A stretch of DNA of 46,078 nucleotides, taken from assembly GCA_049699975.1 (NCBI GenBank), contig JBNAWB010000003.1:1-46078 (forward strand), given 5' to 3'. Position 1 is the first letter of the stretch, and each line of letters begins with the position of its first letter. Position numbers and translations under genes: made by a program. The notes below the pieces were generated by a model. The model saw only the letters and a program-made list of their open reading frames with translations. It did no database searches and was not told where the DNA came from. The DNA is from Thermodesulfobacteriota bacterium. GTDB taxonomy: Bacteria > Desulfobacterota > SM23-61. Shown piece after piece: positions 1-46,078 of this stretch.

Positions 1-360
1 ACTAATCAAGATGTGACCCCCACTATGGTGAATATCGAAAACGGTTGGCAGTTACCCGGGAATCTTTGGAGATTGTTAAAGATTTGGCAGAAAAAATAAA
101 TGGTGATTGATGGGCAGAAGATTTTTAAAAAATTTGAGTAAAAGATACCGGTTTCTGATGTCCTCAAAAGGCTCAATTGAGAAATGGCCAATTTGATAAA
201 GAATGAGTATTTCTCTTTTAGTTAAAGAGGCGAAGCAGAGCGATCGCCCATATTTGGAGAATATAACGGAGATAAGAAGGATAATTAGAGAAATTAAAGG
301 ATATTCCTTGCTAAATATCATAAATTATTTTAAAATTTATGAAAACTCTGCAGGCCTTTT

Positions 361-1359
361 ATGGAGCAGGAAGGATTTTATCTATTTAAAAAAGACCATC
401 TCAGTCACCTCCTGCAAAATCAGCAATATAAGGAAGCGCAAGAGGAAATTGAGAAGCGCTTACGCCTAAATCCTGATCAGCCTACCCTCAAAATTACCTT
501 GGCGGATATATACCTAAAATTAGGGCGCTTGAGCTCAGCTAAAATTATTCTCGAGGAAATTTTAACTGCCGATCCGCAAAACGAGCGAGCTTTATCCCTT
601 TTAGGAGATGTTTTTCTTAAAGAACAAAAGGCCCAAGAAGCCTTAAACTGTTATCGCCAAGCTTTCTTGCGCACTCCGCGGGAATATTATCTACTCCAGG
701 CCGCCCGGGCTTTGAAGAAGATGAATCGTTTGGAAGAAGCTCTCTTAGAGCTAGACAAAGTTTTAATCACCAAACCGCAGCATTTAACCTTCCTTAAAGA
801 AAAGGCCCTTATCCTTACCCGCCTGAAACGTTACGATCAGGCCTTAGTCATTTATGAAAAAATAAAAGAGCTTACCCCAGCGGATAATTTTGTGCAGAAG
901 GAGATCCTTCGTTTACGCAGTCTGCAGAAGCCAAAGTCCCAAGTACTCAAGGATCTGCAGATGGTCGTGGGGATGGAATCCAAAAAAGATGATGCCCAGA
1001 TGCATGGTCTTTTAGCCCAAAAGTTGAAAGATGCCGGGATGATTCGGGAAGCCATCGCCGAATATAAAATTGCCACCGCCTTAGATCCCCATAACCCCTA
1101 TTTCTTAAAACAACAGGGTTTTTGCCATTACCGCCAAAAGGAATACGACTTGGCCAGCAAGTGTTTGGAAGAAGCCCTCCGCCAAGATCCGGCGGATATT
1201 ATCGTGCGCAAGACTTTGGGTAAAATATTCACGATCACGGGGCAGTTAGAAAAATTTTTAACCTTGTTGGAAGAGATCTTCCAGCAGCATCCCGAGCAAA
1301 TTACCCTCTGGGGAACTATTAAAAGCTTACGCAAAAAATTAGGCAAAGATAAAAAATGA
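361..1359 (+). CDS. TPR (tetratricopeptide) repeat protein
   Basis: 332-aa ORF with repeated ~34-aa helical units that end in Asp-Pro turns (ILTADPQNERALSLLGDVF, ATALDPHNPYFLKQQGF, ALRQDPADIIVRK). It is on the same strand as the giant ATPase-PglZ ORF and 120 nt upstream of it. Confidence 0.8.
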   Translation: MEQEGFYLFKKDHLSHLLQNQQYKEAQEEIEKRLRLNPDQPTLKITLADIYLKLGRLSSAKIILEEILTADPQNERALSLLGDVFLKEQKAQEALNCYRQAFLRTPREYYLLQAARALKKMNRLEEALLELDKVLITKPQHLTFLKEKALILTRLKRYDQALVIYEKIKELTPADNFVQKEILRLRSLQKPKSQVLKDLQMVVGMESKKDDAQMHGLLAQKLKDAGMIREAIAEYKIATALDPHNPYFLKQQGFCHYRQKEYDLASKCLEEALRQDPADIIVRKTLGKIFTITGQLEKFLTLLEEIFQQHPEQITLWGTIKSLRKKLGKDKK

Positions 1360-1478
1360 GCTGGATGCCCGAGGGCAGAACAGAATAATAACCTTATTAA
1401 AAAGATAGCCGATCCATTCCCTTTTTGCTATCATATAAACCAGGTAAAGCTTAGGGCTAAAAAGGGAGAGGAATATTT

Positions 1479-4400
1479 ATGGTAGTTGGCGATCTTATCG
1501 AAGTTCCAGAAATTAAGACAGTCATCCAGTTAAAGGATATAGAGAAGCTGGAACTTCGGCAAATGATCCTGGATTCCTTTATTGTTACTGCGGAAGTGCG
1601 CCAAAATTTAGAAAAGATTTTTAACTCCCTCATAAAACCCACCGGAAGCGGCGCTTTTCTCAAAGGGCATTTTGGTTCAGGGAAATCGCATTTCTTGAGT
1701 ATCCTGAGCCTTCTTCTGCGCTACCCGACCGCCTGGCAAGTCATCTTAGAGCAAGACCCTTCTTTGAAAAATTTCCAAGAATTGTTAGTTCCTAAAAAAT
1801 TATTAGTAGCGGAAATCTCCTTGGTTCAGCATCGGGCTACGGAGTTTCTCGAAGATATTTTTCAGCAAGAAATTTTTCGAGAACTTGCTCGCCACGTAAC
1901 TCCATCTGAGGTGGGCCAAGCTTCCCGCAAAGAAACTTTCGCCGAGATCCAGAAACAAATTTTGGGTAGTGGATTTACCGGATTAGTTTTATTGGTGGAT
2001 GAGCTTTCTGAATTTCTTCGTTCGAAGACAGATGCTCATGCTTTTCAGGAGGATATTCGCTTTCTGCAGTTTTTAGGCGAGGAGGCCCCTTCTTTCCCTT
2101 TGTGGATCGTAGCTTCCTTGCAGGAGTGGATCGAAGAGACGGGGGATATAAATCAAGATACTTTTAATAAGATTAAAGACCGTTATCCAATTCGCCTCAA
2201 CTTGGGGCGGGCCCATATTGAAGAATTGATTTCTCACCGCTTAATCCGCCAAAAAAAGGGGGCAGGCGAAGAGATTAAGAAAATTTTCCAATCTTTACGG
2301 GGATATTTCCCATCTTTCCCTGTAGACGAAGCAAGATTTATTAAGCTTTATCCAGTGCATCCGGCCACTATTGCTCTTCTGGACCGTTTGAAGATTCTCT
2401 TCTCCGAACACCGCGGCGTGGTGGATTTTATCCATTCCCGACTAAAGGGTGATCAAGAACGAGGAATTCCTTCCCTCCTCGATAAACCAGCAACTACGTT
2501 GCTGGGTCCAGCCACGATTTTTGATCATTTTCTGCACCGCCTGCGGGAAATGGCTGAAACCCAGCCTTATATCGAAAAGGAATACGAATACTTTAGCGAA
2601 GAAATTCCGCGGATATTTAAAGATCCAGACCAACAAAAAGTAGCTCTGGAAGCGGTAAAAATTCTTATCTTAGCTGCCATCTCGCCCGTCAAAGTTAAAT
2701 ATAGCGTTAAGCATTTAACTGAAATGGTCCTTTTTCGAGTCACTGAGTTAGATACTGAGTTTAATTATCAGTATTTCCACGATCTCCTGGAACGTTTAGC
2801 TAAAGAGACGTCTTTTTTGGTGGTTGAACGAGGACCAGAACCAAAGCAAGATCATTTTGCCCTGGATTTGCGTTTGGATCTCCCTTCCCTTTTGCGCCGC
2901 AAAATTCGGCAAGTAGCTACTGAGATTTTTCCCAACGATCGGCGCCTTTTCACTCGCCTTTTGCCTTGGGCCGAGTCAACTTTAATTCCTCTGGCCGGCT
3001 GGGCCGAAAAGGGCCAGCAAAATGTTTTTGTCTCTTGGGAGTATTCCACCCGTAATGGCTTAATCTTACTGCGCCAGATTGATGAACTCCCTTGGGGCGA
3101 ACTGGAAAAGTTAGCGGCAGATTGGCAGCGGAGCGAAAATGACTTTTACCTTATTGTGGGTACAACCCTTAATGTGCCCCAACAACTAGCCCATTTACGT
3201 CAAGACCTTCTCCCTAAGGTGCAGGAGAAATTTCCTGGAATTTTTCTCTTCTGGATACCTGCCGCCCTCCCGGAAACAGAGGAAAAAGGGTTGAAAGAAA
3301 TATTGGCTACTTTATTACTGGCTGATAAGTATCAAGAGGAATCATCTCCGGGTCAAATTAAAGCCTTAGAATTTTTGCAAAGTCAACTGCAAAGCAACCG
3401 CCGCCGCCTGGGCGAGATCTTTACCGAAGCTTATTTTCATGGTCTCCTTTTAGATGATGAGCACCAAATTGAGTTAGCTAATTACGGATACCTCACCCAA
3501 GAAAAATTCTTGGAAGAATTTATCCGTCCTCTTCTTTCCCGCCGGTTCCCTAAACATAATCGGGTGCTTGCTTATTTGGAAGCTCTGCCTCCTTTTGCTA
3601 TTCCTAATCTCATCAGAGAATTCTTCGCCACCGGCCTGGTGGAAATAAACGACCGGACTAAGTTTGGCCTGCGCACGATCTTAGAAGATTTGCTTAAGCC
3701 TATGGGCTTAATAAAGAAAAAAGGGAACCAATATTTTCTCCATGTGGACCCCCGCACTAATGAATTAGCGGCCTCCTTTTTTTCTCTCTTAGATAAAGGA
3801 ATACAGTCCCTGGAAGATCTTTATTGGGTTCTGCGCAAAGGAGAATACGGTCTATTAAGAACCCAATTTGATATTATGGTGTTAGCTTTAATTTTTTCCG
3901 GAAATTTAATTCCCTATCAAGGGTCGCGAAAAAAAAGCTTAGAAGATATAGCCCGCCAGGGATTAGCGGGGATTACTTCTTTGGGAAAAGGGGAGATTTT
4001 AAGCGCTGAATTAAGAGAAGTAATCCCTGTTCATCCGCTTATTCCGGAAAACTTTCGCCGGGGCACTTTCACTCTGCCCTATCAGGAAGCTCTGTGGAAT
4101 GAATTAAAAGGGCGCAAAGAATTTGAGGTGGATACGCTGCGCAATTTACAACAAAAAATTCTTTGGGCGTCATCATTCCAGGCTTTCAAGAATATTCCTT
4201 GGGATTCTTTTCGGCAGGATGCGGAAGATATTTTGGCCCAATGGGCGGAAGTAAAAGTTAGCTTACCAGCTAAGGAGGGCTTGGAAAAATTTCTGGCTGC
4301 CTTGGCGCGCGAACCTTTCTTGGCCGCCAAACTAAGCCGCTTGGAAAAAATTAAAAAATTTTTTGATTATCAAGAAAGAATCCTGTTTGTCTATCAATAT

Positions 4401-6596
4401 ATTAACGATGCGCGCTTGGTTATCCCTGCCGAACCTAAATACGCATATCTAAGTTCCGAAAAAGAAGCTCTGCAGGACTTCTTTATTAAAGAAATAATTT
4501 CTATTGATCTGGAAAAGATAAAAGAACTTCTGCAGCGCTTCCATAACTTTCGGGAAAACTATATCCAGGCTTATGCTGAGGCCCACCGGCGCAATTGTTC
4601 CGGAGAGCAATTTGCTCCCTATGAGAGAGTGCGCCAATCGCGGCGCTATCAAATATTGAGTAAACTGGCGCAGATAGAAATAGTATCGGTACTTCACCAG
4701 CGGCAGGCTATAGATCAGTCTCTATTCAATATTCTTAAACGGCAATGCCCGGCCCTCTCCTTAGAAGCTCTGCAGAGAAATCCTACCTGTGCCTGCGGTT
4801 TTACCCTGGGGGAAAGTATTGCCCTTCCTTCTCTAAGAGAAATTGAAGAAGCCATCGACCAGGGCATCAAAGAGACTATGGAAACCTTGGCCTCTCCTCC
4901 TTACCAAGAAAAAATTCTTCCTTATCTGCACGGTCTGGAAGCAATAGGTGAAGGAGATAAATCGCAGGCCATCCGGCAATTTTTGGCTTTATCCTCCAGC
5001 CAAAGAAATTTCTTAGAAGAAATAGAACGGGTCCTCACTAACCAGGTAATTGAAGGGATTAATGAAGCTTTTCGCGGAAAAGTTGTTATCGTGGAACGTA
5101 ATTTAGACCAGCTTTATAAAGCTCTTCTCCATCGGAAATATACCATTACTCAAGTACGCAAAATTTTCCAAGAATGGTTACGCACCGAAGAATTGGCCGA
5201 ATCCACTTTTATCCATTTTACGGGCCAGGGTTATCTGGAAGATAGATCTTTGAACAAGCAAACGTTTTTATCATTGCTGGAAGATGAATTTCCCCATCTT
5301 CTTTCTTTGCTTCCTCAATGGGGGCCGCAGACTTTCCAGAAAGTGATACTTCTCAGTTTATGGAGGGAAGAAAACAAAATTTGCCCTCAGGAAGTTTTTC
5401 CTCTTTTTCCCTTCCTGCAAAAGGAAGGGACGGAAAAAGGCGAGCTGCTGCTGCAAGAATTTTCTCGGGCTGCTCAATCGCTGCGGCAGAAGGCCCCAAA
5501 CTTATTTTTCTCCCTGGCCAAAGAAGTGGAAACCCAGGAGGGATTTTTAGAAGAGATATGGCATATTTTGCGGAATAAACCTATTAACGAAATCTTTCAA
5601 CAAGAAAATATCTTCCCCGCTGTATTAAAAGAAGCCTTTGCTAAATTAATCGCTATCCTCCCTGAAAAAAAAGAAGAAGCCTTTTTGGGGGGAGAAATAA
5701 TAGGAGAAAACATAAATCCCGAGCCGCTGGCGCAAATGCGGGTCGAAATGGTGGAAATACTTAAAAATTACCAATTATTCGCTCAAAAATGGCAAGTGCT
5801 CAAACGTCGAGATGCCCATCCCCCTCAAGGCTTTACTAATTGGCAATCATTTTATATTGATCATTTGAGTCCTTTTGCCTACTTCCTCAAAATTCTTCCG
5901 GAGAAAGTCCAGCGGATGGAGATTAACCTTTCCGCGAATGAGCGAAAAAAATTACGCCAAGGCGAAGAGATAATTGCCTCCTTTAGCCAAAACTTTGCTG
6001 ACTTCTATCAGAAATCACTACCCCTGTGGGAAACCGGGCAAGAAAAAAGGCCTCTTTTCATCGAAGATCTGCCCGCCCTCAATCCTTGGAAAAGAAGAAC
6101 CCTGGAAGGTAAGAGAAAGGTTTACATTCTCCTCGACGGACTGCGTTGGGATTTATGGGTTTATCTAAAAGAAAATTTCTTTAAAGGCTTGAGTGATCAA
6201 GTTCGAATTATCAGTGAAGGAGTAATCTGGACCCACTTGCCATCCTCGACGCCTAGACAAATGGAATTTTTTACAGAAGCGCGCCGCCGCACATCTGCCA
6301 GCACCGCCCAGGCAGAAGATTTTTGGCATTTGGAAGGCATAGATGAAAGAGTGCACACCGAAAAGGGCGGGTTAGAATACCTTTTCCGGAATATCCTGCA
6401 ATATCTCCAATTGGCTTTAACTCCCCGCTTGCAAGAACTACCCGCTCAGACTTATCTCCTCTTTTTCTCTGATCATGGTTTCATAGAGAATCCGCATTTT
6501 TCGGCCGATGATAAATACCGCTCTTCTCGCTACCTTCATGGTGAAGCTTCCCCCTTTGAAGTCATCGTCCCTTGGGCAGCGGCCATAAAAATTTGA
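1479..6596 (+). CDS. Giant (1705 aa) P-loop NTPase (BrxC/PglY/DUF6079-like N-terminus) fused to a C-terminal PglZ-type alkaline-phosphatase-fold domain
   Basis: Uninterrupted 5.1-kb ORF with RBS GGGAGAGG 7 nt upstream. Walker A GHFGSGKSH at nt 1665-1688. Walker B LVLLVDE at nt 1986-2003. YPVHPATIALLDRLKILFSEHRGVVDFI at nt 2346-2432. The C-terminal ~160 aa carry ILLDGLRWD (D at 6135), LPSSTP (T at 6249), IDERVH (6342-6356) and FFSDHGF (6471-6479). Confidence 0.85.
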   Translation: MVVGDLIEVPEIKTVIQLKDIEKLELRQMILDSFIVTAEVRQNLEKIFNSLIKPTGSGAFLKGHFGSGKSHFLSILSLLLRYPTAWQVILEQDPSLKNFQELLVPKKLLVAEISLVQHRATEFLEDIFQQEIFRELARHVTPSEVGQASRKETFAEIQKQILGSGFTGLVLLVDELSEFLRSKTDAHAFQEDIRFLQFLGEEAPSFPLWIVASLQEWIEETGDINQDTFNKIKDRYPIRLNLGRAHIEELISHRLIRQKKGAGEEIKKIFQSLRGYFPSFPVDEARFIKLYPVHPATIALLDRLKILFSEHRGVVDFIHSRLKGDQERGIPSLLDKPATTLLGPATIFDHFLHRLREMAETQPYIEKEYEYFSEEIPRIFKDPDQQKVALEAVKILILAAISPVKVKYSVKHLTEMVLFRVTELDTEFNYQYFHDLLERLAKETSFLVVERGPEPKQDHFALDLRLDLPSLLRRKIRQVATEIFPNDRRLFTRLLPWAESTLIPLAGWAEKGQQNVFVSWEYSTRNGLILLRQIDELPWGELEKLAADWQRSENDFYLIVGTTLNVPQQLAHLRQDLLPKVQEKFPGIFLFWIPAALPETEEKGLKEILATLLLADKYQEESSPGQIKALEFLQSQLQSNRRRLGEIFTEAYFHGLLLDDEHQIELANYGYLTQEKFLEEFIRPLLSRRFPKHNRVLAYLEALPPFAIPNLIREFFATGLVEINDRTKFGLRTILEDLLKPMGLIKKKGNQYFLHVDPRTNELAASFFSLLDKGIQSLEDLYWVLRKGEYGLLRTQFDIMVLALIFSGNLIPYQGSRKKSLEDIARQGLAGITSLGKGEILSAELREVIPVHPLIPENFRRGTFTLPYQEALWNELKGRKEFEVDTLRNLQQKILWASSFQAFKNIPWDSFRQDAEDILAQWAEVKVSLPAKEGLEKFLAALAREPFLAAKLSRLEKIKKFFDYQERILFVYQYINDARLVIPAEPKYAYLSSEKEALQDFFIKEIISIDLEKIKELLQRFHNFRENYIQAYAEAHRRNCSGEQFAPYERVRQSRRYQILSKLAQIEIVSVLHQRQAIDQSLFNILKRQCPALSLEALQRNPTCACGFTLGESIALPSLREIEEAIDQGIKETMETLASPPYQEKILPYLHGLEAIGEGDKSQAIRQFLALSSSQRNFLEEIERVLTNQVIEGINEAFRGKVVIVERNLDQLYKALLHRKYTITQVRKIFQEWLRTEELAESTFIHFTGQGYLEDRSLNKQTFLSLLEDEFPHLLSLLPQWGPQTFQKVILLSLWREENKICPQEVFPLFPFLQKEGTEKGELLLQEFSRAAQSLRQKAPNLFFSLAKEVETQEGFLEEIWHILRNKPINEIFQQENIFPAVLKEAFAKLIAILPEKKEEAFLGGEIIGENINPEPLAQMRVEMVEILKNYQLFAQKWQVLKRRDAHPPQGFTNWQSFYIDHLSPFAYFLKILPEKVQRMEINLSANERKKLRQGEEIIASFSQNFADFYQKSLPLWETGQEKRPLFIEDLPALNPWKRRTLEGKRKVYILLDGLRWDLWVYLKENFFKGLSDQVRIISEGVIWTHLPSSTPRQMEFFTEARRRTSASTAQAEDFWHLEGIDERVHTEKGGLEYLFRNILQYLQLALTPRLQELPAQTYLLFFSDHGFIENPHFSADDKYRSSRYLHGEASPFEVIVPWAAAIKI

Positions 6597-6598
6597 AT

Positions 6599-7102
6599 TT
6601 AAAGAAGGAGCTCGTACTTTTCCTCGGTGAGCAGGCGGCCCCAAATTTGGTGGGTAATACTTTCTTTTAGCTGAAAGCCAACGGACTGATATAGATGGGC
6701 GGCCGCTTTGAGTTCACTGAAAGTCCAGAGATAAATTAAACGGTAAGGGACATGGCGGCTAAAATCCAAAGCTTGCTGGAGTAGAGTTTTACCTAATCCT
6801 TGACCTCGATAATCAGGGTGAACCAAAAACCAGCGCAATTGAGCAACATCCTCTCCTTGGCCCACGATACCAATTGAACCGATTATATTTTCTCCTTTTT
6901 CGGCCAACCAGAGGCCGTCTCGGGCGGGGTTGAAGGAATTTTGAAACTGGGCGCAGGAAGTTGCTACATATGCTTCTAAGGACTTGTCCAGACCATATTC
7001 TTGGGCATAAAGAAGCCCATGCAGTTTGGTAATGGTTTTTAAATCATCCGGCTGCCAGCGGGAGCGAATTATTATATCAGCTAATAATTCCTTTGCGGTC
7101 AT
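6599..7102 (-). CDS. GNAT family N-acetyltransferase
   Basis: Acetyl-CoA binding motif VHPDYRGQGLGKTLLQQAL. The ATG at 7102 is preceded by GGAAGG. The ORF track extends to a GTG at 7120, which is an alternative start. Confidence 0.8.
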   Translation of the reverse strand: MTAKELLADIIIRSRWQPDDLKTITKLHGLLYAQEYGLDKSLEAYVATSCAQFQNSFNPARDGLWLAEKGENIIGSIGIVGQGEDVAQLRWFLVHPDYRGQGLGKTLLQQALDFSRHVPYRLIYLWTFSELKAAAHLYQSVGFQLKESITHQIWGRLLTEEKYELLL

Positions 7103-7305
7103 AAGCCTTCCGGCGCGCACCTTAATTTGTAAGATTTATATCAAATTTGATATTGGCTCAACCAACTTGTCGGAGTCAGTTGCAATTATTCAATAAATAA
7201 GATAAATTTGTAAATAATAAAGTTTAAGGAGAACATTAAATAACCTAATTATTTTCTATACCAAGCGGCCATGGCGAGGCCGGAGGGCATGGCTATCTGA
7301 AGAAG

Positions 7306-7345
7306 CCGGGGCTAGCTAAGCGTTCCTAGCGCGGAGATTTCTTTT
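7306..7345 (+). terminator. Terminator-like hairpin (ccgGGgctag / ctagcGcgg) followed by a T-rich run, inside a GC-rich island of an AT-rich 5' region
   Basis: Arms at 7306-7315 and 7326-7334 pair 3+5 bp around a small internal mismatch, then agatttcttttgtt follows. No + strand gene lies upstream, so this would be an attenuator or the end of a small RNA. Confidence 0.3.
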
Positions 7346-7454
7346 GTTATGTGCAACTGGCCATGACTTGTAGCTTAGGGTCCAAACATACTTGCCTATC
7401 GTTAATAATTATATCAGGCTATCTCAAGCGAAAAAAGCGACAGGGGGAGCTAAG

Positions 7455-7754
7455 ATGAAGAAGCCCAGTGAAAAAGAAGAAGAATTTTTTGCGCGGCAAG
7501 AATTTGAACGACGGAAAAAAATGGAGGAAGAAAAATATAAAAAGATGGCTGCCGAAGAAAGGAAAAGGCTTAAAGAGCTGCACTTTATGAAGTGTCCAAA
7601 GTGTGGGATGGATTTAGTAGAAATAGATTATAAAAATATTAAAGCAGATAAATGTTCCCATTGCGACGGGATTTGGTTGGATGCAGGGGAATTGGAAGCT
7701 CTTTTTAATCTTGAAAAATCAATCTTCGATAAGATTTTAGGAGTGTTTAAATAA
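7455..7754 (+). CDS. Zinc-ribbon (TFIIB-type zf, CxxC...CxxC) domain protein with a charged N-terminal coiled region
   Basis: CPKCGMDLVEIDYKNIKADKCSHCDGIWLDAGELEAL. The ATG at 7455 has RBS GGGGGAG 5 nt upstream. The ORF-track start at 7392 lacks an RBS. Confidence 0.7.
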   Translation: MKKPSEKEEEFFARQEFERRKKMEEEKYKKMAAEERKRLKELHFMKCPKCGMDLVEIDYKNIKADKCSHCDGIWLDAGELEALFNLEKSIFDKILGVFK

Positions 7755-7781
7755 TAAATCTTCCTCATGATCTCCAAGTAA

Positions 7782-7920
7782 TCCATCACTGAAAAGCGGG
7801 CGATTACATGATTAAGCCATTAAATTTCCTCCTCACCCCACCCGCTCCCCGTTGGGGAGAGAGGAAGGGTGAGGGGTTCATTAAAAAATTCTTATAACCA
7901 TCCCGCCCTTCAGTGATGGA
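7782..7920. repeat. ~140-bp nested imperfect palindrome (REP/MITE-like or bidirectional terminator)
   Basis: Outer arms tccatcactgaaaagcggg (7782-7800) and cccgcccttcagtgatgga (7902-7920) are 17/19 complementary. Inner arms are cctcaccccacccgctcccc (7831-7850) and ggggagagaggaagggtgagggg (7854-7876). Confidence 0.7.
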
Positions 7921-8004
7921 ATATAATTCCAGCAAGTATTTAATAGACAATAAGGACAAAGACTGCTATCTTTAAAAATATATAAAAAGGAAAGAAGGCC
8001 AACG

Positions 8005-8895
8005 ATGAAGAAAAAAAATTTTCTAAGATGGGGACTGCCAATTCTGATTATCCTGATTGGTTTAGGCGTATTTGGGTACCTTAAATTATTTGCTTGGAAT
8101 CCAGAGAGACAAAAAATTGCCCAAATCAATGCGCGCAGCATCAGCGTGGCTCAATTCAACCGTGAGCTGGCGAAAATCCCTGCTCCTTATCAGGATATCT
8201 TTCGGGAAGAACCAAAGCAATTTTTAGATCAACTTATCCTGAAAGAAATTCTTCTCCAAGAGGCTGAAAGAAGGGGAGTTAAGAGCGATGCCAATGCCCG
8301 TCCTGAAGATAGGGAAATGTCTATCATCCAAAATCTGCTTAAAAAAGAAGTTTTGGATAAAGTGAAAGTTAGCTCCGCAGAAATAGCTGAAATTTACAAC
8401 CAGCATAAAGAGCAATTTGGCCAGAAACCCCTGGCCGAAATATCTCCTTTAATTGAAGAACTAATCCGCGAAGCCAAAGGCAAAGAACAAGTGGAAGAAT
8501 ATATTGCCTCTTTAAAAGATAAGGCGAAGATTGAAATTAGCGATAAATATCTAAAAGCTATCACCGCTCCACCTCCGCCTACAGATACTGCCGAAGATTT
8601 TAAAAAAGCTCTCCAAAGCGGAAAGCCCCTCTTAGTTGACTTTGGAGCTAATTCTTGTCTGCCCTGTCGCCAGATCCGGCCCATTCTCAAAGAAATTAAG
8701 GAAGAATATGCTGGTAAAGCCAATATCCTCATTATAGATGTATATAAATTTAAGGAATTAGCCCGCGAACATAAAGTGCAACTAATTCCCACTTTGATCT
8801 TCTTTGACAAAGATGGCAAAGAAGTCTTCCGCCACTTAGGCGCCTGGGATAAAGATTCTATTGAGAACAAATTGAAGGAAATCGGAGCCGCTTAA
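8005..8895 (+). CDS. Membrane-anchored SurA_N-like chaperone domain fused to a thioredoxin domain (CLPC active site)
   Basis: N-terminal TM segment LPILIILIGLGVFGYL. SurA N-terminal-like region FLDQLILKEILLQEAERRGV. C-terminal thioredoxin fold LLVDFGANSCLPCRQIRP...IPTLIFFDKDGKEV. Confidence 0.75.
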   Translation: MKKKNFLRWGLPILIILIGLGVFGYLKLFAWNPERQKIAQINARSISVAQFNRELAKIPAPYQDIFREEPKQFLDQLILKEILLQEAERRGVKSDANARPEDREMSIIQNLLKKEVLDKVKVSSAEIAEIYNQHKEQFGQKPLAEISPLIEELIREAKGKEQVEEYIASLKDKAKIEISDKYLKAITAPPPPTDTAEDFKKALQSGKPLLVDFGANSCLPCRQIRPILKEIKEEYAGKANILIIDVYKFKELAREHKVQLIPTLIFFDKDGKEVFRHLGAWDKDSIENKLKEIGAA

Positions 8896-8933
8896 TAAGC
8901 TTTTAATCGCCAACGTAAAGGCGAATTTATTCC

Positions 8934-9773
8934 TCAAAACTCATCCGAAATGAATTTTTGGATTTCTTCCAGGCTGAAGACGGGGCCATCTTTACAGACA
9001 TAGAGGGGGCCGATATTGCATCGGCCACATTTCCCTAAGCCACACTTCATCTTCATCTCCAAGGTCGTCCAAACCTGCGCCGGAGCAAAGCCTAATTTAT
9101 CCAAAGCTCGCAAAGTATAGCGGATCATGATGGGTGGGCCACAGGTAATGGCTACGGCATTTTGGGGGGAAGGTTTAAGTTCTTCTAAGACCATGGGCAC
9201 CAAACCTACTTTACCCTTCCAATCCTTATCCCCCACATCAACGGTAGTTACCAATTGCAAAGATGGGTCCTTACTCCAAGCCTCCAAATCATACTTAAAA
9301 CAAAGATCTTGCGGAGTGCGGGCCCCGTATAAGATAGTAATCTCTCGGTAATCTGACCTGGTATCCACCACATTATTTATTAATGAACGTAAGGGGGCTA
9401 AGCCAATTCCGCCCCCAATAAAGAGAAGATTTTTCTTTTTAAATTTCTCCAGAGGGAAAAAGTTTCCATAAGGGCCGCGAAAGCCAATAATATCCCCCTC
9501 GTTTAAATGGTGGAGGGCCTGGGTTACCCGGCCTACTTTTTTCACACTGAATTCCAAATGGCCGCGGCGGGTAGGACTGGAAGAGATACAAAAGGTCGCC
9601 TCCCCCTCACCAAAGACTGAATACTCGCCGAATTGTCCGGCCAGATAATGAAAATTTTCTCTCAACTGCTCATCAAAAAATTGAATATGAAAAGTCTTCG
9701 TATCTTCCGTCTCCGGAATTATTTTTATGATTTCCATAAGGTGCGGTTGATAAATATTCTTTTCTTCCACCAT
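8934..9773 (-). CDS. FAD/NAD(P)-binding oxidoreductase with C-terminal [2Fe-2S] (FlxA-like; PyrK / sulfhydrogenase gamma family)
   Basis: RGPYGNFF, LLFIGGGIGLAPLRSL, and the C-terminal CGLGKCGRCNIGPLYVCKDGP cluster motif. It is the last gene of the hdr-flx operon. Confidence 0.8.
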   Translation of the reverse strand: MVEEKNIYQPHLMEIIKIIPETEDTKTFHIQFFDEQLRENFHYLAGQFGEYSVFGEGEATFCISSSPTRRGHLEFSVKKVGRVTQALHHLNEGDIIGFRGPYGNFFPLEKFKKKNLLFIGGGIGLAPLRSLINNVVDTRSDYREITILYGARTPQDLCFKYDLEAWSKDPSLQLVTTVDVGDKDWKGKVGLVPMVLEELKPSPQNAVAITCGPPIMIRYTLRALDKLGFAPAQVWTTLEMKMKCGLGKCGRCNIGPLYVCKDGPVFSLEEIQKFISDEF

Positions 9774-9786
9774 GCTCCCTTTCTCT

Positions 9787-10785
9787 TCAGTGGATGGCTT
9801 TGAGTATTTCCCGCAAATCTAAATTTACTGGACAGAAATTAACGCATCGGCCACAACCTACGCAAGCAATCTCCTTAAAATTTTGGAAAAAGAAATTAAA
9901 TTTATGGCTTACTCTTTGCCGATAACGACGCCATTTCTCAGCTCGGGGATTATGCACCGCCATCTTCGTAAAATTAGCAAAAGCACAACTATCATAGCAA
10001 CGGAAACGCACCCCTTTCTCCACCGTTCTTAGATCGCAAATATCAAAACAATGGCATGTAGGACAAAGATAAGTGCAGATGCCGCAATTTAAACACTTAG
10101 CCGAAACTTTCTGCCAGAATTCTTCCTGGGGGAAGAAAGAATTTATGCTTGCTTTGACCACTTCCAAATTAAAGAGATCATTTCTCTCAGGCATCTTTCG
10201 TTCAGCAGCCGCCCAGTCATTTGCCTCTGCTTCACTAAAAAAACCTTGGGCCAACAAAACTTTACCGCGCTCTGTAATTACCTTAGCTACAAATCCCTCT
10301 GGTGTGGCTCTTAAAAAAATATCATTATCCGTAGAATCCTGAGGATTAACCTGCATCTCTCGGCAGAAAGAACCGGGACAAAGTTGGGGGCAGGCTAATC
10401 CGATTAAGATAGTTCGTTCTAAGTTTTTTAGGTAGAGTATATCGGCGTATTCTCCACCAAAAACGGGTTTGAGGAGTTGCAGACCGCGGGAATCGCAGGG
10501 GCGCAGGCCGACCAGGAAACGCTTTTTCCCCTCCGGAGCTAAAGAATTCATCTTCATAGATCCCGGCGCACATTTCCAGCTTAAAAGAGCCTGACGATTG
10601 GGAAAAAATAAGTTTTTGGCGGGAAGACGCGTATTCAAAAAATGAGCTGGCCATTCCTGACCTTCCAGTGGCACGTAGACCCATAGATTATTTTCTTTCG
10701 TGGGAATATAGACTTCTCCTTGGTTTTTTAAAGTTTGCAACCATTCCTTAAATTTTTCTTGATTAATTTTGAAAAACATTGGCAA
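9787..10785 (-). CDS. 4Fe-4S dicluster protein (FlxB-like; AsrA / sulfhydrogenase beta family)
   Basis: CLNCGICTYLCPTCHC and CVGCGRCVNFCP motifs. There is a 13-nt gap to the downstream flxA-like gene. Confidence 0.75.
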   Translation of the reverse strand: MPMFFKINQEKFKEWLQTLKNQGEVYIPTKENNLWVYVPLEGQEWPAHFLNTRLPAKNLFFPNRQALLSWKCAPGSMKMNSLAPEGKKRFLVGLRPCDSRGLQLLKPVFGGEYADILYLKNLERTILIGLACPQLCPGSFCREMQVNPQDSTDNDIFLRATPEGFVAKVITERGKVLLAQGFFSEAEANDWAAAERKMPERNDLFNLEVVKASINSFFPQEEFWQKVSAKCLNCGICTYLCPTCHCFDICDLRTVEKGVRFRCYDSCAFANFTKMAVHNPRAEKWRRYRQRVSHKFNFFFQNFKEIACVGCGRCVNFCPVNLDLREILKAIH

Positions 10786-10788
10786 CCT

Positions 10789-11763
10789 TTACTTAATAAA
10801 TTCATTGGGGTCTTCTTGGCGATAAGTGCGGAAAGGAAGTGGTTTTTCCAAGTCTACCCCTGGTTCAAAGGCAAACAGTTCTTTAAGATCTGCCGCCATT
10901 TTTTCATTGAGTTTCATTAAAGGAATTTCTACTGGACAAACGCGCTCGCATTCTCCACAAGAGGTACAAGTACCAGCTACATGCATTAAACGCATTAGGT
11001 GAAATACAAAATTGTCGCCAGGAGTGGGCACTGGCGAAATCCACTCGGGCATGTTCTCTTCCACCAGGCAGCGCGGGCAAAAACAAGCTGGGCAAATATT
11101 CCGGCAAGCATAACAGCGCAGGCACCGGGCAAACTGAGCTGACCAATAAGCCCACTTTTCTGCAGCACTCTTCCGCCCTATATCATCTTCTATACCAAGC
11201 TTAGGCGGCACGGGGGGCAGATAATCTCCTTGGAGCAGAACATCGTAGAGCAAGGGTTGGGGATAAAAACAAGCCAGACACTTATCTAAAAGAGCTTTTT
11301 CTTTGGAGAGCTTATGCACTTGCTGCCGAAAGCGGACTAAAACCCCATCTTTCTCTGAGCGGGTTATTTCTTCTAATTCTTCAAGGGCACAGCCCATCAA
11401 TAAAGCTATCTTTTTTACATCTATCTGCCCGGGGCAAGGGATACCAATGATAAACAAATCTTCCTTCTTTACTTGTCCTTCTTTGATCAAGGAAATCAAT
11501 GAGCGACTATCGCATCCTTTCACTAAAATGCCTACTTTCCCCTTGATCTCTTTCAAATAGAAAGTCAAATTGTAGTGGAGGAAGTCATCCAGATTAAGTG
11601 CTGATAAATCTTCTATCCCGCGGGCGATCAAGGGGGCAGACTTGAATTTTACCGTCCCCTTTTGGTATCCCAAAAAGGATGTTAGCTGTCCCCTGCGGAA
11701 TAGTTCTGTTAGCAAGCTGATTAGATCGCTTAGGTTCTCTATAACTTGATCGGCCATGCCCAT
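10789..11763 (-). CDS. 4Fe-4S dicluster protein (FlxC-like)
   Basis: CLRCYACRNICPACFC and CTSCGECERVCP motifs. There is a 3-nt gap to the next gene. Confidence 0.7.
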   Translation of the reverse strand: MGMADQVIENLSDLISLLTELFRRGQLTSFLGYQKGTVKFKSAPLIARGIEDLSALNLDDFLHYNLTFYLKEIKGKVGILVKGCDSRSLISLIKEGQVKKEDLFIIGIPCPGQIDVKKIALLMGCALEELEEITRSEKDGVLVRFRQQVHKLSKEKALLDKCLACFYPQPLLYDVLLQGDYLPPVPPKLGIEDDIGRKSAAEKWAYWSAQFARCLRCYACRNICPACFCPRCLVEENMPEWISPVPTPGDNFVFHLMRLMHVAGTCTSCGECERVCPVEIPLMKLNEKMAADLKELFAFEPGVDLEKPLPFRTYRQEDPNEFIK

Positions 11764-11782
11764 CTTCCTCTTTCATTAAATT

Positions 11783-12238
11783 TCACTCGGGTGCAAATTC
11801 TGGAAGGCGAAAGAGCTCGTTAGGCCCGAGTTCTTTAACATCGGCTACTACTTCCCGTACTACTTTCGCAAATTTATCTCCTTCAGCGGCCGAAACCCAA
11901 GAAAACTGCACTCGGCGCGGGTCAATGCCCACATATTCCAAAAGGCGAGAAAGGATGATAAACTTGCGGCGGGCATGATAATTGCCGGCCGTATAATGAC
12001 AATCTCCAGGATGGCATCCAGAGACCAAAACCCCATCCATGCCGCTGCGCAAGGCCTTGAGGATAAAAAGGGGATCGACTCTTCCGGAGCAGGGCACGCG
12101 TAAAATGCGCACATTAGCCGGATAATTTAGGCGCGAGGAGCCGGTCAGATCAGCTCCCGCATAGCTACACCAGCGGCAGAGGAAGGCCAAAACTTTCGGT
12201 TCCCAAGTTTTTCCTTTCTTAACTTCCTTTTCTTCCAT
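11783..12238 (-). CDS. mvhD: MvhD / FlxD-type hydrogenase iron-sulfur (delta) subunit
   Basis: FLCRWCSYAGADLTG ... VPCSGRVDPLFILKAL ... VSGCHPGDCHY, the typical MvhD signature, directly downstream of hdrA. Confidence 0.85.
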   Translation of the reverse strand: MEEKEVKKGKTWEPKVLAFLCRWCSYAGADLTGSSRLNYPANVRILRVPCSGRVDPLFILKALRSGMDGVLVSGCHPGDCHYTAGNYHARRKFIILSRLLEYVGIDPRRVQFSWVSAAEGDKFAKVVREVVADVKELGPNELFRLPEFAPE

Positions 12239-12258
12239 AATTCTTTATCCTTCTTTCT

Positions 12259-14235
12259 TTAAAAGGAGCTGGCCAAGGCATTTATCTCCGCCACAATTTG
12301 TTGATCAGTAAAGCCTTTGAGAGTTAGGGCCCCTGGCCGACAGGAGGAAACACAGAGGCCGCAGCCGTGGCAGACACCCTCAATTACGCACATTTGTTTT
12401 ACCACTTGGCCATCCGGTTTAGTTACCTCTTCTTCTTTAATAGCCCCAAATGGACAAATTTCTTGACATACTTTGCATAGCGAACAGAGAGCTGGGTTCA
12501 ACTGCGCCGTTATCGGGTCAGCAATTAACTCTTCGGTAGCAAATAGAGCACAAACCTTAACTGAGGCGCCGCTAGCCGAAGCCACGGAATCGGGGATATC
12601 CTTAGGCGCTTGACAAGCTCCAGTGAGATAGATGCCCGAAGTCACATTTTCTACAGGAGCTAATTTGGGATGGAGCTCGGTAAAAAAATGATTTTGGTCA
12701 TAGGGGATGCCCAACATCTGCGCCAATTTAACAGCATCCCGGCGGGCGACCAGGGCGGTAGCCAAAACCACCATATCCGCCTCGATCTCTACCTGACCAT
12801 GAGCAAGCGTATCTACGCCGCGCACAATTAGTTTCCCTTCTTTTTCTAAGATCCGGGAAACCCTACCCCGCAAATAAATGGCCCCATATTGCTCAATCGC
12901 CCGGCGCACAAACTCTTCATAATTTTTCCCTGCTGCTCTGATATCGATATAAAAAACATACACTTGGGCATCTGGATAATGTTCTTTAGTCAGGATGGCA
13001 TGCTTGGCTGTATACATACAGCACATCTTCGAACAATACGGACGCCCTAAGCTTTCGTCCCGCGATCCCACACATTGGATAAAAACTACGGTCTTAGGTT
13101 CGCGTCCATCCGAAGGTCTTTTTAAATGTCCCTCCGTGGGACCAGCGGCATTGATCATTCTTTCAAACTGTAAACCGCTGATTACATCCTTGTAGCGACC
13201 TCCCCCGTATTCGCTGTATTCTGTTGGTTCTGATAAGTCAAAGCCAGTAGCCACGACAATAGCGCCCACTTTTTCAGTGATGATCTGATCTTCTTGCGCG
13301 TAGTCGATAGCCTCCCCTGGGCACACTCGTTGACATACCTTACATTTTCCTTGGGTGAAATAGCGGCAATGCGCTCGATCAATAACCGGCACATTAGGGA
13401 CCGCCTGGGGGAAAGGAATATATATAGCTCCCCTTTTGCCCAACCCTAAATCAAACTCGCTTTCGACCCGGACGGGACATTTTTGCAAACATTCTCCGCA
13501 GCCTGTGCATTTAGACATATCCACGGACCGCGCCTTCTGCCGGATCTTGACCTCAAAATTACCTACGTATCCTTGGACGCTCTCCACTTCCGCATAAGTA
13601 AGAATGCGGATTAAGGGGTGACTGCGCACATCCACCATTTTTGGAGTCAAGATACAGGCGGCACAGTCCAGAGTTGGAAAAGTTTTATCAAACTGCGCCA
13701 TCCGCCCGCCGATGGAAGGGGATCTTTCTACCAAAATGACTGGATGGCCGACCATAGCTATATCCAAAGCCGCTTGGATACCCGAAATTCCTCCGCCAAT
13801 CACCAAAGCTTGGCGGGCGATAGGCAAACGCTTGGGATACAATGGTTCATTCATGCGCACCTTGGCGATGGCCATTTTAATCAACTCGATAGCCTTTTGC
13901 GTCGCCTCTACTCGATCTTTATGTACCCAAGAGCATTGTTCTCTGATATTGGCCATCTCCATTAAATATGGATTTAAACCTTCTTCTTTTACCGTATTTT
14001 GAAAAGTTCGCTCATGAAGGAGAGGAGAACAAGCGGCCACGACCACTCTATCTAACTTATAAAGGCGAATATAGTCTTTGATAATATTTTGCCCGGGTGC
14101 AGAGCACATGTACTTATAATCCCGGGAAATAATCACGCCTTTTTCTTTAGCTAATTCTTCAGCCACATATTTTACATCCACTGTCCCGGCAATGTTGGTC
14201 CCACAATGACAAACGAAAACGCCAATGCGTGCCAT
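12259..14235 (-). CDS. hdrA: Heterodisulfide reductase subunit A (FAD, multiple 4Fe-4S)
   Basis: N-terminus MARIGVFVCHCGTNIAG. FAD motif VIGGGISGIQAALDIA. Fe-S motifs CTGCGECLQKCP, CKVCQRVCP, CSLCKVCQEICP and CHGCGLCVSSC. Confidence 0.9.
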   Translation of the reverse strand: MARIGVFVCHCGTNIAGTVDVKYVAEELAKEKGVIISRDYKYMCSAPGQNIIKDYIRLYKLDRVVVAACSPLLHERTFQNTVKEEGLNPYLMEMANIREQCSWVHKDRVEATQKAIELIKMAIAKVRMNEPLYPKRLPIARQALVIGGGISGIQAALDIAMVGHPVILVERSPSIGGRMAQFDKTFPTLDCAACILTPKMVDVRSHPLIRILTYAEVESVQGYVGNFEVKIRQKARSVDMSKCTGCGECLQKCPVRVESEFDLGLGKRGAIYIPFPQAVPNVPVIDRAHCRYFTQGKCKVCQRVCPGEAIDYAQEDQIITEKVGAIVVATGFDLSEPTEYSEYGGGRYKDVISGLQFERMINAAGPTEGHLKRPSDGREPKTVVFIQCVGSRDESLGRPYCSKMCCMYTAKHAILTKEHYPDAQVYVFYIDIRAAGKNYEEFVRRAIEQYGAIYLRGRVSRILEKEGKLIVRGVDTLAHGQVEIEADMVVLATALVARRDAVKLAQMLGIPYDQNHFFTELHPKLAPVENVTSGIYLTGACQAPKDIPDSVASASGASVKVCALFATEELIADPITAQLNPALCSLCKVCQEICPFGAIKEEEVTKPDGQVVKQMCVIEGVCHGCGLCVSSCRPGALTLKGFTDQQIVAEINALASSF

Positions 14236-14261
14236 ATCTATCTTCCTTAAATTTTTTAATT

Positions 14262-15137
14262 TTACCCCTCGAAAATGTTTCTCTCTTCCAATAAAGGAAT
14301 GGGACTGACACTCATTTTATCTAAACCCAATTCTTTCTGCCCCAGTCCTAAGCATAGGCCTAGGAGCTGAGTAAAATAAAGTATGGGAAGAGAAAAGGTA
14401 CGGCCATAAATTTTTTCTATCTCCCCTTGCCGAGAATCCAGATTGAACTGACAAAGGGGACAGTCAACAACTACTGCTTCTGCTCCTTGATCTTTAGCCC
14501 AACTTAGAAGTTCATAAGTCAGTTTAAGAACGATCTCTTTTTTGGAGATGGAAAAAGAACCGCCGCAGCACTCGGTCTTCAACGGCCACGGCAAGGATTT
14601 TCCGCCCAGAGTATTTACGAGGCGATCGAGGTATTGGGGATCTACAGGATCATCGAAAGCCACAATTTTTTGAGGGCGGGCCGAAAGACAGCCGTAGTAA
14701 CAAACTACGGGCAGACCTTTTAAATCTTTGACTATCTGGGCCCCAATTTTTTCCAGGCCGTATTCATTCACCACCACATCGGAGATATGGCGCACCTTTA
14801 TCTTGGCCTGGTAGTCTTCTCTTAAAACCTCCACCACTTTCTGGCGCAGTTCTTCTTTCTCCTGTAATTTATAAACCGCGGTGCGCAGGCGATTATAGCA
14901 TGCCGCACAAGGAGCCATGATATCTAAGCCCATTTTTTGGGCCTGCCAAATATCTTTGGCCGGCATGAGGATGGGCAAAAAAGTATCGACCACATGAGCT
15001 GAGGAGGCGCCGCAACACGTCCAGTCCTTTATTTCCTCCAGCTCAATGGCCAAACGGTTAAATACGGCAGCAATTGATTGGCCATAATCGATGGCCGTGG
15101 AGTGGAGCGAACAGCCTGGATAATACGCGAATTTCAT
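14262..15137 (-). CDS. hdrB: Heterodisulfide reductase subunit B (two CCG domains)
   Basis: YYPGCSL...DWTCCGASS and YYGCL...TECCGGSFS motifs. There is a 4-nt ATGA overlap with hdrC. Confidence 0.9.
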   Translation of the reverse strand: MKFAYYPGCSLHSTAIDYGQSIAAVFNRLAIELEEIKDWTCCGASSAHVVDTFLPILMPAKDIWQAQKMGLDIMAPCAACYNRLRTAVYKLQEKEELRQKVVEVLREDYQAKIKVRHISDVVVNEYGLEKIGAQIVKDLKGLPVVCYYGCLSARPQKIVAFDDPVDPQYLDRLVNTLGGKSLPWPLKTECCGGSFSISKKEIVLKLTYELLSWAKDQGAEAVVVDCPLCQFNLDSRQGEIEKIYGRTFSLPILYFTQLLGLCLGLGQKELGLDKMSVSPIPLLEERNIFEG

Positions 15138-15700
15138 CCTTCCTCCTTGCCGCCCCGATAATTCTTCAGCAGCTCTTGAAATTCCCGAAGGGTTTTTATA
15201 GGTGGAGTAGTTAATTTTAGCTTTCCCTTACGCAATAATTTTTGCCCTAACCAGAAATCGCGAAAGGGGCGCAAAGTCTGCAAATTATATCGGCCCATGA
15301 ATTGCAAATCGTTGATCCTTCCGTAACGCGCTACCGTATTTAAGAAGAGTTTATGGAAAAGAGCAATTTCTTTTTCAGTTCTGACCTGTCCCTGGCGGTA
15401 AGCCAGGATGCGCAGCGCATCCATAACGCCGGCCACGTCTATATTCTTCGGGCAGCGGGAGGTACAAGTTTGACAAGAGGCGCAAAGCCAGATGGTATGT
15501 GAATTAAGGGCTTCTTCCCGCCGCCCCAGTTGGACTAAGCGAATTATTTCGTGGGGTGGTATATCCATAGCAAAGGCCAAGGGACAGCCGGCCGTACATT
15601 TTCCGCACTGATAACAGCCCGCAATGTTCTGTTCAATCATGGCACTTACTTCCTTGGCCCACTTAAGAGCTTCTTCGTGGAGTATAATTTTCATGGGCAA
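15134..15700 (-). CDS. hdrC: Heterodisulfide reductase subunit C (2x 4Fe-4S)
   Basis: CYQCGKCTAGCP and CASCQTCTSRCP motifs. It is the first gene of the operon. Confidence 0.85.
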   Translation of the reverse strand: MPMKIILHEEALKWAKEVSAMIEQNIAGCYQCGKCTAGCPLAFAMDIPPHEIIRLVQLGRREEALNSHTIWLCASCQTCTSRCPKNIDVAGVMDALRILAYRQGQVRTEKEIALFHKLFLNTVARYGRINDLQFMGRYNLQTLRPFRDFWLGQKLLRKGKLKLTTPPIKTLREFQELLKNYRGGKEEG

Positions 15701-15785
15701 CCCTTAGGCGTGATATTTTATATTAAATTTAATTTATCCCTATTCTTTTGCCTATGATCTCACTCATATTTTCGCAATTGGCTTT

Positions 15786-17642
15786 TTATTCTTTAGGCAA
15801 AATCACTTTAAAAGTACTCCCTGCACCCAACTTACTATCTACCTCGATCTTTCCGCCATAGCGCTCCACTATATGTTTGACTAAAGAAAGACCCAACCCT
15901 GTGCCTTCCTGGCCCATTTCTTTCGCATTTTTGGCTCGATAGAACTCATCAAAAATGCGCGGTAAAGCCTCGGGGGGAATGCCAATGCCGTTATCGCTAA
16001 CCATAATTTGCAGCTCATGATCGCTGAGGGTAAGCTGGAGTTGAACTTTTCCCTGAGGGGGTGTATATTTTACGGCGTTCTCCAGTAAATTGCTGATTAG
16101 CCGTTCAAAATCTTCTTCATTTCCTTTAATAGTTACCAACGTCTCCGGCAGATCAATCCCCATAGTAATTTTCTTCTCTTCCGCTTCGGGAGTTACCGTT
16201 TCTACAATGCGCTTGATAACCCCGTTTAAAATTACTTCTGTCTTTTTCAATTCGGGAAGGGCTCCCTTCAAAGCTCCCAAGGCCAAAAGATCACGAATAA
16301 GACTTTGCAGACTTACCAGTCTTTTTTCGGCGCGGGCAATTAGTTCTTTCTGTTTTTCATAAATTTCCCCAGCGTACCCTTCTAAAAGCACCCGTAAAAT
16401 GGATTGGATGGCGGCCACCGGCGCTTTTAATTCATGGGCTACGGTGAATACAAATTCGGATTTAGCTTGTTCTAACTCCTCCAGACGTTGGTAAGTGCGG
16501 GCATTTTCTATCGCTACCGCGCCTTGACTCGCTAAAGCGGAAAGAAATTCGATTTCCTCTTCCGTAAAGCGATGGATTTCACCTGTATACAACCTGAGCA
16601 CCCCGATAGGTTGTTCTCTGACTTTTAGCGGCACACAGAGGACAGAGCGAATACCTTCTTTCTTGGCCTCCTCGGGATACTGGAATCCCGGGTCTTTAGT
16701 TACATCTAAGACTGAGACGGGTTTACCGCGTAAGGCCCCGCGATCTATCAAACTTTTATCTAAATCCACGGCCCCTTTGCTTAAATATTCCTGGCTTAAT
16801 CCATAAGCAGCTCCAATCCAAAGTTGCCGCTTTTCTTGATCGAGGAGACGAATAGAACAAGCTTTGGCATTCATAGCTTTCGTCGCTTGTTGAACTATGG
16901 TATTCAGAACTTCTGTAAAATTGAGGGTGGAAGTAACTGCCTGGGCAATATCATAGAGGGTCTTTGTTTTATAATAAGCGCTCTCTAGCCTTTCCTTTAA
17001 GCGGGCCAGTTCCCGCGTTCGCGACCATAAGCGCTTAGTAATAGATGTAGCTAAATAGATAGAAACATAGATGGCACTGGCGAAAAAGAGAAATGTCCCC
17101 CAAACATAAAAAGGTTGTTGGTAGTGAGCAAGAAGAAACCCGGGGAGGGCCACGTGAGGAATAATTTCGTAAAATTCTAACAGAGCTAACGTGCCCACCA
17201 AGAGCACCCCCACGGTGGCATGTATATAACAGGTGCGGGGAGGCACAAGGATGCTGGCGATGATGGCATGGAAAATAAAATAAAATATTACCGGGCTTTC
17301 GATCCCGCCCGAATAATGCACTAAGGAGATCAAAGCCAACCAGTCCACAAAAAACTGCCAACTTGCAAAAGCGCTGAACTGATTTATTCTGGCCTTGGGG
17401 TTACTCTTTAAAGCTTTATGCCTTTGGTAAAAGAAAAGATTATAGGCGGCTATTAAAAAACCTATAAAGATAAGTTTGGCTTGCTCGATGGGCAACTGCA
17501 GAAGATTAGCGACCGTAAGCGTAGTTACTATGACTCCCCCAGAGGCAAACCAACGGAGGCGAATGAGCCAAGAGACTCGTTCAATTAATTCTTCTTCCAC
17601 CGGCAGGCGAAAGGAGATTTGATCCACCGGCGTATTCTCCAA
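15786..17642 (-). CDS. Membrane sensor histidine kinase with GAF domain
   Basis: ~200-aa multi-TM N-terminus and a central GAF-like region (LNTIVQQATKAMNAKACSIRLLD...). H-box FTVAHELKAPV. ATP-lid GTGLGLSLV. Confidence 0.85.
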   Translation of the reverse strand: MENTPVDQISFRLPVEEELIERVSWLIRLRWFASGGVIVTTLTVANLLQLPIEQAKLIFIGFLIAAYNLFFYQRHKALKSNPKARINQFSAFASWQFFVDWLALISLVHYSGGIESPVIFYFIFHAIIASILVPPRTCYIHATVGVLLVGTLALLEFYEIIPHVALPGFLLAHYQQPFYVWGTFLFFASAIYVSIYLATSITKRLWSRTRELARLKERLESAYYKTKTLYDIAQAVTSTLNFTEVLNTIVQQATKAMNAKACSIRLLDQEKRQLWIGAAYGLSQEYLSKGAVDLDKSLIDRGALRGKPVSVLDVTKDPGFQYPEEAKKEGIRSVLCVPLKVREQPIGVLRLYTGEIHRFTEEEIEFLSALASQGAVAIENARTYQRLEELEQAKSEFVFTVAHELKAPVAAIQSILRVLLEGYAGEIYEKQKELIARAEKRLVSLQSLIRDLLALGALKGALPELKKTEVILNGVIKRIVETVTPEAEEKKITMGIDLPETLVTIKGNEEDFERLISNLLENAVKYTPPQGKVQLQLTLSDHELQIMVSDNGIGIPPEALPRIFDEFYRAKNAKEMGQEGTGLGLSLVKHIVERYGGKIEVDSKLGAGSTFKVILPKE

Positions 17643-17652
17643 TATTTTCCCC

Positions 17653-17704
17653 TAATATTAGACCCAAATGAAGAACAATCCTGGCGTATTATTTAATATT
17701 AGAC
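17653..17704. repeat. Two copies of taatattagac spaced 41 bp apart, just upstream of the GAF kinase start
   Basis: Exact 11-mers at 17653-17663 and 17694-17704, each with a palindromic core taatatta. Confidence 0.4.
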
Positions 17705-17854
17705 TAAAAAGTACTTGTCAACTATTTTTTGTAGTGGTTCTTAAAATTTTCTTGAGGAGTGTTAGAAAGAGAATTAGTAAGAAAAACTTTAGGCTGGAAA
17801 TAGGACCCAGCTTAAGTAAAGAAGCCGGGTCCGCTTTAATTAGCCCAAGGCAAG

Positions 17855-18607
17855 CTATATGGTTGTGCCGCCATCGATAGCCAGTACCTGTCCCGTAACA
17901 TAACTGGAGGCATCCGAGGCGAAATAAATAATTGCCCCGACCATCTCTTCTGGCTCCGCTATTCGGCCCAGGGGAGCTTTACTCACGGCCATCTTCAAAA
18001 TATCAGGGTTACTCCACAAGGCTTCACTAAAGCGCGTCTTGGTTAATCCGGGGGCGATCGCATTAACCCGAATGTTATACTGGGCCCATTGCTGGGCCAT
18101 TACTTTGGTGGCCATGATTACCCCGGCCTTGCTTATCGAATAGACGGGCAATAGGTCAGGACTTATGCCGGCAATAGAAGAGACATTGATAATTTTCCCT
18201 CCGCCTTTCTCTTTCATCACCCGGGCCACCGCTTGGCTCAGGAAAAATAGTCCCTTAAGGTTCAAATTCATAATCGCATCCCAAGCCCGCTCATCCACAT
18301 CCAGAGCCGAAGCCATGGTCGGATTGGTGGCGGCATTATTTACTAAAATATCTATACGCCCAAATTCTTCGACCACTCTCTTTACTAAATTCTGAATTTC
18401 CTCCATCCGGCCCACATGGGCAGCCACGGGCAGACATTTTTTACCCAATTTTCTAATCTCCTCCGCCGTCTTCTCCAGATCGGGGAGCTTCCGACTGGCT
18501 ACTGCTACATCTGCCCCTGCTTGAGCCAAGCCAATCGCCGCGGCCTTGCCAATACCGCGACTGGCTCCCGTAACTAAAGCTATTTTACCCGACAATGAAA
18601 AATTCAT
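17855..18607 (-). CDS. SDR family oxidoreductase
   Basis: TGASRGIGKAAA, NNAA, and the YSISKAG catalytic YxxxK. Confidence 0.85.
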   Translation of the reverse strand: MNFSLSGKIALVTGASRGIGKAAAIGLAQAGADVAVASRKLPDLEKTAEEIRKLGKKCLPVAAHVGRMEEIQNLVKRVVEEFGRIDILVNNAATNPTMASALDVDERAWDAIMNLNLKGLFFLSQAVARVMKEKGGGKIINVSSIAGISPDLLPVYSISKAGVIMATKVMAQQWAQYNIRVNAIAPGLTKTRFSEALWSNPDILKMAVSKAPLGRIAEPEEMVGAIIYFASDASSYVTGQVLAIDGGTTI

Positions 18608-18626
18608 TTTTTAGACCTCCTGCAAA

Positions 18627-19502
18627 CTACTTTTTTAAGGGGTAATCATACCAGCCTTTACCTGCTTTCTCCCCATAATGACCTTTGATATATCTTTCCA
18701 CCACGCTCGGAGCGGGTAAGTCTGCCCAATCTCCAGTTTCCCGAAAACGCTCCATGGACCTAATATAATTAAGATCAATGCCCGTTAAATCCATTAGCCG
18801 GAAAGGCCCCATTGGATGTCCAGCCCCATACACGCAAGCTTTATCTATATCTTCCGCACTGGCAATCCCCATCTCTAACATCCATAAAGCCTCCCGCGTA
18901 ATCGCCCGGAAAATCCGGTTGAGGAGAAAACCTTCAACCTCTTTTTTGAGCAAAACAGGTATCTTCTCTAATTTCTCCGCCAAGTCCATGGTCACCTTTG
19001 CTGTTTCCTCGGCCACATGGGGACCTTTAACTACTTCCACCAGTTTCATCACCAAAGCCGGATTAAAGAAATGCATATTTACTACTTTCTCTGGCCGCTT
19101 AGTGGCATCAGCTATCCGGGAACTCACCAAATAAGAACTATTTGTAGCCAAGATAGCATGAGGGGGAGTGAGTTTATCTAATTCGGCAAATACTTTTCTC
19201 TTTACCTCCAAAATCTCCACCACCGCCTCGATCACAAAATCGGCATCTTTGGCCGCCTCTTTTAAATCCAAAGTAAAAGAAATATTCTGCCGCGCCTTCT
19301 CCGCGGCTTCTTTAGTCATCTTTCCTTTTTCGACTCGCCCGGGAAGATAGGTATCGGCAAATTTCTCCGCCTTCTGCAAGATCTCGGGTACGACATCTGT
19401 ACAGACCGTTTGGTAACCATGGATCGCGCAGAGAAGAGAAATCTGATGCCCCATATTTCCCGCGCCTACCACACAAATCTTTTTAATATCATCTACCGTC
19501 AT
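18627..19502 (-). CDS. 3-hydroxyacyl-CoA (3-hydroxybutyryl-CoA) dehydrogenase
   Basis: Rossmann motif VVGAGNMGHQISL, NSS...HFFNP region and C-terminal dimerisation domain, in the usual Hbd-like layout. Confidence 0.85.
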   Translation of the reverse strand: MTVDDIKKICVVGAGNMGHQISLLCAIHGYQTVCTDVVPEILQKAEKFADTYLPGRVEKGKMTKEAAEKARQNISFTLDLKEAAKDADFVIEAVVEILEVKRKVFAELDKLTPPHAILATNSSYLVSSRIADATKRPEKVVNMHFFNPALVMKLVEVVKGPHVAEETAKVTMDLAEKLEKIPVLLKKEVEGFLLNRIFRAITREALWMLEMGIASAEDIDKACVYGAGHPMGPFRLMDLTGIDLNYIRSMERFRETGDWADLPAPSVVERYIKGHYGEKAGKGWYDYPLKK

Positions 19503-19532
19503 TTTTCCCCTCCTTTCTGCAATTTGGTCGCT

Positions 19533-20738
19533 TTATTTTTCCTCTCTTTCAATAATCGTAGCTACCCCCTGGCCGCCGCCTACGCAAGCATTAGCCAATC
19601 CGTAACGTCCGCCTTTGAGTTTCAAAATCCGGGCTAAAGTACCTACTAAACGAATACCTGTAGCTCCCAATGGATGACCAATGGCCAGCCCGCCTCCCAT
19701 AACGTTAACGCGGTCTGGGTCGATTCCTAACTCTTTAATACAATAGAGAGGAACGATGGCGAAGGCCTCATTTATCTCCCAGTAATCAATATCCTTAACT
19801 TCCAGGCCGGCAGCGCGTAACGCCTTCTTACTAGCGGGCACAGGACCCATACCCATGACTGTGGGATCAACTCCGGCAAAACCAATAGAGCGAATTGTGG
19901 CCATGGGCGCAATCCCCTTCTTCTGGGCCACATCTTTGGCCATAAGGATCATGGAAGTGGCGGCGGCATTTAAAGGGGAGGAATTTCCGGCCGTAATGAA
20001 CCCATCAGGCTTGTAGGCTGGCTTTAATTCTTTCATCTGGTCTAAGTTTGTATCACCCCGAATAGCCTGATCCCGGTCTACAACCATCATCTTCCCATCC
20101 CCCTGCTCGGCCTCTATGGGTAAAATCTCCTCCTTGAAGAAACCTTCCTGCAGAGCTTTATAAGCCAGCTGATGAGAGCGAACTCCCCAACGATCCATAT
20201 CTTCCTTTGTCAAACCACTCATGGCAAAAAGCTTCTCCGCTGTTAAACCCATATTCATAGTGGTCATCATATCCCAATGCTTATAAGCAGCATCGGTAAA
20301 GAGCCGAGGATTTGGGGATATTGGTCCATCAGGACGAGCTAAAGCTCCCATGGGCACTCTGGTCATATGTTCCATACCGCCCACCATTACTATATCCGCA
20401 AATCCCATGGCAATCTCCATAAAACCTATATGGACGCCAGCCATAGCTGACCCGCATTGCTGATCCACAAATTTGGCGGAGATGGTATAAGGCAAATTGG
20501 CTAAAAATATGGGGAAGCGCCCTCCGTAAGTCCACTGCTCCGAAACTCCTAAAGCTGAGCCGACAATAAAATCATCTATCTCCTCAGGATTAATTCCCGT
20601 GCGCTTGATCAACTCCGGGAGTAGCTTAGCTAAAAGGTCATCGGATCGCACTTTATGAAACCAATCCCGCGGCGGGTCATTGGGCCGCGAACGGGACTGG
20701 GCAGTTCTTAAATAACCAGCAATCACAACTTCACGCAT
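19533..20738 (-). CDS. Acetyl-CoA C-acyl/acetyltransferase (thiolase)
   Basis: Nucleophile context VDQQCGSAM. NEAFA. C-terminal GHPLGATG and NACVGGGQG. Confidence 0.9.
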   Translation of the reverse strand: MREVVIAGYLRTAQSRSRPNDPPRDWFHKVRSDDLLAKLLPELIKRTGINPEEIDDFIVGSALGVSEQWTYGGRFPIFLANLPYTISAKFVDQQCGSAMAGVHIGFMEIAMGFADIVMVGGMEHMTRVPMGALARPDGPISPNPRLFTDAAYKHWDMMTTMNMGLTAEKLFAMSGLTKEDMDRWGVRSHQLAYKALQEGFFKEEILPIEAEQGDGKMMVVDRDQAIRGDTNLDQMKELKPAYKPDGFITAGNSSPLNAAATSMILMAKDVAQKKGIAPMATIRSIGFAGVDPTVMGMGPVPASKKALRAAGLEVKDIDYWEINEAFAIVPLYCIKELGIDPDRVNVMGGGLAIGHPLGATGIRLVGTLARILKLKGGRYGLANACVGGGQGVATIIEREEK

Positions 20739-20807
20739 ACCAAAACCTCCTTTTAATTTTAAAGTGGCCCAGGAGCTGCGCCTGGTTTTTTGACAATCGG
20801 CGAAAAC

Positions 20808-22298
20808 TTACTTTGGTTCTTCGGGATTGACTTTCCGGTCCTCAATGCCGGCAATCTTCTTTACTAATTTTTTTCGATACTCTATATCATATTGAGAAGT
20901 AATCGCTATATTCTCCATAATAGGAGATCCACCTCCATGATAGGCGCCAAATAAATGAATTCCTCCAGTTGCCGAACATAGTAGATCGCCCACATACATC
21001 CATAATTTAGCCGCGTCTTGCGGGTGAACTTCTGGATTACGGGTTATATATTTAAAAAGCAGATCTTTAGTCTCGGGATTCATAAAATCTCCCTCGTAAG
21101 GGAAAGTGGCCGGAATCCCGCCCGAGACGTCACAGAGAATTTCTGCCTCCCGGAAAACTGCTTCGCCGGTCAAACACCGCCCTACATTGGCATAAATAGA
21201 GTGGGGGATATAGTTCCCTGGTCCATAAGGCCGGAAGCCAATCCCCGGGATATAAACTTCAGGTTTCCCTAATTCGGAAGCAGTAAATCCCGCGGCGTAG
21301 CCCAATTCGGCTACGCGGATTATTTCGGCCAACTTATCCCGCACGTGGGAGGCCCGAGCAATACCGTTATACTCTGCGGCCAAGGCCACTGTTCCTAACA
21401 TCAAGTCGCCCAAGGCCGGTTTGCACCCTGAATAACTGTGGCGATGGAAAAGGGCGAAAAGGAGAGCTAAGATACCGCCATGAATTGTCTCTCCACATAG
21501 GAAGACTCTCTCCCAAGGAATAAAGGCGTTGTCGAATATAGTATAGGAATCAGTGGCTCCAGGGGTAAACCCCCGCTTGAAGAACTGCCTTTCCCGCAAG
21601 TTATGTACCGTTACCACTTGTTTAACTCCCTCCCAATCACCGGGAACAGCAAAGGCCACTGCCCAATCCTTTTCCTCGGGGAGTAGGGCGCGGGTAGGTA
21701 CCACTAAAATTTCATCAGCCACAGAAGCTTCCGAGTTATGAACCTTTGATCCGCGCACGACGATGCCATCACTTCTCTTTTCTACTACATGTACATAAAC
21801 ATCAGGATCTTTTTGTTGACTCGGGCGTTTCATGCGATCCCCTTTGACATCAGTCTGGGCGCAGCACCCTACTAAATCTTCTTTTTGAAAACGCGTCAGC
21901 CATTTAATGAAATTTTTATGATATTCCGTAGCCCCATTATTCTGTTTATCCGCCTCGTAAGTCACGGCATAAAGGGCGTTAGCTGCGTCTATGCCCATAC
22001 AACGCTGGATACAGCCTCCGGCTACTTGGCAAAGCAGGCGCGTCATATCCTGTTTTTTATGCAGATCTTCTTTGCTGTGATGAATATGGCAAAAGCGGTT
22101 AATTTTTTCTCCCGTCAAGTGGGAAGTGGCCGTACATAAATCGGCATACTGCGGATCGGCGGCGTAATCGAAAGTAAGTCCTATAGTATTAATCGTCGGC
22201 ATCTGCAGTTCATCGTCGCGATCGATTTTTTGGCCGTTTACATAAATATTTCTCCTCATTTTCCGCAACCCGGCTATGTATTGTTCTTTAGTTCTCAT
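20808..22298 (-). CDS. abfD: 4-hydroxybutyryl-CoA dehydratase / vinylacetyl-CoA isomerase-like enzyme (HpaB-fold, [4Fe-4S] ligands present)
   Basis: 496 aa. C96-x3-C100 (GGCIQRCMG) and H-x6-C (FHRHSYSGCK) match the Cys/Cys/His/Cys cluster ligand pattern known for AbfD. Confidence 0.7.
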   Translation of the reverse strand: MRTKEQYIAGLRKMRRNIYVNGQKIDRDDELQMPTINTIGLTFDYAADPQYADLCTATSHLTGEKINRFCHIHHSKEDLHKKQDMTRLLCQVAGGCIQRCMGIDAANALYAVTYEADKQNNGATEYHKNFIKWLTRFQKEDLVGCCAQTDVKGDRMKRPSQQKDPDVYVHVVEKRSDGIVVRGSKVHNSEASVADEILVVPTRALLPEEKDWAVAFAVPGDWEGVKQVVTVHNLRERQFFKRGFTPGATDSYTIFDNAFIPWERVFLCGETIHGGILALLFALFHRHSYSGCKPALGDLMLGTVALAAEYNGIARASHVRDKLAEIIRVAELGYAAGFTASELGKPEVYIPGIGFRPYGPGNYIPHSIYANVGRCLTGEAVFREAEILCDVSGGIPATFPYEGDFMNPETKDLLFKYITRNPEVHPQDAAKLWMYVGDLLCSATGGIHLFGAYHGGGSPIMENIAITSQYDIEYRKKLVKKIAGIEDRKVNPEEPK

Positions 22299-22317
22299 CT
22301 TTCTCCTCCTTTCGGGT

Positions 22318-23070
22318 TTAATTTTCTTTCTTTTCCGTATTTGGGGGCTCTTTTCCTATTCTGCTCACCTCCTCCTCCATCAAAGCCAGAATTTTCTTGT
22401 ATTCTTGCCGAGAAAGTTTACGGTAAAGATGATAAAAAAAAGCACTCATTATTTCGCGGCCTTTAATCATCCTTTGGGAAAATTCCTCCGGGGTGAGTTT
22501 CTCCAACACGGCCTCCATATAGTATTTATGAGAAAGTACCACAATGTCGCGAAACATGTCGCGGTAAACCTGCAGCGCCTGGGGATCAAAACCGTCTCTG
22601 ACCCCAATTCCTATATTATCCATTTCCACGACCAATTTACCCAAAGTAATGTCGTCCTGAGAATAAATTTTTTGTCCATTCCTTTCTTCGGGAGTTATGA
22701 TTCCCCATTCCTCCATCTTGGGCAACCACCTTTTCCCCAGGCCAGTTTCCTTCCGGAAAGCTTCTTCTCCTATTATTTCTTGCGGCAGGAACTGATCAAT
22801 AGGCCGAAAATATTCCCGGCGCACAGCTAAAAAAGTATTCCGCTCCGGAGATTTCTTGAGGTTCTTTAATATATTTTTGATCACATTCAAAGGCAGAAAA
22901 TAATTATCTTGCAGTTCCTTAATTAAGAGCAGACGTTCCACATAACTTTCATCGTAATCGGCTACATTTCTGCCTTTTTTGACAGGTTTAGGGAGCAGAC
23001 CTTCTCTGATGTAAAAATGAATTGTTTCTTTCCTGACTTTGGTCCTTTTGACCAGGTCCCTGATCTTCAA
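22318..23070 (-). CDS. MerR family transcriptional regulator with a long C-terminal effector domain
   Basis: N-terminal HTH IRDLVKRTKVRKETIHFYIREGLL. It lies 19 nt upstream of the abfD-like gene. Confidence 0.8.
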   Translation of the reverse strand: MKIRDLVKRTKVRKETIHFYIREGLLPKPVKKGRNVADYDESYVERLLLIKELQDNYFLPLNVIKNILKNLKKSPERNTFLAVRREYFRPIDQFLPQEIIGEEAFRKETGLGKRWLPKMEEWGIITPEERNGQKIYSQDDITLGKLVVEMDNIGIGVRDGFDPQALQVYRDMFRDIVVLSHKYYMEAVLEKLTPEEFSQRMIKGREIMSAFFYHLYRKLSRQEYKKILALMEEEVSRIGKEPPNTEKKEN

Positions 23071-23334
23071 GAATTTTCTCCGTCCTCTTTTTAAGGAAAC
23101 TTTTTCCCACTATTAACGAATAAAAGGCTTCTTGTCAAGGACAAATTATTTAATAATATTTTTCTTGACTTTGCTATGTAGCATTTAGTATTACTTATAA
23201 AAATTATTTATGGCCCAAAGCCAACTAATATTATATTTACTTTTCTGGGCCTGGAGAGGGTATATTGGGTCTTTCCTGGTGGAGATAAAATATTATAAAG
23301 TTAGTCGCCATTTTATTTAAAGGAGCCTAAAAAA

Positions 23335-25002
23335 ATGGAAACGAAACCCTGGCATCGTCATTATGATTATAATGTTCCTCTGAGTTTACGTTATCCCCGG
23401 ATCAGCGTAGCTGAGCTTTTGCAAATTCCGGCTAACTCTTTTCCCGACAAAGCTGCTTTGAATTTTTATGGTACAGAACTGACTTTCTGGGAAGTGCGGG
23501 GGCAAGTGCTCCGCTTAGCCAATGCCTTGGGAGCTCTGGGCATGAAAAAAGGAGAACGGGTCGGTCTCCATCTACCCACTTCTCCCCAATATATCATCGC
23601 TTATTATGCCGTCTTGATGTTGGGAGGCATTGTGGTTAATCTTAATCCTATGTACACTGCGGAAGAACTGAAGATGATCGCCGCCAATACGGAATTTACT
23701 ACTTTAATCACCTTCGATATAGTTTTGCCCACCGTGCGTAATTTTTGCCAGCAGGTTTCCATTCCCCGCGTAATTGTGACCAAAATTACGGATTATATTA
23801 AAGGGTTTGGCAAAAGCACGGCGGCTAGTTTAGAATTAGAAAAAAATTGGTGGCACTTTTCGGATTTGATAGAAAACTCCCCCAGTAGCAAAAAACCCAA
23901 AGTGCCAATTCAACCCGAGGAGCCGGCGCTCATTCAGTTCACCGGCGGCACCACCGGAATCCCCAAAGGAGCCATTCTTACTCATGCCAACGTGGTAGCA
24001 GCCACTTTACAATGTTCCCAATGGGGGAACCCGACCATGCAATATACTCCTCCCGAAAGACGATCTGTTCTGGCCATTCTCCCTTTTTTCCATATTTACG
24101 GAAATATTGTCGTTTTAAATTGGGCTATATTTAATTGTGCGACTCAGTTTTTAGTCCCCCGCTTTCAGATTGATGAGCTGATAAGTCTCTTGGCCAACTT
24201 CAAAGAAATTACTTTTTTCCCCACCGTACCTACTATGATCAACGCTATTATCAATCACCCCAAAGCACCTGAGCTGGATCTGGCGCGCAAATTGGGTCTT
24301 TTAAATTCCGGGGCTGCGCCCATGCCTGTAGAACTAATTGAACAAGTCAAAGACATGGGTATATTTTTTACGGAAGGGTATGGCCTTAGTGAGTCAACCT
24401 CTTTGGGAATTGCCAATCCCATTCTGGGCCTAAAAAAAGTAGGGAGTATCGGCATTCCCTTTATTGACAATGATGTGCGCTTAGTAGATGTGCAAGATGG
24501 CAAAGAAGATGTCCCTCCAGGTACCCCCGGGGAGATCATCATGAAGGGGCCTTTGATTATGAAAGGGTATTGGAATAACCCCCAAGAAACAGCGGATCAG
24601 TTAAGAGACGGTTGGCTGTATACAGGGGATGTGGCCATCCAGGATGAGGATGGCTATTTCTTTATCGTGGATCGAAAAAAAGACATGATCATTGCCGGTG
24701 GATTTAATATCTACCCCCGCGAAATTGATGAAGTCCTCTTCCAGCATCCTAAAGTTCAAGAGGCAGTGGCCGTGGGTATTCCTGACCCCTATCGCGGCGA
24801 AACTGTTAAAGCCTACATTGTCTTAAAACCAGGAGAAAAGGCTACGGCTGACGAAATTATTGCTTTTTGCCGGGAAAGATTAGCCGCTTATAAAGTGCCT
24901 AAGATAATAGAATTTCGTGAGTCTCTTCCTAAATCAGCCGTCGGCAAAGTTTTACGCAAAATTCTGCGCGCCGAAGAAGAAGCTAAGAGGAAGAAAGAAT
25001 AA
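23335..25002 (+). CDS. AMP-forming acyl-CoA ligase (long/medium-chain fatty acid-CoA ligase family)
   Basis: AMP-binding motif FTGGTTGIPKGA, plus GYGLSE, YTGD and a C-terminal SAVGKVLRK lysine. RBS AAGGAG upstream. Confidence 0.9.
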   Translation: METKPWHRHYDYNVPLSLRYPRISVAELLQIPANSFPDKAALNFYGTELTFWEVRGQVLRLANALGALGMKKGERVGLHLPTSPQYIIAYYAVLMLGGIVVNLNPMYTAEELKMIAANTEFTTLITFDIVLPTVRNFCQQVSIPRVIVTKITDYIKGFGKSTAASLELEKNWWHFSDLIENSPSSKKPKVPIQPEEPALIQFTGGTTGIPKGAILTHANVVAATLQCSQWGNPTMQYTPPERRSVLAILPFFHIYGNIVVLNWAIFNCATQFLVPRFQIDELISLLANFKEITFFPTVPTMINAIINHPKAPELDLARKLGLLNSGAAPMPVELIEQVKDMGIFFTEGYGLSESTSLGIANPILGLKKVGSIGIPFIDNDVRLVDVQDGKEDVPPGTPGEIIMKGPLIMKGYWNNPQETADQLRDGWLYTGDVAIQDEDGYFFIVDRKKDMIIAGGFNIYPREIDEVLFQHPKVQEAVAVGIPDPYRGETVKAYIVLKPGEKATADEIIAFCRERLAAYKVPKIIEFRESLPKSAVGKVLRKILRAEEEAKRKKE

Positions 25003-25015
25003 AGGAGGGAACTTT

Positions 25016-26170
25016 ATGGGGAAGCGAATTTTAAGGACCAAACTCTGCGACCTCTTGGGCATAGAATATCCCATCGTGTGCGCGGGCATGGGTCCGACCT
25101 TAATCGGAGAAACTACGGGCGCTCCGGTAGAACTCGTCGTGGCCGTTTCGGAAGCAGGAGGGATGGGTGTGTTAGGGGGAGCTGGATACACCATCGAGGG
25201 ATTGCGGGCGGCTATTCGGGAAATTAAGTCCCGAACAGATAAACCATTTGGCGTAGATCTTCTTTTGCCCCAGAAACTCGATGTGGGCGGTGGGCTGGGA
25301 CAAAAGGGAATAGAGGAACTACCTTTATCAGTTATTCTGAAAACCCTCCCTAAGTCTTATCAAGAATGGCTAAAAAAAGTTAGAGAAGAACTGGAGTTGC
25401 CAGAAGTGGAAATAATGGTGCGCATGAATACCACTACCATGCGCCCGCAAGAAGCAATTCAAGTTTGTATTGAAGAAAAAGTGCCGCTCTTTTGCGCTGG
25501 GTTAGGGAACCCTGGTTTCATGATTCCCCAAGCCCACGCCGTCGGAATGAAAGTATTAGGCATCACTGGCAATACCAAAAATGCGCGACGCATGGCTCAG
25601 GCAGGAGTTGATCTGCTCGTTGCTCAGGGATATGAAGGCGGGGGACATACGGGAAGGATTGGAACTATGGCGCTGCTTCCCCAGGCTATCGACGCTGCTT
25701 ATCCAGTTCCAGTACTGGCTGCGGGAGGAATAGGGGATGGACGTGGTTTAGCCGCCGCTTTGGCTATGGGATGTGTAGGCGTTTGGGTGGGGACCCGCTT
25801 CTTAGCCACTAAAGAAGGAGGTGCCTTAGAAATTAATAAACAAAAAATTCTGCAATCTACTGATGAGGATACCAGGGTGAGTAAAGCTTATACAGGTAAA
25901 ACTCTACGGGCCAGTTATAATCGCTTCCATGACCTTTGGGATGGATCGGGATTAGAACCTCTGCCTTTTCCCACCCAAGTCTTGATCTCTTCGGCCCTTT
26001 TGGCCAGCTTTATTAAAAGTGAAAAATATGAGTATGTAGGCGGATTAGCAGGGCAAATATCTGGACTAATTAAAGAAATCAAACCAGCTCGTCAAGTCTT
26101 AGAGGAGATGGTGGAAGAAGCCGTCGATATTTTAACCCGCCGGTTGCCAGCGAATGTAATTGCTAAATAA
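25016..26170 (+). CDS. Nitronate monooxygenase / FabK-like FMN oxidoreductase
   Basis: YPIVCAGMG, AGGIGDGRGLAAALAMG. The ATG at 25016 has AAGGAGG at 25002-25008. The ORF-track start at 24917 overlaps the ligase gene. Confidence 0.8.
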   Translation: MGKRILRTKLCDLLGIEYPIVCAGMGPTLIGETTGAPVELVVAVSEAGGMGVLGGAGYTIEGLRAAIREIKSRTDKPFGVDLLLPQKLDVGGGLGQKGIEELPLSVILKTLPKSYQEWLKKVREELELPEVEIMVRMNTTTMRPQEAIQVCIEEKVPLFCAGLGNPGFMIPQAHAVGMKVLGITGNTKNARRMAQAGVDLLVAQGYEGGGHTGRIGTMALLPQAIDAAYPVPVLAAGGIGDGRGLAAALAMGCVGVWVGTRFLATKEGGALEINKQKILQSTDEDTRVSKAYTGKTLRASYNRFHDLWDGSGLEPLPFPTQVLISSALLASFIKSEKYEYVGGLAGQISGLIKEIKPARQVLEEMVEEAVDILTRRLPANVIAK

Positions 26171-26395
26171 ATATTTTGCGGAAGCAGGAAATTCCACGGA
26201 GCTTTTTTCAATTTTAAATTTGGTTCTTTTCTCCAATTTAGGTGCAAAAATTTGTGGAAAAATGCAATGCCCAATTCAAAAGAGAGCTGAAATTTATATT
26301 ACTTCAAGAATATCGCCCCCTCAACCCCTACCCTAGGAGGTTTAAACTTATTCCCCGGCGCAATTCCTCTCGCCAACAAGACTGAGTCATAATTC

Positions 26396-26496
26396 CATCG
26401 CGAGGGAGCGTAGCGACCGTGGCGATCTCGTAACGCCTTGAAATTAACGAGATGGCCACGCTCCCCCGCCGCAAGTGCGGGGTCGCTCGCCATGAT
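26396..26496 (-). repeat. 101-bp GC-rich repeat element, copy 1 (inverted relative to copy at 36004-36104)
   Basis: The reverse complement aligns at roughly 80% identity by eye to 36004-36104 (atcatggcgagc..cccgcac..gcgggg..ttacgagatcgccacggtcg..gctccctcgcgatg). Similarity continues about 38 nt further, to about 26535. Confidence 0.8.
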
Positions 26497-26829
26497 TAGA
26501 AAGAGGGTGCGACACAGTCTCAACGGAGAGAGACGCTAAAACTCGACCAGGCGAGAAAGTCGGAATCGACTCGTACCGAGGTGAGGGGCCAAAGGAATCT
26601 CAGGCAATAGACTCTTAAATATTTGATAACATATAGAATTTCAACATTGAACACATTTAATCCTGAGCTAAGCCAATGAAGAAGGTTGGGCAAAATAAAA
26701 TAAATGTCAGAAGATTTTTTATTTTTATATTAATATAGGGCAACTAAATTGGAGAGGATCCTTAAATTTTAACCTAAGTTAGGATTAGTGAATCCTCGCG
26801 GGACTAAGGCCGGGCTCTGGCAGAGTCAA

Positions 26830-26867
26830 GCGGGGCTCATTAAAATAAGGCGTGGTTCTTTCATAGC
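26830..26867 (+). repeat. Short dispersed repeat, left-half module (gctcattaaaa.aaggc..ggttctttcat)
   Basis: Matches 33232-33280 and the left half of 30349-30425. Confidence 0.55.
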
Positions 26868-27010
26868 TAAAGCCGGGGAAGATTAAACTTTTTTAAATTT
26901 CGTCCAGCTTGCCCCCGCCTTCCCCTTTTTTAACCATTTAGCGAAAATTGATCGACGCTCAGAAATTCTCCTCTTTTTTTATGTACCGGGCGGCATTATA
27001 ATAATTGACT

Positions 27011-28612
27011 ATGGCTATCCGCATTTTTCCCATCCCCCTTTTTTTAAATGAAGATGAAGCAATTTTGCCGCAGAAAGTAGCTGATATTTTAGGCATCCCA
27101 CTTCACCATATTCAGCGTTGGCGGATTTTAAAAAAATCCCTCGACGCCCGGCAAAAGAAAAAAATCCATTTTGTTTACGCTCTGGAAATTTCCATGTCTT
27201 CGGCCGAAGAGAGCCGAGTTTTGAGCCAGCCTCCAAATAAATTAAAAGTGGAAAAGGTTGCTGTCCCCGTTCCTTCTCCAAGCCCAAAGGTCACCCGTCC
27301 CCTTAAAGAGCGGCCAATAATTATCGGGTCTGGACCGGCAGGTCTTTTCTGTGCTTGGCAACTGGTAACTGCTGGCCTAACTCCTTTAATTATAGAACGA
27401 GGGAAAATGGTGGAAGAACGGATTCGGGATGTAGCCAAATTCTGGGCTGAGGGCATTCTTAATCCGGAAAGCAATGTCCAATTTGGAGAAGGAGGAGCAG
27501 GAACTTTTTCTGATGGCAAATTGTTTACCCGCCTCCATACCCCCTTGATTTCCCAAATTTTAGAAATTTTTGTGCGCTTTGGCGCTCCAGCAGAGATTAC
27601 CTATTGGCAAAAACCCCATATCGGCACTGACCGGCTGCGTAAAGTTATCGCCGCTATGCGCGAATGGCTCAAAGCTCAGGGAGTAGAATTTCAATTTCAA
27701 ACTAAACTTACGGGCTTAAAGATTTCCCGGGGCCAAATTACCGGGGTGATTGTTAACAATGAACGCGAATTGCCGACTTCCATACTTATTTTAGCAATAG
27801 GCCATAGTGCCCGAGATACCTTCCAGATGCTTTACCGGGCCGGAGTGGCTATGGAACCTAAGCCCTACGCTATGGGTGTGCGGATAGAACATCCTCAAAA
27901 TTTAATTAATAAAATTCAATATGGTCCGGCTGCCGGCCACCCAGCTCTGCCTCCCGCGGAATATGCCTTGTCCTTCCGAACTGCCCAAGGCCGGCCCGTT
28001 TACTCCTTTTGCATGTGCCCTGGAGGCGCAGTAATCGCGGCCAGTTCCGAAGAATATAAATTAGTAACCAATGGCATGAGTATGTACCGGCGCAACTCCC
28101 CTTATGCCAATAGCGCTCTGGTAGTAGGAGTTAATCCGGTAGACTTCCCCTCTCCTCATCCCTTAGCCGGAATAGAATGGCAACGCCAGTGGGAAGGAAA
28201 AGCTTACCAGTTAGGAGGCGGCAGGTACCGCGCTCCAGCTCAATCGGTATTGGACTTTTTGCAGGGACGCGAGGCTACTTCCATCAGGCCGACGAGCTTT
28301 AAGCCAGGAATCACTCCTGCTCCTTTGGAGGATTGCTTGCCAAAATTTGTGGTCAATAGCCTGCGGGAAGCGCTTCCTTATTTTCATAAAAAAATGCCTG
28401 GCTTTTCTTCAGCGGAAGCTATGTTAATAGGTGTGGAAACCCGTACTTCTTCGCCGGTGAGAATAACCCGCGGCCCAGATTTTCAATCGCTTACCTTGGC
28501 TGGTCTTTACCCTATTGGGGAAGGTTCAGGGTATGCCGGCGGAATTATCAGTTCGGCCCTGGATGGCCTTAAAGCAGCAAAGGCTATAGTAGAAAAATTA
28601 GCAGGCGGCTAA
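27011..28612 (+). CDS. FAD-dependent oxidoreductase (COG2509-type uncharacterised FAD protein)
   Basis: IIIGSGPAGLFCA dinucleotide motif and C-terminal GEGSGYAGGIISSALDG. ATG at 27011; a TTG at 27005 is an alternative start. Confidence 0.75.
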   Translation: MAIRIFPIPLFLNEDEAILPQKVADILGIPLHHIQRWRILKKSLDARQKKKIHFVYALEISMSSAEESRVLSQPPNKLKVEKVAVPVPSPSPKVTRPLKERPIIIGSGPAGLFCAWQLVTAGLTPLIIERGKMVEERIRDVAKFWAEGILNPESNVQFGEGGAGTFSDGKLFTRLHTPLISQILEIFVRFGAPAEITYWQKPHIGTDRLRKVIAAMREWLKAQGVEFQFQTKLTGLKISRGQITGVIVNNERELPTSILILAIGHSARDTFQMLYRAGVAMEPKPYAMGVRIEHPQNLINKIQYGPAAGHPALPPAEYALSFRTAQGRPVYSFCMCPGGAVIAASSEEYKLVTNGMSMYRRNSPYANSALVVGVNPVDFPSPHPLAGIEWQRQWEGKAYQLGGGRYRAPAQSVLDFLQGREATSIRPTSFKPGITPAPLEDCLPKFVVNSLREALPYFHKKMPGFSSAEAMLIGVETRTSSPVRITRGPDFQSLTLAGLYPIGEGSGYAGGIISSALDGLKAAKAIVEKLAGG

Positions 28613-28629
28613 CGAGAAAAGGAGGTGCC

Positions 28630-29634
28630 ATGAATGTAGAGCAACGCGTAGAAAGTAAAAGTAAAATTTTTGTCAATGAGCTGCAGCGCGGGCAAAGCAT
28701 TGAAAGTTATTTTCACGTGCGCGAGAAAAATTTAAACCGCACGAAATCAGGGATGCCCTATTTATCTTTGCGCTTAGCAGATAGAACGGGGGAGATTGAA
28801 GGGCGCATTTGGGATAATGCTCCGGAGTTCGCTTCTATCTTTGATGTCCAAGACTTTATCAAAGTTCGGGCCGAAGTAGAAGAATTTCAGGGAACCTTAC
28901 AGCTAAGGATTGTCAAATTACGCAGATGCTTGGCCGAAGAGATTAGGCTTGATGATTTTCTACCGCAAACTTCGGCCGACGTAGAAAAAATGTTTGCGGA
29001 ATTAAAAGGATTAGCCCATTTGGTTAAACAACCGTTCCTCTCTCAACTTCTGGACTCTTTTCTGGAAGACCCCGATTTTGGGCAAAAGTTTAAAAAAGCA
29101 CCGGCGGCCAAGAGCGTGCATCATGTTTATTTAGGAGGATTATTGGAACATACCTTAGCTGTAACCCAGCTTATCCTTCTCGTGGCTCCCCGTTATCCAG
29201 GGGTGAATCAAGACTTGCTCTTAACTGGAGGGATTTTACATGATATAGGTAAAATTGAGGAACTATCCATCAACCGTGTTTTCGATTATACTGATGCTGG
29301 TCGGTTACTTGGGCACATTGTCTTGACCGTAGAGATGGTAAATCAAAAAATAAAAGGCATCGCCGATTTCCCAGAAGATTTAGCGCTCTTGTTGGAACAT
29401 ATGCTCATAAGCCACCATGGAGATTTTGCCTTCGGCTCACCCAAACTGCCTATGACCTTGGAAGCTTTAATTTTGCACCATCTTGATGACCTGGATGCTA
29501 AAGTTAATGCTTTTTGGACCTGGATCGAAAAAGAAAAGGAACAGCCAGCGCGGTGGACTACTTATCATAAGCTCTTTGGCAGATATATATTAAAACCGGA
29601 GAATGCGGAACTGGACTTAGCTCAGGAGGGTTAA
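28630..29634 (+). CDS. OB-fold + HD-domain phosphohydrolase (YhaM-like 3'-5' exoribonuclease family)
   Basis: N-terminal OB fold (YLSLRLADRTGEIEGRIWD). HD motifs HHVYLGGLLEHTL and GGILHDIGK. RBS GGAGG upstream. Confidence 0.75.
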   Translation: MNVEQRVESKSKIFVNELQRGQSIESYFHVREKNLNRTKSGMPYLSLRLADRTGEIEGRIWDNAPEFASIFDVQDFIKVRAEVEEFQGTLQLRIVKLRRCLAEEIRLDDFLPQTSADVEKMFAELKGLAHLVKQPFLSQLLDSFLEDPDFGQKFKKAPAAKSVHHVYLGGLLEHTLAVTQLILLVAPRYPGVNQDLLLTGGILHDIGKIEELSINRVFDYTDAGRLLGHIVLTVEMVNQKIKGIADFPEDLALLLEHMLISHHGDFAFGSPKLPMTLEALILHHLDDLDAKVNAFWTWIEKEKEQPARWTTYHKLFGRYILKPENAELDLAQEG

Positions 29635-29641
29635 ATAGTTA

Positions 29642-30313
29642 ATGGTTAAGCATCAACCTCTTCATTCTTGGAAAGTAAGCCCCGCGGAGGCCAAGAATAT
29701 CCAATTAGAGCTCCGCCAGAAACTCCGGCTTTGCCCACCCCCTAATCCGTTGACCACTATTGCCGCGGGCGATATAGCTTATGGCCGCCAGGAGGCAAAG
29801 ACTTATGCTGGTTTTCTTCTTTTTACTTATCCTGACTTAAATATATTAGAGAAAGTTTTTGCGGCTGGAGAAGTTTCCTTTCCTTATATTCCTGCGCTAC
29901 TTACTTTTCGGGAAGCGCCGCTTCTCCTGCAGGCTTTTGACCAATTATCCAGGAAGCCGGACTTGATTATCTTGGACGGCCAGGGCATAGCCCATCCCCG
30001 ATCAATGGGCCTTGCTGCTCACTTGGGAATCATCCTCGATTTGCCCACCATCGGTTGTGCCAAGAGTTGCTTAGTGGGCACTTATGAAAATCTTCCTGCT
30101 TTTGCCGGGGCAAATGTGCCGCTCCTGTATAAAGACCAAGTGGTAGGTATGGCAGTGCGCACGCGTGCCCATGTGCGGCCAGTATTTGTTTCTCCTGGTC
30201 ATAAAATGGATTTGGAAAACGCGGTAAAGATAACTCTTTCCCTGTGCCGCGGCTATCGAATACCCGAACCCTTGCGCCAAGCCCATATTTTCGTCAATCA
30301 ATTGCGTAGCTGA
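29642..30313 (+). CDS. nfi: Endonuclease V (deoxyinosine 3' endonuclease)
   Basis: IAAGDIAY ... YIPALLTFREAP ... LDGQGIAHPRSMGLAAHLG, the typical Nfi catalytic motifs. Confidence 0.85.
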   Translation: MVKHQPLHSWKVSPAEAKNIQLELRQKLRLCPPPNPLTTIAAGDIAYGRQEAKTYAGFLLFTYPDLNILEKVFAAGEVSFPYIPALLTFREAPLLLQAFDQLSRKPDLIILDGQGIAHPRSMGLAAHLGIILDLPTIGCAKSCLVGTYENLPAFAGANVPLLYKDQVVGMAVRTRAHVRPVFVSPGHKMDLENAVKITLSLCRGYRIPEPLRQAHIFVNQLRS

Positions 30314-30348
30314 CCTTCGATCACTCTATTAAATTCCAGCGTAATGCA

Positions 30349-30425
30349 GGCGGGAGGGAGGCATAATTAAAATGACGCACCTGTTTCCTTTTGGTGAGAA
30401 ATATTGAAACTGTTAGACGGTCAGG
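30349..30425 (+). repeat. Short dispersed repeat, full-length unit (left + right modules)
   Basis: ggcgggagggaggcataattaaaatgacgcacctgtttccttttggtgagaaatattgaaactgttagacggtcagg. The left half matches 33232-33280 and 26830-26867. The right half matches 33132-33193 and 33460-33501. Confidence 0.7.
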
Positions 30426-30462
30426 CTGCGTAGCGAAGAAAAATAAGAGGAGGGAAATTTCT

Positions 30463-31524
30463 TTGCAGAAAAGAATCTTAGGAAAGACAGGATGGCCTCT
30501 TTCCATCATCGGGTTTGGGGCGATTAAACTGCCGCGCTTGAATAAAGAGGAATGCCGCTTCCTCCTCCACCGCGCTTTAGATATGGGCATTAATTTTATA
30601 GATACGGCTGATTGCTACGGAGACAGTGAAGAGAAGATCGGCCAGGTCCTGCAAGCCAGAAGAAAAGAGTTCTATTTGGCCACTAAGGTAGATGAAAGAG
30701 ATGCCCATGGTGTGCGGGCTAAATTAGAAAGATCATTGCGCAGGCTGCGTACTGACTGGATTGACTTACTCCTTTTTCACGATGTGCGTGGGGGAGAATA
30801 TGAAAAAATATTTACGGCCGGTGGGTTAGAAGAACTGCAGAAGGCTCAGCAGGAAGGGAAAATAAGGGCTATTGGTATTAGTATTCATGGCTCAATATCC
30901 ATGATGCGTCAGGCTATAGAGAATGGTGCCTTCTCCGCCCTCATGGTAGCTTACAGTGCTCTTGATGAAGATCGCTTGAGTGCCGATCTACTTCCTTTGG
31001 CGGCCGCTAAAGGGGTGGGTTTGATTGCCATGAAGCCATTAGCGGGGGGAAAGTTGGGCTATTTTCCTTCCTCAGGCTGGGATAGAAATTTATTTAAAGG
31101 AGAATCGCCGGCCCAGATCGCTCTCCGCTATGTTATTTCTAACCCTTACCTAACTTGTGCCATTCCCGGAATGATGTCCCTTCCTGAGCTAAAAGAGAAT
31201 TGCCGAGTTGGTCAAGAACCCCGGGATTTATCTTTGGCTGAACTAAAAAAATTTATGGAGATAGCCGCAGTGGCCGGCCAAGGATTTTGTCGGAATTGCG
31301 GCTATTGCCTGCCTTGCCCGGAAGGAATTCCTATTCCCGATATTTTTCGTTTTGAGAATTATTACCGCCACTATGGTCTTAAGGAATGGGCCAAACTTCA
31401 ATATAAGTCTCTACCCGTTAATGCCCAAGCTTGCTCTCATTGTCAACTTTGCCTGGAGCGTTGTCCTTTTGGCGTCGCTATTCCTCCTCAATTAAAGCTG
31501 GCGCACCAGATGCTTAATGACTAA
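30463..31524 (+). CDS. Aldo/keto reductase with C-terminal Cys-rich (4Fe-4S-type) extension
   Basis: Canonical AKR start LQKRILGKTGWPLSIIGFG at TTG 30463, 7 nt after GGAGGG. IDTADCYG. C-terminal CRNCGYCLPCP and CSHCQLCLERCP. Confidence 0.8.
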   Translation: MQKRILGKTGWPLSIIGFGAIKLPRLNKEECRFLLHRALDMGINFIDTADCYGDSEEKIGQVLQARRKEFYLATKVDERDAHGVRAKLERSLRRLRTDWIDLLLFHDVRGGEYEKIFTAGGLEELQKAQQEGKIRAIGISIHGSISMMRQAIENGAFSALMVAYSALDEDRLSADLLPLAAAKGVGLIAMKPLAGGKLGYFPSSGWDRNLFKGESPAQIALRYVISNPYLTCAIPGMMSLPELKENCRVGQEPRDLSLAELKKFMEIAAVAGQGFCRNCGYCLPCPEGIPIPDIFRFENYYRHYGLKEWAKLQYKSLPVNAQACSHCQLCLERCPFGVAIPPQLKLAHQMLND

Positions 31525-32039
31525 GTTGGAACTGCCCCCCGATCTTCGTCGGTAAGGGGCTCAATACCTATACTTGCTAACCAAGCCATAACATTTTTCT
31601 TTTCTTTTTCATTTTTAAACTTCAGCCATTCTTTTTCAATCTCTGGGGCCTCTTGCAAGATTTCCCTAAATTTGCGCCAAATTCCCTTCCCGTGCATGGA
31701 CAAGATGATCTTTTCTTTTATTTTTGGGTCATTAATTTTTTCGGCGAATTCTAATATATCGTTAAATCCTTCTTTCCTCTTTTTTATGGGAATTTCTACA
31801 TAGCGGGGGTTTCCTCCCAGAATATCCTTAGCCAAGTCAACTAATTTCAATTGCCCCTTAGGCAGAGACTTTAAAAGTTCCTCGTCCTCCAGAGCATCTA
31901 TTACTTCTCGGGGAAGCATGATGGTTTCCCCGTTTTCTATATCTAAATAATAATTCTGATCAAGTCGATCTTGATCATCCATGCAGATGGCGATATACTC
32001 CAAGTCTACTTTTAATTTCCGCAAAATCGGCCTCCGCAT
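31521..32039 (-). CDS. Hypothetical protein, UPF0158-like
   Basis: 172 aa. YYLDIENGETIML ... RYVEIP ... GKGIWRKFREIL ... WLKF recalls UPF0158 from memory. Its stop codon overlaps the convergent AKR stop. Confidence 0.5.
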   Translation of the reverse strand: MRRPILRKLKVDLEYIAICMDDQDRLDQNYYLDIENGETIMLPREVIDALEDEELLKSLPKGQLKLVDLAKDILGGNPRYVEIPIKKRKEGFNDILEFAEKINDPKIKEKIILSMHGKGIWRKFREILQEAPEIEKEWLKFKNEKEKKNVMAWLASIGIEPLTDEDRGAVPT

Positions 32040-32073
32040 AAAAACTGATGTTTAAGAAAATTTTGCCCCTTTT

Positions 32074-32583
32074 TCACCAGGGGTAGTAAGGTGGTGACCA
32101 AAAATATGGCCGTTCCCCATACCAAGGATATAAGGGCGCATAATCAACCCTTTTTGGCCAAAGTTTAATTTCTTGGGCTATGATGATGGGGTAAGTATAA
32201 AAAAATTCTCCTATAGGTAATACTTCTTTCCCTTCTATCTCTCCTATCACGGTAATCTCGCGGCCGCTTTGATAAATATCAGGATCTAAAAACCCTTTAT
32301 ATTTTACCATAAAGCGACCAGCAGTTTGATCCAGATTTTTAGGTCTTTTCCCCAGATCTAATTCTGCTTGCCTTACTAATAATATTGTTTCTTCAGGTTT
32401 ATTCTTCGTCTCTATAATTACTCCTCCTAATAAAACTTTGCGACCCTTATAGATGGTGGGGTCCTTTTTTATATTTGCCAAGGTTAGGGTAGAATCAATT
32501 TGTTGGCGTAATTCCGAGGAAAAGGGGAAACAAGAGCTTAGGAAAAAGAATGAAACTAAAAAGCACACCCATAGCCTAAGCAT
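32074..32583 (-). CDS. slp: Slp family outer-membrane lipoprotein
   Basis: Lipobox FLSSC. YKGRKVLLGGVII...QAELD...RP...QTAGRFMV...GFLDPDIYQSGREITVIG. Confidence 0.75.
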   Translation of the reverse strand: MLRLWVCFLVSFFFLSSCFPFSSELRQQIDSTLTLANIKKDPTIYKGRKVLLGGVIIETKNKPEETILLVRQAELDLGKRPKNLDQTAGRFMVKYKGFLDPDIYQSGREITVIGEIEGKEVLPIGEFFYTYPIIIAQEIKLWPKRVDYAPLYPWYGERPYFWSPPYYPW

Positions 32584-33074
32584 TAAAAAGTTCCTCCGAG
32601 GCCAATGCCGAAATGAAAAAACACACCACTTTTAGATTCTTCTGGCCAAAGATGAGCTTCTTTTATTTTTAGGACAGGATAGTGATATTCTTTTTCGCCG
32701 ATCGAAAGAGTTTTTCGCCCACTTATTAAGCCAAGTACTGTAATTTTTCTCCCCGGAGAAAAAATAGCCGGGTCATGAAAATCGGCGAAAAATGCTAAAA
32801 ATCGCCCAGCAGACTCATCAGTTTCCTTCGGTTTCTTTCGCCAATCTAAGGGGAGTTGCAATACTTCTATCCAAGTTACTCCTTCTTTAATTTCCGCCTT
32901 TATAATTCTCCCGCCCAAGATCATTATTTTTCCCGTATATCTTTCAGGGTCATTAATCAATGCAGCAAGGGTGAGTTCATAATCAACTTCTTTCATTTTT
33001 TCTTTGTTGAATATTGGCGCACAAGCAAAAAGTAAACATAGCAAAATTGGCCAGAGAAAATAATTCAATTTCAT
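32583..33074 (-). CDS. slp: Slp family outer-membrane lipoprotein (paralog)
   Basis: Lipobox LFACAP after MKLNYFLWPILLCL. YTGKIMILGGRII...QLPLD...SAGRFLAFF..FHDPAIFSPGRKITVLG. TAATG stop/start overlap with the downstream paralog. The ORF track extends to 33113. Confidence 0.75.
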   Translation of the reverse strand: MKLNYFLWPILLCLLFACAPIFNKEKMKEVDYELTLAALINDPERYTGKIMILGGRIIKAEIKEGVTWIEVLQLPLDWRKKPKETDESAGRFLAFFADFHDPAIFSPGRKITVLGLISGRKTLSIGEKEYHYPVLKIKEAHLWPEESKSGVFFHFGIGLGGTF

Positions 33075-33131
33075 AACTTTTATTATACTGCAAATTTTAT
33101 GAATTTTTCCCATTTTTAATCATTCCTGCTT

Positions 33132-33193
33132 GCGTGCGCCTGTTTTCCCTCGTGAGAAATATTTAAAACTGTTAGATGGCCAGGGCATTTATT
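33132..33193 (+). repeat. Short dispersed repeat, right-half module
   Basis: gcgtgcgcctgttttccctcgtgagaaatatttaaaactgttagatggccagggcatttatt, roughly 85% identical by eye to 30374-30425. Confidence 0.7.
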
Positions 33194-33231
33194 TGATCGT
33201 CGATTACTTTTGAAATTCGTACCTAATTCGA

Positions 33232-33280
33232 ACGGGAGGGGGAGAGGCTCATTAAAATGAGGCACCGGTTCTTTCATGGG
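33232..33280 (+). repeat. Short dispersed repeat, left-half module
   Basis: acgggagggggagaggctcattaaaatgaggcaccggttctttcatggg matches 30349-30390 and 26830-26867. Confidence 0.65.
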
Positions 33281-33459
33281 AATAGGCAGGGAATAAAAGT
33301 GTCTATTTTAAAATAGGGAGTATTATTCCGGTTTTTATTTTCAAGACAAATTTATCCCCGCCGTGGATGGCGGAGAAAAGATGGGTAAGAAAGGAAATAA
33401 GCAATTCCCAGCCGATTTTAATTTCGCCGCTCCCCCTCTCTCCCGCCTAGCTCATGCCA

Positions 33460-33501
33460 GTGAGAAATATTTAAAACTGATCGATGTTCATGGCATTTAT
33501 T
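33460..33501 (+). repeat. Short dispersed repeat, right-half module, immediately upstream of a TTGACA box for the amidase gene
   Basis: gtgagaaatatttaaaactgatcgatgttcatggcatttatt matches 33152-33193. It is preceded at 33427-33447 by an inverted copy of the G-rich left-end motif. Confidence 0.65.
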
Positions 33502-33560
33502 ACTTGACAGAGTGGGCAAGATTTTGCTTAAAATCAAACCAAAATTATTAAGGAGGAGGG

Positions 33561-34991
33561 ATGACCATGAACCCTGAAGAATACGTCAAATATGATGCCC
33601 TCGGCTTAGCGGAGTTAGTGAAACGTAAAGAAGTAACCTCCAGAGAATTAGTAGAAGCGGCCATTTCTCAGGTGGAGCGTTTAAATCCTTCTCTGAACGC
33701 GGTTATTACACCCATGTTCGATCTGGCGCTTGATCAGGCAAGTGGAAAATTGCCCACCGGCCCTTTCTCTGGTGTTCCTTTTCTATTAAAAGACTTAGGA
33801 GCTTTCTGCGCCGGAGTGCGTTTAACTATGGGTTCGGCTTTTTTGCAAAACTTTATTCCTGACCATGATACTGAACTCGTCCTCCGCCTTAAACGAGCAG
33901 GGCTAATTATTATTGGGAAAACCAACACTCCTGAATTTGGGCTTTTGCCCACCACCGAGCCCCACCTTTTTGGCCCTTGCCGCAATCCGTGGGATAGAAC
34001 AAAGACTACCGGAGGATCCAGTGGAGGTTCGGCAGCAGCGGTAGCAGCAGGAATAGTGCCCATGGCTCATGCTAATGATGGCGGAGGTTCCATTCGCATC
34101 CCCGCTTCTTGTTGCGGAGTTTTTGGCCTTAAACCTACCCGCGCTCGTAACCCCCTGGGCCCAGATTTGGGAGATATGTATAGCGGCTTAATCGTCGAAC
34201 ATGCTGTTACTCGTTCGGTTCGTGATTGCGCCGCTCTTCTGGATGCCACTGCCGGCCCTGATTTAGGCGATCCATATTGGGCTCCGCCTCCTGCTCGGCC
34301 TTTTCTTGAAGAAGTAGGAAGCCCCCCAGGGAGATTAAAGATCGCTTTCGCCACCAAACCTTTTACAGATGTTAAAATTCATGAAGATTGCCTGAAGGCT
34401 GTAAAAGACGCTGCGGCTCTATGCCAGAACCTCGGGCATGAAGTTGAAGAGGCCTCACCTCAAGTCAATGGGACCCTTTTAACCCAAGCTTTTATGACGT
34501 TATTTTCTGGCGGATTAGCTTGGAGCATTGATGGTTTAAATTTAGCTTTGGGCCAAAAACCTTCCCCTGAATTTTTTGAACCCCTTACTTGGGCTTGCTA
34601 TGAAATGGGCCAAAAATATTCGGCCTCTGCTTATTTAATTTCTTTGACCCTCTTACAAAGAATTTCGCGGGAAATCGCCAGATTCTTTGAAAAATTCGAT
34701 CTATGGCTTACTCCCACTTTGGCCATGCCTCCTGTAGAATTAGGTTTTTTTGCTTCACCGCCGGAAGATCCTTTACGGGGGTTCCGCAGGGCAGCCGAAT
34801 TTATTCCTTTTACTCCTTTGGCTAATGCCACCGGCCAGCCTGCTATGTCCGTGCCCCTTTACTGGAATGAGGAGGGTTTGCCCATAGGCGTACATTTTCT
34901 TGGGCGTTTCGGCGATGAAGCCACGCTTTTTCGTTTAGCCGCCCAATTAGAGGCAGCTCGGCCATGGTGCAATCGCCGGCCCAAGATTTAA
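33561..34991 (+). CDS. Amidase (amidase-signature family)
   Basis: AS signature [14 protein letters not shown] ... [26 protein letters not shown] upstream. Confidence 0.9.
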
Positions 34992-35050
34992 TAATTTGGC
35001 GAGCAGATCCCCTCTTCATTGAGACTGTTTTGCAATGGAGAGAAATGGCT

Positions 35051-35287
35051 CCAGAGGCAGGCTTGCCTCCGGCATTCATTCAGAATCATGAGGCAGTGAT
35101 TCTTCCATGGAAAAAGGCGGCAGCAGTAGGGCAAGGGCTTGACCCTTGCCGTATTTGGCAAGCCATAAAGGCTTGCCCTACAAATTGATAAGAATATTTA
35201 AGCCGCCTGCCCTTTGCGGAAAAGCGCTGGTAAATTTTAAAAATCTTCTTCTCCCGCCGATGCTTCTTCATTCATGCCTGCCTCTGG
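35051..35287. repeat. Inverted 12-mers flanking two perfect hairpins in the amidase/epimerase convergent spacer
   Basis: ccagaggcaggc (35051-35062) and gcctgcctctgg (35276-35287). Hairpin ggcaagg/ccttgcc at 35130-35150. Hairpin ggcaagcc-ataaa-ggcttgcc at 35157-35177. Confidence 0.4.
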
Positions 35288-35332
35288 CCTGCCTCCGGAT
35301 TGTCAACAAAAGATAGCTGTTTATTAATCTTT

Positions 35333-35779
35333 TTATCCCCAGACGGTGATCATTCTTTTTTCCGGAGAAGCATTTTTATATTCACCGAGCCATTCAAAGA
35401 CTTGAAGAATTACCCCGAGAGGGTTTCTGGGGCCAACTAAGACCTCTCGTCTAACTCCAGGGATTTCTGAATAATTAAAAGTTTTTAGGCCTTGCGCATT
35501 AAAATGCTGGATGAAGTCATCTAAATTTTCTACCTCCATCCCCAGATGCTGCATAGTTTCTCCAAATTTTTCGATGTGCTTGGCCACGAAGCCATCTGGA
35601 CTGGTGGGTTCTAAGAAGGAAAAAGTGCTCTCCCCCACTTGCATAATGGCCACTTTGTACTTCCCTTCTTCATTTACTTTTTCCACGATAAACTTAGCGC
35701 CAAAAAGTTCGATCATTCTTTTCTTAGTTTCCTCTAAATTGCGCACGGCAATAGCTATATGATCAACTTTTTTAAACAT
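35333..35779 (-). CDS. VOC (glyoxalase/bleomycin-resistance fold) protein, methylmalonyl-CoA epimerase-like
   Basis: MFKKVDHIAIAVRNLEETKK start and metal-ligand-like H/E positions (HIAI, HLGMEV, FEW). Confidence 0.7.
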   Translation of the reverse strand: MFKKVDHIAIAVRNLEETKKRMIELFGAKFIVEKVNEEGKYKVAIMQVGESTFSFLEPTSPDGFVAKHIEKFGETMQHLGMEVENLDDFIQHFNAQGLKTFNYSEIPGVRREVLVGPRNPLGVILQVFEWLGEYKNASPEKRMITVWG

Positions 35780-36003
35780 GCTCTTCCTCCTCTATAATAA
35801 TTTTAAGGTTCTCTCCAAGCCTATATGAGTTATCGATATTTTTCCAGCAAAATTTGTCGGTTCTTATATTCATTTTAATGAAAAGAGGATGATTTCTTAA
35901 TGAGCCCATTTTATTTTACCCCCACCCTGCCCTGGGGGGTAAACTTTGATACTCCACAAGGGAAACCTTCTCCGCGGTGAGACTTAATAGCCATCCCTTT
36001 TTT

Positions 36004-36104
36004 ATCATGGCGAGCAAGCCCGCACCTGAGGCGGGGAAGCATGGTCAGCTCTTTATTTTCCATTCATTACGAGATCGCCACGGTCGTTAGGCTCCCTCGC
36101 GATG
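36004..36104 (+). repeat. 101-bp GC-rich repeat element, copy 2
   Basis: See 26396-26496. The flanking module acccccaccctgccctggggggtaaacttt (35918-35947) also recurs at 26317-26349. Confidence 0.8.
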
Positions 36105-36445
36105 ACCTTACGCCCCAACTTCGCTGGCTTAATAAACCCACCCTTCAATGAGCCATTACCAGTTCATCTTTTAAAGAGCTCTGAAAAGGTGCTTAAAGAA
36201 TTTTAGGAGTCATTTCTTCCATTCATGAAACTAAGAGGAATGCAGTTGTTTTTAAAGATTTTGTACTCTTGCTTTTGCCGCAAGGACGGGCAAATAAATT
36301 TTTAGAACTTACTTTTAAAGCGGGGAAATTATTCTTTTTTACCTCCCCCATGAAGAATATTTCCCTTAATTTCAGCCTTAAATTAATCCTAATAATTTTA
36401 AGTATTTAAGCTACTAACCTTATGGTTGCCGGTTCTAAATTTGCT

Positions 36446-36530
36446 TGACAAATTGTCATGAATATAAATCATAAAAAAATTAAATTGACATTTTTTCATA
36501 AAAAATTTATCCAAAGCTGACATTTTGTCA
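36446..36530. promoter_or_regulatory. Three TGACA-N3-TGTCA palindromes (UAS/operator-like)
   Basis: TGACAAATTGTCA at 36446-36458 (perfect arms). TGACATTTTTTCA at 36486-36498 (one mismatch). TGACATTTTGTCA at 36518-36530 (perfect). Spacings are 40 and 32 bp. They lie 107-190 bp upstream of the sigma-54-type promoter. Confidence 0.5.
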
Positions 36531-36636
36531 AAAAATGAGCAGGGAAGCCGTCATTAATTTTTAAAGTTTTCTTAAAATTAATAACAATTTCAATATTTTG
36601 AATTATTTTAAAGGAATGGTCGCTCCCAAATTAAAG

Positions 36637-36653
36637 TGGCAAGATTCTTGCAT
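36637..36653 (+). promoter_or_regulatory. Sigma-54 (-24/-12) type promoter
   Basis: TGGCAAGATTCTTGCAT against the consensus TGGCACG-N4-TTGCW. The GG and GC dinucleotides have the exact spacing, and there is one mismatch in the -24 hexamer. Confidence 0.6.
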
Positions 36654-36668
36654 ATTAATAATAAAAAA

Positions 36669-36774
36669 AGAAGGGGTTCGATCTCCACCGGCTACAAAAG
36701 AGCGAACTCCCCTGCTCAAATGTGACTGGCAACCCAAAAAACCCTCCTCCATTAGATCGAGCCCCTTCTTTTTT
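36669..36774 (+). ncRNA. Structured 5' leader or candidate small RNA: a 16-bp closing stem, then a T6 run
   Basis: agaaggggttcgatct (36669-36684) pairs with agatcgagccccttct (36754-36769), giving 15 Watson-Crick pairs plus 1 G-U. The flanks are an A7 run upstream and T6 (36769-36774) downstream. The 69-nt interior is C-rich and contains ccctcctcc (36742-36750). Confidence 0.35.
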
Positions 36775-36802
36775 ACCCTTTAGCGGAACTTTTTAAGGAG
36801 GC

Positions 36803-37315
36803 ATGGTGGAAAAAGAAACGATTCTGGTAGTTGACAACGAAGATGCCATTAGGGAAACGCTAAAGAAAATTCTGGAACGCGAAGGGTATAGAATTTTGAC
36901 GGCCAAGAATGGGCAAGAAGCCTTGGATATACTGCGGGAAAAAAGAGTGCAGCTAATTATCTCGGATATCGTTATGCCTAAGATAGATGGGCATAAATTA
37001 TTGCGGCTGGCCAAATCAATTAGACCAGAAATCGAAGTAATCCTCATGACCGGCCACGGCCAAACAGAACAGGGATTGGAAGCAATCAAAGAAGGAGCCT
37101 TTGATTTTATCCAAAAGCCATTTACCAAATTAGCCTTATTCAAGACTGTAAAACAGGCCTTGGAAAAACAGGCCATGGGGGCAGAAATTCGCTATTTGAA
37201 AGAGCGGATAAGAGAGCTAATATCGGAAATTTTAGAAGTCGTGGGCGAACCACCAAAAGCGGCTAAAGCCCTGGAATACAACCAAGGCATAGGGGCGGCC
37301 ACCTCTCCCCATTAA
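36803..37315 (+). CDS. Response-regulator receiver protein, NtrC-family type, ending just before where the AAA+ domain would start
   Basis: VVDNED...IISDIVMPKIDG...LMTGHG...DFIQKPF receiver. The tail ILEVVGEPPKAAKALEYNQGIGAATSPH resembles the linker and start of sigma-54 activator domains, but the ORF stops before any Walker A. There is no HTH. Confidence 0.75.
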   Translation: MVEKETILVVDNEDAIRETLKKILEREGYRILTAKNGQEALDILREKRVQLIISDIVMPKIDGHKLLRLAKSIRPEIEVILMTGHGQTEQGLEAIKEGAFDFIQKPFTKLALFKTVKQALEKQAMGAEIRYLKERIRELISEILEVVGEPPKAAKALEYNQGIGAATSPH

Positions 37316-37492
37316 ATTTTCTGGCTAATGAGGAAGCCATTCCTAAACTCTGGTCATTAAGATTGGGTTTTTAAATCCTTTAAAATTAATAAAATCGAAA
37401 AATGTAGTTTTTATAGCTATGAAAAATTTGCCTGTTTAAATATAATAATAAAAAACAGAATTGGCAAAATTTAGAATGGAGGTTATTTTATT

Positions 37493-39466
37493 ATGGCTGA
37501 AGAAAAGAAGACCATTACCAGCATGATGGAGGAAACCAGGAAATTTCTTCCCCCAAAGGAATTTAGCGAAAAAGCTCATATCAAGAGCTTAGAAGAATAC
37601 CAAAAGCTTTATAAAAGATCTTTGGAAGATCCAGAAGGCTTTTGGGGAGAGCTGGCGGAAAATTTAGAATGGTACAAGAAATGGGAAAAAGTATTAGATT
37701 ATAGTTTTAAAGATAATATATATATTAAATGGTTTATTGGGGGTAAGCTAAATGCTACGGTCAATTGCTTAGACCGTCATCTCAAAACTCATCGGCGGAA
37801 CAAGGCTGCTCTAATCTGGGAAGGAGAACCTGGAGAAAGCCGGACCTATACCTATCAGCAATTACATACCGAAGTATGCAAGTTTGCTAATGTCTTAAAG
37901 AAAAAAGGGGTAAAAAAAGGCGATCGGGTCACTATCTATATGCCCATGATTCCTGAATTGCCCATTGCCATGTTGGCCTGCGCCCGTATTGGAGCTATCC
38001 ATAGCATCGTTTTTGGGGGATTCAGTGCAGATTCTTTAAAAGATCGCATTCAAGATGCCCAAGCCTCGGTTTTAATAACTACTGATGCCAGTTATCGCGG
38101 CGGGCGGGTCATTGGCCTAAAAAATAATGCTGATGCCGCCTTGGAACAATGCCCTTCAGTAAAATCTGTCATCGTTTATAATCGCACAAATACAAAAGTA
38201 GACATGAAGCCAGGGCGGGATTTCTGGTGGCATGAAGAAATGGCTGCCCCAGATATTAAAGGCGAATGTCCACCGGAAATAATGGATGCCGAAGATCCTT
38301 TATTCATCCTCTATACCAGCGGTTCAACTGGAAAGCCCAAAGGAGTTTTGCATACTACGGCCGGTTATTTACTTTATGTGCTTACCACTTTTAAATGGAT
38401 CTTCGATTATAAAGATGAGGATATTTTCTGGTGCACGGCGGATATTGGTTGGGTTACTGGACATAGCTACATTGTTTATGGGCCCCTGGCAGCTGGAGCA
38501 ACCAGCCTGATGTTTGAAGGGGTACCCAACTACCCGCAACCAGACCGTTTCTGGCAGATCGTGGAAAAGTATAGAGTTAATATTTTCTATACCGCACCTA
38601 CAGCGCTGCGGGCCATGATGAGAGATGGAGACAAATGGCCTCTGGCCCGAGATCTTTCATCTTTACGTTTGTTAGGAACTGTAGGTGAACCGATTAATCC
38701 CGAAGCATGGATGTGGTACTATAAAATCATCGGTAAAGAGCGCTGTCCAATTGTAGATACTTGGTGGCAAACGGAGACTGGAGGTGCTTTAATTACTCCT
38801 TTGCCGGGAGCTATGCCCATTAAACCTGGATCAGCAACCAAACCTTTCCCGGGTGTGGAAGCAGCAGTCATTAGAGAAGATGGCTCTCCGGCAGAGGTTA
38901 ACGAAGGTGGATATTTGGTCATAAAAAGACCTTGGCCAGGAATAATGCGCACTGTATATGGTCAGCATGAAAGATTTAAGGAGACTTATTTTGTCCAGTT
39001 TCCGGGAATGTATTTTACGGGTGATGGCGCGCGCGTTGATGAGGATGGCGATTTTTGGTTAATGGGCCGGGTTGATGATGTCATCAATGTTTCTGGCCAC
39101 CGCATTGGAACCGCCGAAGTTGAAAGTGCTTTAGTGAGTCATCCCGCGGTGGCGGAAGCGGCCGTCGTGGGCATGCCCCATGAAATTAAAGGCCAAGGAA
39201 TCTATGCCTTTGTCACTTTAAAAGCAGGAGAAGTTAAGTCTGAAGAGCTAAAAAAAGCTCTGATCGCTCACGTCCGGAAAGAGATAGGCCCAATTGCCAC
39301 CCCCGACAAAATTCAATTCACTGATGCCTTGCCGAAAACAAGAAGCGGAAAAATTATGCGCCGAATTTTGAAGAAGATAGCTGCGGGCGAAGTGCGGGAC
39401 TTAGGCGACACAACTACCTTAGCCGATCCTTCCGTTGTGCAAACCTTAATCGCCGAAAGATCATAA
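37493..39466 (+). CDS. acs: Acetyl-CoA synthetase (AMP-forming)
   Basis: 657 aa. [54 protein letters not shown], and a C-terminal SGKIMRR lysine. Confidence 0.95.
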
Positions 39467-39475
39467 AGTAATTCA

Positions 39476-39521
39476 CTCCCCCGTTAATATCCTCCAAAGG
39501 GTTTCAACGGGGGAGTTTTTT
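39476..39521 (+). terminator. Rho-independent terminator between acs and the MFS gene
   Basis: 10-bp stem ctcccccgtt (39476-39485) / aacgggggag (39506-39515), followed by T6 (39516-21). Confidence 0.65.
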
Positions 39522-39539
39522 GTTCAGGAGGCTAATTTT

Positions 39540-40820
39540 ATGGCTAAAAATAATGCGGATATATTGCCTGTAGAGACCAAGAAGTACCAAGGATGGATAG
39601 TGACTTTTGCAGGCACGGGAATTAACTTAGCTTTAGGAGTTCTTTATGCTTGGTCGATAATTTCCAAGCAGATTTCCAAGGAGTGGGGATGGAGTGAAAC
39701 TCAGACCGCTCTGCCCTATTCCGTGGCCATTGCTCTATTTGCCTTTACTATGGTGCCGGCCGGAAGGCTTCAGGATAAATGGGGACCGCGCCTAGTGGCC
39801 ACTTTGGGAGGGATATTTTGCGGAGTCGGATTTATCGTGGCCAGTTTAAGTCAATCCTTGGTCGGGCTGATAATTGGTTTTGGTATCTTAGCGGGTATGG
39901 GCATTGGCTTTGGTTATGCGTCCGCCACTCCTCCAGCAGTAAAATGGTTCCCCCCGGAACGGACTGGTTTAATTGCCGGATTAGTGGTGGCTGGATTTGG
40001 ATTAGCTTCAGTATATATTGCCCCTTTGGCTAATTATCTTTTAGGTAACTTTGGCATTCAGAAAAGTTTTTTAATCTTAGGTATAGCTTTCCTATTAGCG
40101 GTTGTGGCTTTGGCCCAGATTTTAAAAAATCCTCCGGCGTATTATAAACCTGCATCTATTTCTCAAAATCCCGGCCCCCAAAAAGTACCCGCGAAAATAA
40201 CGGGGAAAATCATTGATTATGAATGGTCAGAGATGTTGCGCACTCCTCAATTTTATCTTCTCTGGATTATGTATGTATTTGGGGCGGGCGCGGGATTAAT
40301 GATCATTGGCAAATTGGCTAAGATCGTTGATCTGCAAGCAGGAATAAAGGCTGGGTTTATTTTTGTAGCTATGCTGGCCGTGGGTAATGCTGCTGGTCGA
40401 GTCATTGCTGGCGTTTTATCAGACAAGATTGGGCGTACCTGGACTATGTTCTTTGTTTTCATTTTCCAGGCTGTACTTATGTTTATTTTACGCTGGTTAG
40501 GAACCTATAGTGCCCTTTTTATAGCCTCTATTCTCATTGGCTTTAACTATGGAGCCAACCTTTCCGTTTTCCCTTCCGTAACTAAGGATTACTTTGGTCT
40601 AAAAAATTTCGGACTAAATTATGGTTTGATTTTTACGGCTTGGGGAGTTGGAGGAATTTTGGGACCTATTTTAAGTGGGTGGATTTATGACCAGGCTAAG
40701 AATTTTAATAACGCTTACTTGATCGCTTCTATATGTTTGCTTATGGCCGCGGCGCTCACTTTTATTACCCGCCCGCCAAAGACGAAAATAGCTGCTGAAG
40801 AATTGGCGAAAGCGGCTTAA
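39540..40820 (+). CDS. MFS transporter (oxalate/formate antiporter-like family)
   Basis: 426 aa with ~12 hydrophobic segments and a central hydrophilic loop. GRLQDKWGPR-type loop motif. RBS AGGAGG upstream. Confidence 0.8.
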   Translation: MAKNNADILPVETKKYQGWIVTFAGTGINLALGVLYAWSIISKQISKEWGWSETQTALPYSVAIALFAFTMVPAGRLQDKWGPRLVATLGGIFCGVGFIVASLSQSLVGLIIGFGILAGMGIGFGYASATPPAVKWFPPERTGLIAGLVVAGFGLASVYIAPLANYLLGNFGIQKSFLILGIAFLLAVVALAQILKNPPAYYKPASISQNPGPQKVPAKITGKIIDYEWSEMLRTPQFYLLWIMYVFGAGAGLMIIGKLAKIVDLQAGIKAGFIFVAMLAVGNAAGRVIAGVLSDKIGRTWTMFFVFIFQAVLMFILRWLGTYSALFIASILIGFNYGANLSVFPSVTKDYFGLKNFGLNYGLIFTAWGVGGILGPILSGWIYDQAKNFNNAYLIASICLLMAAALTFITRPPKTKIAAEELAKAA

Positions 40821-40827
40821 AATATAT

Positions 40828-41118
40828 TTATTTGGCCAGAGCGTATTTATTTTTTAAGTTAACTAACTCGGCACCTAAAGACTTAACCATTAGGCTCTCC
40901 TTGGCCTTTTTCTTAAAATCGAGGAGCCAAAAGAGAGCATAAACAGAGGCCACCATCAGGATGGAAAAAGCTATGACCCCTAAGATTATTAAATAGAATT
41001 TTGCTTGAACTGGTGATATCGGATATCCCCATATCTCACCGGCTAAAACTTGGCTGGGGATTACCCCCCAACTTATCAAACTCCATATCAGTATTTTAAC
41101 TTTTGTCATTGGGCTCAC
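40828..41118 (-). CDS. Small hypothetical membrane protein
   Basis: 96 aa with a signal-like N-terminus and one TM segment (FYLIILGVIAFSILMVASVYALFWLL). No recognisable motif. Confidence 0.45.
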   Translation of the reverse strand: MSPMTKVKILIWSLISWGVIPSQVLAGEIWGYPISPVQAKFYLIILGVIAFSILMVASVYALFWLLDFKKKAKESLMVKSLGAELVNLKNKYALAK

Positions 41119-41281
41119 TCCCCTTCTTTAATCTTCCCTTTTTTAATTCTCCACATTCCGCCCTACTTTTGTGCAAAATAGATGCCCTTTTTTAACCAAT
41201 ACTTTTTAATCATAAGATTTTGTAATAATTAATAATTTTTGTAGTTAACAAAACCTTTTTTTATTTTAGGAAAGCCATTCT

Positions 41282-41335
41282 TGACAAAATGTCAAAATAA
41301 GTAATTTTTGTCTGGTTAACATTGAAAAATTGTCA
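41282..41335. promoter_or_regulatory. Two TGACA-N3-TGTCA-type palindromes upstream of the Cache-PAS kinase operon
   Basis: TGACAAAATGTCA at 41282-41294 (perfect arms) and TGAAAAATTGTCA at 41323-41335 (one mismatch). The 41-bp spacing mirrors the 40-bp spacing at 36446/36486. Confidence 0.45.
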
Positions 41336-41454
41336 TAATTTCCCGAAGCGCAAAATGAATTTTTAGGACATATTGACAAAGGGGAAGGAGGCCAATTTGC
41401 TTAAAAATTTGAGATTTAATAGTAACTTTGGTATATTGACAGGAAGGGAAGAAT

Positions 41455-44319
41455 ATGAAGTTATTTCGCGATTGGAAAATCCGCACTAAACTAATAATAT
41501 CTACCCTCTTTTTAGCTTTAGTCCCCATGGCTGTGGCTTCCATGCTTTCTTTGGACAGGTTCATGGAAAGTTTGAAGGGGGCTTATGAATCAGATTTAGA
41601 GCACATCGTGGCGAATATTCAGGCCATGTGTAGAGCCCAACAAGAACTCCTCCAAAACAAACTTACGGCCGATCTCAAAATTGCCCACCATATTTTTTAC
41701 CAACAGGGAAAGCAAGTTCCCGTTTCCACCTCTCGGGTAATGGAGATGGAAGTTGAAGATCAATTTACTAAAGAAAAAAGCAAAGCACGCTTTCCCCTTT
41801 GGCTTGTGGGCGGCAAACCTTTGATCCAAGACCATTCTATTGTGGATAGAGTCCAAGAATTATTAGGCGGCACGTGTACGATTTTTCAAAGAATAGATGG
41901 TGATCGGCTTTTGCGCATTTCTACTAACGTCTTACGTGATGATGGCACAAGGGCTATAGGCACTTATCTTCCTCCTTCCAGCGAAGTAACTAAAGCTATT
42001 TTGCGCAAGGAAACTTACCGCGGCCGAGCTTTTGTAGTGAATGCCTGGTATATCACCGCCTATGAGCCAATATTAAATGCCCAGGGAGAAGTTATCGGGG
42101 CGCTTTACGTGGGCATTCCCGAACAAAGTGCCCTCTCTTTGAAAACAGCTATCAAATCCATAAAGATTGGCAAGACTGGATACGCTTTTATAATGGACAG
42201 TTCTGGAAATTTAGTTGTCCATCCTGTCAAAGAAGGGGAAAATATTTTAGAAGTAAGAGACTCCTCTGGTTTTGCCTACATTAAAGAAGTAACGAAAAAG
42301 GCTGTCCAACTAAAAGAAAACGAAGTGGGTACTATCCGTTATCCATGGTTAAATGTGGAACTGGGGGAAAAGACTCCCCGGATGAAGATCAACAAATATC
42401 AGTATTTTCGAGATTGGGATTGGATAATAGTTGCCGGGGGATACGAGGAAGAGATTTTTGCTGGTGTGGAGCAAATAAAATTTTTTATATACTTGGTCGG
42501 TATAGGCAGTATCGGATTAGCTTTCTTATTAACTATTAGCCTCTCCCGCGTGCTTACCAAGCCCATTATGGAACTTACGGAGGTGACGGCGCGCATGGCC
42601 GCTGGGGATTTGACCCAAAAAGCTAATATTACTAGTGCTGATGAAATTGGCACCCTGGGGAGATCTTTTAACCGCATGGCCGACCAAGTGCTTAATTACA
42701 CCCGCAATTTGGAAGATATCGTCCGGGCACGGACCGTAGAAATTCAAGAGAAGGAGGAGAAGTATCGGAAGCTCTCCAATCTTTTAAACAGCATTTTGGA
42801 GAGCTCGACAGAATATTCCATAATCGCCCTTGATGCTCAGGGGGTAATTTTGGAATATAATAGTGGGTCAGCTAAACTTTTTGGTTGGTCCAAAGAAGAA
42901 GTTGTCGGAAAAATGTGGATTGGCAAGACTTTTCGCCGGGACGACCGGGCGCGGGGAGTTTTATGGGAAATCTCTCGCCAGGTTGAGGCCCAAGGCATGA
43001 CCGAATATGAACTGGAAAGGGTGCGCAAAGACGGAAGCCTTTTTACAGCCCACGCGGTAATGACCACTTTAAAAGACCCCACTGGAAAAATCCTGGGTTT
43101 TGTAGAAATTGCCCGGGACATTACTGAAAAATTGTCTTTGGAGAAGGAACTTCGGGAGACGAAGGATTTCTTAGAGAATATCGTGCAAAGTTCTGTGGAT
43201 GCTATTGTCACCACTGATCCCAAAGGGCGCATAACTTTTTTCAATCGGGCTATGGAAGAAATGTTAGGCCTGCCACGGGAGAAAATTTTAGGGGCACCCA
43301 TTTATCAATTTTATGCTCAAGGTATTAACGAAGCCCGAAAAATTATGGCTATTTTGCGTGAGAAAGGGAGTTTGCAAAATTACGAAACAAGCATGAACCG
43401 GCAAGGACAACTGGTGCCCATTCTTACATCGGCCTCTTTGCTCCGGGATGAAAAACAAAATATAATTGGTACGCTGGGCGTTTTTAAAGATCTTAGCGAA
43501 AAGAAGAAATTGGAAGAGGAATTGAAAAAAACCCAAGCTCATCTTATGCAAGCCGGGAAAATGCGGGCTTTGGGCGAACTGGTGGCCGGAGTAGCTCATG
43601 AATTGAATAATCCCTTAATGGCCGCTACCACTTTTTTACATGTGGTTCGGGAAAATTTGCCTGCCGATAACGAAAACCAACACCGCTTGGGATTGATCCA
43701 ACAGTGCCATGAGCGGATAGCCAAAATTATTGACCATCTGCGGGACTTTTCCCGGCAGTCGAAATCTGATTTTCGCTATATAGACATCAGGGAACCCATT
43801 GAAAATGCGTTGCTCATTACGGGGCAACAATTGCTCAACCATGGCATCAAGATAATCAAGAATTTCGCCGCCGATTTGCCTTTAATTCGCGGAGATGCTA
43901 ATCAATTAGAGCAAGTTTTCCTAAACCTTATTGCCAATGCTAAGGATGCTATGGAGAGAGTAGAGGGTAAAAAAGAATTAACCATTTCTACTTCTCTCCT
44001 GCGCCACAATGGTTGGCACGATGTGGAAGTAGCGATAAAAGATACCGGAATTGGTATTCCGGATGAGAACGTAGACAAGATCTTTGAGCCGTTTTTTAGT
44101 ACTAAAGAAGTCGGCAAGGGGACGGGGTTAGGATTGTCCATATGTTATGGCATTATCGCAGCTCATGGCGGCAGAATAGAAGTGGAAAGTAAAATGTATG
44201 CCGGAACAACTTTTAGGGTCATCTTGCCTATTTTGTCTCCACCTTTGCAAAGCGCTTTAGAAGAAATAGATACGCAAGAGGAGTCAATCAATGGCCAAGA
44301 AAATTTTAGTGGTAGATGA
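41455..44319 (+). CDS. Sensor histidine kinase: TM - Cache-like periplasmic domain - TM - HAMP - 2x PAS - HisKA - HATPase
   Basis: 954 aa. HAMP region [19 protein letters not shown]...[18 protein letters not shown] blocks with [15 protein letters not shown] and [14 protein letters not shown]-box [17 protein letters not shown]. Confidence 0.9.
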
Positions 44320-44656
44320 TGATGAATTGGTCCTTATAGCTATTCAAGAGCTGCTTTCTCCCTTGGGTTTTTGGGTAGTTAAATCATCCAGTGGCGCAGA
44401 TGCTTTGGAGAAAATTAACCAAGAAAAATTTGATTTGATTATTTTAGATATTATCATGCCGGAGATGGATGGCTTCGAGGTTTGTCAGAGAATTCGCCAA
44501 AGCGAATCTTATACAGAAACGCCGATCATGATGCTCACGGCCAAAAGTGGCGAAGAAGATAAAGAAAGAGGGATAGAAGTAGGGGCTAATCTCTACCTGC
44601 CTAAACCTATCTCTCCTAAAAAGCTGATTGCTTTGGTGGAAGAAGCCTTAAAATAA
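44291..44656 (+). CDS. Single-domain response regulator (REC only)
   Basis: KILVVDDDE...LIILDIIMPEMDG...MLTAKSG...YLPKP. It overlaps the kinase 3' end by 29 nt. Confidence 0.85.
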   Translation: MAKKILVVDDDELVLIAIQELLSPLGFWVVKSSSGADALEKINQEKFDLIILDIIMPEMDGFEVCQRIRQSESYTETPIMMLTAKSGEEDKERGIEVGANLYLPKPISPKKLIALVEEALK

Positions 44657-44715
44657 TAAAATAAAAGTGGAAAAATAGCAAGAAAGAAATAATATATTAC
44701 TAAAAGGAGGACTTT

Positions 44716-46038
44716 ATGCAAAGGTATATTGATAATGCCCAGCAAATGCTTAAAGATTGGAAAAAAGATAGTTATATCTTTGGTTTTGATGTGCTGAATA
44801 ATTTGGGAAATTTAGCTAGCCAATTTGGGAAGAAATGCTTGTTAGTTGTGGCTGATCTGGGTTGGGCATGGGTGGAAGAAATCAAAAAAAAGGTTGAGGA
44901 TAATTTAAAGGAAAAGGGAATAGAAGTAGAGACTATTTTAGGCGCCCGGCCTAATGCTCCCCGGGAAGATACCTACCGGATTGCCCTCCACATAGCGCGC
45001 AGTCATCCAGATATGGTCGTAGTATTGGGCGGCGGTAGTACTATTGATGCGGCCAAAGCGGCTAATGTCTTAGCCACTTATGACCCGGCGGAAGTAAAAG
45101 GAGCATTAGAAGTTACTGACGCCTCAGCCGGTACCATCGATCCTTACTTTGGCGTGGGTCTAGTCAGCCGAGTCCAGGCTTATACCCAACGCTCCTTGCG
45201 GCCGCTGGTGGCCGTGCAAACTGCGGCCAGTTCCGGAGCTCATCTCACTAAATATTCTAACATCACTGATTTAATATCAGCTCAGAAGAAACTGATCGTC
45301 GATGAGGCTATCGTGCCTAAGGCGGCCTTGTTTGATTACGGCGTTACTTTAAACACTCCGCTGAATTTAACTTTGGATGGCGGCTTAGATGGTATTGCCC
45401 ATGCTTGGGAAGTTTTTATGGGCGCCACTGGGCAGCCTTATTATCTCAAGATGAAAGAAATAGCCCGGGCATGTTTGCGTTTAATCATCTATGGCCTTCC
45501 CAAATTGAAAGCTGATCTGAAAGACCGGGAAGGCAGACTTTGTTTAGGCTTAGGAACTGATTTGGGGGGATATGCCATTATGATTGGCGGGACAAGCGGG
45601 CCGCATTTAGGAAGTTTCTCTTTGATAGATGTTTTAAGCCATGGGCGGGCTTGCGCTATCTTAAATCCTTACTATACGGTACTTTTTGCGCCCCGAATTC
45701 AAGATCAGCTCTCCGTTTTCGCTGAAATTTTAAAAGAACGAGGGTATATTAAGGCTAATATAGAAGGAAAGAAAGGAAGAGCTTTAGCTATGTTAGTTGC
45801 TCGGGGCCTGATTCAATTTTCTAAGTCCTTGGGTTTTCCCACTACCTTACAAGAAGCAGGTGTTTCTCGGACGCACATTAAAAAGATGATTCAGGCAGCT
45901 AAAGATCCGCAACTAAAAATGAAACTCCAGAATATGCCTACGCCGATGGAAGCGGAAAAAGGTGATATTGATCGGTTGATGAAGCCAACTCTGGAAGCTG
46001 CTTATACTGGAGATTTAAATTTGATTCCTGCTGAATAA
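44716..46038 (+). CDS. Iron-containing (group III) alcohol dehydrogenase family protein
   Basis: VVLGGGSTIDAAKAA nucleotide motif and downstream His-rich metal region (DGIAHAWE, GPHLGSF). RBS AAGGAGG upstream. Confidence 0.8.
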   Translation: MQRYIDNAQQMLKDWKKDSYIFGFDVLNNLGNLASQFGKKCLLVVADLGWAWVEEIKKKVEDNLKEKGIEVETILGARPNAPREDTYRIALHIARSHPDMVVVLGGGSTIDAAKAANVLATYDPAEVKGALEVTDASAGTIDPYFGVGLVSRVQAYTQRSLRPLVAVQTAASSGAHLTKYSNITDLISAQKKLIVDEAIVPKAALFDYGVTLNTPLNLTLDGGLDGIAHAWEVFMGATGQPYYLKMKEIARACLRLIIYGLPKLKADLKDREGRLCLGLGTDLGGYAIMIGGTSGPHLGSFSLIDVLSHGRACAILNPYYTVLFAPRIQDQLSVFAEILKERGYIKANIEGKKGRALAMLVARGLIQFSKSLGFPTTLQEAGVSRTHIKKMIQAAKDPQLKMKLQNMPTPMEAEKGDIDRLMKPTLEAAYTGDLNLIPAE

Positions 46039-46078
46039 GCTGGGATGCAGATGGCCGCCGCTAAGCATAGATTAAATT

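Follow-up and report, generated by a model that had tools for sequence, protein, structure and literature searches.

The closest described relatives of the locus analysed here are the BREX systems. Type 3 BREX comprises BrxF, the ATPase BrxC (DUF6079), the methyltransferase PglXI, the SNF2 helicase BrxHII and PglZ. The mechanism by which BREX halts phage replication is still debated. Recent work on BREX has defined a BrxB-BrxC-PglZ core complex in type I systems, in which assembly and DNA binding of BrxC are under ATP control (PMC13326643), and has described PglZ as a nuclease (PMC12205998). Behind its ATPase, BrxC carries a wHTH, an alpha+beta domain, a second wHTH and a long coiled coil with an apical subdomain (PMC12839542). 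A PglZ domain also occurs in PorX, where it cleaves cyclic and linear oligonucleotides (cited in PMC12205998).

In this work we examined a 46,078-nucleotide stretch of DNA from a Thermodesulfobacteriota bacterium (the window; contig JBNAWB010000003.1), which carries a two-gene, methyltransferase-less, BREX-derived module consisting of a TPR protein and a BrxC-PglZ polypeptide. An initial annotation, made from the sequence, had suggested that it could be an unrecognised, compact, possibly methylation-independent machine for defence or nucleic-acid surveillance, derived from BREX. The BREX derivation stands, and neither the fusion, the TPR partner nor the RecQ found in relatives is mentioned in the literature searched, a 2026 survey of BREX diversity included; the defence role is about an even bet. 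From the architecture, homologies, catalytic-residue invariance, purifying selection and gene linkage computed here, we infer an activity and a role for the module.

Architecture of the fused protein

The 1705-aa ORF on which the initial annotation was built is real, and its motifs lie within a codon of where they had been placed, including D1553, T1591, D1622, H1626 and D1665-H1666; alignment added H1687. The features of the gene are as follows.

1479..6596, + strand: fused BrxC-PglZ gene, 1705 aa, intact ORF
1479..2474, + strand: AAA+ ATPase module of BrxC/DUF6079 type (aa 1-332), matching Pfam PF19557 positions 1-334 at 3.3e-52
1665-1691, + strand: Walker A, GHFGSGKSH (aa 63-71), within the ATPase module
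1983-2003, + strand: Walker B, LVLLVDE (aa 169-175), within the ATPase module
from about 2349, + strand: YPVHP...RGVVDFI motif, 3' of Walker B
2475..4241, + strand: middle region (aa 333-921), with helical-bundle, beta-hairpin/wHTH-like and alpha/beta segments in the AF2 model
4242..5183, + strand: C-terminal part of the DUF6079 body (aa 922-1235), long helices/coiled coil in the AF2 model
4746..4796, + strand: Cys trio C1090-x13-C1104-x-C1106-G, in a loop between long helices
5184..6098, + strand: helical linker (aa 1236-1540), all-helical in the AF2 model and the most variable part of the protein
6099..6593, + strand: predicted minimal PglZ-type alkaline-phosphatase-fold domain (aa 1541-1705), from structure, family HMM and catalytic residues
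6135, 6249, 6342 and 6354, + strand: PglZ-domain residues D1553, T1591, D1622 and H1626, invariant
6471-6476 and 6537, + strand: PglZ-domain residues D1665-H1666 and H1687, invariant

The N-terminal ATPase is of the BrxC/DUF6079 type, as initially proposed. Pfam PF19557 (DUF6079 / BrxC-PglY_N) matched the protein at 177.7 bits (E 3.3e-52), well above its gathering cut-off of 23, and the PADLOC BrxC model matched at 7.7e-42. By PDB sequence search, the family profile matched solved BrxC structures (entries 9zn5, 9zdx and 9zll) at 2e-17. The NCBIfam BrxC/PglY models NF033441 and NF047891 scored 76.8 bits against a cut-off of 400 and 28.7 against 1700, respectively, and the fused protein is a relative rather than an equivalog of NCBIfam BrxC or PglY. 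Across 25 aligned full-length relatives, the most distant at 27% identity, Walker A and B, the Cys trio and the PglZ residues were all invariant columns; the motifs of the initial annotation are thus more than chance. Both Walker motifs are intact, with G63, G66, G68, K69, S70, H71, D174 and E175 invariant.

About 1200 aa beyond the P-loop module had been described as lacking any recognisable motif apart from the Cys trio, a view that has to be revised. Residues 922-1235 align to positions 920-1222 of the 1238-position DUF6079 model (Pfam PF19557, 2.9e-15), indicating that a complete BrxC-type body precedes the C-terminal extension. The AF2 model of the middle (pLDDT 73) has a secondary structure compatible with the published BrxC layout (PMC12839542). 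Foldseek returned no PDB match below 1e-3 for the middle 1001 aa; entries 9zdx and 9zn5 were absent from its results and may postdate the Foldseek copy used. The Cys trio is kept by about 25 TPR-linked members that span the region, unfused ones included, with L086 the exception (a C-x-C-N variant), and was found in none of the approximately 85 canonical ~1200-aa BrxC ORFs scanned, a BREX-3 example among them. The motif is a family signature.

The proposed PglZ identity of the C-terminus was upheld by fold, family HMM and invariant residues, while Pfam stayed silent. For the AF2 model of this part (pLDDT 78), the top 11 Foldseek matches in the PDB were all PorX (E 4e-6 to 1e-4), profile searches found PorX among PDB sequences at 5e-4 and 1e-6, and the helical linker aligned with the one ahead of the PorX PglZ domain. 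However, the PDB matches of a BREX PglZ of the genuine type were PorX alone, which makes the PorX match unspecific. With a core HMM made from fused members, the genuine PglZ ORFs beside BrxC in L114 (2.5e-15) and L106 (1.4e-10) were detected, both of which exceed the Pfam PglZ cut-off. Pfam PF08665 (PglZ; gathering cut-off 25 bits) gave nothing on the window protein even at E <=10. On the C-termini of 10 relatives, Pfam gave only weak Phosphodiest and PglZ matches (PglZ at E 0.3 in one of the 10), and a few homologs carry a precomputed PF08665 match. PADLOC, which had been suggested as a check, recognised the BrxC half (the BrxC and SspC models were its only matches) and missed the PglZ half with all of its PglZ models. 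Because the Pfam PglZ model misses the protein, the assignment relies on predicted structure, the family HMM and the catalytic residues.

The modelled domain has the order of a PglZ-type alkaline-phosphatase fold, with Asp, Thr, Asp-x3-His, Asp-His and His in sequence, and all seven catalytic residues are invariant in the 25 full-length relatives. It spans about 165 aa, compared to about 290 aa for the canonical PglZ core. Together with the ATPase matches, these results support reading ORF 1479..6596 as a PglZ-type domain covalently fused to an ATPase of BrxC/DUF6079 type. Stand-alone PglZ-like proteins of about 500 aa were considered as a split form of the fused system and rejected, P0229 having neither a BrxC nor a TPR neighbour.

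The fused family has hundreds of members of about 1700 aa from uncultured anaerobes, and the named sources are mostly Thermodesulfobacteriota MAGs; among 10 distant representatives looked up, the named sources were Deltaproteobacteria and Peptococcaceae. A scan of GTDB genomes with the single protein found one locus, L011, in a Syntrophaceae MAG (92% identity). Searches of 72,556 plasmids, 50,697 phages and IMG/VR contigs turned up no full-length member. Purifying selection acts on the fused gene, with a dN/dS of 0.09-0.10 against L011, L009 and L010. By region, the helical linker reached 0.15 and the ATPase and middle regions 0.05-0.08; the middle region is as conserved as the ATPase, and no region evolves fast.

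The TPR partner, helicases and flanking genes

The genes next to the fusion are those first described, a TPR gene and a convergent GNAT gene, and a short conserved block lies between the TPR gene and the fusion.

361..1359, + strand: TPR partner gene, 332 aa, matching Pfam TPR families at 1e-25
1426..1436, + strand: conserved TGCTATCATAT (-10-like) block, columns invariant in the window, L009, L010 and L011
6599-7120, - strand: GNAT gene, convergent with the fused gene

The TPR protein consists of TPR repeats throughout and has no signal peptide. In 30 of about 32 assessable loci an ortholog of about 330 aa lies beside the fused gene, mostly directly upstream and on the same strand (divergent in 2 loci, 1-1.5 kb off in 2), compared to none of 112 loci with canonical BrxC. 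The co-occurrence that the initial annotation had suggested looking for is thus clear, and the TPR gene is an obligate partner rather than a chance neighbour. Its protein is 30% identical to that of L015 over 312 aa without a gap and 28% identical to that of a Peptococcaceae locus, and its dN/dS is 0.07. Genes overlap or abut in several loci (TPR, RecQ and fused gene in L007; TPR and fused gene in L015). The two-gene layout is seen again in lineages with no more than 26-34% identity. Synteny of the locus extends over relatives with 73-92% protein identity and over ones whose synonymous sites are saturated (dS >2 against L007).

The statement that no helicase accompanies the gene applies to the window's subclade but not to the wider family, which usually has RecQ or has SNF2 nearby. 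A full RecQ (DEAD, Helicase_C, RecQ_Zn_bind, RQC and HRDC domains) is present in 12 loci, lying between the TPR and fused genes in 10 and directly upstream in two truncated loci. It is split into four ORFs in L003 and absent from Peptococcaceae and other distant members; an SNF2 helicase adjoins in three loci (L002, L084 and L096). A helicase partner that recurs while its type varies is also a trait of BREX. In the window, a 119-nt spacer between the TPR and fused genes occupies the position of the relatives' RecQ. A tblastn search with RecQ across the 46-kb window gave no match, indicating that RecQ was not simply relocated within 46 kb, and at the syntenic site the window's subclade has lost it. 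Since a scan for consensus promoters and terminators found them at chance level, we only tentatively regard the block at 1426..1436, within this spacer, as a candidate promoter.

The GNAT gene is limited to the window's clade, where the window, L009, L010 and L011 have it intact and L007 has a remnant. Its arrival upon loss of RecQ was considered and rejected, because L007 retains RecQ yet holds the GNAT remnant. The TPR and GNAT proteins gave weak matches to the PADLOC PDC-M and TPR models.

As initially noted, no methyltransferase is nearby. Among the 23 window ORFs scanned against Pfam, which include most of the large ones, there was no methyltransferase, helicase or known defence protein, and no methyltransferase is conserved across about 15 related loci with Pfam-annotated neighbours. 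Individual exceptions, none of them conserved, are the small-molecule methyltransferase of L003, the S subunit of a type I restriction-modification (RM) system in L008 and a pair of type II RM genes next to the unfused L081. The BREX modification enzyme (PglX/BrxX, or BrxP of type 4) is likewise absent from the window ORFs scanned and not conserved in the annotated loci, and BrxA, BrxB, BrxL, BrxF, PglW and BrxD do not appear in the Pfam lists of the window and annotated related loci. Scans of the window for Rfam families and tRNAs gave no matches.

The window's flanks are core metabolism, namely Hdr/Flx-like genes, a thiolase and CoA ligases. The search for defence islands that had been recommended gave a divided picture: about 6 of about 15 annotated contexts contain RM, toxin-antitoxin or PsyrTA genes, and the others are metabolic. 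Members that adjoin such genes include L081 and L008, L087 (PsyrT and a DprA-like gene nearby) and L002, L004 and L017 (toxin-antitoxin pairs).

Possible functions of the module

The role that we infer and favour, with our belief in it evenly divided, is to restrict foreign DNA as it invades or replicates. In favour of this reading are the invariance of both enzyme centres, the TPR linkage, a helicase partner whose type varies as in BREX, and the defence or toxin-antitoxin genes beside some members. By binding and hydrolysing ATP, the N-terminal AAA+ module would govern self-association and DNA binding through the wHTH/coiled-coil body, as in canonical BrxC, and the Cys3 loop between the long helices may bind metal and aid pairing of the helical arms. 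On its variable linker, the PglZ domain would use T1591 and the Asp/His metal ligands to cleave DNA or oligonucleotides where the protein is bound, with the covalent BrxC-PglZ link substituting for the BrxB bridge of type I BREX. The TPR protein would act as a regulatory or sensing subunit. RecQ (or SNF2) may provide unwinding in most relatives, and the window's lineage would operate without an adjacent helicase. Since there is no methyltransferase, target choice could not be epigenetic; DNA structure, or a signal sensed by the TPR protein, would have to guide it.

Several results are more readily explained by a host-directed function than by an arms race: the metabolic flanks, the synteny, the lack of members on the plasmids, phages and IMG/VR contigs searched and the conserved middle region, unlike canonical BrxC, whose alpha+beta and downstream wHTH domains are reported to be highly variable (PMC12839542). 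A BREX core domesticated for host genome maintenance, in which aberrant host DNA (stalled forks, recombination intermediates or ends, for example) is recognised, unwound by RecQ and processed by the PglZ nuclease, is a serious rival to defence, and we consider it possible though not probable. The usual partner is a complete RecQ with the layout of a housekeeping recombination helicase, synteny persists across relatives with saturated synonymous sites, metabolic genes flank most loci and fill the 46-kb window, and dN/dS is uniformly low in every domain. The gap-free alignment of the TPR partner at 30% identity, the lack of plasmid, phage or viral-contig members and the concentration of named sources largely in one phylum, Thermodesulfobacteriota, point the same way. 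Set against this, we know of no role for BrxC and PglZ outside defence systems, save for PglZ in the response regulator PorX. RecQ is also dispensable, having been lost in the window's subclade and being absent in distant members while the core genes stay under purifying selection; the helicase changes between loci (RecQ, SNF2 or none), an exchange typical for defence modules; and some loci adjoin RM, PsyrTA or toxin-antitoxin genes. That a vertically inherited TPR-(RecQ)-BrxC::PglZ module acts on host DNA, processing replication forks or recombination intermediates in Thermodesulfobacteriota and some other anaerobes, is a proposal that we regard as less likely than not. If domestication did occur, this would be the first non-defence role of the BrxC-PglZ pair, and BREX restriction would have arisen from, or given rise to, a DNA-structure-sensing repair machine.

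The PorX matches raise a different possibility, a nucleotide-signal processor whose PorX-like PglZ domain hydrolyses cyclic or linear oligonucleotides while the ATPase body and TPR protein serve as sensor or scaffold. PorX provides the only solved structures that the domain matches, the minimal domain has none of the additional DNA-binding parts found in BREX PglZ, and stand-alone relatives of about 500 aa occur outside the BrxC context. We nonetheless judge this improbable: genuine BREX PglZ matches PorX alone too, BREX PglZ nicks and linearises DNA besides cleaving oligonucleotides (PMC12205998), the domain here is attached to a DNA-binding BrxC body linked to DNA helicases, and no cyclase or other signal-generating gene is conserved near the annotated loci. 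A decaying BREX remnant, now functionless after loss of the methyltransferase and other genes, could account for the missing RecQ here, against the family norm, and for the four RecQ ORFs of L003. This reading is contradicted by the selection and conservation data and is effectively refuted, leaving it a negligible probability: the 1705-codon ORF is intact with all catalytic residues kept, dN/dS is 0.09-0.10 in three comparisons within the RecQ-less subclade, and the same two-gene layout persists at 26-34% identity. The gene was on these grounds also rejected as a pseudogene or relic.

If the module restricts foreign DNA, as we favour, the BrxC-PglZ pair would amount to a restriction engine sufficient in itself, with no need of an epigenetic self-mark, and biochemistry and cryo-EM would gain a system of just two genes. 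Should the module play no part in defence, this would be the first housekeeping use of BREX parts. The family is a natural experiment in which BrxC and PglZ are joined, the methyltransferase and remaining BREX genes are gone and both catalytic centres are deeply conserved. In either case, a domain map, a partner gene and catalytic residues to test become available for about a thousand database proteins whose only label at present is 'DUF6079' or 'hypothetical'.

Comparison with described systems

PorX (PDB 7PVA, 8TFM and others) is the best match for the linker and PglZ domain, both structurally and among PDB sequences, and has the same order of metal ligands and Thr. Unlike PorX, the fused protein has neither a receiver domain nor a T9SS context; Pfam found no Response_reg (REC) match, the N-terminus being an AAA+ ATPase, and the PglZ domain is joined to a 1235-aa ATPase.

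The HerA/FtsK-centred BREX-related system (PMC12839542) similarly has DUF6079 and PglZ outside canonical BREX and without PglX, and it includes a GNAT, as is also found beside the fused gene in the window. However, that system is spread over seven separate genes, STAND, DUF4007, HerA/FtsK and TGT among them, of which none was found here, and its PglZ is separate and keeps the N-terminal inactive helicase domain, unlike the fused protein.

With type 3 BREX, the module shares the Pfam family of its ATPase, since BrxC of that type is annotated DUF6079 by NCBI (plasmid example), as well as the PglZ domain and, in some relatives of the fused family, an SNF2 helicase. The identity to canonical DUF6079 proteins is only about 25% and is confined to the ATPase. 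In contrast to type 3 BREX, the module lacks the methyltransferase, BrxF and BrxA and has BrxC and PglZ in one polypeptide. Its PglZ part is the core of about 165 aa only, without the N-terminal inactive helicase-like and HTH parts. It also has an obligate TPR partner, its usual helicase is RecQ, and its Cys3 motif does not occur in the canonical BrxC ORFs scanned.

Compared to type I BREX, the module has no BrxB-like gene and no PglX, BrxA or BrxL. Residues T538 and H741 of type I PglZ correspond to T1591 and H1687 here, the H741 match resting on a weak PorX alignment together with invariance. As in the BrxB-BrxC-PglZ complex (PMC13326643, PMC12205998), the two catalytic partners are physically joined and the Walker motifs are intact, but in the fused protein the association is covalent.

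Architecture of the fused protein

The initial annotation described a 1705-aa ORF at window positions 1479-6596 (+) together with a set of motifs. The ORF is intact, and each motif was found in its assigned place to within a codon. We aligned 25 full-length relatives, with identity down to 27%, and the following residues are invariant:

Walker A: G63, G66, G68, K69, S70, H71
Walker B: D174, E175
RGVVDF helix: R312, G313, D316, F317
Cys trio: C1090, C1104, C1106
Alkaline-phosphatase-type set: D1553, T1591, D1622, H1626, D1665, H1666, plus H1687

Given this invariance, the motifs are selected features rather than chance strings.

As had been proposed, the N-terminus is BrxC/DUF6079-like. Residues 1-332 match Pfam DUF6079 (BrxC-PglY_N under newer Pfam releases) at 3.3e-52 and also hit BrxC models of PADLOC (best E 7.7e-42); among solved structures, the family profile finds the BrxC entries 9zn5, 9zll and 9zdx (about 2e-17 to 2e-15). 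The following 1200 aa were said to hold no recognizable motif, but residues 922-1235 align with positions 920-1222 of the DUF6079 model, which has 1238, and the protein thus contains a complete BrxC-type body. The AF2 prediction for residues 300-1300 (pLDDT 73) contains helical-bundle, hairpin, alpha/beta and long-helix segments, a predicted arrangement compatible with the BrxC layout in the 2026 NAR BREX-diversity survey (PMC12839542); a Foldseek search of this model against the PDB gave no match. The protein scores far under both cut-offs of the curated NCBIfam BrxC and PglY models, and we consider it a BrxC relative, not an equivalog.

The proposed C-terminal PglZ domain was recovered by structure model, profiles and core HMM, although the Pfam PglZ model misses it. 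Within an AF2 model of residues 1236-1705 (pLDDT 78) the predicted domain is small (about 165 aa, five strands), and all 11 Foldseek matches with E <= 1e-3 are PorX, whose catalytic domain is a PglZ domain. Profile searches of PDB sequences also found PorX (5e-4 and 1e-6). Additionally, a PglZ core HMM trained on 13 fused members matches ~970-aa ORFs that lie after BrxC-like genes at two unrelated metagenomic loci (2.5e-15 and 1.4e-10), and both ORFs exceed the Pfam PglZ cut-off. Because PorX is likewise the sole PDB match of a genuine BREX PglZ, the PorX match is a PglZ-family signal and indicates no special tie to PorX. Together, these four lines (AF2/Foldseek, PDB profiles, core HMM and BREX PglZ control) identify the extension as a PglZ-type domain. 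It is preceded by a helical linker, as in PorX and BREX PglZ. From motif order and the structural match to PorX, T1591 should correspond to T272 of PorX and T538 of E. fergusonii PglZ; the alignment of H1687 with the PorX His equated to H500 and PglZ H741 is weak. Mutating these PorX/PglZ Thr and His residues abolishes or alters nuclease activity (PMC12205998).

Stand-alone proteins of 470-630 aa, P0229 and similar ones (L012, 8001-9566), have the linker and a PglZ-like core in common (E 1e-12 to 1e-15 by profile) and carry no receiver domain; neither a BrxC nor a TPR gene adjoins P0229, the one examined. These appear to be another uncharacterised PglZ-domain family.

The family and its partner genes

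Hundreds of full-length relatives of ~1700 aa (45-89% identity) are present in the protein database. Those with a named source belong to Thermodesulfobacteriota, 'Deltaproteobacteria', Desulfobacteraceae or Syntrophaceae MAGs, with DUF6079 or hypothetical as their sole annotation. The nearest genome locus belongs to a Syntrophaceae MAG (L011, 92% identity), and a profile search of 1.8 billion representatives yielded more fused clusters of 1650-2030 aa, one from Peptococcaceae. All but one of the region-spanning members, including the unfused ones of L081 and L089, carry the Cys motif C-x13/14-C-x-C-G; the exception, L086, has a C-x-C-N variant. The motif occurs in none of about 85 canonical BrxC ORFs scanned, including a BREX-3 example. 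Thus, the family is a distinct clade with its own signature. In L081 (344-6483) the member, of 1354 aa, keeps the Cys motif without a PglZ tail, and the 6 kb downstream yielded no separate PglZ; directly after it lies a type II restriction-modification pair (N6_N4_Mtase and EcoO109I), followed by a gene for a class I Glu/Gln-tRNA synthetase.

We retrieved genomic contexts and scanned 156 loci with purpose-built HMMs. A window-type TPR ortholog adjoins the fused gene in 30 of ~32 assessable family loci, mostly directly upstream on the same strand (divergent in two, 1-1.5 kb off in two). This linkage is kept even where members share only 26-34% identity, and the TPR proteins can be aligned over their full length (30% over 312 aa without gaps; 28% with the Peptococcaceae copy). 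No TPR partner gene was found in canonical BrxC loci (0/56 viral, 0/56 metagenomic). The sole assessable exceptions, L080 (1-2192) and L095 (1-2408), show neither a TPR nor a RecQ match across the 2.2-2.4 kb upstream of the gene; one of these two members is 70% identical to the window protein.

Ten loci carry a complete RecQ of about 770-800 aa (DEAD, Helicase_C, RecQ_Zn_bind, RQC, HRDC) between the TPR and fused genes, and RecQ is directly upstream of the fused gene in L077 and L088, where the TPR region is truncated. Overlapping start and stop codons occur in some loci, e.g. L007. The RecQ between the TPR and fused genes of L003 (7594-9999) is broken into four consecutive ORFs, which could reflect assembly-error frameshifts or early pseudogenisation. 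A SNF2 helicase replaces or joins RecQ in three loci. Those of L002 (15260-18016) and L084 (2291-4984) flank the module and have a SWIM-like Cys/His motif; at 58% identity over 884 aa they are far better conserved than the fused proteins (only 29%) and the TPR proteins (22%) of these loci. L096 has a weaker relative upstream. In L087 (11607-15545), a distant fused member (26% identity) has, ~2.4 kb downstream, a PsyrT-matching helicase (PADLOC 1.9e-221) and a DprA-like gene, which look like a PsyrTA-type defence pair. The reported absence of a helicase therefore describes the window, with no RecQ found in its 46 kb, but not the related loci with RecQ or SNF2; that of a methyltransferase extends to the family, none being conserved at any locus.

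RecQ loss and selection at the window locus

RecQ is missing from the window, L009 (87%), L010 (81%) and L011 (92%). The RecQ-bearing L007 (73%) and L010 share flanks (Fe-ADH, AFOR and radical SAM upstream; GNAT and Zn-ribbon downstream), and the window, its own upstream flank cut off, shares the downstream one. The shared flanks show that this subclade lost RecQ at a chromosomal site that is itself stable. Comparisons inside the subclade indicate purifying selection on both remaining genes, ruling out a relic:

dN/dS within the RecQ-less subclade
Fused gene, whole: 0.09-0.10
ATPase region: 0.05-0.07
Middle region: 0.08
Linker: 0.15
PglZ region: 0.10-0.12
TPR gene: 0.07

Features around the fused gene
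1360-1478 (119 nt): spacer where relatives carry RecQ, with a -10-like TGCTAT(C/T)ATAT block invariant in four genomes
6599-7120, -: RimI-like GNAT acetyltransferase, convergent with the fused gene, two bases between ORFs
8934-15700, -: Flx/Hdr-type electron-transfer module with FAD/NAD-binding, 4Fe-4S, FlpD/MvhD-like, HdrA-like and CCG-domain (HdrB-like) genes

The TGCTAT(C/T)ATAT block may be an internal promoter of the fused gene. The GNAT gene is intact in all four RecQ-less loci and a 68-aa remnant in L007, so it is a lineage-specific neighbour; that a published HerA/FtsK BREX-related system also has a GNAT is probably coincidence. The remaining content comprises Hdr/Flx-like redox proteins, thiolase, CoA ligases, sensor kinases and similar functions, and the Flx/Hdr-type module is consistent with a syntrophic deltaproteobacterial origin. 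No tRNA or Rfam elements were found in the window, and no defence genes among the ORFs scanned.

Possible role and relation to BREX

Architecture, conservation and gene linkage are observed; the mechanism we infer in its entirety. ATP controls BrxC assembly and DNA binding (PMC13326643), and by analogy the BrxC body would oligomerise and bind DNA under ATP control, with the tethered PglZ domain acting as a metal-dependent phosphodiesterase or nuclease (compare PMC12205998). While BrxB links BrxC to PglZ in type I BREX, the link in the fused module is covalent, without a BrxB-like gene, and would make such a bridge unnecessary. For a regulatory or sensing subunit the TPR protein is the evident candidate, and the helicase would be accessory and exchangeable. 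Positioned between long helices, the Cys3 loop may coordinate a metal and pair the arms, as the BREX survey suggested for the BrxC apical subdomain by Zn-hook analogy (PMC12839542). Since there is no methyltransferase, self-discrimination could not be epigenetic.

Whether the module acts in defence is evenly balanced in our judgement, although it is the reading we rank first. In favour of defence, the module's parts are of BREX descent, the helicase partner changes between loci, RecQ can be dispensed with, and some members lie near RM, PsyrTA or toxin-antitoxin genes. A host-directed role in genome maintenance is a tentative but real possibility, favoured by syntenic loci in metabolic-gene surroundings, by searches of 72,556 plasmids, 50,697 phages and IMG/VR contigs that found no member, by a RecQ with full housekeeping-type domain layout, and by the lack of a fast-evolving domain in the fused protein; for canonical BrxC, high variability is reported in the alpha+beta and downstream wHTH domains (PMC12839542). 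Oligonucleotide signalling seems quite improbable.

PADLOC 2.0 picks up the BrxC half and nothing else. Full-text literature searches gave no paper for 'BrxC-PglZ'; the few on PglZ with RecQ or tetratricopeptide are, judging from titles and abstracts, apparently unrelated. TPR, RecQ, Desulfo- taxa and 'PglZ fused' are all absent from the BREX survey. The suggested distinctness from described systems holds for the literature searched and for PMC12839542, neither of which mentions a BrxC-PglZ fusion. As for the methyltransferase-free, BREX-derived defence machine first envisaged, the descent and the missing methyltransferase stand, while its defensive function could go either way. The window locus is clearly BREX-derived, yet lies outside BREX itself, lacking a modification enzyme and accessory genes. 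The one methyltransferase-less BrxC/PglZ system in PMC12839542 is a seven-gene, HerA/FtsK-centred system with separate proteins, whereas in the window the two are fused.
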